Source: Haliotis cracherodii (taxonomy: Eukaryota). From it: a stretch of 64,000 bases of DNA. The notes under the pieces are model-generated. The model saw only the letters and a list, made by a program, of their open reading frames with translations, was not told the origin of the DNA and did not search any database. The stretch is taken from the NCBI RefSeq assembly GCF_022045235.1, contig NW_027266265.1, forward strand, positions 32,426,001 through 32,490,000. The letters are read 5' to 3'. Within the stretch, counting starts at the first letter, position 1; each line of letters starts with the position of its first letter. The translations under genes and the position numbers were made by a program. Positions 1 through 64,000 of this stretch are shown piece after piece.

Positions 1-804
1 CAATATCTGAACGAACAGCACGGCATGTCTTTAAGTTTTGACGCTTAGATTTAATTAAGACGAGAGCCCTCTATTTCAAACTAATGACAATTTTATTCAC
101 AGAAAAGCCATTTTGAAGGTACAGGAAGAGATGTGATATTGGACATCATCAGATATTTTCATATAAAAAAGCAGTGAGATGGAGGAGGATGAAAATCCAG
201 ATGATCGAATAGTGATTTTGGAAATTGGCACTAGTTCTGTAGTCCTTGCCAATCTGCCCAGTAGTTAAGGTATTACAAGGACTAGTTGAAGTTCACCATT
301 TTTAAGGGTTTTGCTATGTACTATCATTATAAGGACTATTTGACTAAACATGTTCGGTTCAACTGCTGCCTTTGTTATGATTCCAGTAATCAGAGGACAT
401 ACATCAGCAGTTCAGTACGCTCCATAATTGGGGGGATTCAGCCCAACCAGACAATCATCTCCCAATTGGGAAAACAAAATCACAAACAAAAGCAGCAAAT
501 AATCCATGACCATTGCACATTTCAACTGTTTGAATATTGTCATTTGGACACATGTCTGCATCAACAGCCATTTTAATACATTTGTGCCAAAACCTTGCCA
601 TAATTTAAATCATGTATTTTGAAATAATGTGCTAGCCAACAAGTTTTCTGAAAACAATTTTTATTTGCCTTCGAGCTGGTGATTTTGTTTGTCAAATTGG
701 AAGGTGTTTGCCTGGCTGAGCCGAGTTCTCTCAGGTGGCTTACTGAACAAGGTATAGAGAGAGTAATCAGACACACTGAATATGACCATAACCAGATTTC
801 TTAC

Positions 805-1392
805 CTCTGCTGGTGGAGGTCCTTCTACTGTCATGGACACAAGGTGTTCTCCTCGGAGAAGTACCAGTCCCAGAACTCTCTTCTCCTCCCTTTCTCCAGC
901 CTTCTGACTCTTTGGCTTCACCTTTCGGAACTCATCACAATCTCCCAGAATCAGGTTCATGTGCTTGTCGAAGGCCTTAAACGTACCGATGAAGATGCGC
1001 CCATCTTGGAGGGTGCACCTCATACGGTAGTTTATGTGCTGAAGCATTTTGCTGCTTTTCGCAACCTGAAATAGGCAAATTGTTCAAAATGGAATGAAAC
1101 GAGCTAACATAACATGCAGACATAATGTTTCAAAACTTTTACCAACTGTTGCCACTTAAGCATGTTAAGCTTTTGAGTGAGTGAGTGAGTGAGTGAGTGA
1201 GTGAGTGAGTATGGTTTTATGCCGCTTTTAGCAATATTCCAGCAATATCACGGCGGGGGACACCAGAAATGGGCTTCACACATTGTACCCATGTCGGGAA
1301 TCGAACCCGGGTCTTCGGTGTGACGAGTGAACGCTTTAACCACTAGGCTACCTGACCGCCCGTTAAGCTTTTGAACTTAACTTCTAAATAAT

Positions 1393-1439
<47 letters not shown>

Positions 1440-2187
1440 TGTATCATGTGTGTCTGTGTGTATGTATGTATAAGGTCATGAAAAGAAGAGGACTGACATT
1501 TCATGTTTTGTCCACCTAAATTTTGAATATATGCTTATACTAGCATTTACAAGATGGGTTTTTTAAAAACTGGTAATGAGTTTATTGCAACCAATCGATA
1601 TGAATTTCCTAAATATATTTGAAGCAAACATGTCGAACATCCCTGAAACGTTCATGAAACGTAACATTTTGATACAAAATAAACACCCGAAATATCAATG
1701 ATAGATCTAGTATCAAAATGAACAACCGTCAAGAAATAGAGCACATTATCAATAAACACTGTCAACAAACTAAAATAACTGTAAACACTGATTAGATGTT
1801 TTAATTGTACTCACATTTGATAATAAAAGTGAGGTCTGCATAAGTGATAACTTAAGTGCTACATCACGAAAATAGGATACACAAGTAAATAAATAAACAT
1901 GTAACATCAAGCTCAATCTAAACGAGAACGACACTAACTTTCATTTTTAGGAATCGCAAACAATATAGTTTCTTGTTAGAAAATGAATCAAAACAACATG
2001 AAACACAGAAAATGAAATATTTTGATGTTTCGAGATGTAAACAATGGGTCGCGGGTTCGATGAAATCACAAAGATTCCATGTCTCTTTACAAACAAAATA
2101 GTCAAGTTATCGTGATATACATCCACGAAATAATAAATAGGCACAAACATATAACATTGAAGAAAAGAATAATGAAAGTCTTACCAT
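805..2187 (-). CDS. SNRPB: Sm protein B (snRNP core), 5' part: coding exons 2185-2187 (ATG only) and 805-1065; continues off the left edge
   Basis: Exon 805-1065 translates [48 protein letters not shown]...[13 protein letters not shown], nearly identical to SmB/B'. Acceptor TTTCAG at 1066-1071, donor GTAAGA at 799-804. The upstream AAGATG|GTAAGA at 2179-2190 supplies the start codon. Confidence 0.95.
1177..1361 (-). mobile_element. SINE family A (tRNA-Asp-like head, (ACTC)n tail), full length
   Basis: A/B boxes TAGCCTAGTGG and GGTTCGATTCC. 13-bp TSD GTTAAGCTTTTGA at 1164-1176 and 1362-1374. Weaker copies near 5290-5425, 11700-11840, 33388-33530, 42970-43055, 47070-47150, 52660-52805. Confidence 0.9.
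1394..1436. repeat. (CA)n microsatellite
   Basis: Direct reading. Confidence 0.95.
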
Positions 2188-3308
2188 CTTGCTTCTATGG
2201 ATGTAACAGATTAACAAAAATTAGTTTGGGTAGTGACCCAAATTATCAAACATTCACATTTGGAGCATGTACGTTTCCGCGGCGTATTTCACTTCAGCGT
2301 CATCTATGCCGGTAAAGGGAGATAACCACCAGTCATATATTCACTCGGTGTAACCACTAAAAATAAATGATGGAACATTCATTGTTGATCGAATTTACAC
2401 ATATTGAGTCAAAACTCGTGTTCAAATGTCAATGAAATCAAGAATTTAATACTTATTTAATAAAGTATTTTATTCATAAGTTTGATTCCGCCAAAAGGAC
2501 CCATTCGTGGGGAATTACATAATGACAGAATTATGACTTATATAAAGAAATTAAGAAAATAGTGTGGGAATTTGTCCGTGGAAATTTAAATTTAATTTAT
2601 TGAGAAATATTAGTTTTAAAAATTCACACACTATTGAACGTAAATAATTGCAGGCTATTCTCTTTCAGTGTCTTTCCCCAAAACCATAGATGTATATAAG
2701 CCTTTATTGAATTCGTTATATTTCTTGAGACAAGTGCCCGCTTAATAAATCTGTTTCTCAATATGACGTACGGCACATTGTCAGAAACATATCCATCCTC
2801 GATTATCCATTCAATTATTAACATATAGCATAATAGAACAGCGATATGATACACTGGATAATCTAGGATGAAAACTACCACGTTACGTATTGGTGCATTA
2901 TTGTCGGTTTCCGAGTATACAACACTGTAAAATCTACATTGTTTTGTTTCTTAGGATACATCAGACCATTAACAGGGAGTTTACATAAATGGGTCGGGGT
3001 GTAGGGGTGTGCTGTGGGGTGGGGTGGGGTGGGGTGCGGGGGGTGTACGTAATACCCTTGGGGGCAGTTAACACCGAATATCGAATAGTTTAAATATTCA
3101 TGAAAAAAATCAATTATACACTGTTTGACTTCCTATAGCCATAAAATAACATTTCCAATCACCCTGGTGCTTCAGGGTAAGAGAATTCGAGGCCCCCTTA
3201 TGCTTGTCTTGTCGTACTGTGGGGTAGGGTGCGGGGGGTGTACGTAATACCCTTGGGGGCAGTTAACACCTCCCCCTGGATCTGCCCGCGAGTAGACTGA
3301 AATCATGC

Positions 3309-3578
3309 AGGGGCACAGGTGGCCCAGTCGTCTAAAGCGCCGCGATTCGTTGTGAAGAGTTGCGTCTCTTGGGCACGCCAGAAACCTATGATTGTGGGTC
3401 CCAATCCCGATTATGTTTCTAGGCTTGTCAGCACCATACCCGTGCTCGTGGGTTTCACCGAAGTGGTAAACACCTGCGACCTGCACCACTTCGGGCTTTC
3501 CTCCCACAATAAGCAGATACGCTCTGAGATAACTGGAATACTGTTAAAAGCGGCGTTAAACCCAACCCACTCACTCAC
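3309..3578 (+). mobile_element. SINE family B copy
   Basis: Colinear with 59960-60243 over its full length. Confidence 0.85.
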
Positions 3579-5862
3579 TGAAATTCTACAGTGTAAATCA
3601 TCTAACTTTCCTTACCCCCAGTGTAGGAAAAGGAATCCTGATAGCAACGTGGATGGCACACGGATGAAGGGTTGTGCTGTCCTTATATATCTTCATCGAA
3701 TAGTTTAAATATTCATGAAAAAAATCAATTCTACACTGTTTGACTTCCTAGCCATAAAATAACATTTCCAATCACCCTGGTGCTTCCCTTATGCTTGTCT
3801 TGTCGTACGAGCCGACTGAGTGGATCGGTTGGCCATCCGCGTCATCCTATCTCGACGGCATGGGGCGGTGCTAATAATAACAATCACCAAATAAAGATAA
3901 AATAAGATGTAAGTTCTCGGAGAAGTTTGTAACAATCACAGGATTGTCTGGGCCCCGTGCCACAAAGCGATTTTAGCGCTAAGCTGATCGTAATTCCCGT
4001 GCTTTAACATAGGCTCATACGACTATTCACAGGCCGGCGTCATACAGCTGGAATATTGTTCAGTGTACATGGCGGTAAACAACAAACAAACGCAACTTTA
4101 CAACTGAGACAAGACTATCTTCGAAAATAATAACCTTTGGATTATTAAACGATGGGGAGCTTAACATGCACATAAACAATATGAAGATAACACAAGATAA
4201 TGAAGGCATTATGAAACGGGCAAATCCATGACCAGCATTAGAGGCGGATCCAGGATTCTGAAATGAATGAGTGAGTGAGTTGGGTTTAACTCTACTTTGA
4301 ACAGTATTCCAGTTGTGAAAAGGTGGGGTGCACACAATACCAAAGTATGGAATACATTTCCCCTGGTTTACGAAACCGACAATCTTAAATATAAAAACAA
4401 TCAAGAATTTTGTTATATATAAAATCAGTATGACAAGTGTTTTGGCGCTCTGACAATATATATGACAATGAAATGCCGCTGTCAGATTTTAGATTCATAA
4501 TATTTATAAGGACTCAGACAAGGTTATTGTGTCATTTTAAGATGGGGATATACTGCATGTTGTATATGGTTTTATCCACCCTTATCCAGAGTCCAACCCT
4601 CTTTCTAAAGTAGACAAAACATTGGTGCATTTGGAATACTTACAGGTGATACAAAAACGGCAATCGTGTATAACTAATTTATTTGGTGATATATTTGCAG
4701 CAGAATTACAATATTACTAACTACCAACTCAAATCAAGGGTTGAAGGAAAGGTATATCCCGGCCGTCATCTAAGAATATGTAACATCTGTAACATCTGTA
4801 ACCACAAGTTGTTGAGGATAAGTATAATTGTTTTTAGATATTTTTCCTGCGTATGCAGATTCACGTCATTAATATCTTTAGGATGTACCTCTCCATCTTA
4901 ACAGGGACTATTAAATAATATTTTTGAAATCTGATAGTCAAAGCATTATTTTGTATTACAGTAACTATATGAAGGATGCATTTAGTTGTGCGTTCCTTGT
5001 AGTACTAAGTGTCACGTATCTGCAGCATATGAATGTTAGCCACTCACTCATATTTAATGTAATTTGTAAATAACACTTTTGTTCATGGGCCCAAGTCCTT
5101 ATAGTGAATACAATTGCTTCATTGACTACAAATCCCAATATGCCAGTGAAATTATCAACTAAACCACTGTGCTTTTAACCAACACAACCTAACTTAATCA
5201 CTCGCTATCATATGTTATGAAAGACCACGTCGGAATTCACTCTACAAAGGCAGAATGTCAATCACAGACGCAAACCCAAAGAACACGTTCCTAGGTCATA
5301 TCGTAACACTGAAGACCAGGGTTTGGTTCCCGACTTGGGTACAATGTGTGAAGCCCATTTCTGGTGTCCCCCGCCGTGATATTGCTGCAATAGTGATAAA
5401 AGCGGCATAAAACAGTACTCACTCATAGTTAATAAAAAAGGTGCGATTTAAAGTTAAATTAGTAAAAAATATCCCAAAATATAAAATATATTAAAGATTT
5501 TTAAAAATGTTGAATCTGCATACCAAATACGATGTTATTTGCGTGTCACGTACCACACTGATGAGTCCCGAATACCCTCTAAAGAGACCCCCGAATCCCG
5601 CGTACTGTAAGGGGGGTGGGGTTGTCAGCCTCAGTATGTTGTGAGAAAGATATCACTGCTCATTTTATGTTGGCTTTTGTTGGTAAATGGCAAAACTATG
5701 CAATTTAACAGATGCGGCTTGAATAGGGACCTTGACTTAGAATTAGTGGGGTATAGAAACACCATCCCAAACAACATGATGTCATTTAATCGATATCATT
5801 AACCACGTGTACACCACTAATAGTTGTTGGATGCTGATTGTTGACGTCGCAAGGTGCCCGTG

Positions 5863-5876
5863 GTAGTCATGGCAAC
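5863..5876. promoter_or_regulatory. RFX X-box upstream of the Sel1-repeat gene
   Basis: GTAGTCATGGCAAC fits GTHNYYATRRNAAC; 52 bp upstream of the ATG. Confidence 0.55.
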
Positions 5877-5927
5877 AACCAAGCTCCAGCAGCCGGCCAC
5901 GTACAGAGGTGAACACATGAACACAAG

Positions 5928-8900
5928 ATGGCGACCGCAAGCTCTGCGGGCATCGGTGGAGCCGAACTTCGACAGCGCTATCAGCCAGAACAAGACCCAG
6001 AATGGAATTCAGATTTGCCTTACGGGGGCAAGGTTTATCTTGCTCGGAAGAAGAAGGCCGATCCTACATATGTACGAGTCTTGGAGGTGAGTCAGTTCAC
6101 GGTGAAGTTGGTCCGGGGTCCTGGGACGTTGGTGCCATGTGATGTATTTCAGAACAGTCAGTCATCGAGCTCAGTCTTTATTCAGATCTTGCCAGAAAAA
6201 GAATAAGAATAAGCTTAATTTGTTGGGGCAAAACAAGTATATTTTAGTATTGTATTATTTACATTAGTATGTCGGCGTTTGCAGACAGATAAGATTATTT
6301 CAAATTGCGGTTGAAACCAGTTAATGGGCGCCATCAATGATTGATTAACCTTTGTTGTTATCCACGGGTAGTGATGCGGATCGGTACTGGACACACACAA
6401 CTGACTGGTTCGATAAACTGCGTCTTCGGGTTGATAGCAGAAATGACATCAAGCTTAAAGCAATGTGTGGAGACATTAATTATGGAGATTAATCATCAAT
6501 ATTTAATATTCTGTCATTGATTTTGATCATCTTTCAAATACGTTTAATTTGATAGTCATGTTCTGATTGAGACCACGTCCCTGGATTCATATTTAATTGT
6601 TTCAAACTGCTTTTCATTTAAACTGATTGAAGTATGCAGAATTCCTGCCATAATCATGGCTTTCATGGTAATGAAACATACATTTATTCAGTGTACACAG
6701 TCTTAGTTCTTTCTCAGGATCAGCAATTCTAAGCCTTTTGAAGTGAATTGGGTTGTTTTGGTGTCAAGTAGGGCCAATATTTTACCTTATTTCACAGATC
6801 ATACATACAGTACAGTTTGTAGTAAGTGAGTGAGTTGGGTTTAACTAGTCTTCAGTATTCCAGTCATATCATGGGGTGTCTGCGTTATGTTGGAGGAAAG
6901 CCCAAAGTGAGGTAGGGCTCATGGCGAAACCCACAAGCAAGGGTATTGTGCTGACAAACCTAGAAACATAATTGGGGGAACCGAGATTCGAACCTACAAT
7001 CATAGGTTTCTGCACAGTGATTTGCTTTACCCTTGCTCCCTTTCAATACAACAACAACAAATAAGCAAAGAAAATACAGGTAGGATACAATATGATTGTG
7101 ATTGAAAGTATGCTTATTACAGACCCCTGCCTGCTAGAAGTTGCTAAACTTGTTATGAGAGCTATTTTATGGAATAATCTATGTATTGTCGTACATTCAG
7201 AGTTGAACCTCATCAAACACTGGCTTTTCATGCACTAAGAACTGTCTACTGTTATGAATAATTCCATGCCATCTCAAATATTTTTCTTTCCAAATCGGGG
7301 GGCATGGGTGACCCTGTCTTCTAGGGCGACGCATTTCGCTGTGCAGAGTTGCGTCCCTTGGACGGGCCAGAAACCTATGATTGTGGGTTCGAATCCCGAT
7401 CTATGTTTCTAGGTTTGTCAGCACCATACTCGTGCTCGTGGGTTTCACCGAAGTGGTAAACGTCTAAGACCTGCAAAGGCTTTCCTCCCACATTAAGCAG
7501 ACACGCCACGATATAACTGGAATAATGTTAAAAGCGGCGTTAAACCAAACTCACTCACTCACCCACTCACTTTCTTTCCAAATCACAAGAAAACAAACCT
7601 GCATACATGCTCTTTATTGGGGAGAAGATTTTTCAATATTATTTAATGCTGTTGGTTAGTGGACTGCCTACCCATTCTATATTTCAGGTACTTAAGCTTA
7701 CGGGTGCTGTGTTTCCTACCCATACTATGTTTCAGGTATTTTAGCCAATCCATGCTAAGTTTCAGGTACTTAAGCCTACCGGTGCTATGTTTCAGGTAGT
7801 TCAGTCTACCCATGCTTAGCTTCAGGTTCTTAAACTCAATGATGCTATGTTTCAGGTACTTTATTCTACCCATGCTATGTTTCAGGTACTTTAGCCTACC
7901 CATGCTATGTTTCAGGTACTTTATTCTACCCATGCTATGTTTCAGGTACTTTAGCCTACCCATTCTATGTTTCAGGTACTTTAGGCTACCCATGCCATGT
8001 TTCAGGTTCTTTATTTTACCCATTCTATGTTTCAGGTACTACTGATTGTGTTCACAGTGTCACTGGTCATCTATGCCTACTTCTACTTTGACCACCTGCA
8101 TTTCCACATTGCGCATGCGTATGCACATATGGGCTATGCAACTGCACAGCACCAGGTTGGGCAACGGTACCTGCATGGCAAGGGGATAGACCGACATGCT
8201 GGCAAGGCCATGGAGTGGTTCAGGTAAACATCTAGTTTCTGAAATGACAATATTTTACAGAAAAACAAAACATTTTCCGAAACTGCAGTAATCTAAACTT
8301 GCCAACTATTTTAGACTTGCAACAGCTGTATTGGAAAAATTTGTTTCAGGGTTTGTATGACAGACTATTAAAATGCAAGCAACTTCAGAATAATTTTGAT
8401 AGGTGATCTAAATTAAACTATGAAAGCCAGGGGCCCCTTGTCATAACCCAAATGACGAAGTAAAGTGTGAATTATTTTAGAAGGTGTTCCAAAGGTACAT
8501 GCAAATACCATTGCAGAAAACTTTCATGGACACAAGGACCACTCTTAATATCGAACATTGCTAATTGTTGTGGTGTCGTGGCTTGTTGCCGGCCACTGTA
8601 TTTGGAAATGCTGTCCAAGGCAACATTCATTTATTCACTCACCAGCTTTTACATGTACAACTTTCTTTCAGATTCTAACATGTCATGAAATGTATAATCA
8701 AATAGCAAATGGTTTTTTTCATTCCCAAGGATTGAACACACAACGTTCATATCTGTTTTGTTTGTTTGTTTGTTGTTTGTCGCACTCAGCAATGTTCCTG
8801 CCATATGAGGACAGTCTGTAAATAATCAAGTCTGGACCAGACAATCCAGGGATTGACATCATGTGCATCGATCTATGCAATTGGGATACAATGAGTCTTT

Positions 8901-9932
8901 ATTATGACATGCATCAACCAAGTCAGCGAGCCTGACCACCCGATCCCATTAGTCGCCTTTTATGACAGGCAAAGTTGCCTTCATAGATCGTTTGACCATG
9001 AGTCTAGTGGGGTAGTGTTATAGCCTTGTGGTTAAAGCATTCTCTCATCATGAAGAGTTCAATTTCCCACATGAAGTACCAGGGGTAAACATAACTGCTG
9101 GTCCTTTGGCCCGTGGCTGGCAGAAATAGCAGAAGGCCTGTTGTTACTTGAATTGAGTGTCCTGTAGGACAGGTTGATGGCCCATGCTTATACATGTTGT
9201 GATTCACCTGCAAGATTTGGGGAGTGTCAATGCCAGCTGGTCCTACTGAGATGCTGGTTGTTTTCAGTACTTCTGCTGTTATGTTCAACAATATTTGCTG
9301 ATTCTGCATATTTTCTATTTCAGGAAGGCTGCCGATCAAGGTCATCCCCATGCCTCCTACAACCTGGCCATCGGGTACCTCCGGGGTCTGAAGACTGACA
9401 TCAAAACAGGGTCAGTAGATGGTTACATTCTTATGCAGCAGTAGAAACTAAGGTTTTTGTCCTCTTGTCCTTATTATGATAACATATAGCAATACCCTTG
9501 ACATATTTCCAAAGCTGTTATGTACAAAATTAGTGAACATAGGCATTTCAGCAGAAGAATGTTTGCTGGACCATTCAAAATATAATCAACATATCATTAA
9601 TGTGTGGTTACCTGTGATACCTTGTTCAGTGTGTGGCTCATGCTATCAACCGCTGGTCTGTGTGGCCTGGGTTTGTTTATTTACAACTGCACTCCCTGTT
9701 ATATACCTGGAATATTGCTGATTTGGGTTTTAAAACACTTTCACTCACTTGTTTAGATTCCTGTAGAAAGTGGTAAGTGAACCTTATATATATAGTCCGT
9801 GTGCGCTTTTCTATATGTATGTTATTATGCTTGCAGATAGTAGTATTTCTGCTTGTGATTAATATTATACTTGTAATGTTTATGTTGAGTGTCGGTGACG
9901 ATAAATGCATTTCTGTGTGGGGTGGGAGGTCA

Positions 9933-9988
<56 letters not shown>

Positions 9989-10265
9989 TAAGTGTGCCTG
10001 TGTGTGTCTACGTGTTTGTGTAAGATTGCGTGGGCGCATGACTGTAAAAGTAATTTGGCGTGAGAGAGTGTGTGTGCGCATAACTTATTCGTATTTAAAC
10101 ATTGTGTTGGTATATGTCTTAATTCATCTTATCCGGATCATGACGCTATACATATGATCTTATGTCTAGTGTCACGTAGGCCATAAGTGGTCGGATGTTA
10201 TATTTTATTGTTTGTGTACGTGTTTTAGTATGAAGTGTAGATAACATGGGACACTATAATAAACA

Positions 10266-10339
<74 letters not shown>

Positions 10340-10472
10340 ACTCATTTATTTCTATGTTTTTTGTCTCTTTTACAGAGAAGCCCACACATTGATTCATCAC
10401 GCAGCCTCGAAAGGAGTATCCGAGGCTCACAAGGTCCTCAACGAGGTCTGTGCCAAAGGAGGCTGTGATTAG
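5928..10472 (+). CDS. Uncharacterised single-pass membrane protein with Sel1-like repeats, 176 aa; exons 5928-6086, 8036-8223, 9324-9410, 10376-10472
   Basis: Four GT-AG exons join in frame (531 nt, ends TAG). Hydrophobic segment VLLIVFTVSLVIYAYFYF is followed by Sel1-type motifs AQHQVGQRYLHGKGIDRHAGKAMEWFRKAADQG and HPHASYNLAIGYLRG...EAHTLIHHAASKG. Confidence 0.88.
7297..7570 (+). mobile_element. SINE family B (tRNA-Leu-like head with long A-B box spacing)
   Basis: 14-bp TSD TTTCTTTCCAAATC at 7283-7296 and 7571-7584; B box GGTTCGAATCC; (ACTC)n tail. Confidence 0.88.
7667..8040 (+). repeat. 30-bp minisatellite made of the exon-2 splice acceptor of the Sel1-repeat gene (about 12 units)
   Basis: Unit CATGCTATGTTTCAGGTACTTTAGCCTACC. 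TTCAG|GT recurs in exact 30-nt register from 7735 to 8035, plus once at 7687. Confidence 0.95.
9935..9982. repeat. (TG)n microsatellite
   Basis: Direct reading. Confidence 0.95.
10270..10335. repeat. (CT)n microsatellite 40 nt upstream of an acceptor
   Basis: Direct reading. Confidence 0.95.
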
Positions 10473-10929
10473 GTCACAGCGAGTCTCACCTGATCTGTGT
10501 GTTACAGGATTTATCTAGACCTGCTCAGTGGGAGAGGTGCACCACTCATGTCAGCAGCAAATGTCAGTAAAAATTCCAAAATAGGAATAAAATATTCCCA
10601 ATTCATTAATGGTAACCAGTATTATGTCTTTGAGGTGACTTGTATTTCACTGTTAAATTACCTCTGAATTTAGGAGAAGGAAACTTTCAAAAAAATCCAG
10701 TTTTGAACAAAATAATGCTGTTTTACTAACTTTCCTGGCAAGTTTGGTATCCTAGATAAATCCTGATGTTATCCGTCCATATATTTCAATGGTCTACTGC
10801 TGTATCATCAAAACTGTATAACCGTCCAGTAGAACTACATGTACTTTGAGTCTGAATAATACAATGTAGGGACATTATGTTTATTTTATCCATCTGCTAA
10901 TGAAATGGTATGCAATTTCTATTAAAATT

Positions 10930-11520
10930 CATTCATTGACTGGTTCCATGAAGACTGCTGAATTTCTCCGTCCGACAGTTAAAGTAATGGAACACGTCCA
11001 ACATGACCTTCTGTTGGATATTTACTTTGTACATTAAAATAAAACTATGATCTTCTGTTGCATCTTAATTTTGACCATAAAAAAATAAATTTGGATGTTA
11101 GTTTGAATAATTGTTAGAACTTATTCATCTGATATGCTCCAATGAAGACTGCTGAGTTTATCCACCTGACCTTTAAAAAAGTGGAACATGTCTGTATAAC
11201 TGTTTGATAATTATTTTTGTCCATCAAATGATATTTGGATGTTATTTGAATAATTCTCTGAACTTAAAAATCTGATATGCTCCAATGAAGACTGCTGAAT
11301 TTATCCACCTGACTGTTAAAAGACTGGAACGTGTCTGTCCACCATTATTTTGTCCATTAATGAAAAAGCTCTTTGGGTGTTAGTTTGAATGATTCTTTGA
11401 ACTTATTCATCGGATATGGTTCCAAGACTGTTAAATTTATCCATCCAAAAGTTAAAGCCATGGACATCCTTATGTTGAATCTTTATTTTCTCCATCACAG
11501 AAAATTAATATTTTGGTGTT
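10930..11520 (+). repeat. Degenerate tandem repeat of about 140-190 bp, about 4 copies, in the probable 3' UTR
   Basis: AAGACTGCTGAATTT..CC..AC..TTAAA...TGGAAC recurs near 10950, 11145, 11287 and 11424, with shared TTTGGATGTTAGTTTGAAT blocks. Confidence 0.7.
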
Positions 11521-14500
11521 AAATTAAGTAATTGTTTTCGTCTTCATGTGTGCACTTGTGAGAAAACAAGTTATAATAGCACCAATATTAATGTAATCGT
11601 GTTGAGGTGGGTCAGGTGAAATGGGGTTTAACGCAATGTTTAAGATCATTACACTTGTATAGAGACGCATGTACTAGTGTTGAGACATGTTACATTACAA
11701 TGGGTAGCCTAGTAGGTAAGGTTACTCGTCTCACCTAAGACTGGGTTTGTTTCTCTACAGGGGTACAATGTGTGAAGCCCATTCCCTGTGTTAACATCAT
11801 GATTTGGATGAGTCTTACTGAATGTGGAGCAAACCCTTAGGGCTCAATCTGTATGTCTGTTACCTACAATTTGTGGACTGTTCTTATTAAGAGTTTCCAA
11901 ATCCACCAGGCTACACCATGAGTTTGAAAAAATTGCTGTTTCTAGATATTTTCATTTCAGAAAAATATCCAGCAGAGAATATGTTTGTGCATATTTTCAA
12001 ATTATTAAATTCTATTTATGCAATAAAGTTTTTTACTGATATTAAATATTCAATATTTTATTTGTGTTGCAGGGAGCATTTTTACACATATAAAAGATGT
12101 TGTTAGAGATGTAGAAAAAGCAATTTACACTAATTGTGACCAAAATTTAAACATTTATTAGTATTTTGTTATCGGTTATTACCTACTACGAAATGTTCAT
12201 GTACGTATGTTTGTGTTGGCTGTTTAATTTTGGAAGGGAGTATGATTTAAATATTTTGTTATTATTTGAATTTCAATGATTTTGTCACTATGGTATCTTC
12301 TCATGGATGGTTGCCAGCGATGGAAACTAACATTTAAAACCATTTAAAAATGGCAATGTTTTACTGGTTGTAATAATACCTTAAATATTGGGCAGTTTGG
12401 AAAGGACTATAGGACCAGTGGCGATTTTTATCTCTGGTTTCAGTTTACCTGTGTTAGAAATGTTCAATGGGTTAATGAATGTGTGTTGTTTTTCTATATG
12501 ACATATGGTAACTTGTCAAACCTTTCATATGATTTCACTGTTGTTTTGTAGAGCTGAGGACCTATTTTGGTCTTATCAATACTTGGAGAGTTGGGATTGT
12601 TCAGTATGGGGACAAAACTAAACTTGCAACCAAGGCAGCTGTTAAACTATATGAATTTTCATGTTTTTATTTAAAGGACAAGAAAAAGAACAAACAATAT
12701 TTTCAGTTCACATTTTATATCCCCTCACCTTTTGTTTATTCAATGCTTTTTATGCTTTTGTTGTGCTTTTATTCCATTCTGTGCTGCCTTGTTTTAGAAG
12801 ATGGTTTGAAATGTTTTCATGTGATGTCAGTGTTGGTACAGGCCACAAGTACAACATGAGACAGTGTGCAAATGTGTAATCCCAGTATGTACCATATGTT
12901 CACAAGGTCTCATGCTGATGGAGGATGCTGCTTAGCTTCTGCTGCTGTTATGTATGTGCTGTATACACTACTATTTGTTATGTTACATGTTGAGAAATAA
13001 AAACTATCTAATATATGTACTCTTCTGTCATATTATTTCTTTTTTTCATTATGATTGAATGAGATTGTTGATCGAAGAAGCTATCTTGTGATTCCTGTTT
13101 GCTGACAGGATGGATTGTTGTTCATGCTATCAGCCTATAGTATGTTTGGTTATGTACAAGGTGATGTGATAAAGATGTAATATTGTGACCTTTGGAGTGA
13201 AACAACACCCGCTCAGACATGATGAAGTCCTGACGGAAATGAAATGGACAAATAACGGTTGCTCTGTTACATGTTCTGTGTAAATGTTGAAATATTGATA
13301 GGCGGTGCAGTGTGGGATTTTACTGACGCTTCTTTCAGTTAAGATTAGTTAAAGTGAAGTGATAGGTAAAGTTATCTCTCTTGGATCTTAAATCAGTATT
13401 TAGTACTCTTACAATCAAAACAAACTTTTAATTTTATAGTTTGCATAATGTATATAATGAAAGATAACACTGTGTAGGTCTAAATATAGAATAAAAAGCA
13501 GATGTTTACACTAATTTTTGTCAAGATTTATACTTTAATATGATTGAGGACAACCTCCTTGATCTGTATATACTTGGAATGGGGAACATGGAAATCCGTG
13601 CCTTGTATGTTTTAGCGGACTCCTACAGAAATGTTGGATAATCAACGAGATGACTCGTACCAAAAACAACATATTAAATCTTACACAATTAAGATATATA
13701 TGATTTTAAACATTATTCGCTTCTGTTAATATATATTTATCTGTAGCAATGACCCGGATATGATATTTAACCCTGTAGATGCTGTAGCGCCCGGGATGTT
13801 ATTTTGAAACAATAGCTTAACCTCCAGAAAAGCTGCTTCTTTGGGACACTGAAAGGGTTAATTGTGTCTGGGATTATCCCACTCAACTTAGTGAGTGAAG
13901 TGTGAATTGAAAATAAATGGGTATAGGATCATTTAGATTTGTGTACGAGTCAACCATATAATGCATGGATGCTCCAAATCAGGTATGGGTCTGGCTGGGC
14001 CTGAATGTAGTTGAGCAGGAACACCCTGATATGTATGTAGTCGAGTACAACACCTCTGGTCTCCACGTAGTCGAGTACAACCTCCCTGGCCTCCACGTAG
14101 TCGAGTACAACCCCTCTGATCTCCACGTAGTCGAGTACAACCTCCCTGGCCTCCACGTAGTCGAGTACAACCTCCCTGGTCTCCACGTAGTCGAGTAGAG
14201 CCTCCCTGGTCTCCACGTAGTCGAGTACAACCTCCCTGGCCTCCACGTAGTCGAGTACAACCTCCCTGGTCTCCACGTAGTCGAGTACAACCTCCCTGGC
14301 CTGTATGTAGTCGAGTACAACCTCCCTGGTCTTCACGTAGTCGAGTACAACCTCCCTGGTCTTCAAGTAGTCGAGTACAACCTCCCTGGTCTTCACGTAG
14401 TCGAGTACAACCTCCCTGGTCTCCACCTAGTCGAGTACAACCCCTCTGGTCTCCGCGTAGACAAATACAGCCTTTCTGGCCTGTATGTAGTCGAGTACAA

Positions 14501-16240
14501 CCTCCCTGGTCCGTATGTAGTCGAGTACAACCCCCATGGCCCGTATGTAGTCGAGTGCAACCTCCTTGGTCTGTATGTAGTCGAGTGCAATCTCCCTGGT
14601 CCGTATGTAGTCGAGTACAACCTCCCTGGTCCGTATGTTGTCGAGTAAAACTTCCCTGGTCTGTATGTTATCGAGTAAAACCTCCCAGGTCTGTATGTAG
14701 TCGAGTGCAATCTCCCTGGCCTGTATGTAGTTGAGTACAGCCCCCTGGTCTCCATGTAGTCGAGTACAACCTCCCTGATCTCCATGTAGTCGAGTACAAC
14801 CTCCCTGGTCTGTATGTAGCCGAGTACAGCCTCTCTGGCCTGTAGGTAGTCGAGTACAACCTCCCTGGCCTGTATGTAGTCGAGTACAACCTCCTTGGTC
14901 TCCACGTAGTCGAGTACAACCTCCCTGGTCTGTATGTAGTCGAGTACAGCCTCTCTGGCCTGTATGTAGTCGAGTACAGCCCTCTGTTCTCCATGTAGTC
15001 GAGTACAACCTCCCTGGTCTCCACGTAGTCGAGTACAATCTCCCTGGACTGTATGTCGTCGAGTACAGCCCCCTGGTCTGTATGTAGTCGAGTACAACCT
15101 CCCTGGTCTGTATGTAGTCGAGTACAACCTCCCTGGTCTGTATGTAGTCGAGTACAACCTCCCTGGTCTTCACGTAGTCGAGTACAACCTCCCTGGTCTC
15201 CACGTAGTCGAGTACAACCTCCCTGGCCTGTATGTAGTCGAGTACAACCTCCCTGGTCTTCACGTAGTCGAGTACAACCTCCCTGGCCTGTATGTAGTCG
15301 AGTACAGCCCTCTGGTCTCCACGTAGTCGAGTACAACCTCCCTGGTCTCCACGTAGTCGAGTACAACCTCCCTGGTCTCCACGTAGTCGAGTACAACCTC
15401 CCTGGTCTTCACGTAGTCGAGTACAACCTCCCTGGTCTCCACGTAGTCGAGTACAACCTCCCTGATCTCCATGTAGTCGAGTACAACCTCCCTGGTCTGT
15501 ATGTAGCCGAGTACAGCCTCTCTGGCCTGTATGTAGTCGAGTACAACCTCCCTGGCCTGTATGTAGTCGAGTACAACCTCCTTGGTCTCCACGTAGTCGA
15601 GTACAACCTCCCTGGTCTGTATGTAGTCGAGTACAGCCTCTCTGGCCTGTATGTAGTCGAGTACAGCCCTCTGTTCTCCATGTAGTCGAGTACAACCTCC
15701 CTGGTCTCCACGTAGTCGAGTACAATCTCCCTGGTCTGTATGTCGTCGAGTACAGCCCCCTGGTCTGTATGTAGTCGAGTACAACCTCCCTGGTCTGTAT
15801 GTAGTCGAGTACAACCTCCCTGGTCTGTATGTAGTCGAGTACAACCTCCCTGGTCTTCACGTAGTCGAGTACAACCTCCCTGGTCTCCACGTAGTCGAGT
15901 ACAACCTCCCTGGCCTGTATGTAGTCGAGTACAACCTCCCTGGTCTTCACGTAGTCGAGTACAACCTCCCTGGCCTGTATGTAGTCGAGTACAGCCCTCT
16001 GGTCTCCACGTAGTCGAGTACAACCTCCCTGGTCTCCACGTAGTCGAGTACAACCTCCCTGGTCTCCACGTAGTCGAGTACAACCTCCCTGGTCTTCACG
16101 TAGTCGAGTACAACCTCCCTGGTCTCCACGTAGTCGAGTACAACCTCCCTGGCCTGTATGTAGTCGAGTACAGCCCTCTGTTCTCCATGTAGTCGAGTAC
16201 AACCTCCCTGGTCTCCACGTAGTCGAGTACAACCTCCCTG

Positions 16241-16347
16241 GGTCCCGTTCCTCAAAGCGATCTTAGCACTACGATGATCGTAAACCTATGTTAAAGTATG
16301 GGACTTACGATCACCTTAGTGCTTAGATCGCTTTGAGGAACGGGGGC
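16241..16347. mobile_element. 107-bp hairpin MITE, PIF/Harbinger-like, CTG TSD
   Basis: Arms of about 43 bp beginning GGTCCCGTTCCTCAAAGCGATCTTAGCACTA; CTG on both sides (16238-16240, 16348-16350). Confidence 0.85.
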
Positions 16348-16948
16348 CTGGTCTGTATGTAGTCGAGTACAGCCTCTCTGGCCTGTATGTAGTCGAGTAC
16401 AACCTCCCTGGTCTTCACGTAGTCGAGTACAACCTCCCTGGTCTTCACGTAGTCGAGTACAACCTCCCTGGTCTCCACGTAGTCGAGTACAACCTCCCTG
16501 GCCTGTATGTAGTCGAGTACAACCTCCCTGGTCTTCACGTAGTCGAGTACAACCTCCCTGGTCTGTATGTAGTCGAGTACAACCTCCCTGGTCTGTATAT
16601 AGTCGAGTACAACCTCCCTGGTCCGTATGTAGTCGAGTACAATCTCCCCGGTCTGTATGTAGTCGAGTACAGCCCTCTGTTCTCCATGTAGTCGAGTACA
16701 ACCTCCCTGGTCTCCACGTAGTCGAGTACAACCTCCCTGGTCTGTATGTAGTCGAGTACAACCTCCCTGGTCTCCACGTAGTCGAGTACAACCTCCCTGG
16801 TCTTCACGTAGTCGAGTACAACCTCCCTGGTCTCCACGTAGTCGAGTACAACCTCCCTGGTCTGTATGTAGTCGAGTACAGCCCTCTGTTCTCCATGTAG
16901 TCGAGTACAACCTCCCTGGTCTCCACGTAGTCGAGTACAACCTCCCTG

Positions 16949-17055
16949 GGTCCCGTTCCTCAAAGCGATCTTAGCACTACGATGATCGTAAACCTATGTT
17001 AAAGTATGGGACTTACGATCACCTTAGTGCTAAGATCGCTTTGAGGAACGGGGCC
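16949..17055. mobile_element. 107-bp hairpin MITE, duplicate of 16241-16347
   Basis: Nearly identical sequence with CTG flanks; 708 bp from the first copy. Confidence 0.85.
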
Positions 17056-19059
17056 CTGGTCTGTATGTAGTCGAGTACAGCCTCTCTGGCCTGTATGTAG
17101 TCGAGTACAACCTCCCTGGTCTTCACGTAGTCGAGTGCAACCTCCCTGGTCTCCACGTAGTCGAGTACAACCTCCCTGGCCTGTATGTAGTCGAGTACAA
17201 CCTCCCTGGTCTTCACGTAGTCGAGTACAATCTCCCTGGTCTGTATGTAGTCGAGTACAGCCCTCTGTTCTCCATGTAGTCGAGTACAACCTCCCTGGTC
17301 TCCACGTAGTCGAGTACAACCTCCCTGGTCTGTATGTAGTCGAGTACAGCCTCTCTGGCCTGTATGTAGTCGAGTACAACCTCCCTGGTCTTCACGTAGT
17401 CGAGTACAACCTCCCTGGTCTTCACGTAGTCGAGTGCAAATCCCTGGTCTGTATGTAGTCGAGTACAGCCTCCCTGGTCTGTATATAGTCGAGTACAACC
17501 TCCCTGGTCCGTATGTAGTCGAGTACAATCTCCCTGGTCTGTATGTAGTCGAGTACAGCCCTCTGTTCTCCATGTAGTCGAGTACAACCTCCCTGGTCTC
17601 CACGTAGTCGAGTACAACCTCCCTGGTCTGTATGTAGTCGAGTACAGCCTCCCTGGTCTGTATGTAGTCGAGTACAACCTCCCTGGTCCGTATGTAGTCG
17701 AGTACAATCTCCCTGGTCTGTATGTAGTCGAGTACAGCCCTCTGTTCTCCATGTAGTCGAGTACAACCTCCCTGGTCTCCACGTAGTCGAGTACAACCTC
17801 CCTGGTCTGTATGTAGTCGAGTACAGCCTCCCTGGTCTGTATGTAGTCGAGTACAACCTCCCTGGTCCGTATGCAGTCGAGTACAATCTCCCTGGTCTGT
17901 ATGTAGTCGAGTACAGCCCCCTGGTATGTATGTAGTCGAGTACAACCTCCCTGGTCTGTATGTCGTCGAGTACAATCCCTGGCCTGTATGTAGTCGAGTA
18001 CAACCTCACTGGTGCGTATGTAGTCGTATGAGAGAATAGGGCGCCGCCATCTTTGGTACAGAGATCGTGAGTTCGAATCCGGTTTTTTTTTCAACACCAT
18101 AGCAGTGGTTAACGTCTGATATCTGCATTACTTCGGGCTTTCCTACCAAATTTAGCTGACACGCCGTGATATAACTGGAATACTGATCAATCCAACTCAA
18201 TCTCCCATGTAGTCAGTCAGTCAGCTGGAGACACTGATGTCACTCTCCGTGCATACTGTTGTTTGACATGACCGACCCTGACATATAGACTTACTACACA
18301 CGCGCCCTTCTCTCCTCGGTCTAATCCGGCTTTTCTTAACCCTGAACGAAGAAATAGACCTTTCGATAACATAGTAAGATATATCAAAGAAGTTATATTA
18401 ATCAGATGTGGGGTATTAAAAGTCTCAGTATGATCGAATCTAACTACATCTGGCGTATATTTACACGATAACGCACATGTATTCTCACATAATATGAAAA
18501 TCCTGTAACTTTGAACGAATGTAACATTAGTTTGGATAATGAGGGATTTGAGAAGTAACTAAATGCAAAGATTATCTCCGGAGCAGATATTCTAGGGAAG
18601 GGGGAAGTGGAACTATATATTTGCCTCTGGTTTTACAAACAAATAATTGTTCGCTTGTTATCCTGGGTGTCCTGTCAAAATGTAACACACACATATAAAT
18701 TAAAATGTTTCCCGGTGCAAAGGTGACATTCGAATTAACTTTTTGTGACAAATTCAAATATAATGGATCACCTAAGTACCCAAGTACATATTATTTGTAT
18801 TGTATGCCTAACATTTCATACACAAGTTTTCTCAATCAAAAGAACAGACTATTTGCTATCTTCGATCTTCTTGCAATGAACATTATCAACCACATGGAAC
18901 AACATCACTGGTCGGACGAAAATCATTATTAACGGAAATAATACAAACAAATTAATTAAATCAGTGTGTGTTGTAATTGAAAAGAACAAATTAGTACAGA
19001 TTAATTTAACAGTAAGCCATTTATCCTTCACCGGTGTTGATATGGAAACGCGGATAACA

Positions 19060-19216
19060 AAACCTAGCAACCCCAACCAAGTCACGTGACAGAAGGCATA
19101 ACCTCGGCTGTATCCGTGATAAGCGCGACATTTGCCGATTGCTTGTGAACCGGAAGTTTCGAAGTAAACGCAGGCAGTTTCTTGTCAACACAGGTAGAGT
19201 GACATACCCTAGCAAC
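19060..19216 (+). promoter_or_regulatory. DYNLRB proximal promoter: palindromic E-box GTCACGTGAC, ETS site CCGGAAGT, two CCTAGCAAC RFX-like sites
   Basis: Motifs at 19081-19090, about 19150-19158, 19063-19071 and 19208-19216, in a CpG-rich patch just upstream of the ATG exon. Confidence 0.55.
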
Positions 19217-19235
19217 GACACCCTGATCTGCAATC

Positions 19236-22200
19236 ATGGTGAGTATTTTCAAGTTAATATGCAGAGAAAATTAGTATTTTCATGAATTACTGATGACTGA
19301 AACCTTCTTATTTGTTTGATCGATGTTTTAAGCAGGTCATATTCCTGTATGAGTCACACTATGTGTAGACGAATTTCTGATGTTTCTCTTTTCTTCATAG
19401 TGCAAGCACCTGCACATGTGGAGTACATAACATCATGGCTTTAAGTAATTCCTAGATGATGTATAAGTACATGTTTCATTCTTAGCAAGCCTTGTCTGTT
19501 CTCTCAATGAACTTGTTCATTCTTGTGTACATGATTTTGATCAGGGCGAATGGGATATGGGGTGTGTTGTCACAGTTGTCAAGGACTAGAGGCAGTAGAC
19601 ACTTGTTTTTGTTAGGTTTGTGCATCAGTCACACACATTGTTATACTTGTGATGATGTATCCCCCCTAGAAAACCCTATACAGTAGATATCTGATTATTA
19701 TTTCAACAGAATGCTTAACTATGCTTATTACTATCCATATTTAATAATAATTTAGAGTTTCACCACTCCTCCAGAGTTTTGGGCTTCCCTTGACCAGGGC
19801 AAGATTTCTCCAGCAACTCCCACCTCATTTTCAATAAATCCAATGTCGAGTTTGTTCCATCATTTCCAATTTATATTCCAGCCAAAAGTGTTACCTTAAA
19901 ATAATGTTCCTACTTCCAGGCACTTTTGGAAAGAAGAATTTCTGAGCTGCCTTAGTTAACTTAGGCAACCTTTAAACTTTATTGAACATGTCCTTTCTTC
20001 GCTAATCCCATACACTGATCCAGTCTGTATGGCTGTTTACTATATTTAACCCTTCACCTCCTATATAAACCAGTTAATTTCACAAGAGCTATAATGCTTG
20101 TTTTCATAATAATTGCACATTCCCAAATATCTGAGAGCAGTAGTCAAGGGACTTATTATACTGGTAGCAAATGTGGAATTGGATTCATGTTCATTGATTG
20201 TTGTTTCCAGTTTGTGTAAAACATGGATTTATCTAGACTCGCTCATAGGCCGATAACTGACCACATGTCTGCAACAAGTGTCAGTAACAATTCCCAGATT
20301 GGCATTACATAACTTCCCAGTTCATGTTAAATGGTTATAAGTTTTGGCTTCGTTGGATCTACTTCAATGTCACTGACCAATTTGGGCCAAATAACGATTT
20401 CCTCCCAAAATTGTCCACCCAGGGAACTTATGATAGTTTAGAATCCTAGATAAATCCCTGAGTAAAATGTACACAGATAAGCATTCCCATATTTTGTTGT
20501 CATGTTGGTCTGTTAATTGTAGATGTGCCATATGACCCTTTCCCCTGTGATAACCGTGAATCTGTATGAGTTTAATTTGAAGCAATATGCATAACAACAC
20601 TAGCCGTCATGGTCATAACTCAAAAGTTAAAGGTTATAAATGTAGGGGGTCCCTAGATTCAAATAAAACAGGAGCAAACTTCAAGGACCCCCTTAAGTTT
20701 GAACGCTACCTTACAAATCTTTATAAAAAAGAATTCATTATGTTAGCTTCAACGTAAACAAAATGACACAAAAATTGTCAATCAGATTATTATTATGACA
20801 TTTATATAAAATTAGTACATGTATCGGCATGATCAGTGTTTGAAATTAAGTATGAAATCAAGAATTCTTGTCATGACCGTAATGTTGTAATTTTTAAAAG
20901 GTCCCTAGATTCAGATATTAGTGGTGTCATGATAAAACGAAATATTGATATATTGCTATTGGTAAGCACTTAAAGTCTATAAATCGTTTGTAAAATCAGT
21001 TTCCGATCAATATTATCAATTTCAGTTAGGAATATTGATAGTTTTGATTGTTATCATACCATATCAATAAAATACATGCAATGCTGTTCCAATTTGTTTT
21101 TCTTTTGATCATGAGTGGTAGTAATATACACATGGTAATGTGGAAGTTTCTTTTTCTTAAATTATCAGCGTAAAGAAAAAACAAATCAGTCATATCTCAA
21201 ACTTTACTTTATATTTGTTGTTATGGTAATGACATTCAAAGGAAACTTCAGTTCCAAGGTTTAATTCAACTCTAAAATCCGTCTAAAATGATACACTGAA
21301 AACTATCAATATTAATCACAATAGTTGCTTGCAATATCAATAGTTATCGCAATAGTAATTTCCAGTCCAATAGTCACCCCATCAGATATTACAGCAGCTA
21401 ACAACAAGCATCCCAGGATCCTTAAATTCAAACATATTTAATAATTCAGCATTATCAATACATAATCATGATAACTGTACATATGTTGCAGTTTATTGCA
21501 ATAAGAATTGTATGAAGCAATGGCTGAAGTGTAAAAGCTGTTTGTTCTTTTTTTTCAGTCTGACGTAGAAGAGACTTTCAAGAGGATCCAGGCACACAGA
21601 GGAGTCATGGGAATCATTGTAGTCAACTCTGAAGGTAATACTCATTTCTCTAAGCAGAAATGATCATCTAGTTCTATACACCATGACACAGCGATACATC
21701 AAGACTCTATGGTTTCATGAATGACAACCCCGTGGAAAAAATGTATTACATCTTAGTGAATATGTCTAGCATGCTTCATTAATTGTACAAGTTCTATTAA
21801 ATCTTCAGAAAATATTCCAAACTTTAGGTTTTCAGTGATATGATTTCAGTGTTTAAGGCGACTCAAATTCTATCAAGTTTTCAAAAATGTATTAAATGAC
21901 AAGTTCAATATGGCTAATATTGATTTAGGTATGGAAAGCAATCTCATACAAATCAGATCTTAAGTTCCCGCTGCTGCAAAACAAAGATCTGAGGACATCC
22001 CATAACTGAGGACATTCCATTTCAGACTACGCTTGAAAAATATGTTTTCACAGTTCTTGATTAAAATTTTGAGAACTGAACAAACAAACATTCCCGAATG
22101 TCTAACATATTGTTGCGATTGTATACTAGTGCGTCCCACGTACTGTACAACGCTTCCTCTGTTCAAATGTTTATTTCATGGAAGTAAGCGATAGATGATA

Positions 22201-23509
22201 ATTTTGACGGAATCAGTCGTATGTCCTCAGATCTTTGTTTAGCGATAGCGTGAACTAAGATCTGATTTTAATAAGAAGGTGACTCAAATTTTGAAATATG
22301 TTTTTCATCACAATTTGTGATCCCCAAGTTTCTGGTCACAATGGTATCTTCTTGTTTGGATGAGATGTTGCATTTTCATCATTTAATGAATTTGAGTTCC
22401 TGTTCATCCAAGGTGCCGCAATTTGCTGTGTAGAGTTGTGTCCCTTAGGTCAGAAACCTGTGATTTGGGGTTCATATCCAATAATCTCCCTCACTATGTT
22501 TCTAGGTTTGTCAACATCAGCACACACATGTGTGTTTTACATCACTTCAGGACTTCCTCTTTAGCTGAAACAGCATGATAAAACCAAAATGCTGTTCATG
22601 ACAACGTTAACCTTACTCGTTCCAATGTTTGTTATAGGCATCCCAATCAGGACAACACTGGACAACTCGACCACTGTCCAGTATGCCGGTCTGATTCATT
22701 CCTTAGCAGCCAAAGCCAAGAGTTGTATCCGAGATATTGACCCACAGAATGAGTTGTGCTTCTTCAGACTCAGGACGAAAAAACATGAGATTATGTGTGC
22801 ACCAGGTGAGGAAAATTCTTGATACTTTGAAGTTTGGTTTCTTTGAAAGGACTAGGCATATTAATCATAAGCGCCCCTTTTGACCCACTTGAAATGTCAA
22901 ATTTAATGTTGAGAAATATTATGACTCTTATCACAGATGTTCATTATGCAAGCAACTAGCTTCTTGTTTCTATCACAATATGAAGTACAAAAGTTTGATG
23001 TGAGTGAAAAGGTTTGTTCTTTTCACTTCAGTTAAAATGGATGATCAAATGTAAGAGAGATCATGTAGAAGAGTTGGTTTGTTGTTTAACGCCGCACTCA
23101 GCAATATTCCAGCTATATGACTGCGGTCTGTAAATAATTAAGTCTGGACCAGACAATTAAGTGATTAATATTATGAGCATCGATCCACATAACTGGGATC
23201 GATGACATGTATCAACCAAGTCAGCGAGCCTGACCACTCAATCCCGTTAGTCGCCTTTTACAACAAGCATAGTCGCCTTATACAACAAGCATTGGTTGCT
23301 GAAGACCTATTCTATCCTGGAATCTTCACGGGTCATTTAGGAGAGACAAGGTGCCGTTTTAATCAGATTGACCTTGTTTATTTTGCTTGGAGCCAGCTGG
23401 CAATAGCCAATCCCTGCTGATTTCAATTTTTGTCATCTTTTCAAAATATTGAGGAATGTTATTTATCGTTTCAGACCAAGATTACTTGATGATTGTCATC
23501 CAGAGTTAG
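19236..23509 (+). CDS. DYNLRB: Dynein light chain roadblock-type, 93 aa; exons 19236-19238, 21559-21634, 22638-22805, 23475-23509
   Basis: Spliced product [93 protein letters not shown] is a recognisable roadblock/LC7. All junctions are GT-AG and phases are consistent (282 nt). Confidence 0.95.
21950..22269. mobile_element. MITE of about 320 bp with TIRs of about 50 bp
   Basis: AAATCAGATCTTA.GTTC.CGCT...AAACAAAGATCTGAGGACAT is inverted at the other end. An internally deleted hairpin copy lies at 40512-40581. Confidence 0.75.
23074..23334 (-). mobile_element. Retroposon family C in DYNLRB intron 3
   Basis: Colinear in reverse; degenerate TSD ATGTAGAAGAG / ATTTAGGAGAG. Other copies near 8757-8985, 25715-25950, 50230-50435 and 3790-4092. 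Confidence 0.85.
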
Positions 23510-26500
23510 GGCCCATCTGTGAGGGAAGGCCAGCATGCATTGCTGTGAGGGTGGGGTGGGGTGGGGGGAGGGGGGGGGGTCGGTCACTCTACATGGACAT
23601 GGCTGTCATTATCTGGATGTTATTCCAGGATATTTATTCTGCTTCCTGAACCTGGTGTCCTGTATCCGAACAAAATGTTAATGTCAAGTTACTCTTAACT
23701 ATTACTTACTATTCATCATTCTTTGTACACTTATCATCTCTTAGAATTTGGTGAAAGTCCTGTAGTGTTACATTGAAGTTTTATTTGAATCTATTAATGA
23801 AATTGTCATTTGTTATTGAAATTAAACCTTCACCTCTTAATCATGTTTCTTTTGTTTTACTTTCTTACTCTTAGAAAGGAGAATTTCCTTGCATTGATGG
23901 AGGCAGAGTTATGTCTCTTTTTCTGTGCCAGGATCCGCTAATCTGGGTTCTAGTCTCCGATTTACTTTGTTTCTGATCTTTTGTCAGTACTTACCTCATG
24001 GATTTTATGAAAGTGGTCATGAGAAAACAAGGTTATTTTGATAAGTGTTATGAGACAATTCCAAATTGAAAACAGAGACATGGGTATATGGCCGCTGTTC
24101 AAACACAAAGGACGTCGCTATATAAGTGCAATAATCTTGGACGCGACGTGAAACCCCATTTCACCTCACCTCAAACACAAAGGTCAACCCAGAAATCTGT
24201 AAATGACCACTCAAGATCATTGTATAATCAACAGAGTATGTTCAAACACAGTTTTAAGTTTACAATCAAAACCAGACATTCTGTTCTTGATTCCGGTATA
24301 GTGATGGAAGCTGGCAGGAATTTGTGTTTTCAGATAGGTATCCCATTCACACTTGGCAAGTAGATAAAAGGCAAGTCAGGTCGTAAAAGGCCTGAACCCA
24401 TGCCCACTGACTTCTGGTACATCTAAGGGATACAACTCTTCTCAGCGAATTGCAACTTAGTCTTAGACATTTGTAAGTGAAAGAATATTGTTTAACGCTG
24501 TAGTCATCAATAACATGCTATTGAGAGAGAGAGAGACAGGTGGAGAGGATGTTGATGCACTGATGTACTGAAAATAATGACCCTCCCCAAAGCTTCTCAT
24601 ATTTTATGATGACCCTGTCCATGTCCATTTTTGATATGACCCTCTCTAAAAATGCAAAGGCACTTTATATTTTGTTATGAAATGCCCTTTACATGACCCT
24701 CCCCATATATGTGTATTATTCCATATGGCCCTCCCCTCTCCCCTAGACACTGTATAATTTTGGGTGACCCTCCTGATTCCCTCTGACCCCATCCCTCAAG
24801 GAATTCTCACTGCACATTATTGTGTTTTCCTCATGGTGATTGGTTATTTTGTGGCAATTGTTCTTCCGTTTGTGAAGAGCCTGTAGCAACATGACATATG
24901 AACTCATTGTTGAAAATACTTGAAGATGGCATTATCTTTTGTTCATCACATAACATCCAGACTTGGATCTGACAAAATTAAATCACTTGGAACGTGTGTC
25001 ATTCCCTGAACGGTATATATTCTCTGCTCATAGGTGAGTGTCTTAAGTGACCATACTGTCCATGTATTCTTATGTCACGACAGTGTCCACGTGATCCTGT
25101 ATCATTGTCGGTATCTGTATTCCTAGGGAACATGGCTGTTGGATGTCAGAGGGACAGTGAACTTGATCCTCCTCTGGTAAGTCTTTAAAGGGAGCGAACA
25201 ATGGAAGCTTTTGAAAAGGTCAATGTTGGATACAAAAGGCAATTCCTTCAGTTTTGAGACATACACCCACACCTTAAACATAGTAATTGTAAGAATTCCT
25301 CAAAGATCTTCTTTGCGGAAGCAATCCTTCTCTGCAATGATTCATGAAGTTCCATGTGGTGCATCTTCCCGAGGTAAGAGTGTCAATGAGCCTATATCAA
25401 TATCTATCAACAGTACTCTACAACAGGCTAGTGGACACTCCTTCCTCGGGAAGATGCATGTGGTGAGACAGAGCTTTTCAGGCTGTCAAGTCAGCTGCTT
25501 TTCACTTGTAATTTACCTTCATGAAAGATGCTGTTCATTCACAGGGTAAAAATATGGTAAATAACGCTGTTATTTATTGACTTGAACCGTTTATTTCAAG
25601 TAAAGTTGATTTTGTCAGCGAAATCTTGCCGACCTGTTAACCACCCACCCTCAAACGTAAAGAAATTGAGTCTTTTAGCAAACATGGAACTTTTGAACAG
25701 CTTGCTGATTGTGATGTTTTGTTTGTTGTATAACGTCACTCAGGAACATTCCAGCTATATGACCTGAAAATAATTGAGTCTGGAGCAGACAAACCAGTGA
25801 TTAATATTATGATTAATGTCTCACCTCTTCATGATACAATGACATGCAGACAAGTCAAGGAGTCTGACACCTGATTCATGAGGACACCTTGCACAACAAG
25901 CAGACAGTGCTGGGACCAATCCTCTAACCCAGAATCCCAACACAGGCCCCATGGTCCCTAGTATGGTGAGCTACCTTTGGCCCAGGTGATCTATACCCCA
26001 GTTTTTTAAACTCACAATATTGTTAACACTGAGCCAACCCCTCATTTGTTTTTCAGATCAGAGGTGATACAGTGTTTAATGTCGCGTTCAAGATTATTTC
26101 ACCTATATAGCTACGTGCATGCATATATGTGCATCTGCGTTTGCATGTGCAGGCTGCTTATATTAGTCTGGACCACAGGAACTCGATGATAGCGTGTATA
26201 ACATAATATATTCGTATAGAAAAAAAATCACACCCCTCTTTATACAAACAAAGTTTAACTATGGATATAGAGGGGTGCGATTTTTTTTCTATACGAAAAT
26301 ATTATGTTATACATGCTATCATCGAGTTCCTATGGTCTGGACTATTGATGTCACGATACAGGTGTCACATAAAACGATACATATCTCGATACAGAAGCCA
26401 CGATATGATAGTATCTCGATACTGCATATACACCATTTTGTGTGGAAAACCCAGTCACTTGACAGAATAGCGTCCATAGACTCACTCATAAAGGTAAAGA

Positions 26501-26530
26501 AGGACAACTGACTAATACCCATCAACATGA

Positions 26531-26699
26531 GAGAGGGAGAGAGAGTATGGTTTTATGCCGTTTTTAGCAATATTCCAGCAATATCATGGCGGGGGACACC
26601 AGAAATGGGCTTCACACATTGTACCCATGTCGGGAAACGAACCCGGGTCTTCGGCGTGACGAGCGAACGCTTTAACCACTAGGCTACCCGACCGCCCCC
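26531..26699 (-). mobile_element. SINE family A, full length
   Basis: Near-identical to 1177-1361. 13-bp TSD CCCATCAACATGA at 26518-26530 and 26700-26712. Confidence 0.9.
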
Positions 26700-29600
26700 C
26701 CCATCAACATGACACCAAGTAAAGTCAACTATTCTGTATGAGAAAATAATAAGAAACAAACAAGTTTATGTACTATAGGAATAGGACAGGCAGCAATGAA
26801 ACGCTGGTCAGTCTTGTTATTGGGCTGGTTACATTCAAAGTTTGCCGACAATGGTATACTGGTGAAACGCAGCATCACTAGTCTGGACTATGCTGGTTTT
26901 AAAGTGATAGCCCACTAAGATACCATACCACAGTTTTAACATGAACAGCCACTTAGGCACAGTATAATGACTCCAAGCCGACCTGTCCTTGTTTTATCCC
27001 TTGTTTAATGCCGAGCGTGAGGCAGGGTAATAAGTACCACCTTTTAACGACTTTTGGTATGTCGCAGCACGGGATCGAATGCCCGACCTTGCTCCCAACG
27101 CAAAATATTGATCCACTAAACCTCTTCTCTTTTTTGACAGAAACAGACACAAGACAATATGTATGGAAAAACAAATTTATGATATACAAATGTATAAAAA
27201 CAATAAATAGAAACATTGTCAAATACAACACAATAATAGAAAGATTTATGCATGGGCAATTTACAAGATGCAGTAGTATCTGTGAGTAAAATATACTAAG
27301 AATCCATGGATATGTATATATTAGATATACTGCATATAAGGTAAATTTGTAGCAAAGTTTCCAACACCTTTTCCTGGCAATAAATTGGTCTGCATGAAAC
27401 AATGGTAATATGAAATTCCTAGACATTTGATTGTCAGCATTGTCTATTGATAAGATCAAAAAAGAAATAATAGCAAAAGTGATGAATAAGTTCTTATAAA
27501 GTTAAACATCTAGAAAAAGGAGGTCAAAAGTGACACAATCAGCTCCGTGAAATCATGTTTTATTGGACTACATGTATGTTAGAATCCTGCATCTTGGTTA
27601 CTCTCCTGATTTTTGTATATTGTGGTATTTCTATCAATTTTCCTGGCATTTTTCATGTGAACCAAAATTTGAATTTTTTTTCAAATTAAATACTCCACCA
27701 TAGAACTGTTTTTGCTCAAATGAAACAATTGGAATTATTTATGACTTACGAGAACACAAAGACTACAAAGGACAGGTTGGCAGAGCATCGGATTATTTAG
27801 GTTCATCACTGTATTCATTATTGTTGTGTTGTTTACTTACACAAACCACCCTTACATGTTTAAACATTATGGCAATCTCATTAAAATAAGATGGTTTACT
27901 CTCATTTGGTTCTTCTCTGCATGAAGATGTAAAGACTTTGACCACCAGCCTAAATGATGTGGCTTGTGTCTGCTTGACATGGCTTCATGTCCGTGTGGCC
28001 TCAATTCAGAACAAAATGCCCTAATAAAAGAAACCCAACCCAAAACACAAAAGAATTCCGTCAAAAGTATGCCATGTTGGGTGTAGATGCCAAAGCACTC
28101 AGAATTTGCAGAGTGTATAACATATCCACAACAGTATAATAGTGTAGCCCTTAATATTTTCCATTCCGAACTGCCTGTTTATGTTTGTTTTTGAGAATCA
28201 GAAATCAGACATGCTGCTCTGAATGCTTCTGCTTGAACAGAGAATTTAGAAGCCTCCACACTGATTGGCTGATTAGAGGGTTCACCTGACATGACTGACT
28301 ATGGTCGGACATTGAGGGTTTGTCAGATCTTCATTCAGAAAGGTATTAAATTGGAGTAATAGATCTGATTTAAATGAGAATGTATATTGTGTATACTGTA
28401 TATAAGTTACATTCATAATATATCTATGGCAGGATTAGCTTGCAACTCTACAATAACATGAGACTTCACCATGCAACAGTTAAATGGGACAATGGTTACG
28501 TTATCATCCCATGTTGATGAACTTCAAGAACACACGTTAACAGATGATTTCAAGGATTTCAAGAGGATAAAATATTATAATTTGCTTTTTTGCACACTTT
28601 CCTATACACCTCTTTCGTAAGGGACTGTCATTTATAATAAAGGGGGTTGGAGCGGAATTGGTCTTTGGACTATCATATTTTGATGACTCCCCATTTTTTG
28701 TAACATCTCCCTCCTTCCCCCCCCCCCCCCCCCCCCCCCCACTGTAACATTTTACATACCATATTTTCTTGAGTATAGTGCACACTTTCTCCACAAAAAA
28801 ACACAGCTGTGTAGGATATTATTTAAAAAAAAATACAACTGACATTTTTCATGCCCTCCCCTCTGATATAGTTGTGGTAAATATTGACGTCCCCCTTTCA
28901 CTCTGTCATATTTTCATGACACCCTCCTTGAATAAATGATCAGTCTTCCTAGCAGTAAACGGAATCATGTCTCACTAGTCTCAAGATTTTAACATAACAC
29001 TGGCTCTCAGGATGCTCAATAACAGCTACAAAAAGCATGTATATTGGGAAGATTAATACACTTTACCCACTATGCTAGACAGGAAAGCAAATCTGTTTGT
29101 GTTATTGACACTTCTGTGTAACCCAGGCTTTGGGGCTCATTTGAGCTATATAATCTCATTGTGTTGTTACACCATAGGAGCTTGTTCTGGTGTGAGTATT
29201 GTATGCTTGGGCAGATATATTGTAAACTGTTTTCAAACTGTAGTAATGAGAAAATGCAATAAGAAAAGAGTACTTTATAACTAGTACCTAATAAAACTAA
29301 CAGTACTCACTGTAATAGGCTTAGAAAATTGACAAAAGAGGTGGTTATTAAAACCATAAACACCAGCTTAAATTTGTGGACTGAATGGTACTGAACAAAC
29401 TGAGAACAAACGGGGAAACTAACAGTTCTATAACAGTTGGTAGGCAATAATATACCCCTTCCATGCTGCGTTTTTCAGTAAATTATCTGTAAAATACACA
29501 AGAAAATATGGACTATTTTTTTAGTTTTTGATTTTTGTAAGTTGCACTTTTATAAAAATTACTTATAGAATGGTCTAGAGAGTTGGCTGAGGGTGCTTAT

Positions 29601-30910
29601 TTAAGTAGAGTGCTTAATATGTCTGATACGATATATTACCATTTTGACATCTGGAAATAGCTAGGATTGTTCAATATGTCATCTTCAGTGGACACTCCAC
29701 AATGACATAACACCTAGAAACAATTCAAACACGTTCTACTATACATTATAGAACCATAATCTATGTAATAACTGCTCCGATAACTGCAATGATAAAAGGG
29801 ACGGTGCACGTTATGATGTTAACTGTACACATGCTCAAGGAGACATCTGTGAACAGAGGTAGACGGTGTTCATATGTTCATGTCATATGAACATGTTCAA
29901 AGCACCTTTTGATGCTGACGTAAAGACAATATCCACTTGGATTCCTTGCTTTGCCACCATGCCAGGTGTTCAAACTTCAACACCCTGAACTATGTGTTGG
30001 ACAGCAAGACAGTTCATGCACTGTGACGATGTGTCTGTGCGGCAAATCCCTTACCCCTTTCCCTTTTTGTTATCTCAACCTTCAAGTGGTCGGTAAAATG
30101 GTCATAAAAAACAAGGGCAGGTAATTAGAGATTGCAAGAACCACGGGAATGGATCCAGGAATTAGTGTAGGTTTACCAAATTGCTAGCCCTGGAGATATG
30201 CAAGAAGAGATTTCACCGGAAACTACACTGTAAGGATTTTGCCTGTGCATAAACATGATACATTATAAAGATGTCATGATACATTTCCTCATAAGCATGA
30301 AGAGTGTGTAGAACTGGCACTTTGGGGGATTTTTATATGTTCCTTAAAATTCAAGGTTTTGACAGAAACAAAGTAATCGTGTTATAGTGTTAGCAGCATG
30401 TATCACCTTATCAAGTTAAGAATTGTGAAATGCTGATTTTTAGATTGTGTAAAAATTTCAATATTCTGAGTGAAACAGTAAGAATAATCACACAAAATCT
30501 CAAAGACATTTTGAGTCTATGTGAATGCTGTTAAAAGTTGAAACAATGTAATATTCTTTTGAAAAAGACTATTTCCATTTGATGGACATTTGATAAACAA
30601 ATCGATTTGTCAAATTTCAGGTTGATTTTTGCAATGTTTCAGTTTCGAATTAACTTTAATCACAGATATTTTTTAAGGCATAAACCCATGTACGCCAACA
30701 GACATTATTAACAGATATTGTAATCTTCCCATATGTGGACACTGGCCTTGGTATCTGCAAAATAATAACTACCGTATGAGATTCAATGTATTGCCTGAAG
30801 ATCACATCCAGCAAAATACCTGAACATCTAGTGACCAACACGAATACTTATATTATTTCATTTTAAGTGATTCTTCCAACTAACTAGCCTGTAGCAGTGT
30901 TAAACTAATC

Positions 30911-31400
30911 CATCTCTCTGAGGCAAGGGTGTTAACTGACTGTAAAAGTCCAGTTTCCACCCTTGTCGAACTAGGCTGGAATTTCTGGGCTCGATCTTAG
31001 CACCATCAGTGAGTTATGTACCTTCTATGTACCTTCTGTTGACCAATCAGATTCCACCTCTCATATCACGTACATATGGTTCAAACAAAATGGCAGCACA
31101 CATTCAAGGAGGTCTTGAGGTTCTTACTTCGCAAAGTGCATCAAATCCTGTGAGCACCTTGATTAAAAGCATGAAAAGATATAGAAAATATCTGTTGATG
31201 CTGTGTTGGCAGTACACATGGTTTGCAAAACCTGCAATCAACCAAAATCAGCAGTTTACGAACCATTCGCGATTTTGTTTTACTATTTTGATTGGACAAT
31301 GCACAGACTTGTCAGTCCAGCCAAGATGTAACTCTATAATTCCAGCAAGGGTGGAAACTGGACTTTTATAGTCATTTAACTCCCTTGCCTCAGGAAGATG
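30911..31400. mobile_element. 490-bp TIR element with 9-bp TSD (Mutator-like MITE)
   Basis: Inverted arms of about 55 bp (CATCT..CTGAGGCAAGGG.GTTAA.TGACT.TAAAAGTCCAGTTTCCACCCTTG). AAACTAATC duplicated at 30902-30910 and 31401-31409. Related arms at 50537-50790. Confidence 0.8.
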
Positions 31401-32192
31401 AAACTAATCAATACTAAACGATTGTCTGGCACAGTATGCAATGAGCAAAATATGTACATACATGACACAATTCTAGAGAAAGAAATACTGAATCTCAATG
31501 ACTGTTCTTATGCAGTGGAGCCATGTTAATACAAAGTCCAGTGGACCATTGAAAATAGAGCAACATATCTGTTGTTCAATTATTATTGACTATCAAGCTG
31601 GATTCTGTTGGGATGGGTCAGGTATCTTCAACAAGGAAAAGTCTTCAACATAGTCATCTCTACTAGTCTATACTAGTTTGAAATCTGGAAGGACTAATTC
31701 GCCTATCCTCAAATTATTTAAGCTATTTAAACACAAGTCCAAATGAGCTGTGGACTAGTAGAACTCCAAGTGTCCCCACCTGTTGGTGAAGTTTGGCCAG
31801 TTACAAAATATACCTGCTTCTTATGACTTATTCAAAACTGAATGGGCACTTAATAGGGAGTGAGGATTCCATTGTATTTCTTGAGTAGGTTGCAAATTTA
31901 TGAATTATTATTCTTATGTACCATTTAACCGATCTTCTGACCATGCCCACTGCATCTTGAAGTTTGAAGAGATGGTCTGAGGCCATGGTGACCCATGGCT
32001 TGGTGCCCTAAAAATATGACACTCTATGAAAGGAATGGCATGTTACAAAAAGTCGGAATATAGTGTAAAAATGAAATTTGATTTGGAAAATAGACGTAAA
32101 GGGTCACTAACATATCATGAGAAACTGGGACTTTATTGTTACAAGCCTCACTGGGGTTTTGCTGCATATGATTCTCCCACGTGAGTTCCACA

Positions 32193-35100
32193 TCAGTCAA
32201 CATCAGCCAGCACCTGGTCTGTGAGGCCATTACACTGGGCGATGCGGTCCACGTGTTGTCTGTAGATGGTCATGTTGTACATGAAGCTCGGGACCCGGGT
32301 GTTCTCAAGGTCAGCGTACTCCTCCAGCATGTCAATATCCTCATGGGCAATCTTCCCCAGCTTCAGTAGAAGGCTAAAGTTGATTGTGCGTCGGCGCTTC
32401 AGGATCTGTAGAGCGCCTTCCAGGTAAACCTGGTCCTTGCAAAACCCACCTGAAACAGGACAATCGAAATATTGCCAGACAATAGTAAGAGCAACATGCC
32501 TTCTTCAAGGATCTGGTCACTGGTGATCTTTCAGTGTCGCTCAATCAGTGCATTTCTGTCTACTAGTTCGAACTTGTCCTTAAGCATTTATTTCCAGCAA
32601 GTTTTGATTGGCGAGTGTGTGAGTTGGGTCTTTTGCTGCTTTTAGCAATTTTCAAGCAAGATCATGGCTGGGGACACCAGAAATAAGGTGAGGTGATGTA
32701 AAAGGGGGATTAATGTCACATACAAGATTATTGCATTTATACGTGGGTTTGTGTGTGTGTGTGTGGTTGCTTGTAAAAGTCTGGACCAATGCCGATTTTA
32801 TAGTGCTAGCCCTCTGAGATACCATGCTGCAGTTTAACACAAACACCCCACTCAGACACAGTATACTGACTCCGAGCCGACCAGTCTTTGTCTTAGCCCC
32901 TTAATGTCAAGCGCCAGGCAGGGTAACAAGCACTGGTACCGTCTTTCAACATCTTTTAGTATGACACATACATTCGGGTATCAAATCCCAGACCTTCCGC
33001 TCTCTGGGCAGACACTCTACCACTAGACCATGGAGGCGGTCCACCACATTGCATCCATTGCAGCCATGTGGACAAACAAACTCGAGCCATCTGTGTGATG
33101 GGCAAACACTTTAACCACTAGGCTACCTTCCTGCTAAGTTTTGATCGGATCATATAAACTAGGGTTGTCACAATTCACTGATAACACTTTTGCCCACCAA
33201 ATTTTTATGTTTCTATTCTGTATCAAATTTAATTTTTTTAATATTTACCATTTGCAACAACCCAGCCTGATACTAGTAACTACTGTGGTTTGTGTTACCT
33301 TACTGCCTTTCATGGAACAAAATACTACATCTGATCCATAGTTGAGAAGGTAACAACAAACACACACAAAATGCTCATAACAACAATGAGTGAGTGAGTA
33401 GGTTTTACGCCACTTTTAGCAATATTCCAGCAATATCATGGCGGAGGATACCAGAAATGCGCTTCACACATTGTACCCATGTCGGGAATCGAACCTGGGT
33501 CTTTGGCGCGACGACCGAACGCTTTAACCACATTAGGACTATGACAAGGACCCTGTAATAACATGTAGTGGTATGTGTTCAGTCGACAGGAACACAAATC
33601 ATGCAAAGTTAAACATTGGTCACAGAGTGTAGGTGGATGTTCGGATATTCAGTGGCTTGACTTCTGAGTGTTTTGGGGGCCACACTGTAAGACATATGTT
33701 ATATGTGGTGTCTCCTTAGGCAAGAGACTTTGTTTGAAATATGCCTGTGTTCATTCAGCAGTGAATGGGTACCTGGTAATGATAATAATGAATGATGGTA
33801 ATGTGACTGTTAACCTTCTTGCACCTCACAGGCACCTCGGGTTGTATACTCCTCAGGGAGCTGAGAATGCAAATCAAGCACACGCTGATCTATTGACAGG
33901 GATAATTATGTAGTGTTTTGAGCAGGCTTTAGGTTGTGGATTTAGCGGATTATAAGTATGCACATTATTATTATGGCCAGACGTTATCTTTACCTGGAAG
34001 TGATGTGTCTACCTGTCCACGCTTGGCTCGTATACAGTAGTCCCACCTGACGTCAGGGTCATGGACAAACTGACCTAGGTCTCGGAACAGATCTTTGAGC
34101 GACATCTCCGATGCCTTGTATGCTGTGTAGTAGAGGAGTGCGGCACGCCACAAACACGGGTCGGGGCGGAACAGGACGCTGTGGAGGGAGGCAAGCCCCT
34201 CCTCCGTAGGGTTGAGAGGTTTCAGACCTAGCTCTCGTCTCGTCTTGAAGTTGTTCCAGGGCTGGTAGCGGTTGTTCAGACTCCGCAGATAATGGGTTCC
34301 TGCACAATAGAACATCTTCAATATTCAAGGGTATAATATGTCCATTCTAGTATAACAAACACCCTGATTGACTCTGAGACAAGACATGTTCTCAAACAGA
34401 AATAATAATGTTTTATGATGATGTCAAATTTTTTAACCATGTTAATTTGTTACAACTTTAATGTGATTCATAACAATGTTCATGCGTTGCCGTTTAGATT
34501 GAGACACGTGGGTTACAATAAAAAGCAGGCACATTTTCCCTTTATGTAAATTATTTACAGCGCATGTGGCCTGATTAGACTGATCGGATTCAACCGCAGC
34601 CAAAAATAATTAATTGAATGATAAATTTTGTTTACGATTTTGTTCCACGCTATATTGAGTAAATTGTGTACATTTGATTCAACAAAGGATATTGTTTGGG
34701 GCTAAAGTTGAATGTTTTCTAATGCAAAATGTTCAAAACAATTTACATTTACAAAATGCTCTGTTTTACTTGGGTACAACTCCAACATTCGGTTACATCA
34801 CATCATACTGGCATGCAAAAAATATATACATGTATCAAGTATTAAGAAAAACAAATTGTCACTTGAAAAGTTTCTGAAGACTTTAATTGATATATTTCGG
34901 TTAGAGAAATCAATTGCACACAAACCAATACAATAAGACAGTTTGACAGAAAATGGAAAAATTTGGCAAATGAATTGTCTAGTTAATGTATGTCTCTATC
35001 CTTTTTTTTCTTCTTTTTTTTAACATGGACAATTTCCACTCATGTGCTGTAAGGATTTAGCTTCACACTTAGTTAGTAACCATGGCAAATGTAGCCTGTC

Positions 35101-37159
35101 CGCTTCACCATTGGTAAACATTGTTCGACACCTGTACCCAACTTAAATTTGCTGTCTGCGGTATAGGTATGTTACCTACATCTAATAAGTATACCACATG
35201 ACATGCTACTCAATGTATAACTCTGTAATATCATATACTAAATTGAATAAAAAAATAAAAAAATAAAATAAAGAAAGATATTGTCTTTTCCAACGTATTT
35301 CTAAACGTCAATATTTGTGTTAATTCATACATGATTAGAATGAATAAAGAGCCTGTCTTACCAATCTCATGTCTGAGCAATCCTTCTGCCCACTGCTCTC
35401 TCAGGTTAACAACGCGTACATTCAACATTGGTTTGCCCTTTGACCTTGTCATAGACCCACGTGAGATGAGGTCCTCGCTGAGGTTGAGACAAATCTCGGA
35501 CTCAAGGTCCTCCTTCCTTAAGAAACGCTTGACAAGACACAAAATCTGTGGCCTTGTAAGAATGCGGCCACCAGTCTGTTCCTCAAATACTTCATAGCTG
35601 CCATAACGCTGTATAGCTATCTCCATGATGAGCTTGGCCTGAAATTGTCACAAAAAAGGATGAAGTGACTTATATAAAGCCAGAATAACTTTATTATTAG
35701 ATTTTCATCCATGCCAACAAAACTTCCAAACACCCTTCCTTCCCTCATTTTATCGTCCCCAAGTGCCTGCATATGAAGAAAATCACTATGCTCCCTATAA
35801 ATCTACCAAAGAAGTCCAGCCAAACATCCATACTCAAGTCAACTTCATCCGTGGAGAATAAATGTATGCATGCCCTGAAAAAATTAAAAATAAACCGCTG
35901 CCCGCCTCACATTTTAATAATATATTATGACAATGATCATAAGCACATTACTAGCGACAGAAATTGGCAATAGTCCTGTAGTCCTTGCAAACTGCCCAAC
36001 AGTTAAGGTTTCATAAGGACTAGCCAACATTTGCCATTTTAAGGGATTTGCTATATGTTATCATTATAAGGACTAGTGGACTAAAAATGTTAGTTTCTAT
36101 TGCTGAATATCATTTCAAATTTCCAGATTTATTGTTCTCTTAATGGATGAAAACCACTATCTTGCTAAATAAACTGTGTCAACCTACTGCTAGTGGTTCA
36201 AGTTTCAAATGCAAGCGAAATACAATTGTTTCATTAGAATTCTTGATCATCCTCTAGCTGCTTTCTTGTCATGCTTATGACTATATAATGGTAAACGCAT
36301 ATTATGAAATATCGGTAGCATAATTTGTCAGTTGCTTGCATCAACTCTTCAAGAGTAACTGAGAATCAGAACAAGTAGCAAAGATTTATCTAGACCTGCC
36401 TTGAGTCTGATTTTCGGTCCCAAGTCGGCAGAAAACGTTAGTAATATTTCCAAAACTGGAATTAAATATTTACGAATTCATGTTAGTACAATTATAACTA
36501 ATGTTATGATGTTGTATTTCTCTGATAACAGGATCAATAAAACAGAAGAGGCATTAATGCGTAGTTTTATATTAAATTGTAGGACCCTCCTTAATATTGA
36601 ATACTGCATACCGGCACTACTATATATTTCTTACCTGAGACAGATACTTGTCAGATGGACTAGTGAATCTACTCAGCACTTCTGGTTCAGCTGGCGTTCG
36701 GTAGATAAACAGTGGGTTATAGTTGAAATTGGCTCTCATGAAGCGTTCCTTTTCTGCACGTTCATTTTCAGGTTTGATTGCTGCTAGCAATGGTACTTTT
36801 TTCCGACGTTCATGTGCTTGGGATGAAACTACTTGACCAGGTTGGCGAGGATTCGGTGATGACAACGTATTAATTCTGTTAGGCGTTGGTGCTCGATTGA
36901 TTCCTGGTAATCTCGTTTTTGAGGTATAAGTGTCAACATTTTCTCCACTACTTTCAAATGAATTTGCTATTCCATGTGAAACATCTGTGTAACTAGAAGA
37001 CCCCAGTGACTGTCTTTTCCGTAACAGTTTTTTTCTCCTTTTCTTTCTGTTGACAGATTCGGACGACACTTTACTGTAATTAGTGTCAGGGACTGTCATC
37101 ACATCTGGATAGTTGGCCGACTGTATTGGCACTAAAGGACCATGTATGTCACTTGCCAT
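32193..37159 (-). CDS. MATCAP: MATCAP/KIAA0895-family tubulin metallocarboxypeptidase, about 454 aa; exons 36635-37159, 35362-35638, 33994-34299, 32193-32449
   Basis: Exons join in frame (1365 nt, ends TGA). Contains AIKPENERAEKERF..NFNYNPLFIY, the HEIGTH zinc motif split by an intron, NPTEEGLASLHSVL, RWDYCIRAKRGQVDTSLPG and GFCKDQVYLEG, all typical of the family. The start codon is the least certain part. Confidence 0.9.
32612..33130 (-). mobile_element. Family D SINE (about 32686-33041) nested inside an old family A SINE
   Basis: The family A tail (32612-32685) and head (33042-33130) flank a complete family D body. Confidence 0.75.
33615..33973 (+). mobile_element. Old CORE-SINE-like element with (ATT)n tail
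   Basis: GTCTCCTTAGGCAAGAGACTTT...CATTCAGCAGTGAATGGGTACC resembles the CORE domain; ends TAGCGGATTATAAGTATGCACATTATTATT. Confidence 0.55.
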
Positions 37160-37691
37160 TGAAAGACTGTCAGGTTCACAATATCAAAGCATTTCTGAAC
37201 AAATTATCAAATCTCATTCTCGACAGAGAAATGGAAGGTTATGTATATGCTTACAAGGAAAAACTCAAAGTAGTAAAATATATTTCTGGCAGAACGGTAT
37301 GAAACTGTAGTGTAGGATAATTTGTCTAATTAGATAAATAAGCCTAGCTAATAATGCAATTTAAAGACAAGTTAATGGACCAAATCATATAACTCCATCG
37401 GCTGACAACATGACCACTGTCAAGGTCATTTCTGAAGATAGCCAAAATGAGGTGTTGAAGAAAGAACTGTGTTATTGACAGATCATTGACTCTGTCGACC
37501 CGTTGGACCTGTCGATACGTCGGAGATGATGACAAGATAGCGCCTCATGCAAAACACTAACTAACTACTCCAACACGTTTCGTTGATTAACCCAGTTATA
37601 CATCAATGGCTGTCATTTCATATCATATTCTGATTTTGTTCATTTACGAAAAGCGTCATTCAGTTTTTGTGAGAAACGTAAACACAACTTT

Positions 37692-37772
37692 CGGCGGCCA
37701 TGTTTTCCTGTTAGTCATCGCCTTGGCAACGTACAGGAAGTAAACAGTGCGCGTTGAAGAGTTGTTGCCCTT
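37692..37772 (-). promoter_or_regulatory. Probable MATCAP promoter: YY1-like AAACATGGCCGCCG, X-box ATCGCCTTGGCAAC, ETS-like CAGGAAGT
   Basis: Clustered motifs in a CpG-rich patch about 550 bp upstream of the ATG. Confidence 0.5.
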
Positions 37773-39529
37773 GGACCACACGACAATAGTGTCAAACGGC
37801 GAGTGAGTTTTGGTTTAAAGCCACGTTGAACAGTTTCTTATATCACAGCGTGTCAGCTTGATGTGGGAGGAAAGCACATTTTCATCTATGAGATAACAAA
37901 AATAATCTCCCCAAATAATGATACAGTGAAACGTTCGAATTTTCTTCTAAACTAGAACCCATTTATAGGTACAAAAAATAAATATAAAAAGAAATTATAG
38001 TGTAGATCTACGTAAAGGTTTCGATATTTTTTCAGGATTTTAATTTCATTTTCTCAATGCTTTTGAGATTTGTGTTTACTAGTATTCGGGATTCAGGGAT
38101 GAACAATGAAATTCAGATAAATAAAATATATTCAGGGGAGGAGAGGGTTTGCACCGTTATGTAGCGCTACTACTTCTTATCTGCACAGATGCCTTGGTGG
38201 GTTCGTTTACAAAATAACAAAATAAATTGCCTCCCGACAAACACTTTTTAACAATTTGGATGAAAATATAATAATTCATCTAGGGTGGTTTTGTCCTGTT
38301 TTCATACACGTATACTTCCTTGGAATTTTATTGGATGTTTAGAATCACGACACCGAGAGGCATTTTGTAGTTGGGGTAATAAGTAAAGATCGATATATGG
38401 ATGAACAAGTTCTTTTTTACAATTAGGAGCGACGTGCTCTAAAAAGTAATCAAACAAATGATATCACATGCTTGATAATGTACAGTGTTAGAACCTCTTT
38501 CTTCATAACGGTGTTAGAACCTACCCCAAACGTCGCCCCTAATTGTACCACTTAGCGAGTAACTCGATCAGTACTAAGCCTGGGATAAGAGGGAGCAGCT
38601 TAGAATTCAGCAACTCAACGTCTCTTGAGGACGATCTTTGCCGTAGATCACGTCACTGAGGATCTTCTGTTACTCAGCCGTTAGTGAAGAGATCACTCGA
38701 TTAATGACAATACACTAATATTACATATTGCGTAATGACATCACGTGAGGACTGGACTATGTTTGACATCAGCTGATCTATCGAATGGCGGCGTCGGTAG
38801 CACTGTGCAGCTGTACTCTGCAATATCTACTCTCTACTCTCGACAGGAACTACTATTATTTCACAAAACACAAGAGATACATAGACGCACCACGCATGCA
38901 TCACAACATATGAATATGTCCAGTCTTTGAGTCGTTACCATCACCTTGGCGCTTGGATCTTTTAAAGAAAACATTTTTTCTTGTGTAAGTTTACTTGAAT
39001 AAGAAATGAGTAATCCTATAACACCCCCCCCCCCCCCCCCCCCCACCCACCCACACACACCCCGTAAAAAAAGTTAACTACAGCCTTGCGCTAACATCGC
39101 TTTGCAAAACGGCACCCGCATCTCGTGGTGCTAATGAGAGTAGCGTCCTTTGGACCAAGTAGACAGGCGTCAACCGATGCAATCTCGCCAATCTTTCGAA
39201 ATTGAGTGAGTGAATTGGGTATAACAGTACTCATGGTAACAATTGTTATATTTGGGATAACACTTTCTTAGTAAATTACAGATTCTGGTACTTTTTTTGG
39301 GGGGGTTGTGTCAGTTGTCAGACTTTCATATTTTGGAAGCCTCGGTGGGTTAGATCGATGACTTTGTGGGCTGGTGATTAGGTGCCTCTCTCTGTGGCAG
39401 TGTGTGTTCGAATCCCGGATGGGACTCAACCAAAAATATATGTTCTTTACTAAGAAAGAGTTATCCCAAATACAACATTTGTTACATTTGACCACTTTCT
39501 GAATGACATTGTGTGTTCACAGTATTCCA

Positions 39530-39765
39530 TTCGCTGCTTTGAACAGTATTTCAGTAATATCACTGCGTGTCAGCTTATGTGGGAGAAAATCCTGAAGCGA
39601 TGTAAGTCTCGGATGTTGACCACTTTGGTGAAACCCACGTGAACGGGAATAGTGCTGACAAACCTAGAAAAATAATCGGGATTCGAACCAGCAATCATAG
39701 GTTTCCGGCGTGCCCAATGGACAACGAATTGCGGTGCCATAGACGACTGGGCCACCCGTGCCCCG
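39530..39765 (-). mobile_element. SINE family B copy, partly deleted
   Basis: Reverse-complement similarity to 59960-60243. Confidence 0.8.
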
Positions 39766-40144
39766 CTCCGAAATTGAATAGATAGTGTCTGGGATTCCAG
39801 TCAGTTCCATGACACGACTCAACGAGTTTGAAGCTGGATTTTCGTTGAATGAGGATGTTTCTAGCGTGGTAATGTTTGTATGTACTATATACTATAATAG
39901 ACATGATTTTAAACTGGCACATTATCGTTTCTTATAGTCTATCTCGTACAAAGCTGCGCCCTTTATTGACCCTTGAGAAAACAGTCCATAATCAAATCAC
40001 CAGCTACGGGTGTTGTATTCATACGCCACCGTTATTCCTGCGGGGCTTTTTTACATACCGATTTATTTCAAGTCAAGGACATATCAAAACGTTTCATACA
40101 CTGGTAATGACAACAGTATAGATAGGTGGCTCGTTTAGGAATCT

Positions 40145-40175
<31 letters not shown>

Positions 40176-40677
40176 CATAATCCATGATTCCAGCCCTGGC
40201 GTGTCAGGACATTGTTTCGCTGGCGTGTCTTGCAACAATTTTTCACAAATTACTTCATTGGGTACTGTGATGTGTTTGTGGTAGTGAATTCCAAAGGTAG
40301 GCTGATTGGAAATTGCTTACCTGTGTGTGAAAAGCCTATTTGAGATAACCGTTAGGTACGTTTTGAAATAACTTGTATTTAATTATTTATGATAAAATAT
40401 AAATAAAGCAACTCATGAAGTAGATGTAGCTCACCTGGATATGTAGTCAAACATAACGAAGGACACAAAACAAAAGTATGAGGATTGATATCAAAATATT
40501 TTCTGACTGATTAAGATCGGATCTTAGTTCTCACTACCGCTAATTTGTTTAGCGAAAGCGAGAACTAAGATCTGATTTTAAAGAGACTGAACTATTTTCG
40601 GAATAAATGCCTGAGGACTGAAAACTAACACTAAAATCCTAATGACTTGAAGAAAATATGACGTCTTAAGAGATGGA

Positions 40678-41026
40678 GGTGAGGTGAAGTGGGGTTTAAC
40701 ATGGCCTACAAGATTATTGCACTTACAAATACAGGATGTGCATGCATGTATGTGTGTGGCTGCTTGTGCTAGTCCCCACTTATGCTGATTTTATAGTGCT
40801 AGTTCACTGAGATACGATGCTGCAGTTAAACATGAACACCCCACTCAGACACAGTACACTGTCCAGTACTTGTTATAGGCCCTTAATGCCGAGCACCAGG
40901 CAGGGTAACAACAAGTACCATCTTTTAAATGTCTTTTGGTATGACGTGGCCGGGGATCGAACCCTGGACCATTCCGCTCTCTCCGGGTTCACACTCTACC
41001 ACCACTAGACCACGGAGGCAGTCAAC
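40678..41026 (-). mobile_element. SINE family D, full length
   Basis: A and B boxes on the minus strand; 10-bp TSD AAGAGATGGA at 40668-40677 and 41027-41036. Confidence 0.85.
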
Positions 41027-42611
41027 AAGAGATGGAAGGCAGGCACAACAAGGCGTTGTCTGCATGAGCAATGATCCACATTGCTTGGCATGATGACACA
41101 CAACCAGCAAACTCACACATGTTGAAAATACTCATGAAAATACTCTCTGAAGCATGAGAAAAAGCAACACTGAAAAATCAAAATCATTCATATAGTTTAT
41201 TCCTTAGTTTGTATCAAAACACTGAAGGTGTGTGACCATCTGATATTCTAGGGAGGGGCATGGGATTTGTTTGGCCATCCCAAATTTGTTCCAGAAAAAA
41301 AAATTATCAGCAGGTTTTACCAAATTTAAAAATAAAATCTCCGAAAAAAGTGAGCTGAGAAATTTTTAAAAATTGTTAGGCATCTTTCACAGAAAAACGA
41401 GTTTTGAAGTAGAAACAAAAACTCTCCTGTCTCTAACAGAACTTGAGCCCCGCCTCCCCCAGAATATTAGATGGTACGTCCGTAAGTCCTCATCAAGCAT
41501 GATTGTATATTTTCTAGAATATATGATCCTTTGGTAAATTGACAATAGCAATGGAACTATAAATATCCTGTGCATAGTATACATGACACACAACATAGCA
41601 TAGTTGGTATATACAGTACATCACACTGTAGTCTTGTTAAAGTTTTGGTTTAAAATACAGTGTTTGACACTCTCACTTTCCTTGTAGCAAATTTCACTGG
41701 CTAGTATAACATTGTAATGGGTAATAAAACAGTATAAATTGCTAATTCAACTTTTCAGTATGTTATGACTGTTTTTGGAGTCATGGAACAAGTGTTTTGA
41801 CATCTCAAGGATAAAATCTCACTAAAATCAGATGTGCATGAAGGTCTGCCAAAGCCTTCATATAAAGTCTAGGCAGGTGAACCCAGATACTGAACTTTGA
41901 CCACCAAGACCAAATGAAGAACCTTTTTCTTGAGTTATTTAGATGTCAGTGTTTTAAACTTTATTTCTTTACTTCAGTTTAGAAAGAAAACCACACAGAC
42001 AAAAAATATTCCTTCAGAATTCATGATGCCTGAAGTGGTCGTGTTTACGATATCAACAATAAAATAAGGCAGCCTTTAATATTTCCATTCCAAGCTGCCT
42101 GATTATGTTCATTTTTGAGACACTGCTGTCTGAATACTTGCTCACTTGTACAGAGTTTTAGCAGCCTCGATGCTGATCAGGGAGTTCACCTGACGTGACA
42201 TCCTGTTTGTCAGATCCTCATCCAGAGAGGTGTTGAATTGGAAATAAACATCTGATATTATTTAAATATGTGACAAACTGATTTGTTGAGATTGAAGTAT
42301 GAACAATGTTTTTACTTATGACATGATTTTCTTGTAAAGAAATCGCATTTTCTATTGATGTTTATTACAAATGGCTAGTCATATCACCGTAGGGTATGCA
42401 TGGTTTGTGAAATTAAAGTTAATTGACAATCATCATGGTTTGGTGATAAAGTTGGAAACAAGGTGTCTGCCCACAAAGGTGTTCGCACACACAAGGTGTC
42501 CACACACACACCTTAAACTGTATCAAACAAAACATCCTCCGGCGATGCTAACAGTTATACAAGTCACTACTGAGGTGTCAGCACACACGTCACACAATGT
42601 ACGGGTGTGTA

Positions 42612-45600
42612 TCACGTATTGTCCACAACTAACACAGTCCGTGCTGGGTAGCCCTGCAACTCAGCCACAACATAGCGGTACTCGTATCTGCCTGCTTCGT
42701 TCTGAAACAATGGACAAATTCAAGAATAAATACAAACTTACGACTGTGTTCAGACAGGGGACCCAGGGCACTGACCCATGAAAACATCAGCAATGCCAAA
42801 TGCAGTCAGGGAAGCAAGCACTGCAATTGTAATCCTGAAACTCAGTCCATCACTTTCAAAGAAACTGGTATCTTGATTCAAATCAAATCGTGATTGAGTA
42901 TGGCTTTATGCCGCTTTTAGCGATATTCCATCACTTTCAAAGTAACAGGTATCTTGATTCAAATCAAATCGTGAGTGAGTATGGTTTTATGATGCTTTTA
43001 GCAATATTTCAGCAATATCACGGAGGAGGACTCCAGAAATGGGCTACATTGTACCCATCATATCAAGTGAAATGCATGGAGTATTTAAGTTGTATCACAC
43101 ATGACTCATGGCATGTCAGCTTTGTGCTGGATGCAAGTTGAAGACGTTTACCGCCTTGATGAAATCTGGGATAATCAGGATTGTATGAGGATCATAATCA
43201 GTGTCCACCAGAACTGTATGAGGATCATTATCAGGATCAATCAGGATTGTATGAGGATCATAATCAGAGTCCATCAGAACTGTATGAGGATCAAAATCAG
43301 GATCAATCAGGATTGTATGAGGATCATAATCAGAGTCCATCAGAACTGTATGAGGATCATTATCAGGATCAATCAGGATTGTATGAGGATCATAATCAGA
43401 GTCCATCAGAACTGTATGAGGATCATAATCAGTGTCCATCAGAACTGTATGAGGATCATAATCAGTGTCCATCAGAACTGTATGAGGATCATACTCAGGA
43501 TCAATCAGGATTGTATGAGGATCATAATCAGAGTCCATCAGAACTGTATGAGGATCATAATCAGTGTCCACCAGAACTGTATGAGGATCATTATCAGGAT
43601 CAATCAGGATTGTATGAGGATCATAATCAGTGTCCATCAGAACTGTATGAGGATCATAATCAGGATCAATCAGGATTGTATGAGGATCATAATCAGTGTC
43701 CATCAGAACTGTATGAGGATCATAATCAGGGTCCAGGATTAATGAGGATCATAGGTCAATGGGCGTCAAGTATATAGTCTGAGAAATGTGAAATAATCAA
43801 AGAATGATCACATAATTAAGCCATAAATAACCATAAGCAAATGTTTACCTGCTTCATCTCCGCGGTAACGGTGGCCTTTCCATGCGGGCCTTCAACATAG
43901 AAGCGCATCCTCATGTGTTTCACGCCACCACTCTCAAACTCTTGATGGCTGCAACACAATACAACACTGTAACTACCATGATGGCTACAACACTGTAACA
44001 ACCCTGATGGCTGCAACACTGTAACTACCATGATGGCTGCAACACTGTAACAACCCTGATGGCTGCAACACAATACAACACTGTAACTACCATGATGGCT
44101 ACAACACTGTAACTACCATGATGGCTACAACACAATACAACACTGTAACTACCATGATGGCTACAACACTGTAACAACCCTGATGGCTGCAACACAATAC
44201 AACACTGTAACTACCATGATGGCTACAACACTGTAACTACCATGATGGCTACAACACAATACAACACTAACTACCATGATGGCTACAACACTGTAACAAC
44301 CCTGATGGCTGCAACACAATACAACACTGTAACTACCATGATGGCTGCAACACTGTAACTACCATGATGGCTGCAACACTGTAACTACCATGATGGCTAC
44401 AACACAATACAACACTGTAACTACCATGATGGCTGCAACACTGTAACAACCCTGATGGCTGCAACACAATACAACACTGTAACTACCATGATGGCTGCAA
44501 CACTGTAACTACCATGATGGCAGCAACACTGTAACTACCATGATGGCTGCAACACTGTAACTACCATGATGGCTGCAACACAATACAACACTGTAACTAC
44601 CATGATGGCTACAACACTGTAACAACCCTGATGGCTGCAACACAATACAACACTGTAACTACCATGATGGCTGCAACACTGTAACTACCATGATGGATAC
44701 AACACAATACAACACTGTAACTATGATGTCTACAACACAAGATAACACTGTAGCTACCATGATGGCTACAACAAAATACAACACTGTAACTACCATGGTG
44801 GCTGCAACACAAGACAACACTGTAACTGCCATGATGGCTGCAACACAATACAGCACTGTAACTACCCTGATGGCTGCAACACAAGACAACACTGTAACTA
44901 CCATGATGGCTACAACACAAGACAACACTGTAACTACCATGATGGCTACAACAAAATACAATGCTGATACTACCATGATGGCTGCAACACAATACAACAC
45001 TGTAGCTACCATGATGGCTACAACACAATACAACACTGTAGCTACCATGATGGCTACAACACAATACAACACTGTAACTACCATGATGGCTGCAACACAA
45101 TACAACACTGTAACTACCATGACGGCTGCAACAAAATACAACACTTTAACTACCATGATGGCTACAACACTGTAACTACTATGATGGCTACAACACAATA
45201 CAACACTGTAACTACCATGATGGCTGCAACACAGTACAACACTTTAACTACCACGATGGCTACAACGCCGTAACTACCATGATGGCTACAACACTGTAAC
45301 TACAATGATGGCTACAACACAATACAACACTGTAACTACCCTGATGGCTGCAACACAATACAACACTGTAACTACCCTGATTGCTACAACACAATACAAC
45401 ACTGTAACTACCATTATGGCTACAACACAATACAACACTTTAACTACCATGATGGCTACAACACAATACAACACTGTAACTACCATGATGGCTACAACAC
45501 AATACAGCACTGTAACTACCATGATGGCTACAACAAAATACAATACTGTTACTACCTTGATGGCTACAACACTGTAGCTACCATGATGGCTACAACACAA

Positions 45601-48600
45601 TACAACACTGTAACTACCTTGATGGCTACAACACTGTAACTACCATTATGGCTACAAGACAAGACAACACTGTAACTACCATGATGGCTACAACAAAATA
45701 CAACACTGTAACTACCATGGTGGCTGCAACACAATACAATACTGTAACTACCATGATGGCTACAACAAAATACAACACTGTAACTACCATGATGGCTACA
45801 ACAAAATACAACACTGTAACTACCATGATGGCTACAACACAAGACAACACTGTAACTACCATGATGGCTACAACACAAGACAACACTGTAACTACCATGA
45901 TGGCTACAACACAATACAACACTGTAACTACCTTGATGGCTACAACACTGTAACTACCATTATGGCTACAACACAAGACAACACTGTAACTACCATGATG
46001 GCTACAACAAAATACAACACTGTAACTACCATGGTGGCTGCAACACAAGACAACACTGTAACTACCATGATGGCTACAACAAAATACAACACTGTAACTA
46101 CCATGATGGCTACAACAAAATACAACACTGTAACTACCATGATGGCTACAACACAAGACAACACTGTAACTACCATGATGGCTGCAACACAAGACAACAC
46201 TCTAACTACCATGATGGCTACAACATGATACAATGCTGATACTACCTTGATGGCTACAACACTGTAACTACCATGATGGCTACAACACAATACAACACTG
46301 TAACTACCAGTATGGCTACAAAACAAGACAACACTGTAACTACCATGATGGCTGCAACACAAGACAACACTGTAACTACCTTGATGGCTACAACACTGAA
46401 ACTACAAAGTTGACTCCAGTGAAAAAAAGACATTTCTTTTTATTCTCAAATAATTTGGGTTTTTTCTTAGCAATTTGAACCTTATTAAGGGACTGGTCAT
46501 TTATCATGAGAAAATGTTACATGAAATGGGTTCTGGGGTGTGCCGTTGGGAGTGTGTGTAAAAAATATGATGCAGTCCTTAGGCCAACCCCCCACCCCCC
46601 TCCTCCCTATTATAATACTATAATAAGTGATCAGTATTACTTCAATGTAATTTTATTTCTTTAACATGGTTACTTTCAGGTAAGATTGCTGATATTGGTG
46701 CCTAAAAGTAACTTAAATTATTTTTTTACATTTTATTTGCTAAAAGCTATACCAAAAAAAGTAGAAATACTGGTAGACCTACACATAAACCTCAAAAACA
46801 AGAATAGACATAAATCTTCAAGATGACCTTCACCCAAGGGAGACAACAATCCATTATTCTGGTTGACTTCTACCATTACCTGACATGTCTTCTACGCCGG
46901 CGTCTCGTCATCTCACCATAGCCTTTCATTGGCTCACCCAGCATACTGATCAACTGAAACACAATAAATACTGTGAAAATACCCTGGTACAAAAGAGTAG
47001 AACTTGATACCTGATAATAGTAATTCAGTATTATTTTACACAGCCAGATACGAGACATATCATGGTGGGCTTAACACATTGTACCCATGCGGGGAATCGA
47101 ACCCATGCATTCGGCTTGAAGGGTTAATGCTTTAGCCATTGTGCTACCCACTGCCCTGCTTTTCATAAAAAAAACCCCACATAGCATGCATAGTGGGAAA
47201 GAAAATGAGTAAAAAGATTCCCCAAAGAAATTAGTTTTAGAAATTGTCACATTAATACAACAAGCCATCCTGGAAAGTAGTTAAAGCTATTTCACTCGCC
47301 CGAACAAATGTTCTCCAGCCTTGACTTATGGGACAGAACTAGTGTTGAATCCTTGACAAGTTTGAACACCATTAGACCAATGTAAATATCATAACAATAG
47401 TGAATACTCACTACTTGTCATAGTTCACAAGTGTTTCTCATGTTTGGATGATATTAACAGAACATAACTCTAAATCAATGAAAAGAAGTTGACATAACTT
47501 AATTATTATCAGCTAACATTCAACTGATCCACTGGCTTCGTCAGCTGCATATTTAAGTCAAAAGCTATACATTTGTAGTGTTAGATTTAACAATGTTTGA
47601 GGTAAGTACATTGACCACCTAACAGTTGTGGCCAGGATCAAACTTCCCTGGTATTGGTCTAGTTGGTGAGTATCAGAGCAGAGTATGACCACGACGAATC
47701 CTGCTGCTACACTTACTTGATCATTCTCCATACATTTCTTCAAAGCATTTCCATATATACCACTTGGACTCTGCGATGAGAACAGCTCTCGGCCAACCAC
47801 ATAGAAAATGATCCCTGGGGCAATCAAAATCATTTACAAATTTATATTTATCACAAATGTCTAGAAAACAAGATTTTACTGCCATTTTGGGGATATAACT
47901 AATCCATTAGCATGAGACAAACGAAAATCTAGAGGAACTGGTTGTTTTCTCCAAAAGCCTAGTTATACTACATACACCATCAATGATTTATCATGTTTAT
48001 GGACTAGCTAGATTTTACAAAAAATATCTACCCCCTGCATTGAGGCATGGAAACAAACAATCCTACAAAAAGCTTATTATTATATTGAACAGTCCACAAT
48101 GATTTCTTTCTCTCAGAAGGAAGAAACTCATGAACATGCATAGCAGAAGGAAAGATAAATTGTACTTATTGTTTTCTGATACATTATCACTTCAAAATGA
48201 GAACATGCAATGGGAGCGCCCAAGGAAGCAACTCTGCACAGTGAATTGTGGCTCTTCAGACAACTGAGCCACCAGTTCCCCTAAAAACAATGTTTGTAGC
48301 ATATGTTGTCAGAATAGGGCTGTAGCCATGGTAACAATATGCGATATGAATCACATAATACATGAAATGATACATGAAACTCAATGCCAGTCATTCTAAG
48401 GATTATTAACATTATTAACCCTTTTATTATAGTTCCTCTTTTAGAAACGTTTTTTCACTCAAAATATAACAAAAAAACAAGTGTTTATTTTTCGTTTTAT
48501 ATATCACTTTATGGAATGTAACCTATACAATCATGTCTCATCATATTTTTCTGTGCCTTGCATTTTGAACTGGAAATCCATGGAATAATACATGGAACGG

Positions 48601-49947
48601 GTTTAGACCATAACCTGAGTATACCTGTTATACCGACGCCAACCAGAATGACCAAACCATAGGAGATATCTTTTCCAGCTTCCTTCACTGAAAATGAGGA
48701 GATTAAGTCATCATCAAGTCAGTTATCATCACATCATGTTGCAGCATGTTTGTAATCTGTCTCAGTTNNNNNNNNNNNNNNNNNNNNNNNNNNNNNNNNN
48801 NNNNNNNNNNNNNNNNNNNNNNNNNNNNNNNNNNNNNNNNNNNNNNNNNNNNNNNNNNNNNNNNNNNNNNNNNNNNNNNNNNNNNNNNNNNNNNNNNNNN
48901 NNNNTATATGAGCACAGTCTGTAAATAATCGAGTCTGGACCAGACAATCGAGCGACTGGAGTGAGTGTGTGAGTGAGTGAGTTCAATATTGAACTGTAAA
49001 TGTGGAGCGATCCATAGTAACACCTTTGAAGCAGTGAGACTATATGTATTTCAAACAATTACTTATAATATTCATAACAAGGCTAGAAGAAGTAGTGCAT
49101 CATATTTTCACATATTTTTCACTTTCACACAAATATAAACCTAGGATTGCAGGCTTTAGATTGAAGGTAAACTATACTCTTGTCTAAGCCTTACAAGTGG
49201 AAGACATCTGACTGCTCTGGAGAGTAAGTGAGGGATTGATAAGTATGTCAATGCAGTGGCAGTTAGGACACTGTATAATTTGTCAGGTTGATGTTGAAGG
49301 GAAGCCTGAAGTGATGCAGCTCTAAGCATTTACCACACTAGCAAAACACACAACAGGTGGATGAGGATATGGATATGGTACTGACAGACCTATGATCATA
49401 AAGTCTGGGTGAGCCAGGATTTGAATAATCCATCTTTAATTTCTGTCAAGCAATTGTGAAGACTCAGCATCCCTCTAGACTGCAAGAATGTTACGTTAGG
49501 TGGCATTCCTATCTATGTAATGTGCGACCACACCAACCAGTAAATGCCAGATAGTAAAAGTGGAGCAGTACAACGCTAAGATTTAACAGCTATGCCAGAT
49601 CAAATCTTGTAGGTAATATAAAGTTTTAAGTGGGCAAGTGGGTACAACTACTGACCTTTTTCTCCGCGTGTCAACCCCGAATAAGGACCCTCTTTGGCTT
49701 TCACAATTTCTTTCTTATTTCCATTCTGTTTTTGGGTTGCATAGAACCTTTGACTTTGTAGCTTTCTTATTAAATCAAAGTCTCCATTTAAACATGTGAT
49801 TGCTAGAGGTTTTCTATTCGATGCGGTTCGCAAACTTCTGTACGTAGTCCTAGAATAAATACTGTCGCTGTGTATAAAATGAAAGACATTGTCCCTTGAT
49901 GGAACATGTTTAAGTAGCCGTGACAATTTAGTTATTGTTTGATTCAT
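42612..49947 (-). CDS. TIMM21: Mitochondrial import inner membrane translocase Tim21, 238 aa; exons 49656-49947, 48625-48687, 47717-47814, 46880-46953, 43849-43948, 42612-42701
   Basis: Six GT-AG exons in frame (717 nt). A basic presequence-like N-terminus is followed by EKVKEAGKDISYGLVILVGVGITG, ELFSSQSPSGIYGNAL, LGEPMKGYGEMTRR, HMRMRFYVEG and YEYRYVVAELQGYPARTVLVVDN, matching Tim21. AATAAA on the minus strand at 42361-42366. Confidence 0.93.
43172..43750. repeat. 33-bp minisatellite (about 17 units, two variant types) in the last TIM21 intron
   Basis: Units ATCAGGATTGTATGAGGATCATAATCAGTGTCC and ATCAGAACTGTATGAGGATCATTATCAGGATCA. Confidence 0.95.
43943..46405 (-). repeat. About 2.5-kb 36/26-bp minisatellite made of the TIM21 exon-5 splice acceptor
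   Basis: Gene-strand unit GTAGTTACAGTGTTGTATTGTGTTGYAGCCATCATG, with a 26-bp deletion variant. The terminal unit is the real junction GTTGCAG|CCATCAAGAG at 43949/43948. Confidence 0.95.
48768..48903. other. Assembly gap (136 N) in TIM21 intron 1
   Basis: Run of N. Confidence 1.
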
Positions 49948-51455
49948 TCCCTTGATTTATGCTTAAATGTCAAATTGCATTGACGGTAATCTTCCCAAAC
50001 GCGTGTTGTCGAAACGTCCCCAGATTAGAGTTATCTACCCTTGGTACGTTACTCCCAAAACTAATTGTACTAGTTAAACCGAGTACAAAAGAGTCAGAGC
50101 GTCAGATAGTTTGACTTTAATCTAAGCGTGATTTGGATTTTACGCTGATCGTAGAAGCAGTACCAATAAGGAGGACACTGTGAATATGTTAAAGATGGAT
50201 ATTCAAATGATTGAGTGAATGCTATTTACGCATTCAGCAATGTCACAGCAAAATATTGCCAGCCTGTAAATAATCGAGTCTGGGCGAGGCAAACCAGTTG
50301 TTGATATTCTGATCACCATGCCATACCGGTACGAAGACAGGTGAAATCAACCACGTCACCGTATCTGCCCATCGCATCCACGTACGAACAACAAAGGAGT
50401 TCTCGGGATCTGTTCTAACCCGGTTGTCTTGAGGAATGGATGTTCAGGTTAGGGATGGAATCAACAAAGCTACCATAGCTAACGATACGTCTATTCAGGG
50501 ATTCGATTTTAGTCTTGACCAGACTCCCAGCTCCCTCATCTTCCCGAGGCGAGGGCGATAACTGACTATAAAAGCACGTGTCATGAATATACATCTCATC
50601 ACTTGGTTGTTGTCACTCCAGCTTGATAACGGTGTAAGAATCTACATCGAAATGTCGCTATATGCAATAAACCAGAAGTTGTTATTCATGAAGTTGTACG
50701 TTTTTCTTACTTATTTGCCAACTTCGATTATGCCAATCAAACAGTTATAATAGTCCAGTTACCTGTTACCGCCCTTGCCTCGGGAAGATGAGCCAACTGG
50801 GCTATGGCAAAATCTAGGTTAGAGGTCGCTGATGCTCACACTATTTGGGTAGTGAGCCAGTAAATCGTATATAGGTCCCTGATAAACGGAACGGGCAAAG
50901 TGGTAAAATTCATACAGAATTTTTTTTTTATTACTTTGTGTCCTAGATCGTGCCAAACAAATTAACACACCAATAAGTGTTGTGTAAATGATCTGATTTA
51001 AACTTCCTAAGGCGGCATTTTATAATAAACCACTAGTGGGGTATATGGGTAGAATACACACCGGGCTCCAGCAACCTATGCCAGTCCATGGAGGCGTCGC
51101 AACGGATTTCGTTGTACGACTAATTTTTAAGTGACTTGGTTTGAGCGAGGCGTTGAAAAACAATAACAAATACGGTTGAATACCGATAGAACCAGTATGG
51201 ATAGAGCGATCAAACGGAGACAATGAGCGGATACAATCTCCTGTATATTATCATATATATATACGTATATAACAAACTCTCTGCGGCGAATTAACGCATG
51301 CAGCGAACTGATATTTTATCCCCGACAAGCCGTAATACCTCTAATTGCTGACGTGAACAGCGAACTGAGAAATCTCACTCAGTGTCATTCAGCCTAGGGT
51401 CCTGTTGTACAAAGCGATCTTAGTGCTAAGGTTGTCGTTTCTCCCATCCCTTAAC

Positions 51456-51764
51456 GACCGCTTCCGTGGTCTAGTGGTAGAGCGTCCGCGTCCGCGTCAT
51501 ACCAAAAGACGTTAAACAATGGTACTTGCTGTTACCCTGTCTGACGCTCGGGCTAAAACAAGGACTGGTCGTCTTTGAGTCAGTTTATTGTGTCTGAGCG
51601 GGGTATTCATGTTAAACTGCGGCATGGCATCTCAGTGTGCTAGCACTATAAATCGGCATCAGTCCGGACTAGTAAAGGCAGCCACACACACACGTGCATG
51701 CACGTCGCTATATAAGTGCAATAATCTTGGACGCGACGTTAAACCCCATTTCACCTCACCTCAC
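51456..51764 (+). mobile_element. SINE family D (V-SINE-like central domain, (TCACC)n tail), inserted in a hairpin MITE
   Basis: A box TGGTCTAGTGG; GTCATACCAAAAGACGTTAAACAATGGTACTTGCTGTTACCCTG resembles the V domain (from memory). 13-bp TSD CCCATCCCTTAAC at 51443-51455 and 51765-51777. Confidence 0.82.
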
Positions 51765-54009
51765 CCCATCCCTTAACATAGACTTACGACAGTCGTAGCG
51801 CTACTCTACTCGCATAAACCCTGTCTCTTGGTGATGATGTTACGGGTGCTTCCGTGGGCCGTATTGTACAGCCCTTTGTAATCAAGGTAAATGTCTTTTG
51901 TTGATTTCCGACTCAATCGTTTTTTATTTATCAATAACTTCTGATTATAAAAAAAAGCGTTGATCAGAAATTCCAGATTACTGGGCGGTTTACGTTGTCA
52001 CTATCCAGCTGTTGTTTAGAGAACATGGTGATGGCTTGATTATCGACTTTAACCACAAACACATAATCCATATCGGCTGTTGCAGTGTGAGGTGAGCTCA
52101 ACATTATGTTTGGGACCAGCTTTGTTTAGTTACTGATAACAATTACCTGGACGTGAGTATTGTAGCGTTATTGTAATGATAGCTGTTATGCGAGTGGTCA
52201 AAGTTTTGTTTGTGTACACTGTAGGTGGTATCTGGCAGATCTGATCCGGGGGGAGAGGAGATGATCCTCCATATGAAAAAATACCCCATGGAATCTATGT
52301 AATTAGACTGGAACTACGGAGACAGCCGACTAGTCTGAACAACTTCTATACACGGGTAAGTGCGCGTGCAGGGTGTGCAGAAGCAGATACCCCCCCCCTC
52401 CCCATCCCCCACCCCACCCCCGAACAGATCTGCCCAAGTGTGCGTGCGTGTCACACTCTTTTTTTAAATCAGATCTTAATGCTCGCTTCCGCTACGCATA
52501 GCTCACAACTAACACTGTGATATGTTGTTATATTAAAGAGAAGGTGTGAGTGGGTGTGTCAAAACAAGGATAGATGGGGATACTGACGATCTATCGATGT
52601 AATAAATGATTTGGGTTATATTGAGTTCATGTCAATATGTTTCAATAAGTCATCGACGAACGGCGTGTTAGCTATGGTTAAAGCGTTAGTTCACTGTCTA
52701 TAAAACTGGGGTTCGAATCCACACCATGGCTGCAATGCGTTAGACTCAATGCGTTGTCCCGGCGTCACTGTGATATGTTTAGAACGTTTATTGCATGCAT
52801 ACTCAGAAACTCTAATTATAGACATGAGGCTTATTAGATTACACCCCGGATTCCTCCCACAGGAGTGTCGGATTAAGGTTCGAATTGCGTCACATTTCAT
52901 ACAAAGAAGATACTACAACATGCCAGTCATCACATGACAGAAAATGTGTTGTACTCCGTATAGTATGTATCATAAGGGGAGAGCACTCTACCACACAGGA
53001 AGTACGTCGTGGGAAGTAAAACCGGTGTCAACATGAAGAAATTGACGAATGTTATCTGAAGTAAAATCACAGTACCGTCCCTTGATGTGAAATATCGTAA
53101 GGTAATATTGAACCATTGTAAACCGAAGTATTTGACAAAACTATTTATGTATATAGGGACATTACGTCAATGTGTCCAAACTGTCACTGTTTGTTAACCT
53201 CTTTAGAAATTGGAAGTTTTTAAGCTGAGTAACCTGGTTTTGAACGGCCACATGCCAACGATATGACCTAACAACGAAACCAGGCCTGTGGCAATACTGT
53301 ATGCTACAGACTTTACGATGAAAGGTAGCGGTACGATAAATGTGAAAACTTGACACTTGTGTTAAGAGACGTGTCTAGTAATATCAAGGCCTAAGTGAAA
53401 AGCTGGAGATCCAATATGTCCAACCAAAATATATTCAGCGTAATTGTAATTTGAAGTCATTCAGAAATAATACTGGCTTCAGAACTCTTATAGGAAAGAC
53501 TTCTGCCCATTTCCCAAATCCCAAAGTTATATATGGCAACTCCCTTCTTCTAAACCACCTAATATAGCAAATATCTCACCCAATATGTTTATTATTATAT
53601 GTTTCATACCATGTCCTATGCAGTGCCACTCAATCCTTATAATTATATATATCTTGACGTATCCAAATTTCGAAACAGTTAAGTTTGCATTGCTGATATT
53701 TGAGGGATGATTGAATGAAAACTAAAATTCTCCTTCATACCATTAGGTGATGTCTTCAACAATAGCATACAGCTACATTCCTAAAGAAAAACAATCTCTC
53801 TAAAAGGCGTGACCTCCATTGCATTGTCTGACAACTGGTAGTCTAAAACACATACTTACTGTACCCCTCTGACAAGTATAAATTGGTGCGGCTCCCATGG
53901 CCGAAAGATACGAACACGCAAAGCCATTTAGAAAGTAGTCAAATTGTTATAGAGAGGGGTACACAAAGTACGTGTTCTAGACTACCAGTTATCAAACTTT
54001 CATTTTTGT

Positions 54010-54255
54010 GGAAGGCTCGATGGCTTAGTGGGTTAGATTGCTGACTTTGTGTGTTGGCGATTAGGTGTCTCACTTTGCTAGTGTGGGTTCGAATCCTGGA
54101 TGGGACTCAACACAAAAAAAGTAGGAGAATTTGTTATCCCAAATATAACATTTGTTCCATTTTAACACTTTCTAAATGGCCTTGTGTGTTCATAGACATG
54201 TTTCGGTGCACAGTTCTCAACATAATTCTTGCAGGTCGGCATTAAAACTAAAACT
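54010..54255 (+). mobile_element. SINE family E (tRNA-like head); second copy at about 39333-39522
   Basis: TGGCTTAGTGGGTTAG...GGGTTCGAATCC head and shared body GTTATCCCAAATA..ACATTTGTT..ATTT..CACTTTCT in both copies. Confidence 0.7.
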
Positions 54256-54742
54256 AATTATAATCTTATAGTTTAAAACTGATTCACAAAAAATGGATAT
54301 TTGTCACAATTTTACTCTTCCTTTTCATTATAACACCAGCACCAAAATCCTGAAAGACGACAGAGCGTTCTGACTGGAATACAATACTTCACATGAACCC
54401 ACTATTCACAAGTCTGACGTTTGCAAAGTCGGCAGCTTTGATGATGTCACACCTCTAATTATCAATGATTATAACTCAATAACTCACTATCAATATGACT
54501 TCGAAAATAGGTGTTGTTAAAAAAGTGCTGCTCGATTATATATTTTGAGTGGGGGGTGTACGGGCAGAAGTCTTACTGTTTGTCGGATTAAATACCGGTT
54601 GCCATGATATAGCTGGAATATTGCTAACTGGTGTAACACAACAAACAAACAAACATGTATCTATTGCTTTATCCTCCTGTTTGTGACACACAATCCCTTG
54701 TTTTACCTGTTCTAGGTGCTGTTGTCCCTCAACATGATGTAA

Positions 54743-55911
<1,169 letters not shown>

Positions 55912-56342
55912 GTGAGTGACCTTCACAGGGACTTGTGTAGCCTCTGTTTTCTTGTCCTCGATCATGTCGCTGTCCAGTCTACATGGTGTTTAATAAACAC
56001 TACTCAACATTTGATTGGGACATTTCTGCTATTTCTTGACATACAAAACCACCTCGGCAAAGTTGAGTTGTGTATTTCTATTAGGATAAATACCCTGGAA
56101 ATAATTTGCTGCCAAATCTTTGTTTCACCATCCCTATCTCGTGTACCAGTAACCCAGCGCAGAATTTCTCGATCATGAGCTTGAAATAATAAAACAAGTC
56201 AAAGGGACTCTTCTGATTCTGTTTTGATATTTATACTTGAATCAAAAGACTTCTAAAGGATGTTTAAGCGGGAAAATATATTTTCCTGAGTATAAGATGG
56301 GGGAGTGATTTCCTATGCTATCAGACATTCACAGTTGTATTT

Positions 56343-56618
56343 GGGGCATGGGTGGCCCAGTTGTCTAAGGCGCCGCGATTCACTGTGCAGAGTTGCGTCC
56401 CTTCGGCACGCCAGAAACCTATGATTGTGGGTTCGAATCCCAGTTCGCCCAAAATAATTTTCTAGGTTTGTCAGCACCATACCCGTGCTCGTGGGTTTCA
56501 ACGAAGTGGTAAACGTCTGTGACCTGCATCACTTCGGGCTTTCCTCTCAGATTAAGCTGACACGCTGTGATATAACTGGAATACTGTTAAAAACGGAGTT
56601 AAACCCAACTCACTCACT
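56343..56618 (+). mobile_element. SINE family B copy
   Basis: Colinear with 59960-60243; imperfect TSD CACAGTTGTATTT / CATAGTTGTTTTT. Confidence 0.87.
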
Positions 56619-57529
56619 CATAGTTGTTTTTGATTTTGAGACAAGTGTGTCAGGTAAAGACGAAATTGCTTGTTTCAGTCAAGAACTAACAGGGTAATTA
56701 CACTGGATGGCTAACACATGGCTAATTAGCACCGTGTATTTCGAACCGGGTTCAAAATGAAGTGGTCGCAAAAGGGTCCAGGATATTTATCAAAATGGAA
56801 TGGAAGTATGATTATATGACATGATCATGATAATGATACACTGGATAGTAGAGAGGATGCTATTTTCTTTGCTTGGCTTGTAACCATGGTAACATGTTCA
56901 ACCCGATAACATTATCACAAGAGACATCACTACTCGGGATGGGTGGCCTTCGATGAAGGAATTGTAAGATGCTGATATTTTGATGAAAATGTAGTGAAAT
57001 TAATGGATGTAAATTCCTGTCTTTAATGGATAATGTCTTCAGAAGTTGGGTGTGGTGCTGTCAGAAGTGGAGCACCTTGTCGAGTTCTTTAGTTCTTGCA
57101 TATAACTGATGCTAGACTTGTGCCTGAATTTTAAACAAAAGAATTTCTGGTTTCAAATAATGGCAACATTCTGTCAGTTTGCTTTTTGTTTGAGGAGCGA
57201 ATGATGATGTGGCATGAATGGTACATATTACTTTTATCCACTTCTTTTTTTCACTTTTATTTGAATGTACTGTTTTCAGAGAATCTCATTGAGATCAGAT
57301 CCTTTGTTTTTAATTCATGATCTTAGTGTCTTTATCTGACAACCCTCCATCAGAGGTCACACCTGGTGAGCCAAAGCTCCTTCCCAGCGCGTGACTCCTT
57401 CGTTACCCTCCCGGTATCATCGCTGCACTATTGTCCAAGGAGCCATTACACGAACCTTGAATTTTGTCCTCCCACCCCAAATGTGGTGACATTTATATTT
57501 TTGGGAATGTCATTACATTAGTATCGTTA

Positions 57530-57920
57530 AAATAGCAAGGCACCCATCAAAAATTGCAACAGAAATGATTTCAAGTGATTTACACTCAGAATTTATCCCT
57601 TTAGAACATATAGAAAGTCTAACAAAATTGGAGTGGTGGAACACGGTCAAATTTGACCCCAATGGTCGGGTGTGTGTGTGTCAAGGCCACTGTGAAGCAC
57701 TTATGATTTTTTTCATTTTTGTTTCAATTGTGTCATGATGGATATCAAATGAAAACTCTCTTCATAAGCTTTTCAGAAATACATACTTTGTCAATGTGAG
57801 ATATATACATCTTGAGAAATACAAAAACAGCATATGATAAACAATAAAGGGATAAATTCTTAGTGTAAATCAGTTGAAATCATTTTTGTTACAATTTGTG
57901 GTGGGTTGGGTCTATATTTG
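57530..57920. mobile_element. MITE-like element with inverted arms of about 60 bp
   Basis: 57544-57603 is the imperfect reverse complement of 57845-57905. Confidence 0.7.
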
Positions 57921-57936
57921 TCTAGACTGACTGGAC

Positions 57937-57993
57937 TTAATAGTGAATTTTCGAATGGTTTACATTGTAAACCATTCGAAAATTCACTATTAA
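57937..57993. repeat. Perfect 57-bp palindrome (28-bp arms, 1-nt spacer)
   Basis: TTAATAGTGAATTTTCGAATGGTTTACA-T-TGTAAACCATTCGAAAATTCACTATTAA. Confidence 0.95.
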
Positions 57994-58690
57994 CTGATTT
58001 ATTTACAACTGATTTACTATTTTCCAGATGAATTTACATTTGTTTGTTTAATCAGATAGGCTCAAGATTGCTGACTAATAGAAAAGCACCCAATTTCCCC
58101 CTTGCTTGATAGTTGAATGAAATAGGAATTCACACAGACAAATAATGAAAACAATTTAGCAAGGGGAAGAGTATCTGGCATCAGACAGTCGTCACTTGTT
58201 TGTAAACATAATGGCCAGGCAGGTGTGAGTTTATCTCCATGCATCGTTGTGGTCGTCTATCACAATGAGGAGTCTAGTGGCACTGATAGTATAGAGAGCT
58301 CTGCAAATGGGCTGTTGCTGTGAGGAGCTTGATGGTGAGCCCTGAGCAAACTTTGGGCATCCAAAATGAAGGTTGTGTGAGATTTTGAGCCAGTCATATG
58401 CAAGCTTTCTAAAACGTTTTGGCCTCAATATAAAGAACTGTATGTCTGCACAATCCATTGTCTGCTTGGTAATTTGCTTTATCACGTTTATTGCCACTGT
58501 CCCTGATTTTGAAATTTGAAGTGCACTGAAGACAACAGCAGCAGAACACAAACGTTCCCTCGACAGAACACCAATTTGGGTGTAGATGCCATGGTGCTTT
58601 GAAAGTATAGGGTATAATTTGCTGCAAAACAAAATAGCACTGTTATTGTTATCTCCATTCATAACAGCCTGTTTAGGTTCATTTTCAAGA

Positions 58691-58852
58691 GTGGCGGTCG
58701 GGTAGCCTAGTGGTTAAAGCATTGGCTTGTCACGCCGAAGACCCGGGTTTGATTCCCGACATGGGTACAATGTGTGAAGCCCATTTCTGGTGTCCCCCGC
58801 CGTGATATTGCTGGAATATTGCTAAAAGCGGCGTAAAACCATACTCACTCAC
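58691..58852 (+). mobile_element. SINE family A, inserted into an older dispersed repeat
   Basis: 12-bp TSD TCATTTTCAAGA at 58679-58690 and 58853-58864. The host repeat is similar to 28075-28375 and 42070-42260. Confidence 0.9.
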
Positions 58853-59959
58853 TCATTTTCAAGATGACATCAGATATGCTGTTTAGAATGCTTTGTTCAC
58901 TCAAATTTAGATGTCTCCTATCTGATTGGCTGATTAGAGATACCTATTTTTCAAAAATGAACATAATACATAATCATGGTAATAATAATCATGATAATAA
59001 TATCATTGTGGTTCATCTGTAAGTGGAAATATGCTCAATAGGGTATTAGTATTTTTTGAAATTATGACAGATAGCAAACTTGATATTTCTTCGACTTGAA
59101 TCCATTGTGTTGTTGTCAGGTGAAGGCATCTAAGGTTTAACAGTTTTTCAAAACATTAACAAGGTGTTGAAATCTTGTTTAAGGCTAAACAAATCTTTCG
59201 TTTCTCATATCTTGGTTCAACCTGCTTTAGCTTGATGGTAATGTGCTTGCTCGTTGTGCAGCAAATCTAGGCTATTATTTTTGTATTTGTGGGATCACAG
59301 ATTGTTTTTAATCAAAGTCAGGAGTTGGAGGAGAGAATAAGAATTATGAAGAAAGGGTGACATCAGCTTTTCTTTTTTGAACTAGATAAGAGGGAAAAAC
59401 AAATAGAAAAAATAAATGAATTCACCTTTTTGGCATCTGTATCACAGACAAGGGACATACTCTAGATTATCTACGACTGGTCAAGTGAACAATTTGGCGA
59501 AATATGAATGTCAAAATGGTAAAGCATCATGTCTAGTGATGTTTCATTAAAAAATTCACATTGTTTGGACCAAGTTTGTTAGCACTGCTTTGTTTACCTT
59601 CACGTTACAATGTATAGTTGTTTACTGCACATAATACTGAAAAAAAAATGTTTTCCCCTAAATACTGCATCTCCGAGAGGGGTGTGTACAATATGCTTGG
59701 GTGCCCACTATAGTCAAGAAAATATGTTACTAAATTGTGCTGAGGACAAGTAAAAGTCCAATGATGGTAGCCCAGATTGATAAGTAGGCTTAATTTTGAA
59801 CTGGTTACAAAATGGAACTCAATAAAACTGACAGAAAATGTGATAGTAAACATATTTTCTTGTTTGGGCATAGCTAGCTAGTCTTCAGGACTAGTCATAC
59901 TTTTTTTTTTAAGGCTGTCCCTCATCTATTAATCATTGTCAGTGATTCATCATGTAGCA

Positions 59960-60243
59960 GGGGGCACGGGTGGCCCAGTTGTCTAAGGCGGCGCGATTCG
60001 CTGTGCAGAGTTGCGTCCCTTGGGCACGCCAGAAACCTATGATTGTGGGTTCGAATCCCAGTTCACCCCGATTATGTTTCTAGGTTTGTCAGCACCATAC
60101 CCGTGCTCGTGGGTTTCACTGAAGTGGTAAACGTCTGCGACCTGCGCCACTTTGGGCTTTCCTCCCACATTAAGCTGACACGCCGTGATATAACTGGAAT
60201 ACTGTTAAAAGTGGCGTTAAACCCAACTCACTCACTCACTCAC
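59960..60243 (+). mobile_element. SINE family B, best-preserved copy
   Basis: Head GGGGCACGGGTGGCCCAGTTGTCTAAGGCG...GTGGGTTCGAATCCCA; tail TGGAATACTGTTAAAAGTGGCGTTAAACCCA(ACTC)n. Degenerate copies near 6830-7030, 18040-18200, 22410-22580, 49250-49480. Confidence 0.9.
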
Positions 60244-60304
60244 TCATGTAACATCTATTGTTGTAAACACCAATGGAGGCAACATGGAGAGCCTTTAACA
60301 ACCA

Positions 60305-60860
60305 ACTCCATATCGCCAGGGCTTGCATTTCCGTAAATTTACACTAACTCCTGGATCCATTCCTGTGGTTCTTAAATAACCTGCCCTTGATTTATGATTC
60401 CAAATTTGATTTGCTATGCTGACAAACAATCCCTCGTAGAAGTTAGCGACTTACATACCAGCGTCATTGTTGGGTTGGTGATAACAACATGGCGGGTAGA
60501 CCCATTGAAAAAAACAACTTTGAAAATGACTGACATGCAAAAGAAAGCTCTCAAAAGTCTTTTTGATGGAAAGGATGTGATTGTCTTCATGTCCATTAAA
60601 ACTGGCGATGGCAAGTCCTCCCATGCCCATTTCCTTTTTCCTTATTTCAACGTTTGATTGGTCGGTAAAATGTTATGAAAATCAAGGGCGAATAATTTGA
60701 GATCGCGAGAACCACAGGAATGGATCCAAGTCAATAGAGTTCAGGGCCCACTTGCACAAAGCGATCTTAGCACTAAGATGATCGTAACTCCTATACTTTA
60801 ACATAGGCTTATGATAGTCTTAGTGCTAAGATCGCTTTGTGCAAGTGGGCCCTGGAGATT
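60305..60860. mobile_element. TIR element hosting the hairpin MITE; related copies at 63312-64000 and 30040-30200
   Basis: TGGATCCATTCCTGTGGTTCT (60351) and AGAACCACAGGAATGGATCCA (60708) are inverted; the same arms recur in the other copies. Confidence 0.7.
60745..60851. mobile_element. 107-bp hairpin MITE, same family
   Basis: Perfect arms GGCCCACTTGCACAAAGCGATCTTAGCACTAAGA; CAG/CTG flanks. Partial copies at 3951-4024, 51397-51803 (split by a SINE) and 61975-62063. Confidence 0.85.
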
Positions 60861-61021
60861 AGTGATGACAAGTGTACTGTGGACCCAAGTCAATATGGCA
60901 CTGGTGTTTAGTGATGAACAAATGTAGGGATGTGGTAACCATGGTAACTGCATCTACTGAGTTGTCTGATGAGGTAGCCTGGCTGCGGCATCTGTCTGGG
61001 ACTGTGTTTGTGTCTATGCAG

Positions 61022-61069
61022 ATTCTAAACACTGGGAAGGCCATGGTGGCTCATCACATACGTTGCTGG
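61022..61069 (+). CDS. SLC66A2: Candidate 48-nt in-frame cassette exon of SLC66A2 (DSKHWEGHGGSSHTLL)
   Basis: TGTGTTTGTGTCTATGCAG acceptor, G|GTAGGA donor, phase 1-1 matching the upstream exon, no stop. Two TGCATG motifs at 61115 and 61136. Confidence 0.5.
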
Positions 61070-62963
61070 GTAGGACTCTTCTCTTCACCTTCTGCCCCCT
61101 CACCCACCCACACCTGCATGACATCTCACATGAACTGCATGACGTCATGACACCTGCTCGTGTCACGTTGGGGCTGTAGTGATCTGCTTGACGTGTTCAA
61201 AATTAAAGATTGAAGTCCAGGGTGCTTGTCAGAGTAAATGTGATAGATTGAGGGGGTCCTTAGGGACTGACCACTTATTATTTAGGGGGTGGAGATGGGG
61301 TGTTTGTTACAGTATGTACTCACCACTTTTGATAGGGATATTGATTATATCCATGATACACAAAAATGATTTTCATTATATGTCAACTGAATATTTAAAT
61401 GTATCTTACATATCTATTTTCCCAATCTAAAATTTAGTAATAAAGTTGTTTTTCAAACCTCTGAAGGGCTAAACACATTTCTCAGATCATCCCGTTAACA
61501 ATTTGGGGGTTATACCCTTCAAATGAGGGGAAAATTATTTTTTTCAACCTTTTCTAGAAGAAGCAATTTTCCCAAAATAATTTAATTTTATTTCATGAAT
61601 GGTAGCATGATATTACTATTGAGATTCTACCGTGACAAAGCATGTCACTACAGCCCCACAGAACAGTCTTACCTGTGGTGTGTCCGTCTTTCTTTGCCTT
61701 CAGTGTTCAGCTTTTTATCTTGTGTTAAACCAAGTGAAGAAAACACTTCATGGTCTGTTTATAATTGATGTGATATTTTCCTGACTGCTGCATCTTTGAC
61801 GGATAAGATAAATAGGACGATACTACTACATATGTGATGTAAAAATGACATTAACATTTTACATGATTATGTTTTTAATATGATATATCAAGGGTTGTGG
61901 TGTGCGGGACTATTGGCAGTCCTTATGCCTGATTACGGCTGACATGTGACATTTATGATAAGGCATTAGTCTGAGACTCGTTCCACTTGCACTAAGACCA
62001 TTGTGAGTTTATGTAAAGTGTGAGACATACGATGGTCTTAGGGCTAAAGTGTGGAACCTGGCCACTTGCAGTCAGCATTCTTTGTGCAATGACTGTTGTA
62101 AATCTATTTTAGAGTAAACTATTTAGGCACCAGGTCATCAGCAAATGTTTGTAAAGATTCCCAATTTGGAATAAACCATATCGTTATGTTGGTTATTACA
62201 CTTTAAAATTATAAATAATTGTAAATCACAAATCACTGCAGTCAACATTGTCACAGTATTCAGTAGAGAACGTAACATGCTCGCAAGACATGTCCCCTGT
62301 TAGGGGTACAATTGACTGCCAGAAAGAGGGTCACTTGTCATGTGACTGCCTGTCAATGTATCACTGATGTTTGCATGTAGCACCATAGTGTGTACATGAT
62401 GTGTCTGTAAGTGTTATTTATCAAATAGTATACAAACTAGGTACAGTTATTGATAATTATACCCGTTATCCCCCAAAATGTTAAAATAATAATTCTACAG
62501 TCACAGTTGCAGAGAAATATCAGTATTAATCTCTTCCACCATGTCAACAAGAGCTAGGGACATGATCGTGAAGACCAGTATTGTGTTCACAGCATCAGAA
62601 ACTTGTTACATGTACGAGAGATGACTCCCCTATCATGTTATATTTGAAACATAAATTTTGAGTTTTTGAGAGAAATGTGCAAAATTTGAGCAAAATTAGC
62701 TGCTTTTGGATTGTGAATTTCTCCAATGTAGATCTACATATTCTTCAGAGACATTATTTGATTATTTTCTTAAAGCTTTTTCATTGCATATGCCAATTTT
62801 CAGGCACATGTTGAAATGTGTTTATTTTCCACCTACAAGTGACTGATAAACAGACCGTGGTACTAGTCATGATCAAGACATTTGTTCAGTTGGTTTATCA
62901 ATGTTTTCTTGGTCCAATCCAGGTCCTCCATTTTTGTCTTTATTGACATGACAGAACCTCTTG

Positions 62964-63234
62964 GACCCATGAAGATCCGGGGTAGAATAGATCTTTAGTA
63001 ACCCATGCTTGCCGTAAAAGGCGACTATGCTTGTCGTAAAAGGCGACTAACAGGATTGGGTGGTCAGGCTCGCTGACTTGGTTGATGTATGTCATCGATC
63101 CCAATAGCGTGGATCGATGCTCATGACATTAATCAATGGATTGTCTGGTCCAGACTCGATTATTTACAGACCGCCATCATATAGCTGGCATATTGCTGAG
63201 TGCGGCGTTAAACAACAAACCAACCAACCAACCA
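62964..63234 (+). mobile_element. Retroposon family C (SINE-like, no tRNA head), TSD-bounded
   Basis: 13-bp TSD ACAGAACCTCTTG at 62951-62963 and 63235-63247; tail TGGCATATTGCTGAGTGCGGCGTTAAAC followed by AAC/AACC repeats. Confidence 0.88.
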
Positions 63235-63642
63235 ACAGAACCTCTTGCATCATGACACAGGACAGCTTGCATCATGACACCCATCCTCAGTATCTCCTGG
63301 GATTGCTTGTTGTTAAACCGGCACTAACCCCTGGATCCTTTCCCGTGGCTCTTGCGATCTCAAATGACCCGCAATTGAGTTTCATTAACATTTTACTGAC
63401 TACTCAAACACTGAGATAAGGAAGAAGGATGTGGGTAAGGAAGGGTTTGCCACCGACAGTTTTAATGGACATGAAAACAACTTTCCATCAAAAAGATTTT
63501 AGATTGCTCTCTTTTGCATGTCAATCAGTTGTTCAATGTTGAATTTCTCGCAAACTCTATTGTAATCAATGGGACTGGTTGCCATGTTGTTGATATCGTC
63601 AACACAACATTAAGGCTGGTTTGTAACTCGCATTCTGATTGG

Positions 63643-63916
63643 TGTGAAGATCCGGGATAGAATAGGTCTTCAGAAACCCATGCTTGCCATAAAGGGCGAC
63701 TATGCTTGTCGTAAGAGGCGACTAACGGGATCGGGTGGTCAGGCTCGCTGACTTGGTTGATACATGTCATCGTATCCCAATTGCGTGGATTGATGCTCAC
63801 GATGTCAAACACTGGATTGTCTGGTCAATACTCGATTATTGACAGACCATCACCATATAGCTGGAATATTGCTGCGTGTGGCGTTAAACATGTTAAACAA
63901 CAAACGACGAAATAAA
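63643..63916 (+). mobile_element. Retroposon family C, inserted in a TIR element
   Basis: Colinear with 62964-63234. 9-bp TSD TCTGATTGG at 63634-63642 and 63917-63925. Confidence 0.87.
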
Positions 63917-64000
63917 TCTGATTGGCTGATGAAAATGATTGGCGGGAAATATGAGATCACAAGAACCACGGGATAGGGTAGAGAGGTTAGTGTAGGTTTA

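Follow-up and report, generated by a model that had tools for sequence, protein, structure and literature searches.

A twelve-copy minisatellite of an intron-exon boundary in an abalone Sel1-repeat gene, with regular splicing of the major form

Intron 1 of a Sel1-repeat membrane protein gene in the abalone Haliotis cracherodii ends in a minisatellite whose unit carries the splice acceptor and the start of the next exon. We analyzed the window, a stretch of 64,000 nucleotides containing this gene, together with samples of the abalone genome, assembled contigs and homologous proteins. The array is real and resembles the boundary minisatellites described in amphioxus as mirages: its unit spans the exon-intron boundary, and its extra copies are intronic and carry splice signals. 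We consider it likely that the eleven extra copies are silent, neutral passengers of the intron. Splicing in the main contig of all four runs compared, which represents the major form, stays regular despite the array.

Results

Anatomy of the array

TTCAG|GT occurs twelve times within 7660-8040 by sequence scan, and the CAG|GT copies span 7688-8036. The acceptor is spelled TTTCAG in 11 of the 12 copies and CTTCAG in the remaining one. First exonic bases fall at 7688, at 7736 and thereafter every 30 nt up to 8036; copies 1 and 2 are 48 nt apart and all later intervals measure 30 nt. Two calls came from TRF: a 30-bp array of 10.9 copies (7715-8040, 80% matches) and, at 7667-7763, a 48-bp pair. 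The consensus of the array is identical to the start of exon 2 over five nucleotides, GTACT, and then diverges. The repeat unit is thus 25 nt of intron end plus 5 nt of exon 2 start, in register with the used acceptor. Units differ from the last one at 2-8 of 30 nt, and the copies at 7886 and 7946 are nearest to the used site (28/30 nt identical, with one branch-like motif each). Elsewhere in the window TTCAGGT is found five times on the plus strand and four times on the minus strand; the 12 copies are one amplified seed and not 12 separate events. All 11 extra CAG|GT sites lie inside the 1949-nt segment that is spliced out. An open frame of 131 aa crosses the array on the minus strand, and we took it as a by-product of the repeat.

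Offsets of all 12 acceptors to 8036 are multiples of 3, which places every copy in frame. The ten earliest acceptors nonetheless run into a stop at or before the TAG at 7982-7984, itself 239 nt upstream of the end of exon 2, and in the 7886 and 7946 copies an in-frame TAG follows directly. Only 8006, which would add the ten residues VLYFTHSMFQ, and 8036 are free of stops. Nonsense-mediated decay is triggered by a stop that lies far enough before the next junction. The first-pass annotation had described a ladder of twelve acceptors with a 25+5-nt unit, an in-frame gain of ten residues from the acceptor after 8005, and a stop for every earlier acceptor in register; motif positions, the unit table and translation bear these points out, the last for all ten copies. 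The 30-bp unit that it gave holds for the later copies but not for the first interval. Duplication of an intron-exon boundary is the best reading of the array's origin.

The host gene

Translation of the four exons listed in Table 1 is identical to P0001, a protein of 176 aa with NCBI entries in H. cracherodii and H. rufescens, one Sel1 repeat and a hydrophobic stretch spanning residues 51-69. All three abalone proteins compared are 176 aa long. Exon 2 begins with a Val codon, which is the source of the GT in AG|GT. The residue following the junction is Val in the three abalone proteins and Gly, Ile or Ala in eight other homologues, so this GT is a valine codon and not a conserved signal. No gap or insertion was present at the exon 1/2 junction in any of nine aligned homologues.

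Two further features of the gene were recorded. Donor 2 (CAG|GTAAAC, 8224-8229) lacks a G at +5 yet is used in 4/4 runs. Introns 1 and 2 hold very high-copy dispersed repeats at 6800-7040, 7290-7570, 8227-8400 and 8780-9050, with a summed contig depth of up to about 1e6 and, at 8227-8275, many genome matches.

Table 1. Features of the Sel1-repeat gene and its boundary array (window coordinates)
Feature	Position	Strand	Basis
Exon 1, coding part, Sel1-repeat membrane protein; phase-0 donor GAG|GTGAGT	5928..6086	+	P0001 match; spliced contigs in 4/4 runs
Intron 1, 1949 nt	6087..8035	+	GT..AG joint in runs X1, X2, X4, X7
Boundary minisatellite, 12 copies, period 30	7663..8040	+	TRF and unit table
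Ten decoy acceptors upstream (each AG preceding a first exonic base, 7688 to 7976)	7686..7975	+	in-frame premature stop for each
Last in-frame TAG of the array	7982..7984	+	AG of this stop at -23 relative to acceptor 8006
Eleventh acceptor AG, sole stop-free decoy (+VLYFTHSMFQ)	8004..8005	+	6 T in 20 nt, without branch-like motif
Candidate branch-point motifs, A at 8013 and 8018	8010..8019	+	predicted, YTNAY scan
Used acceptor AG, twelfth copy	8034..8035	+	transcript joint and ungapped homologue alignment
Exon 2 (188 nt), encoding the hydrophobic segment and the larger part of the Sel1 repeat	8036..8223	+	contigs; P0001 match
Exon 3	9324..9410	+	P0001 match; exon 2-3 joint in 4/4 runs
Exon 4, coding part including stop	10376..10472	+	P0001 match; beyond the stretch compared with contigs

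Acceptor use in transcripts

We compared the gene with assembled contigs from 4 of 22 runs, none of them recorded as RNA, drawn from four studies with four organism labels. The main contig in each of the four joins 6086 to 8036 (depth 287, 25, 77 and 59) and continues into exon 3. Together with the ungapped alignment of 9/9 homologues, this supports, for the major form, the earlier proposal that only the last copy, at 8035/8036, starts the conserved exon. The organism labels of these runs differ from that of the window, 1-7 letters of exon 2 differ from it, and copy numbers may differ as well. Joints to a decoy acceptor were absent among the 15 joints listed for the four runs, 404 further joints lying outside the listing; assembled contigs lose rare forms, and the result covers the major form. 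Because nonsense-mediated decay removes stop-carrying products, use of decoys could be invisible at steady state.

Intronic contigs of low depth covered the first part of the array in two runs (X2, 7517-7872; X4, 7565-7860). The array is therefore present in organisms that use 8036. Over this part the alignments contain gaps of 30 letters in X4 and 22 in X2, at a depth of 3-4, with the position of the gap not given and under other organism labels; array length in these organisms may differ from that in the window.

Choice of the last copy

We scored the copies with an acceptor matrix built from 57 script-called abalone acceptors at LDLa exon boundaries. The 12 copies score 5.9-8.4 bits and rank at the 26th-56th percentile of the called acceptors, with 7.5 for the used site at 8036 and 8.4 for the decoy at 7976. 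Since decoys score like 8036 and two of them differ from it at 2/30 nt, the context of the AG alone is not decisive, which counts against a simple reading. We then searched -40 to -15 for YTNAY, a branch consensus that occurs there in 37/56 called acceptors against 481/1200 random places. Two motifs precede 8036, which is unique among the copies; one each precedes 7736, 7886 and 7946, and none precedes the other 8 of 11 decoys, including 8006. In addition, position -23, which holds a branch-like A in the used site, falls on an AG in 6/11 decoys. These results suggest that position next to the exon and a better branch region may together fix the choice of acceptor.

In exon definition, the exon is recognized as a unit. 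Near-identical acceptors spaced at 30 nt, of which the last is used, are hard to fit to simple scanning for the first AG; scanning fits only if exon definition or the choice of branch point is governed from the exon side. Such arrays offer a natural test of how acceptors are chosen.

Frequency of boundary arrays in the abalone genome

To set the locus against the background of the genome, we sampled 160 evenly spaced stretches of 10 kb (1.6 Mb) and called arrays with a period of 15-100 and at least 4 copies. The sample contained 179 arrays, or 112 per Mb, covering 9.5% of bases. Splice motifs in 163 unit families were compared with 300 dinucleotide shuffles: TTTCAG occurred in 3 against 2.6 expected, GTRAGT in 11 against 14.8, AGGTRAG in 0 against 2.5, TTNCAGG in 7 against 2.9 (p=0.023) and CAGGT in 25 against 15.4 (p=0.010). 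CAGGT and TTNCAGG lean upward, and no enrichment among the unit families survives correction for 11 motifs.

We tested the association of arrays with exon boundaries from both directions. Starting from arrays, we searched Pfam with the 349 open frames found at 333 array ends and obtained 8 matches, of which 2 to transposons were set aside, leaving six gene exons; sensitivity was low, as Pfam also misses exon 2 of the Sel1-repeat gene when given alone. The boundary lay inside the end unit in 3/6 of these exons and nearby in the other 3 (expected share 0.45, P=0.55). The three end-unit cases are a TPMT donor, confirmed by a PDB match, a strumpellin acceptor and a weak PAXNEB donor, whose match (L174) is below the curated cut-off and has no PDB match. 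Starting from exons, 30 LDLa loci from about 12 regions yielded predicted boundaries at 57 acceptors and 55 donors. Arrays lay on 2/112 boundaries (1/57 acceptors and 1/55 donors) against 1.27 expected (P=0.36; 95% interval 0.2-6.3%), with the donor-side copy test using slightly different anchors from the null. Kinase and P450 loci (60 loci) were left out, being mostly long or single exons; one kinase region, at G000:C12:28406365-28415066, holds six near-identical single-exon genes in tandem at a spacing of about 1.6 kb. In these two small samples, boundary arrays occur at about the chance rate for the density of minisatellites; the tests are small and the exons not independent, which leaves room for a 2-3-fold excess.

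Other boundary arrays

A second acceptor array lies in the window on the minus strand, where 67 copies of TGYAG|CCAT occupy 43943-46396 (about 2.4 kb) in units of 36 and 26 bp and terminate where a TIM21 exon (43849-43948) begins. Annotated abalone Tim21 proteins fit the last acceptor, and some upstream copies would be in frame and free of stops. At another locus (L009:674-2949, minus strand; G000:C34 at about 20.50 Mb) an ABCA-family exon end and its donor are repeated 67 times with a 34-bp unit. The TIM21 and ABCA arrays show that the boundary pattern is common; that two acceptor arrays share one window is a point against the neutral reading. The random sample includes a strumpellin acceptor array of 51 bp (L059:3532-3937, plus strand) and a TPMT donor array with a 100-bp unit (L075:1158-2120, minus strand), and a donor array of 30 bp at L174:7949-8460 (minus strand) adjoins a PAXNEB/ELP4-like exon with a weak Pfam match. 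LDLa exons carry an acceptor array of at least 44 copies with a 34-bp unit (L265:1-1504) and a donor array of 33 bp whose first units are diverged (L243:1609-2092), both in gene-strand coordinates. The window also contains a 135-copy, 30-bp array at 14024-18026 (4 kb) with raised GC that adjoins a dispersed repeat, and no exon was seen at its ends by eye.

Discussion

Relation to known systems

Amphioxus mirages are described as tandem duplications of exon-intron boundaries that leave splicing regular, in Adh3, the globins BflGb6 and BflGb9, troponin C and PGBD5 (PMC3087553; PMC3902484). Like them, the abalone array repeats the 3' end of an intron and the start of the next exon in tandem, and BflGb6 does exactly so, repeating an intron 3' end and the start of exon 2 (PMC3087553). 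The abalone unit falls within the range of 10-72 bp given for amphioxus Adh3, and both systems have units with AG/GT, normally spliced mRNA and end units that are more diverged than inner ones. The abalone case differs in having a gastropod rather than a cephalochordate host and in that 12/12 units retain AG|GT, all in frame. The amphioxus Adh3 minisatellite is reportedly unstable in somatic cells.

Partial parallels exist in human genes. The CBS allele 844ins68 duplicates an intron/exon junction, and the account of it has the distal site strongly favored and the mRNA normal (PMC2630376); its wording there is "donor", yet the passage describes the junction of intron 7 with exon 8 and cites a paper on 3' splice sites. 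As in the abalone gene, the site nearer the body of the exon is preferred, but 844ins68 is a single duplication of 68 bp that masks a disease mutation rather than a 12-copy array. On the donor side, a 37-bp VNTR in intron 7 of F7 is described, from minigene tests, as repeating a donor in copies that can function yet stay silent, with the exon-adjacent one winning (PMC1557585), and the end unit of the 31-bp CBS VNTR c.1444_1467+7(16_21) is described as spanning an exon-intron boundary (PMC2630376). The end unit lies across the boundary in both VNTRs, as in abalone, but at a donor and not an acceptor. The tandem dual-specific AGGT sites of UBC, described as spliced at several sites (PMC10809524), also place AG|GT in each unit at in-frame spacing; the UBC units, however, are coding monomers of 228 nt, whereas those of abalone are 30 nt long, intronic and stop-carrying, with one site seen in use. 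An abalone intronic array of 27 bp has been described in passages that do not mention a boundary (PMC6905558), and we found no published report of the array at the Sel1-repeat locus in the literature on Haliotis intronic minisatellites and amphioxus mirages. The structure is a named and published kind, of which the abalone locus is an added member.

Alternative readings

Extra acceptors might have functions, and we weighed three. The decoy ladder could be an expression dial: transcripts spliced to upstream copies would gain a stop and be degraded, so that more or better copies would mean less protein, and copy-number-dependent use of decoys followed by decay would amount to a fast-mutating heritable control. 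Decoys score similarly to the used site, the 7886 and 7946 copies retain a branch-like motif with a TAG directly behind it, and ten of the eleven decoy products would have their stop at least 239 nt before the next junction, as the distance rule for decay demands. The gaps in X4 and X2 suggest variation in length, and human tandem repeats have been described as associated with variation in splicing (PMC10078293). Against this stand the lack of a decoy joint among those listed for the four runs, the 8/11 decoys without a branch-like motif, and the mirages and F7 array, which give no aberrant mRNA in the accounts cited above; boundary arrays at chance frequency, moreover, do not need selection. 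Such a dial is, in our judgment, unlikely. We give far less credence still to a regulated isoform made from 8006, in which ten residues would lengthen the segment before the membrane helix. The addition keeps the frame, contains no stop and barely alters the hydrophobic peak (KD 2.19 vs 2.37), but 8006 lacks a branch-like motif, carries an AG at -23 and shares the lowest T content, and the predicted 186-aa form was absent among 3 cluster members and 9 homologues, as was its joint among those listed. Stepwise, recursive removal of the intron would splice exon 1 to an upstream AG, regenerate a donor and splice again to 8036, yielding the same mRNA as that observed. Drosophila recursive sites are described as very strong, conserved acceptors in very long introns (PMC6110457); the abalone array has the same juxtaposition of AG and GT, in 12/12 copies, but in a 1.95-kb intron, with weak donors and repeats of possibly variable length. 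Its acceptors are middling (26th-56th percentile), and no regenerated donor ranks above the 4th percentile of 55 script-called donors at LDLa exon boundaries, none of the 12 having the G at +5 that 53/55 called abalone donors have. The gene's own donor 2, GTAAAC, scores as low, and 1/55 called donors reads GTACTT, so a low score is compatible with use; the GT, on the other hand, is merely a valine codon kept in three abalone proteins. The array thus shares the AG|GT juxtaposition of recursive sites and lacks their strong acceptor with usable donor and their long intron, which makes stepwise removal very improbable.

The remaining alternative concerns origin: the array could be a copy of a dispersed minisatellite family inserted at the end of the intron, where it supplied the acceptor. 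A 27-bp array on another contig (L010:3471-3830; G000:C12 at about 51.25 Mb) resembles the unit with a score of 37, higher than 9780/9780 shuffled units; no exon was seen alongside it, and the resemblance may reflect chance or shared origin. However, just two other loci are similar to the unit at E<=1, and with about 130,000 arrays expected in the whole genome a rare look-alike is plausible; the second of the two has 13 nt in common with the unit and is a duplication, local in kind, of the end of an ABCA exon. The unit, moreover, matches both the start of exon 2 and the genuine acceptor, and does so in register. Insertion of a dispersed family member is accordingly a slim prospect, and the simplest origin is that the boundary was duplicated locally. 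Of the functional and evolutionary ideas in the first-pass annotation, which had anatomy, product and stops right, none gained support. That repeat number tunes productive splicing is unsupported, as the outcome it had itself named as refuting, use of 8036, is seen in the main contigs of 4/4 runs, though a small leak to decoys could escape assembled contigs. Its reading of stepwise removal was sound in noting AG|GT at each junction but is disfavored because the intron is short and the regenerated donors are weak, and intron gain by tandem duplication fails: there is no new intron, exon 1 joins directly to 8036 and homologues show no insertion.

A probable neutral boundary minisatellite

A neutral boundary minisatellite would account for the array as follows. 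Ordinary minisatellite expansion would have taken a 30-base boundary piece to twelve tandem copies, from a seed that may have straddled the boundary by chance. Expansion would lengthen the intron alone and leave exon 2 intact, and selection may therefore tolerate the array. The exon-adjacent copy would win through exon 2's own donor and enhancers, and the two branch-like motifs, lost from most decoys, may aid the choice of 8036. Transcripts leaking to a decoy would, for ten of the eleven, meet a premature stop and be cleared by nonsense-mediated decay.

Taken as a single locus, the array has little weight: the kind of repeat is known and its main splicing is normal. Were it a dial, comparable dials would sit at 1-2% of exon boundaries (2/112 here), with many in abalone, including the 67-copy TIM21 array; and if copy number did tune output, this would be a rapidly evolving mode of regulating genes in a genus that is both farmed and under threat. 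As a baseline, minisatellites make up about one tenth of the abalone DNA sampled, and boundary arrays turn up close to the frequency expected from that density, which would account for their recurrence without any function.
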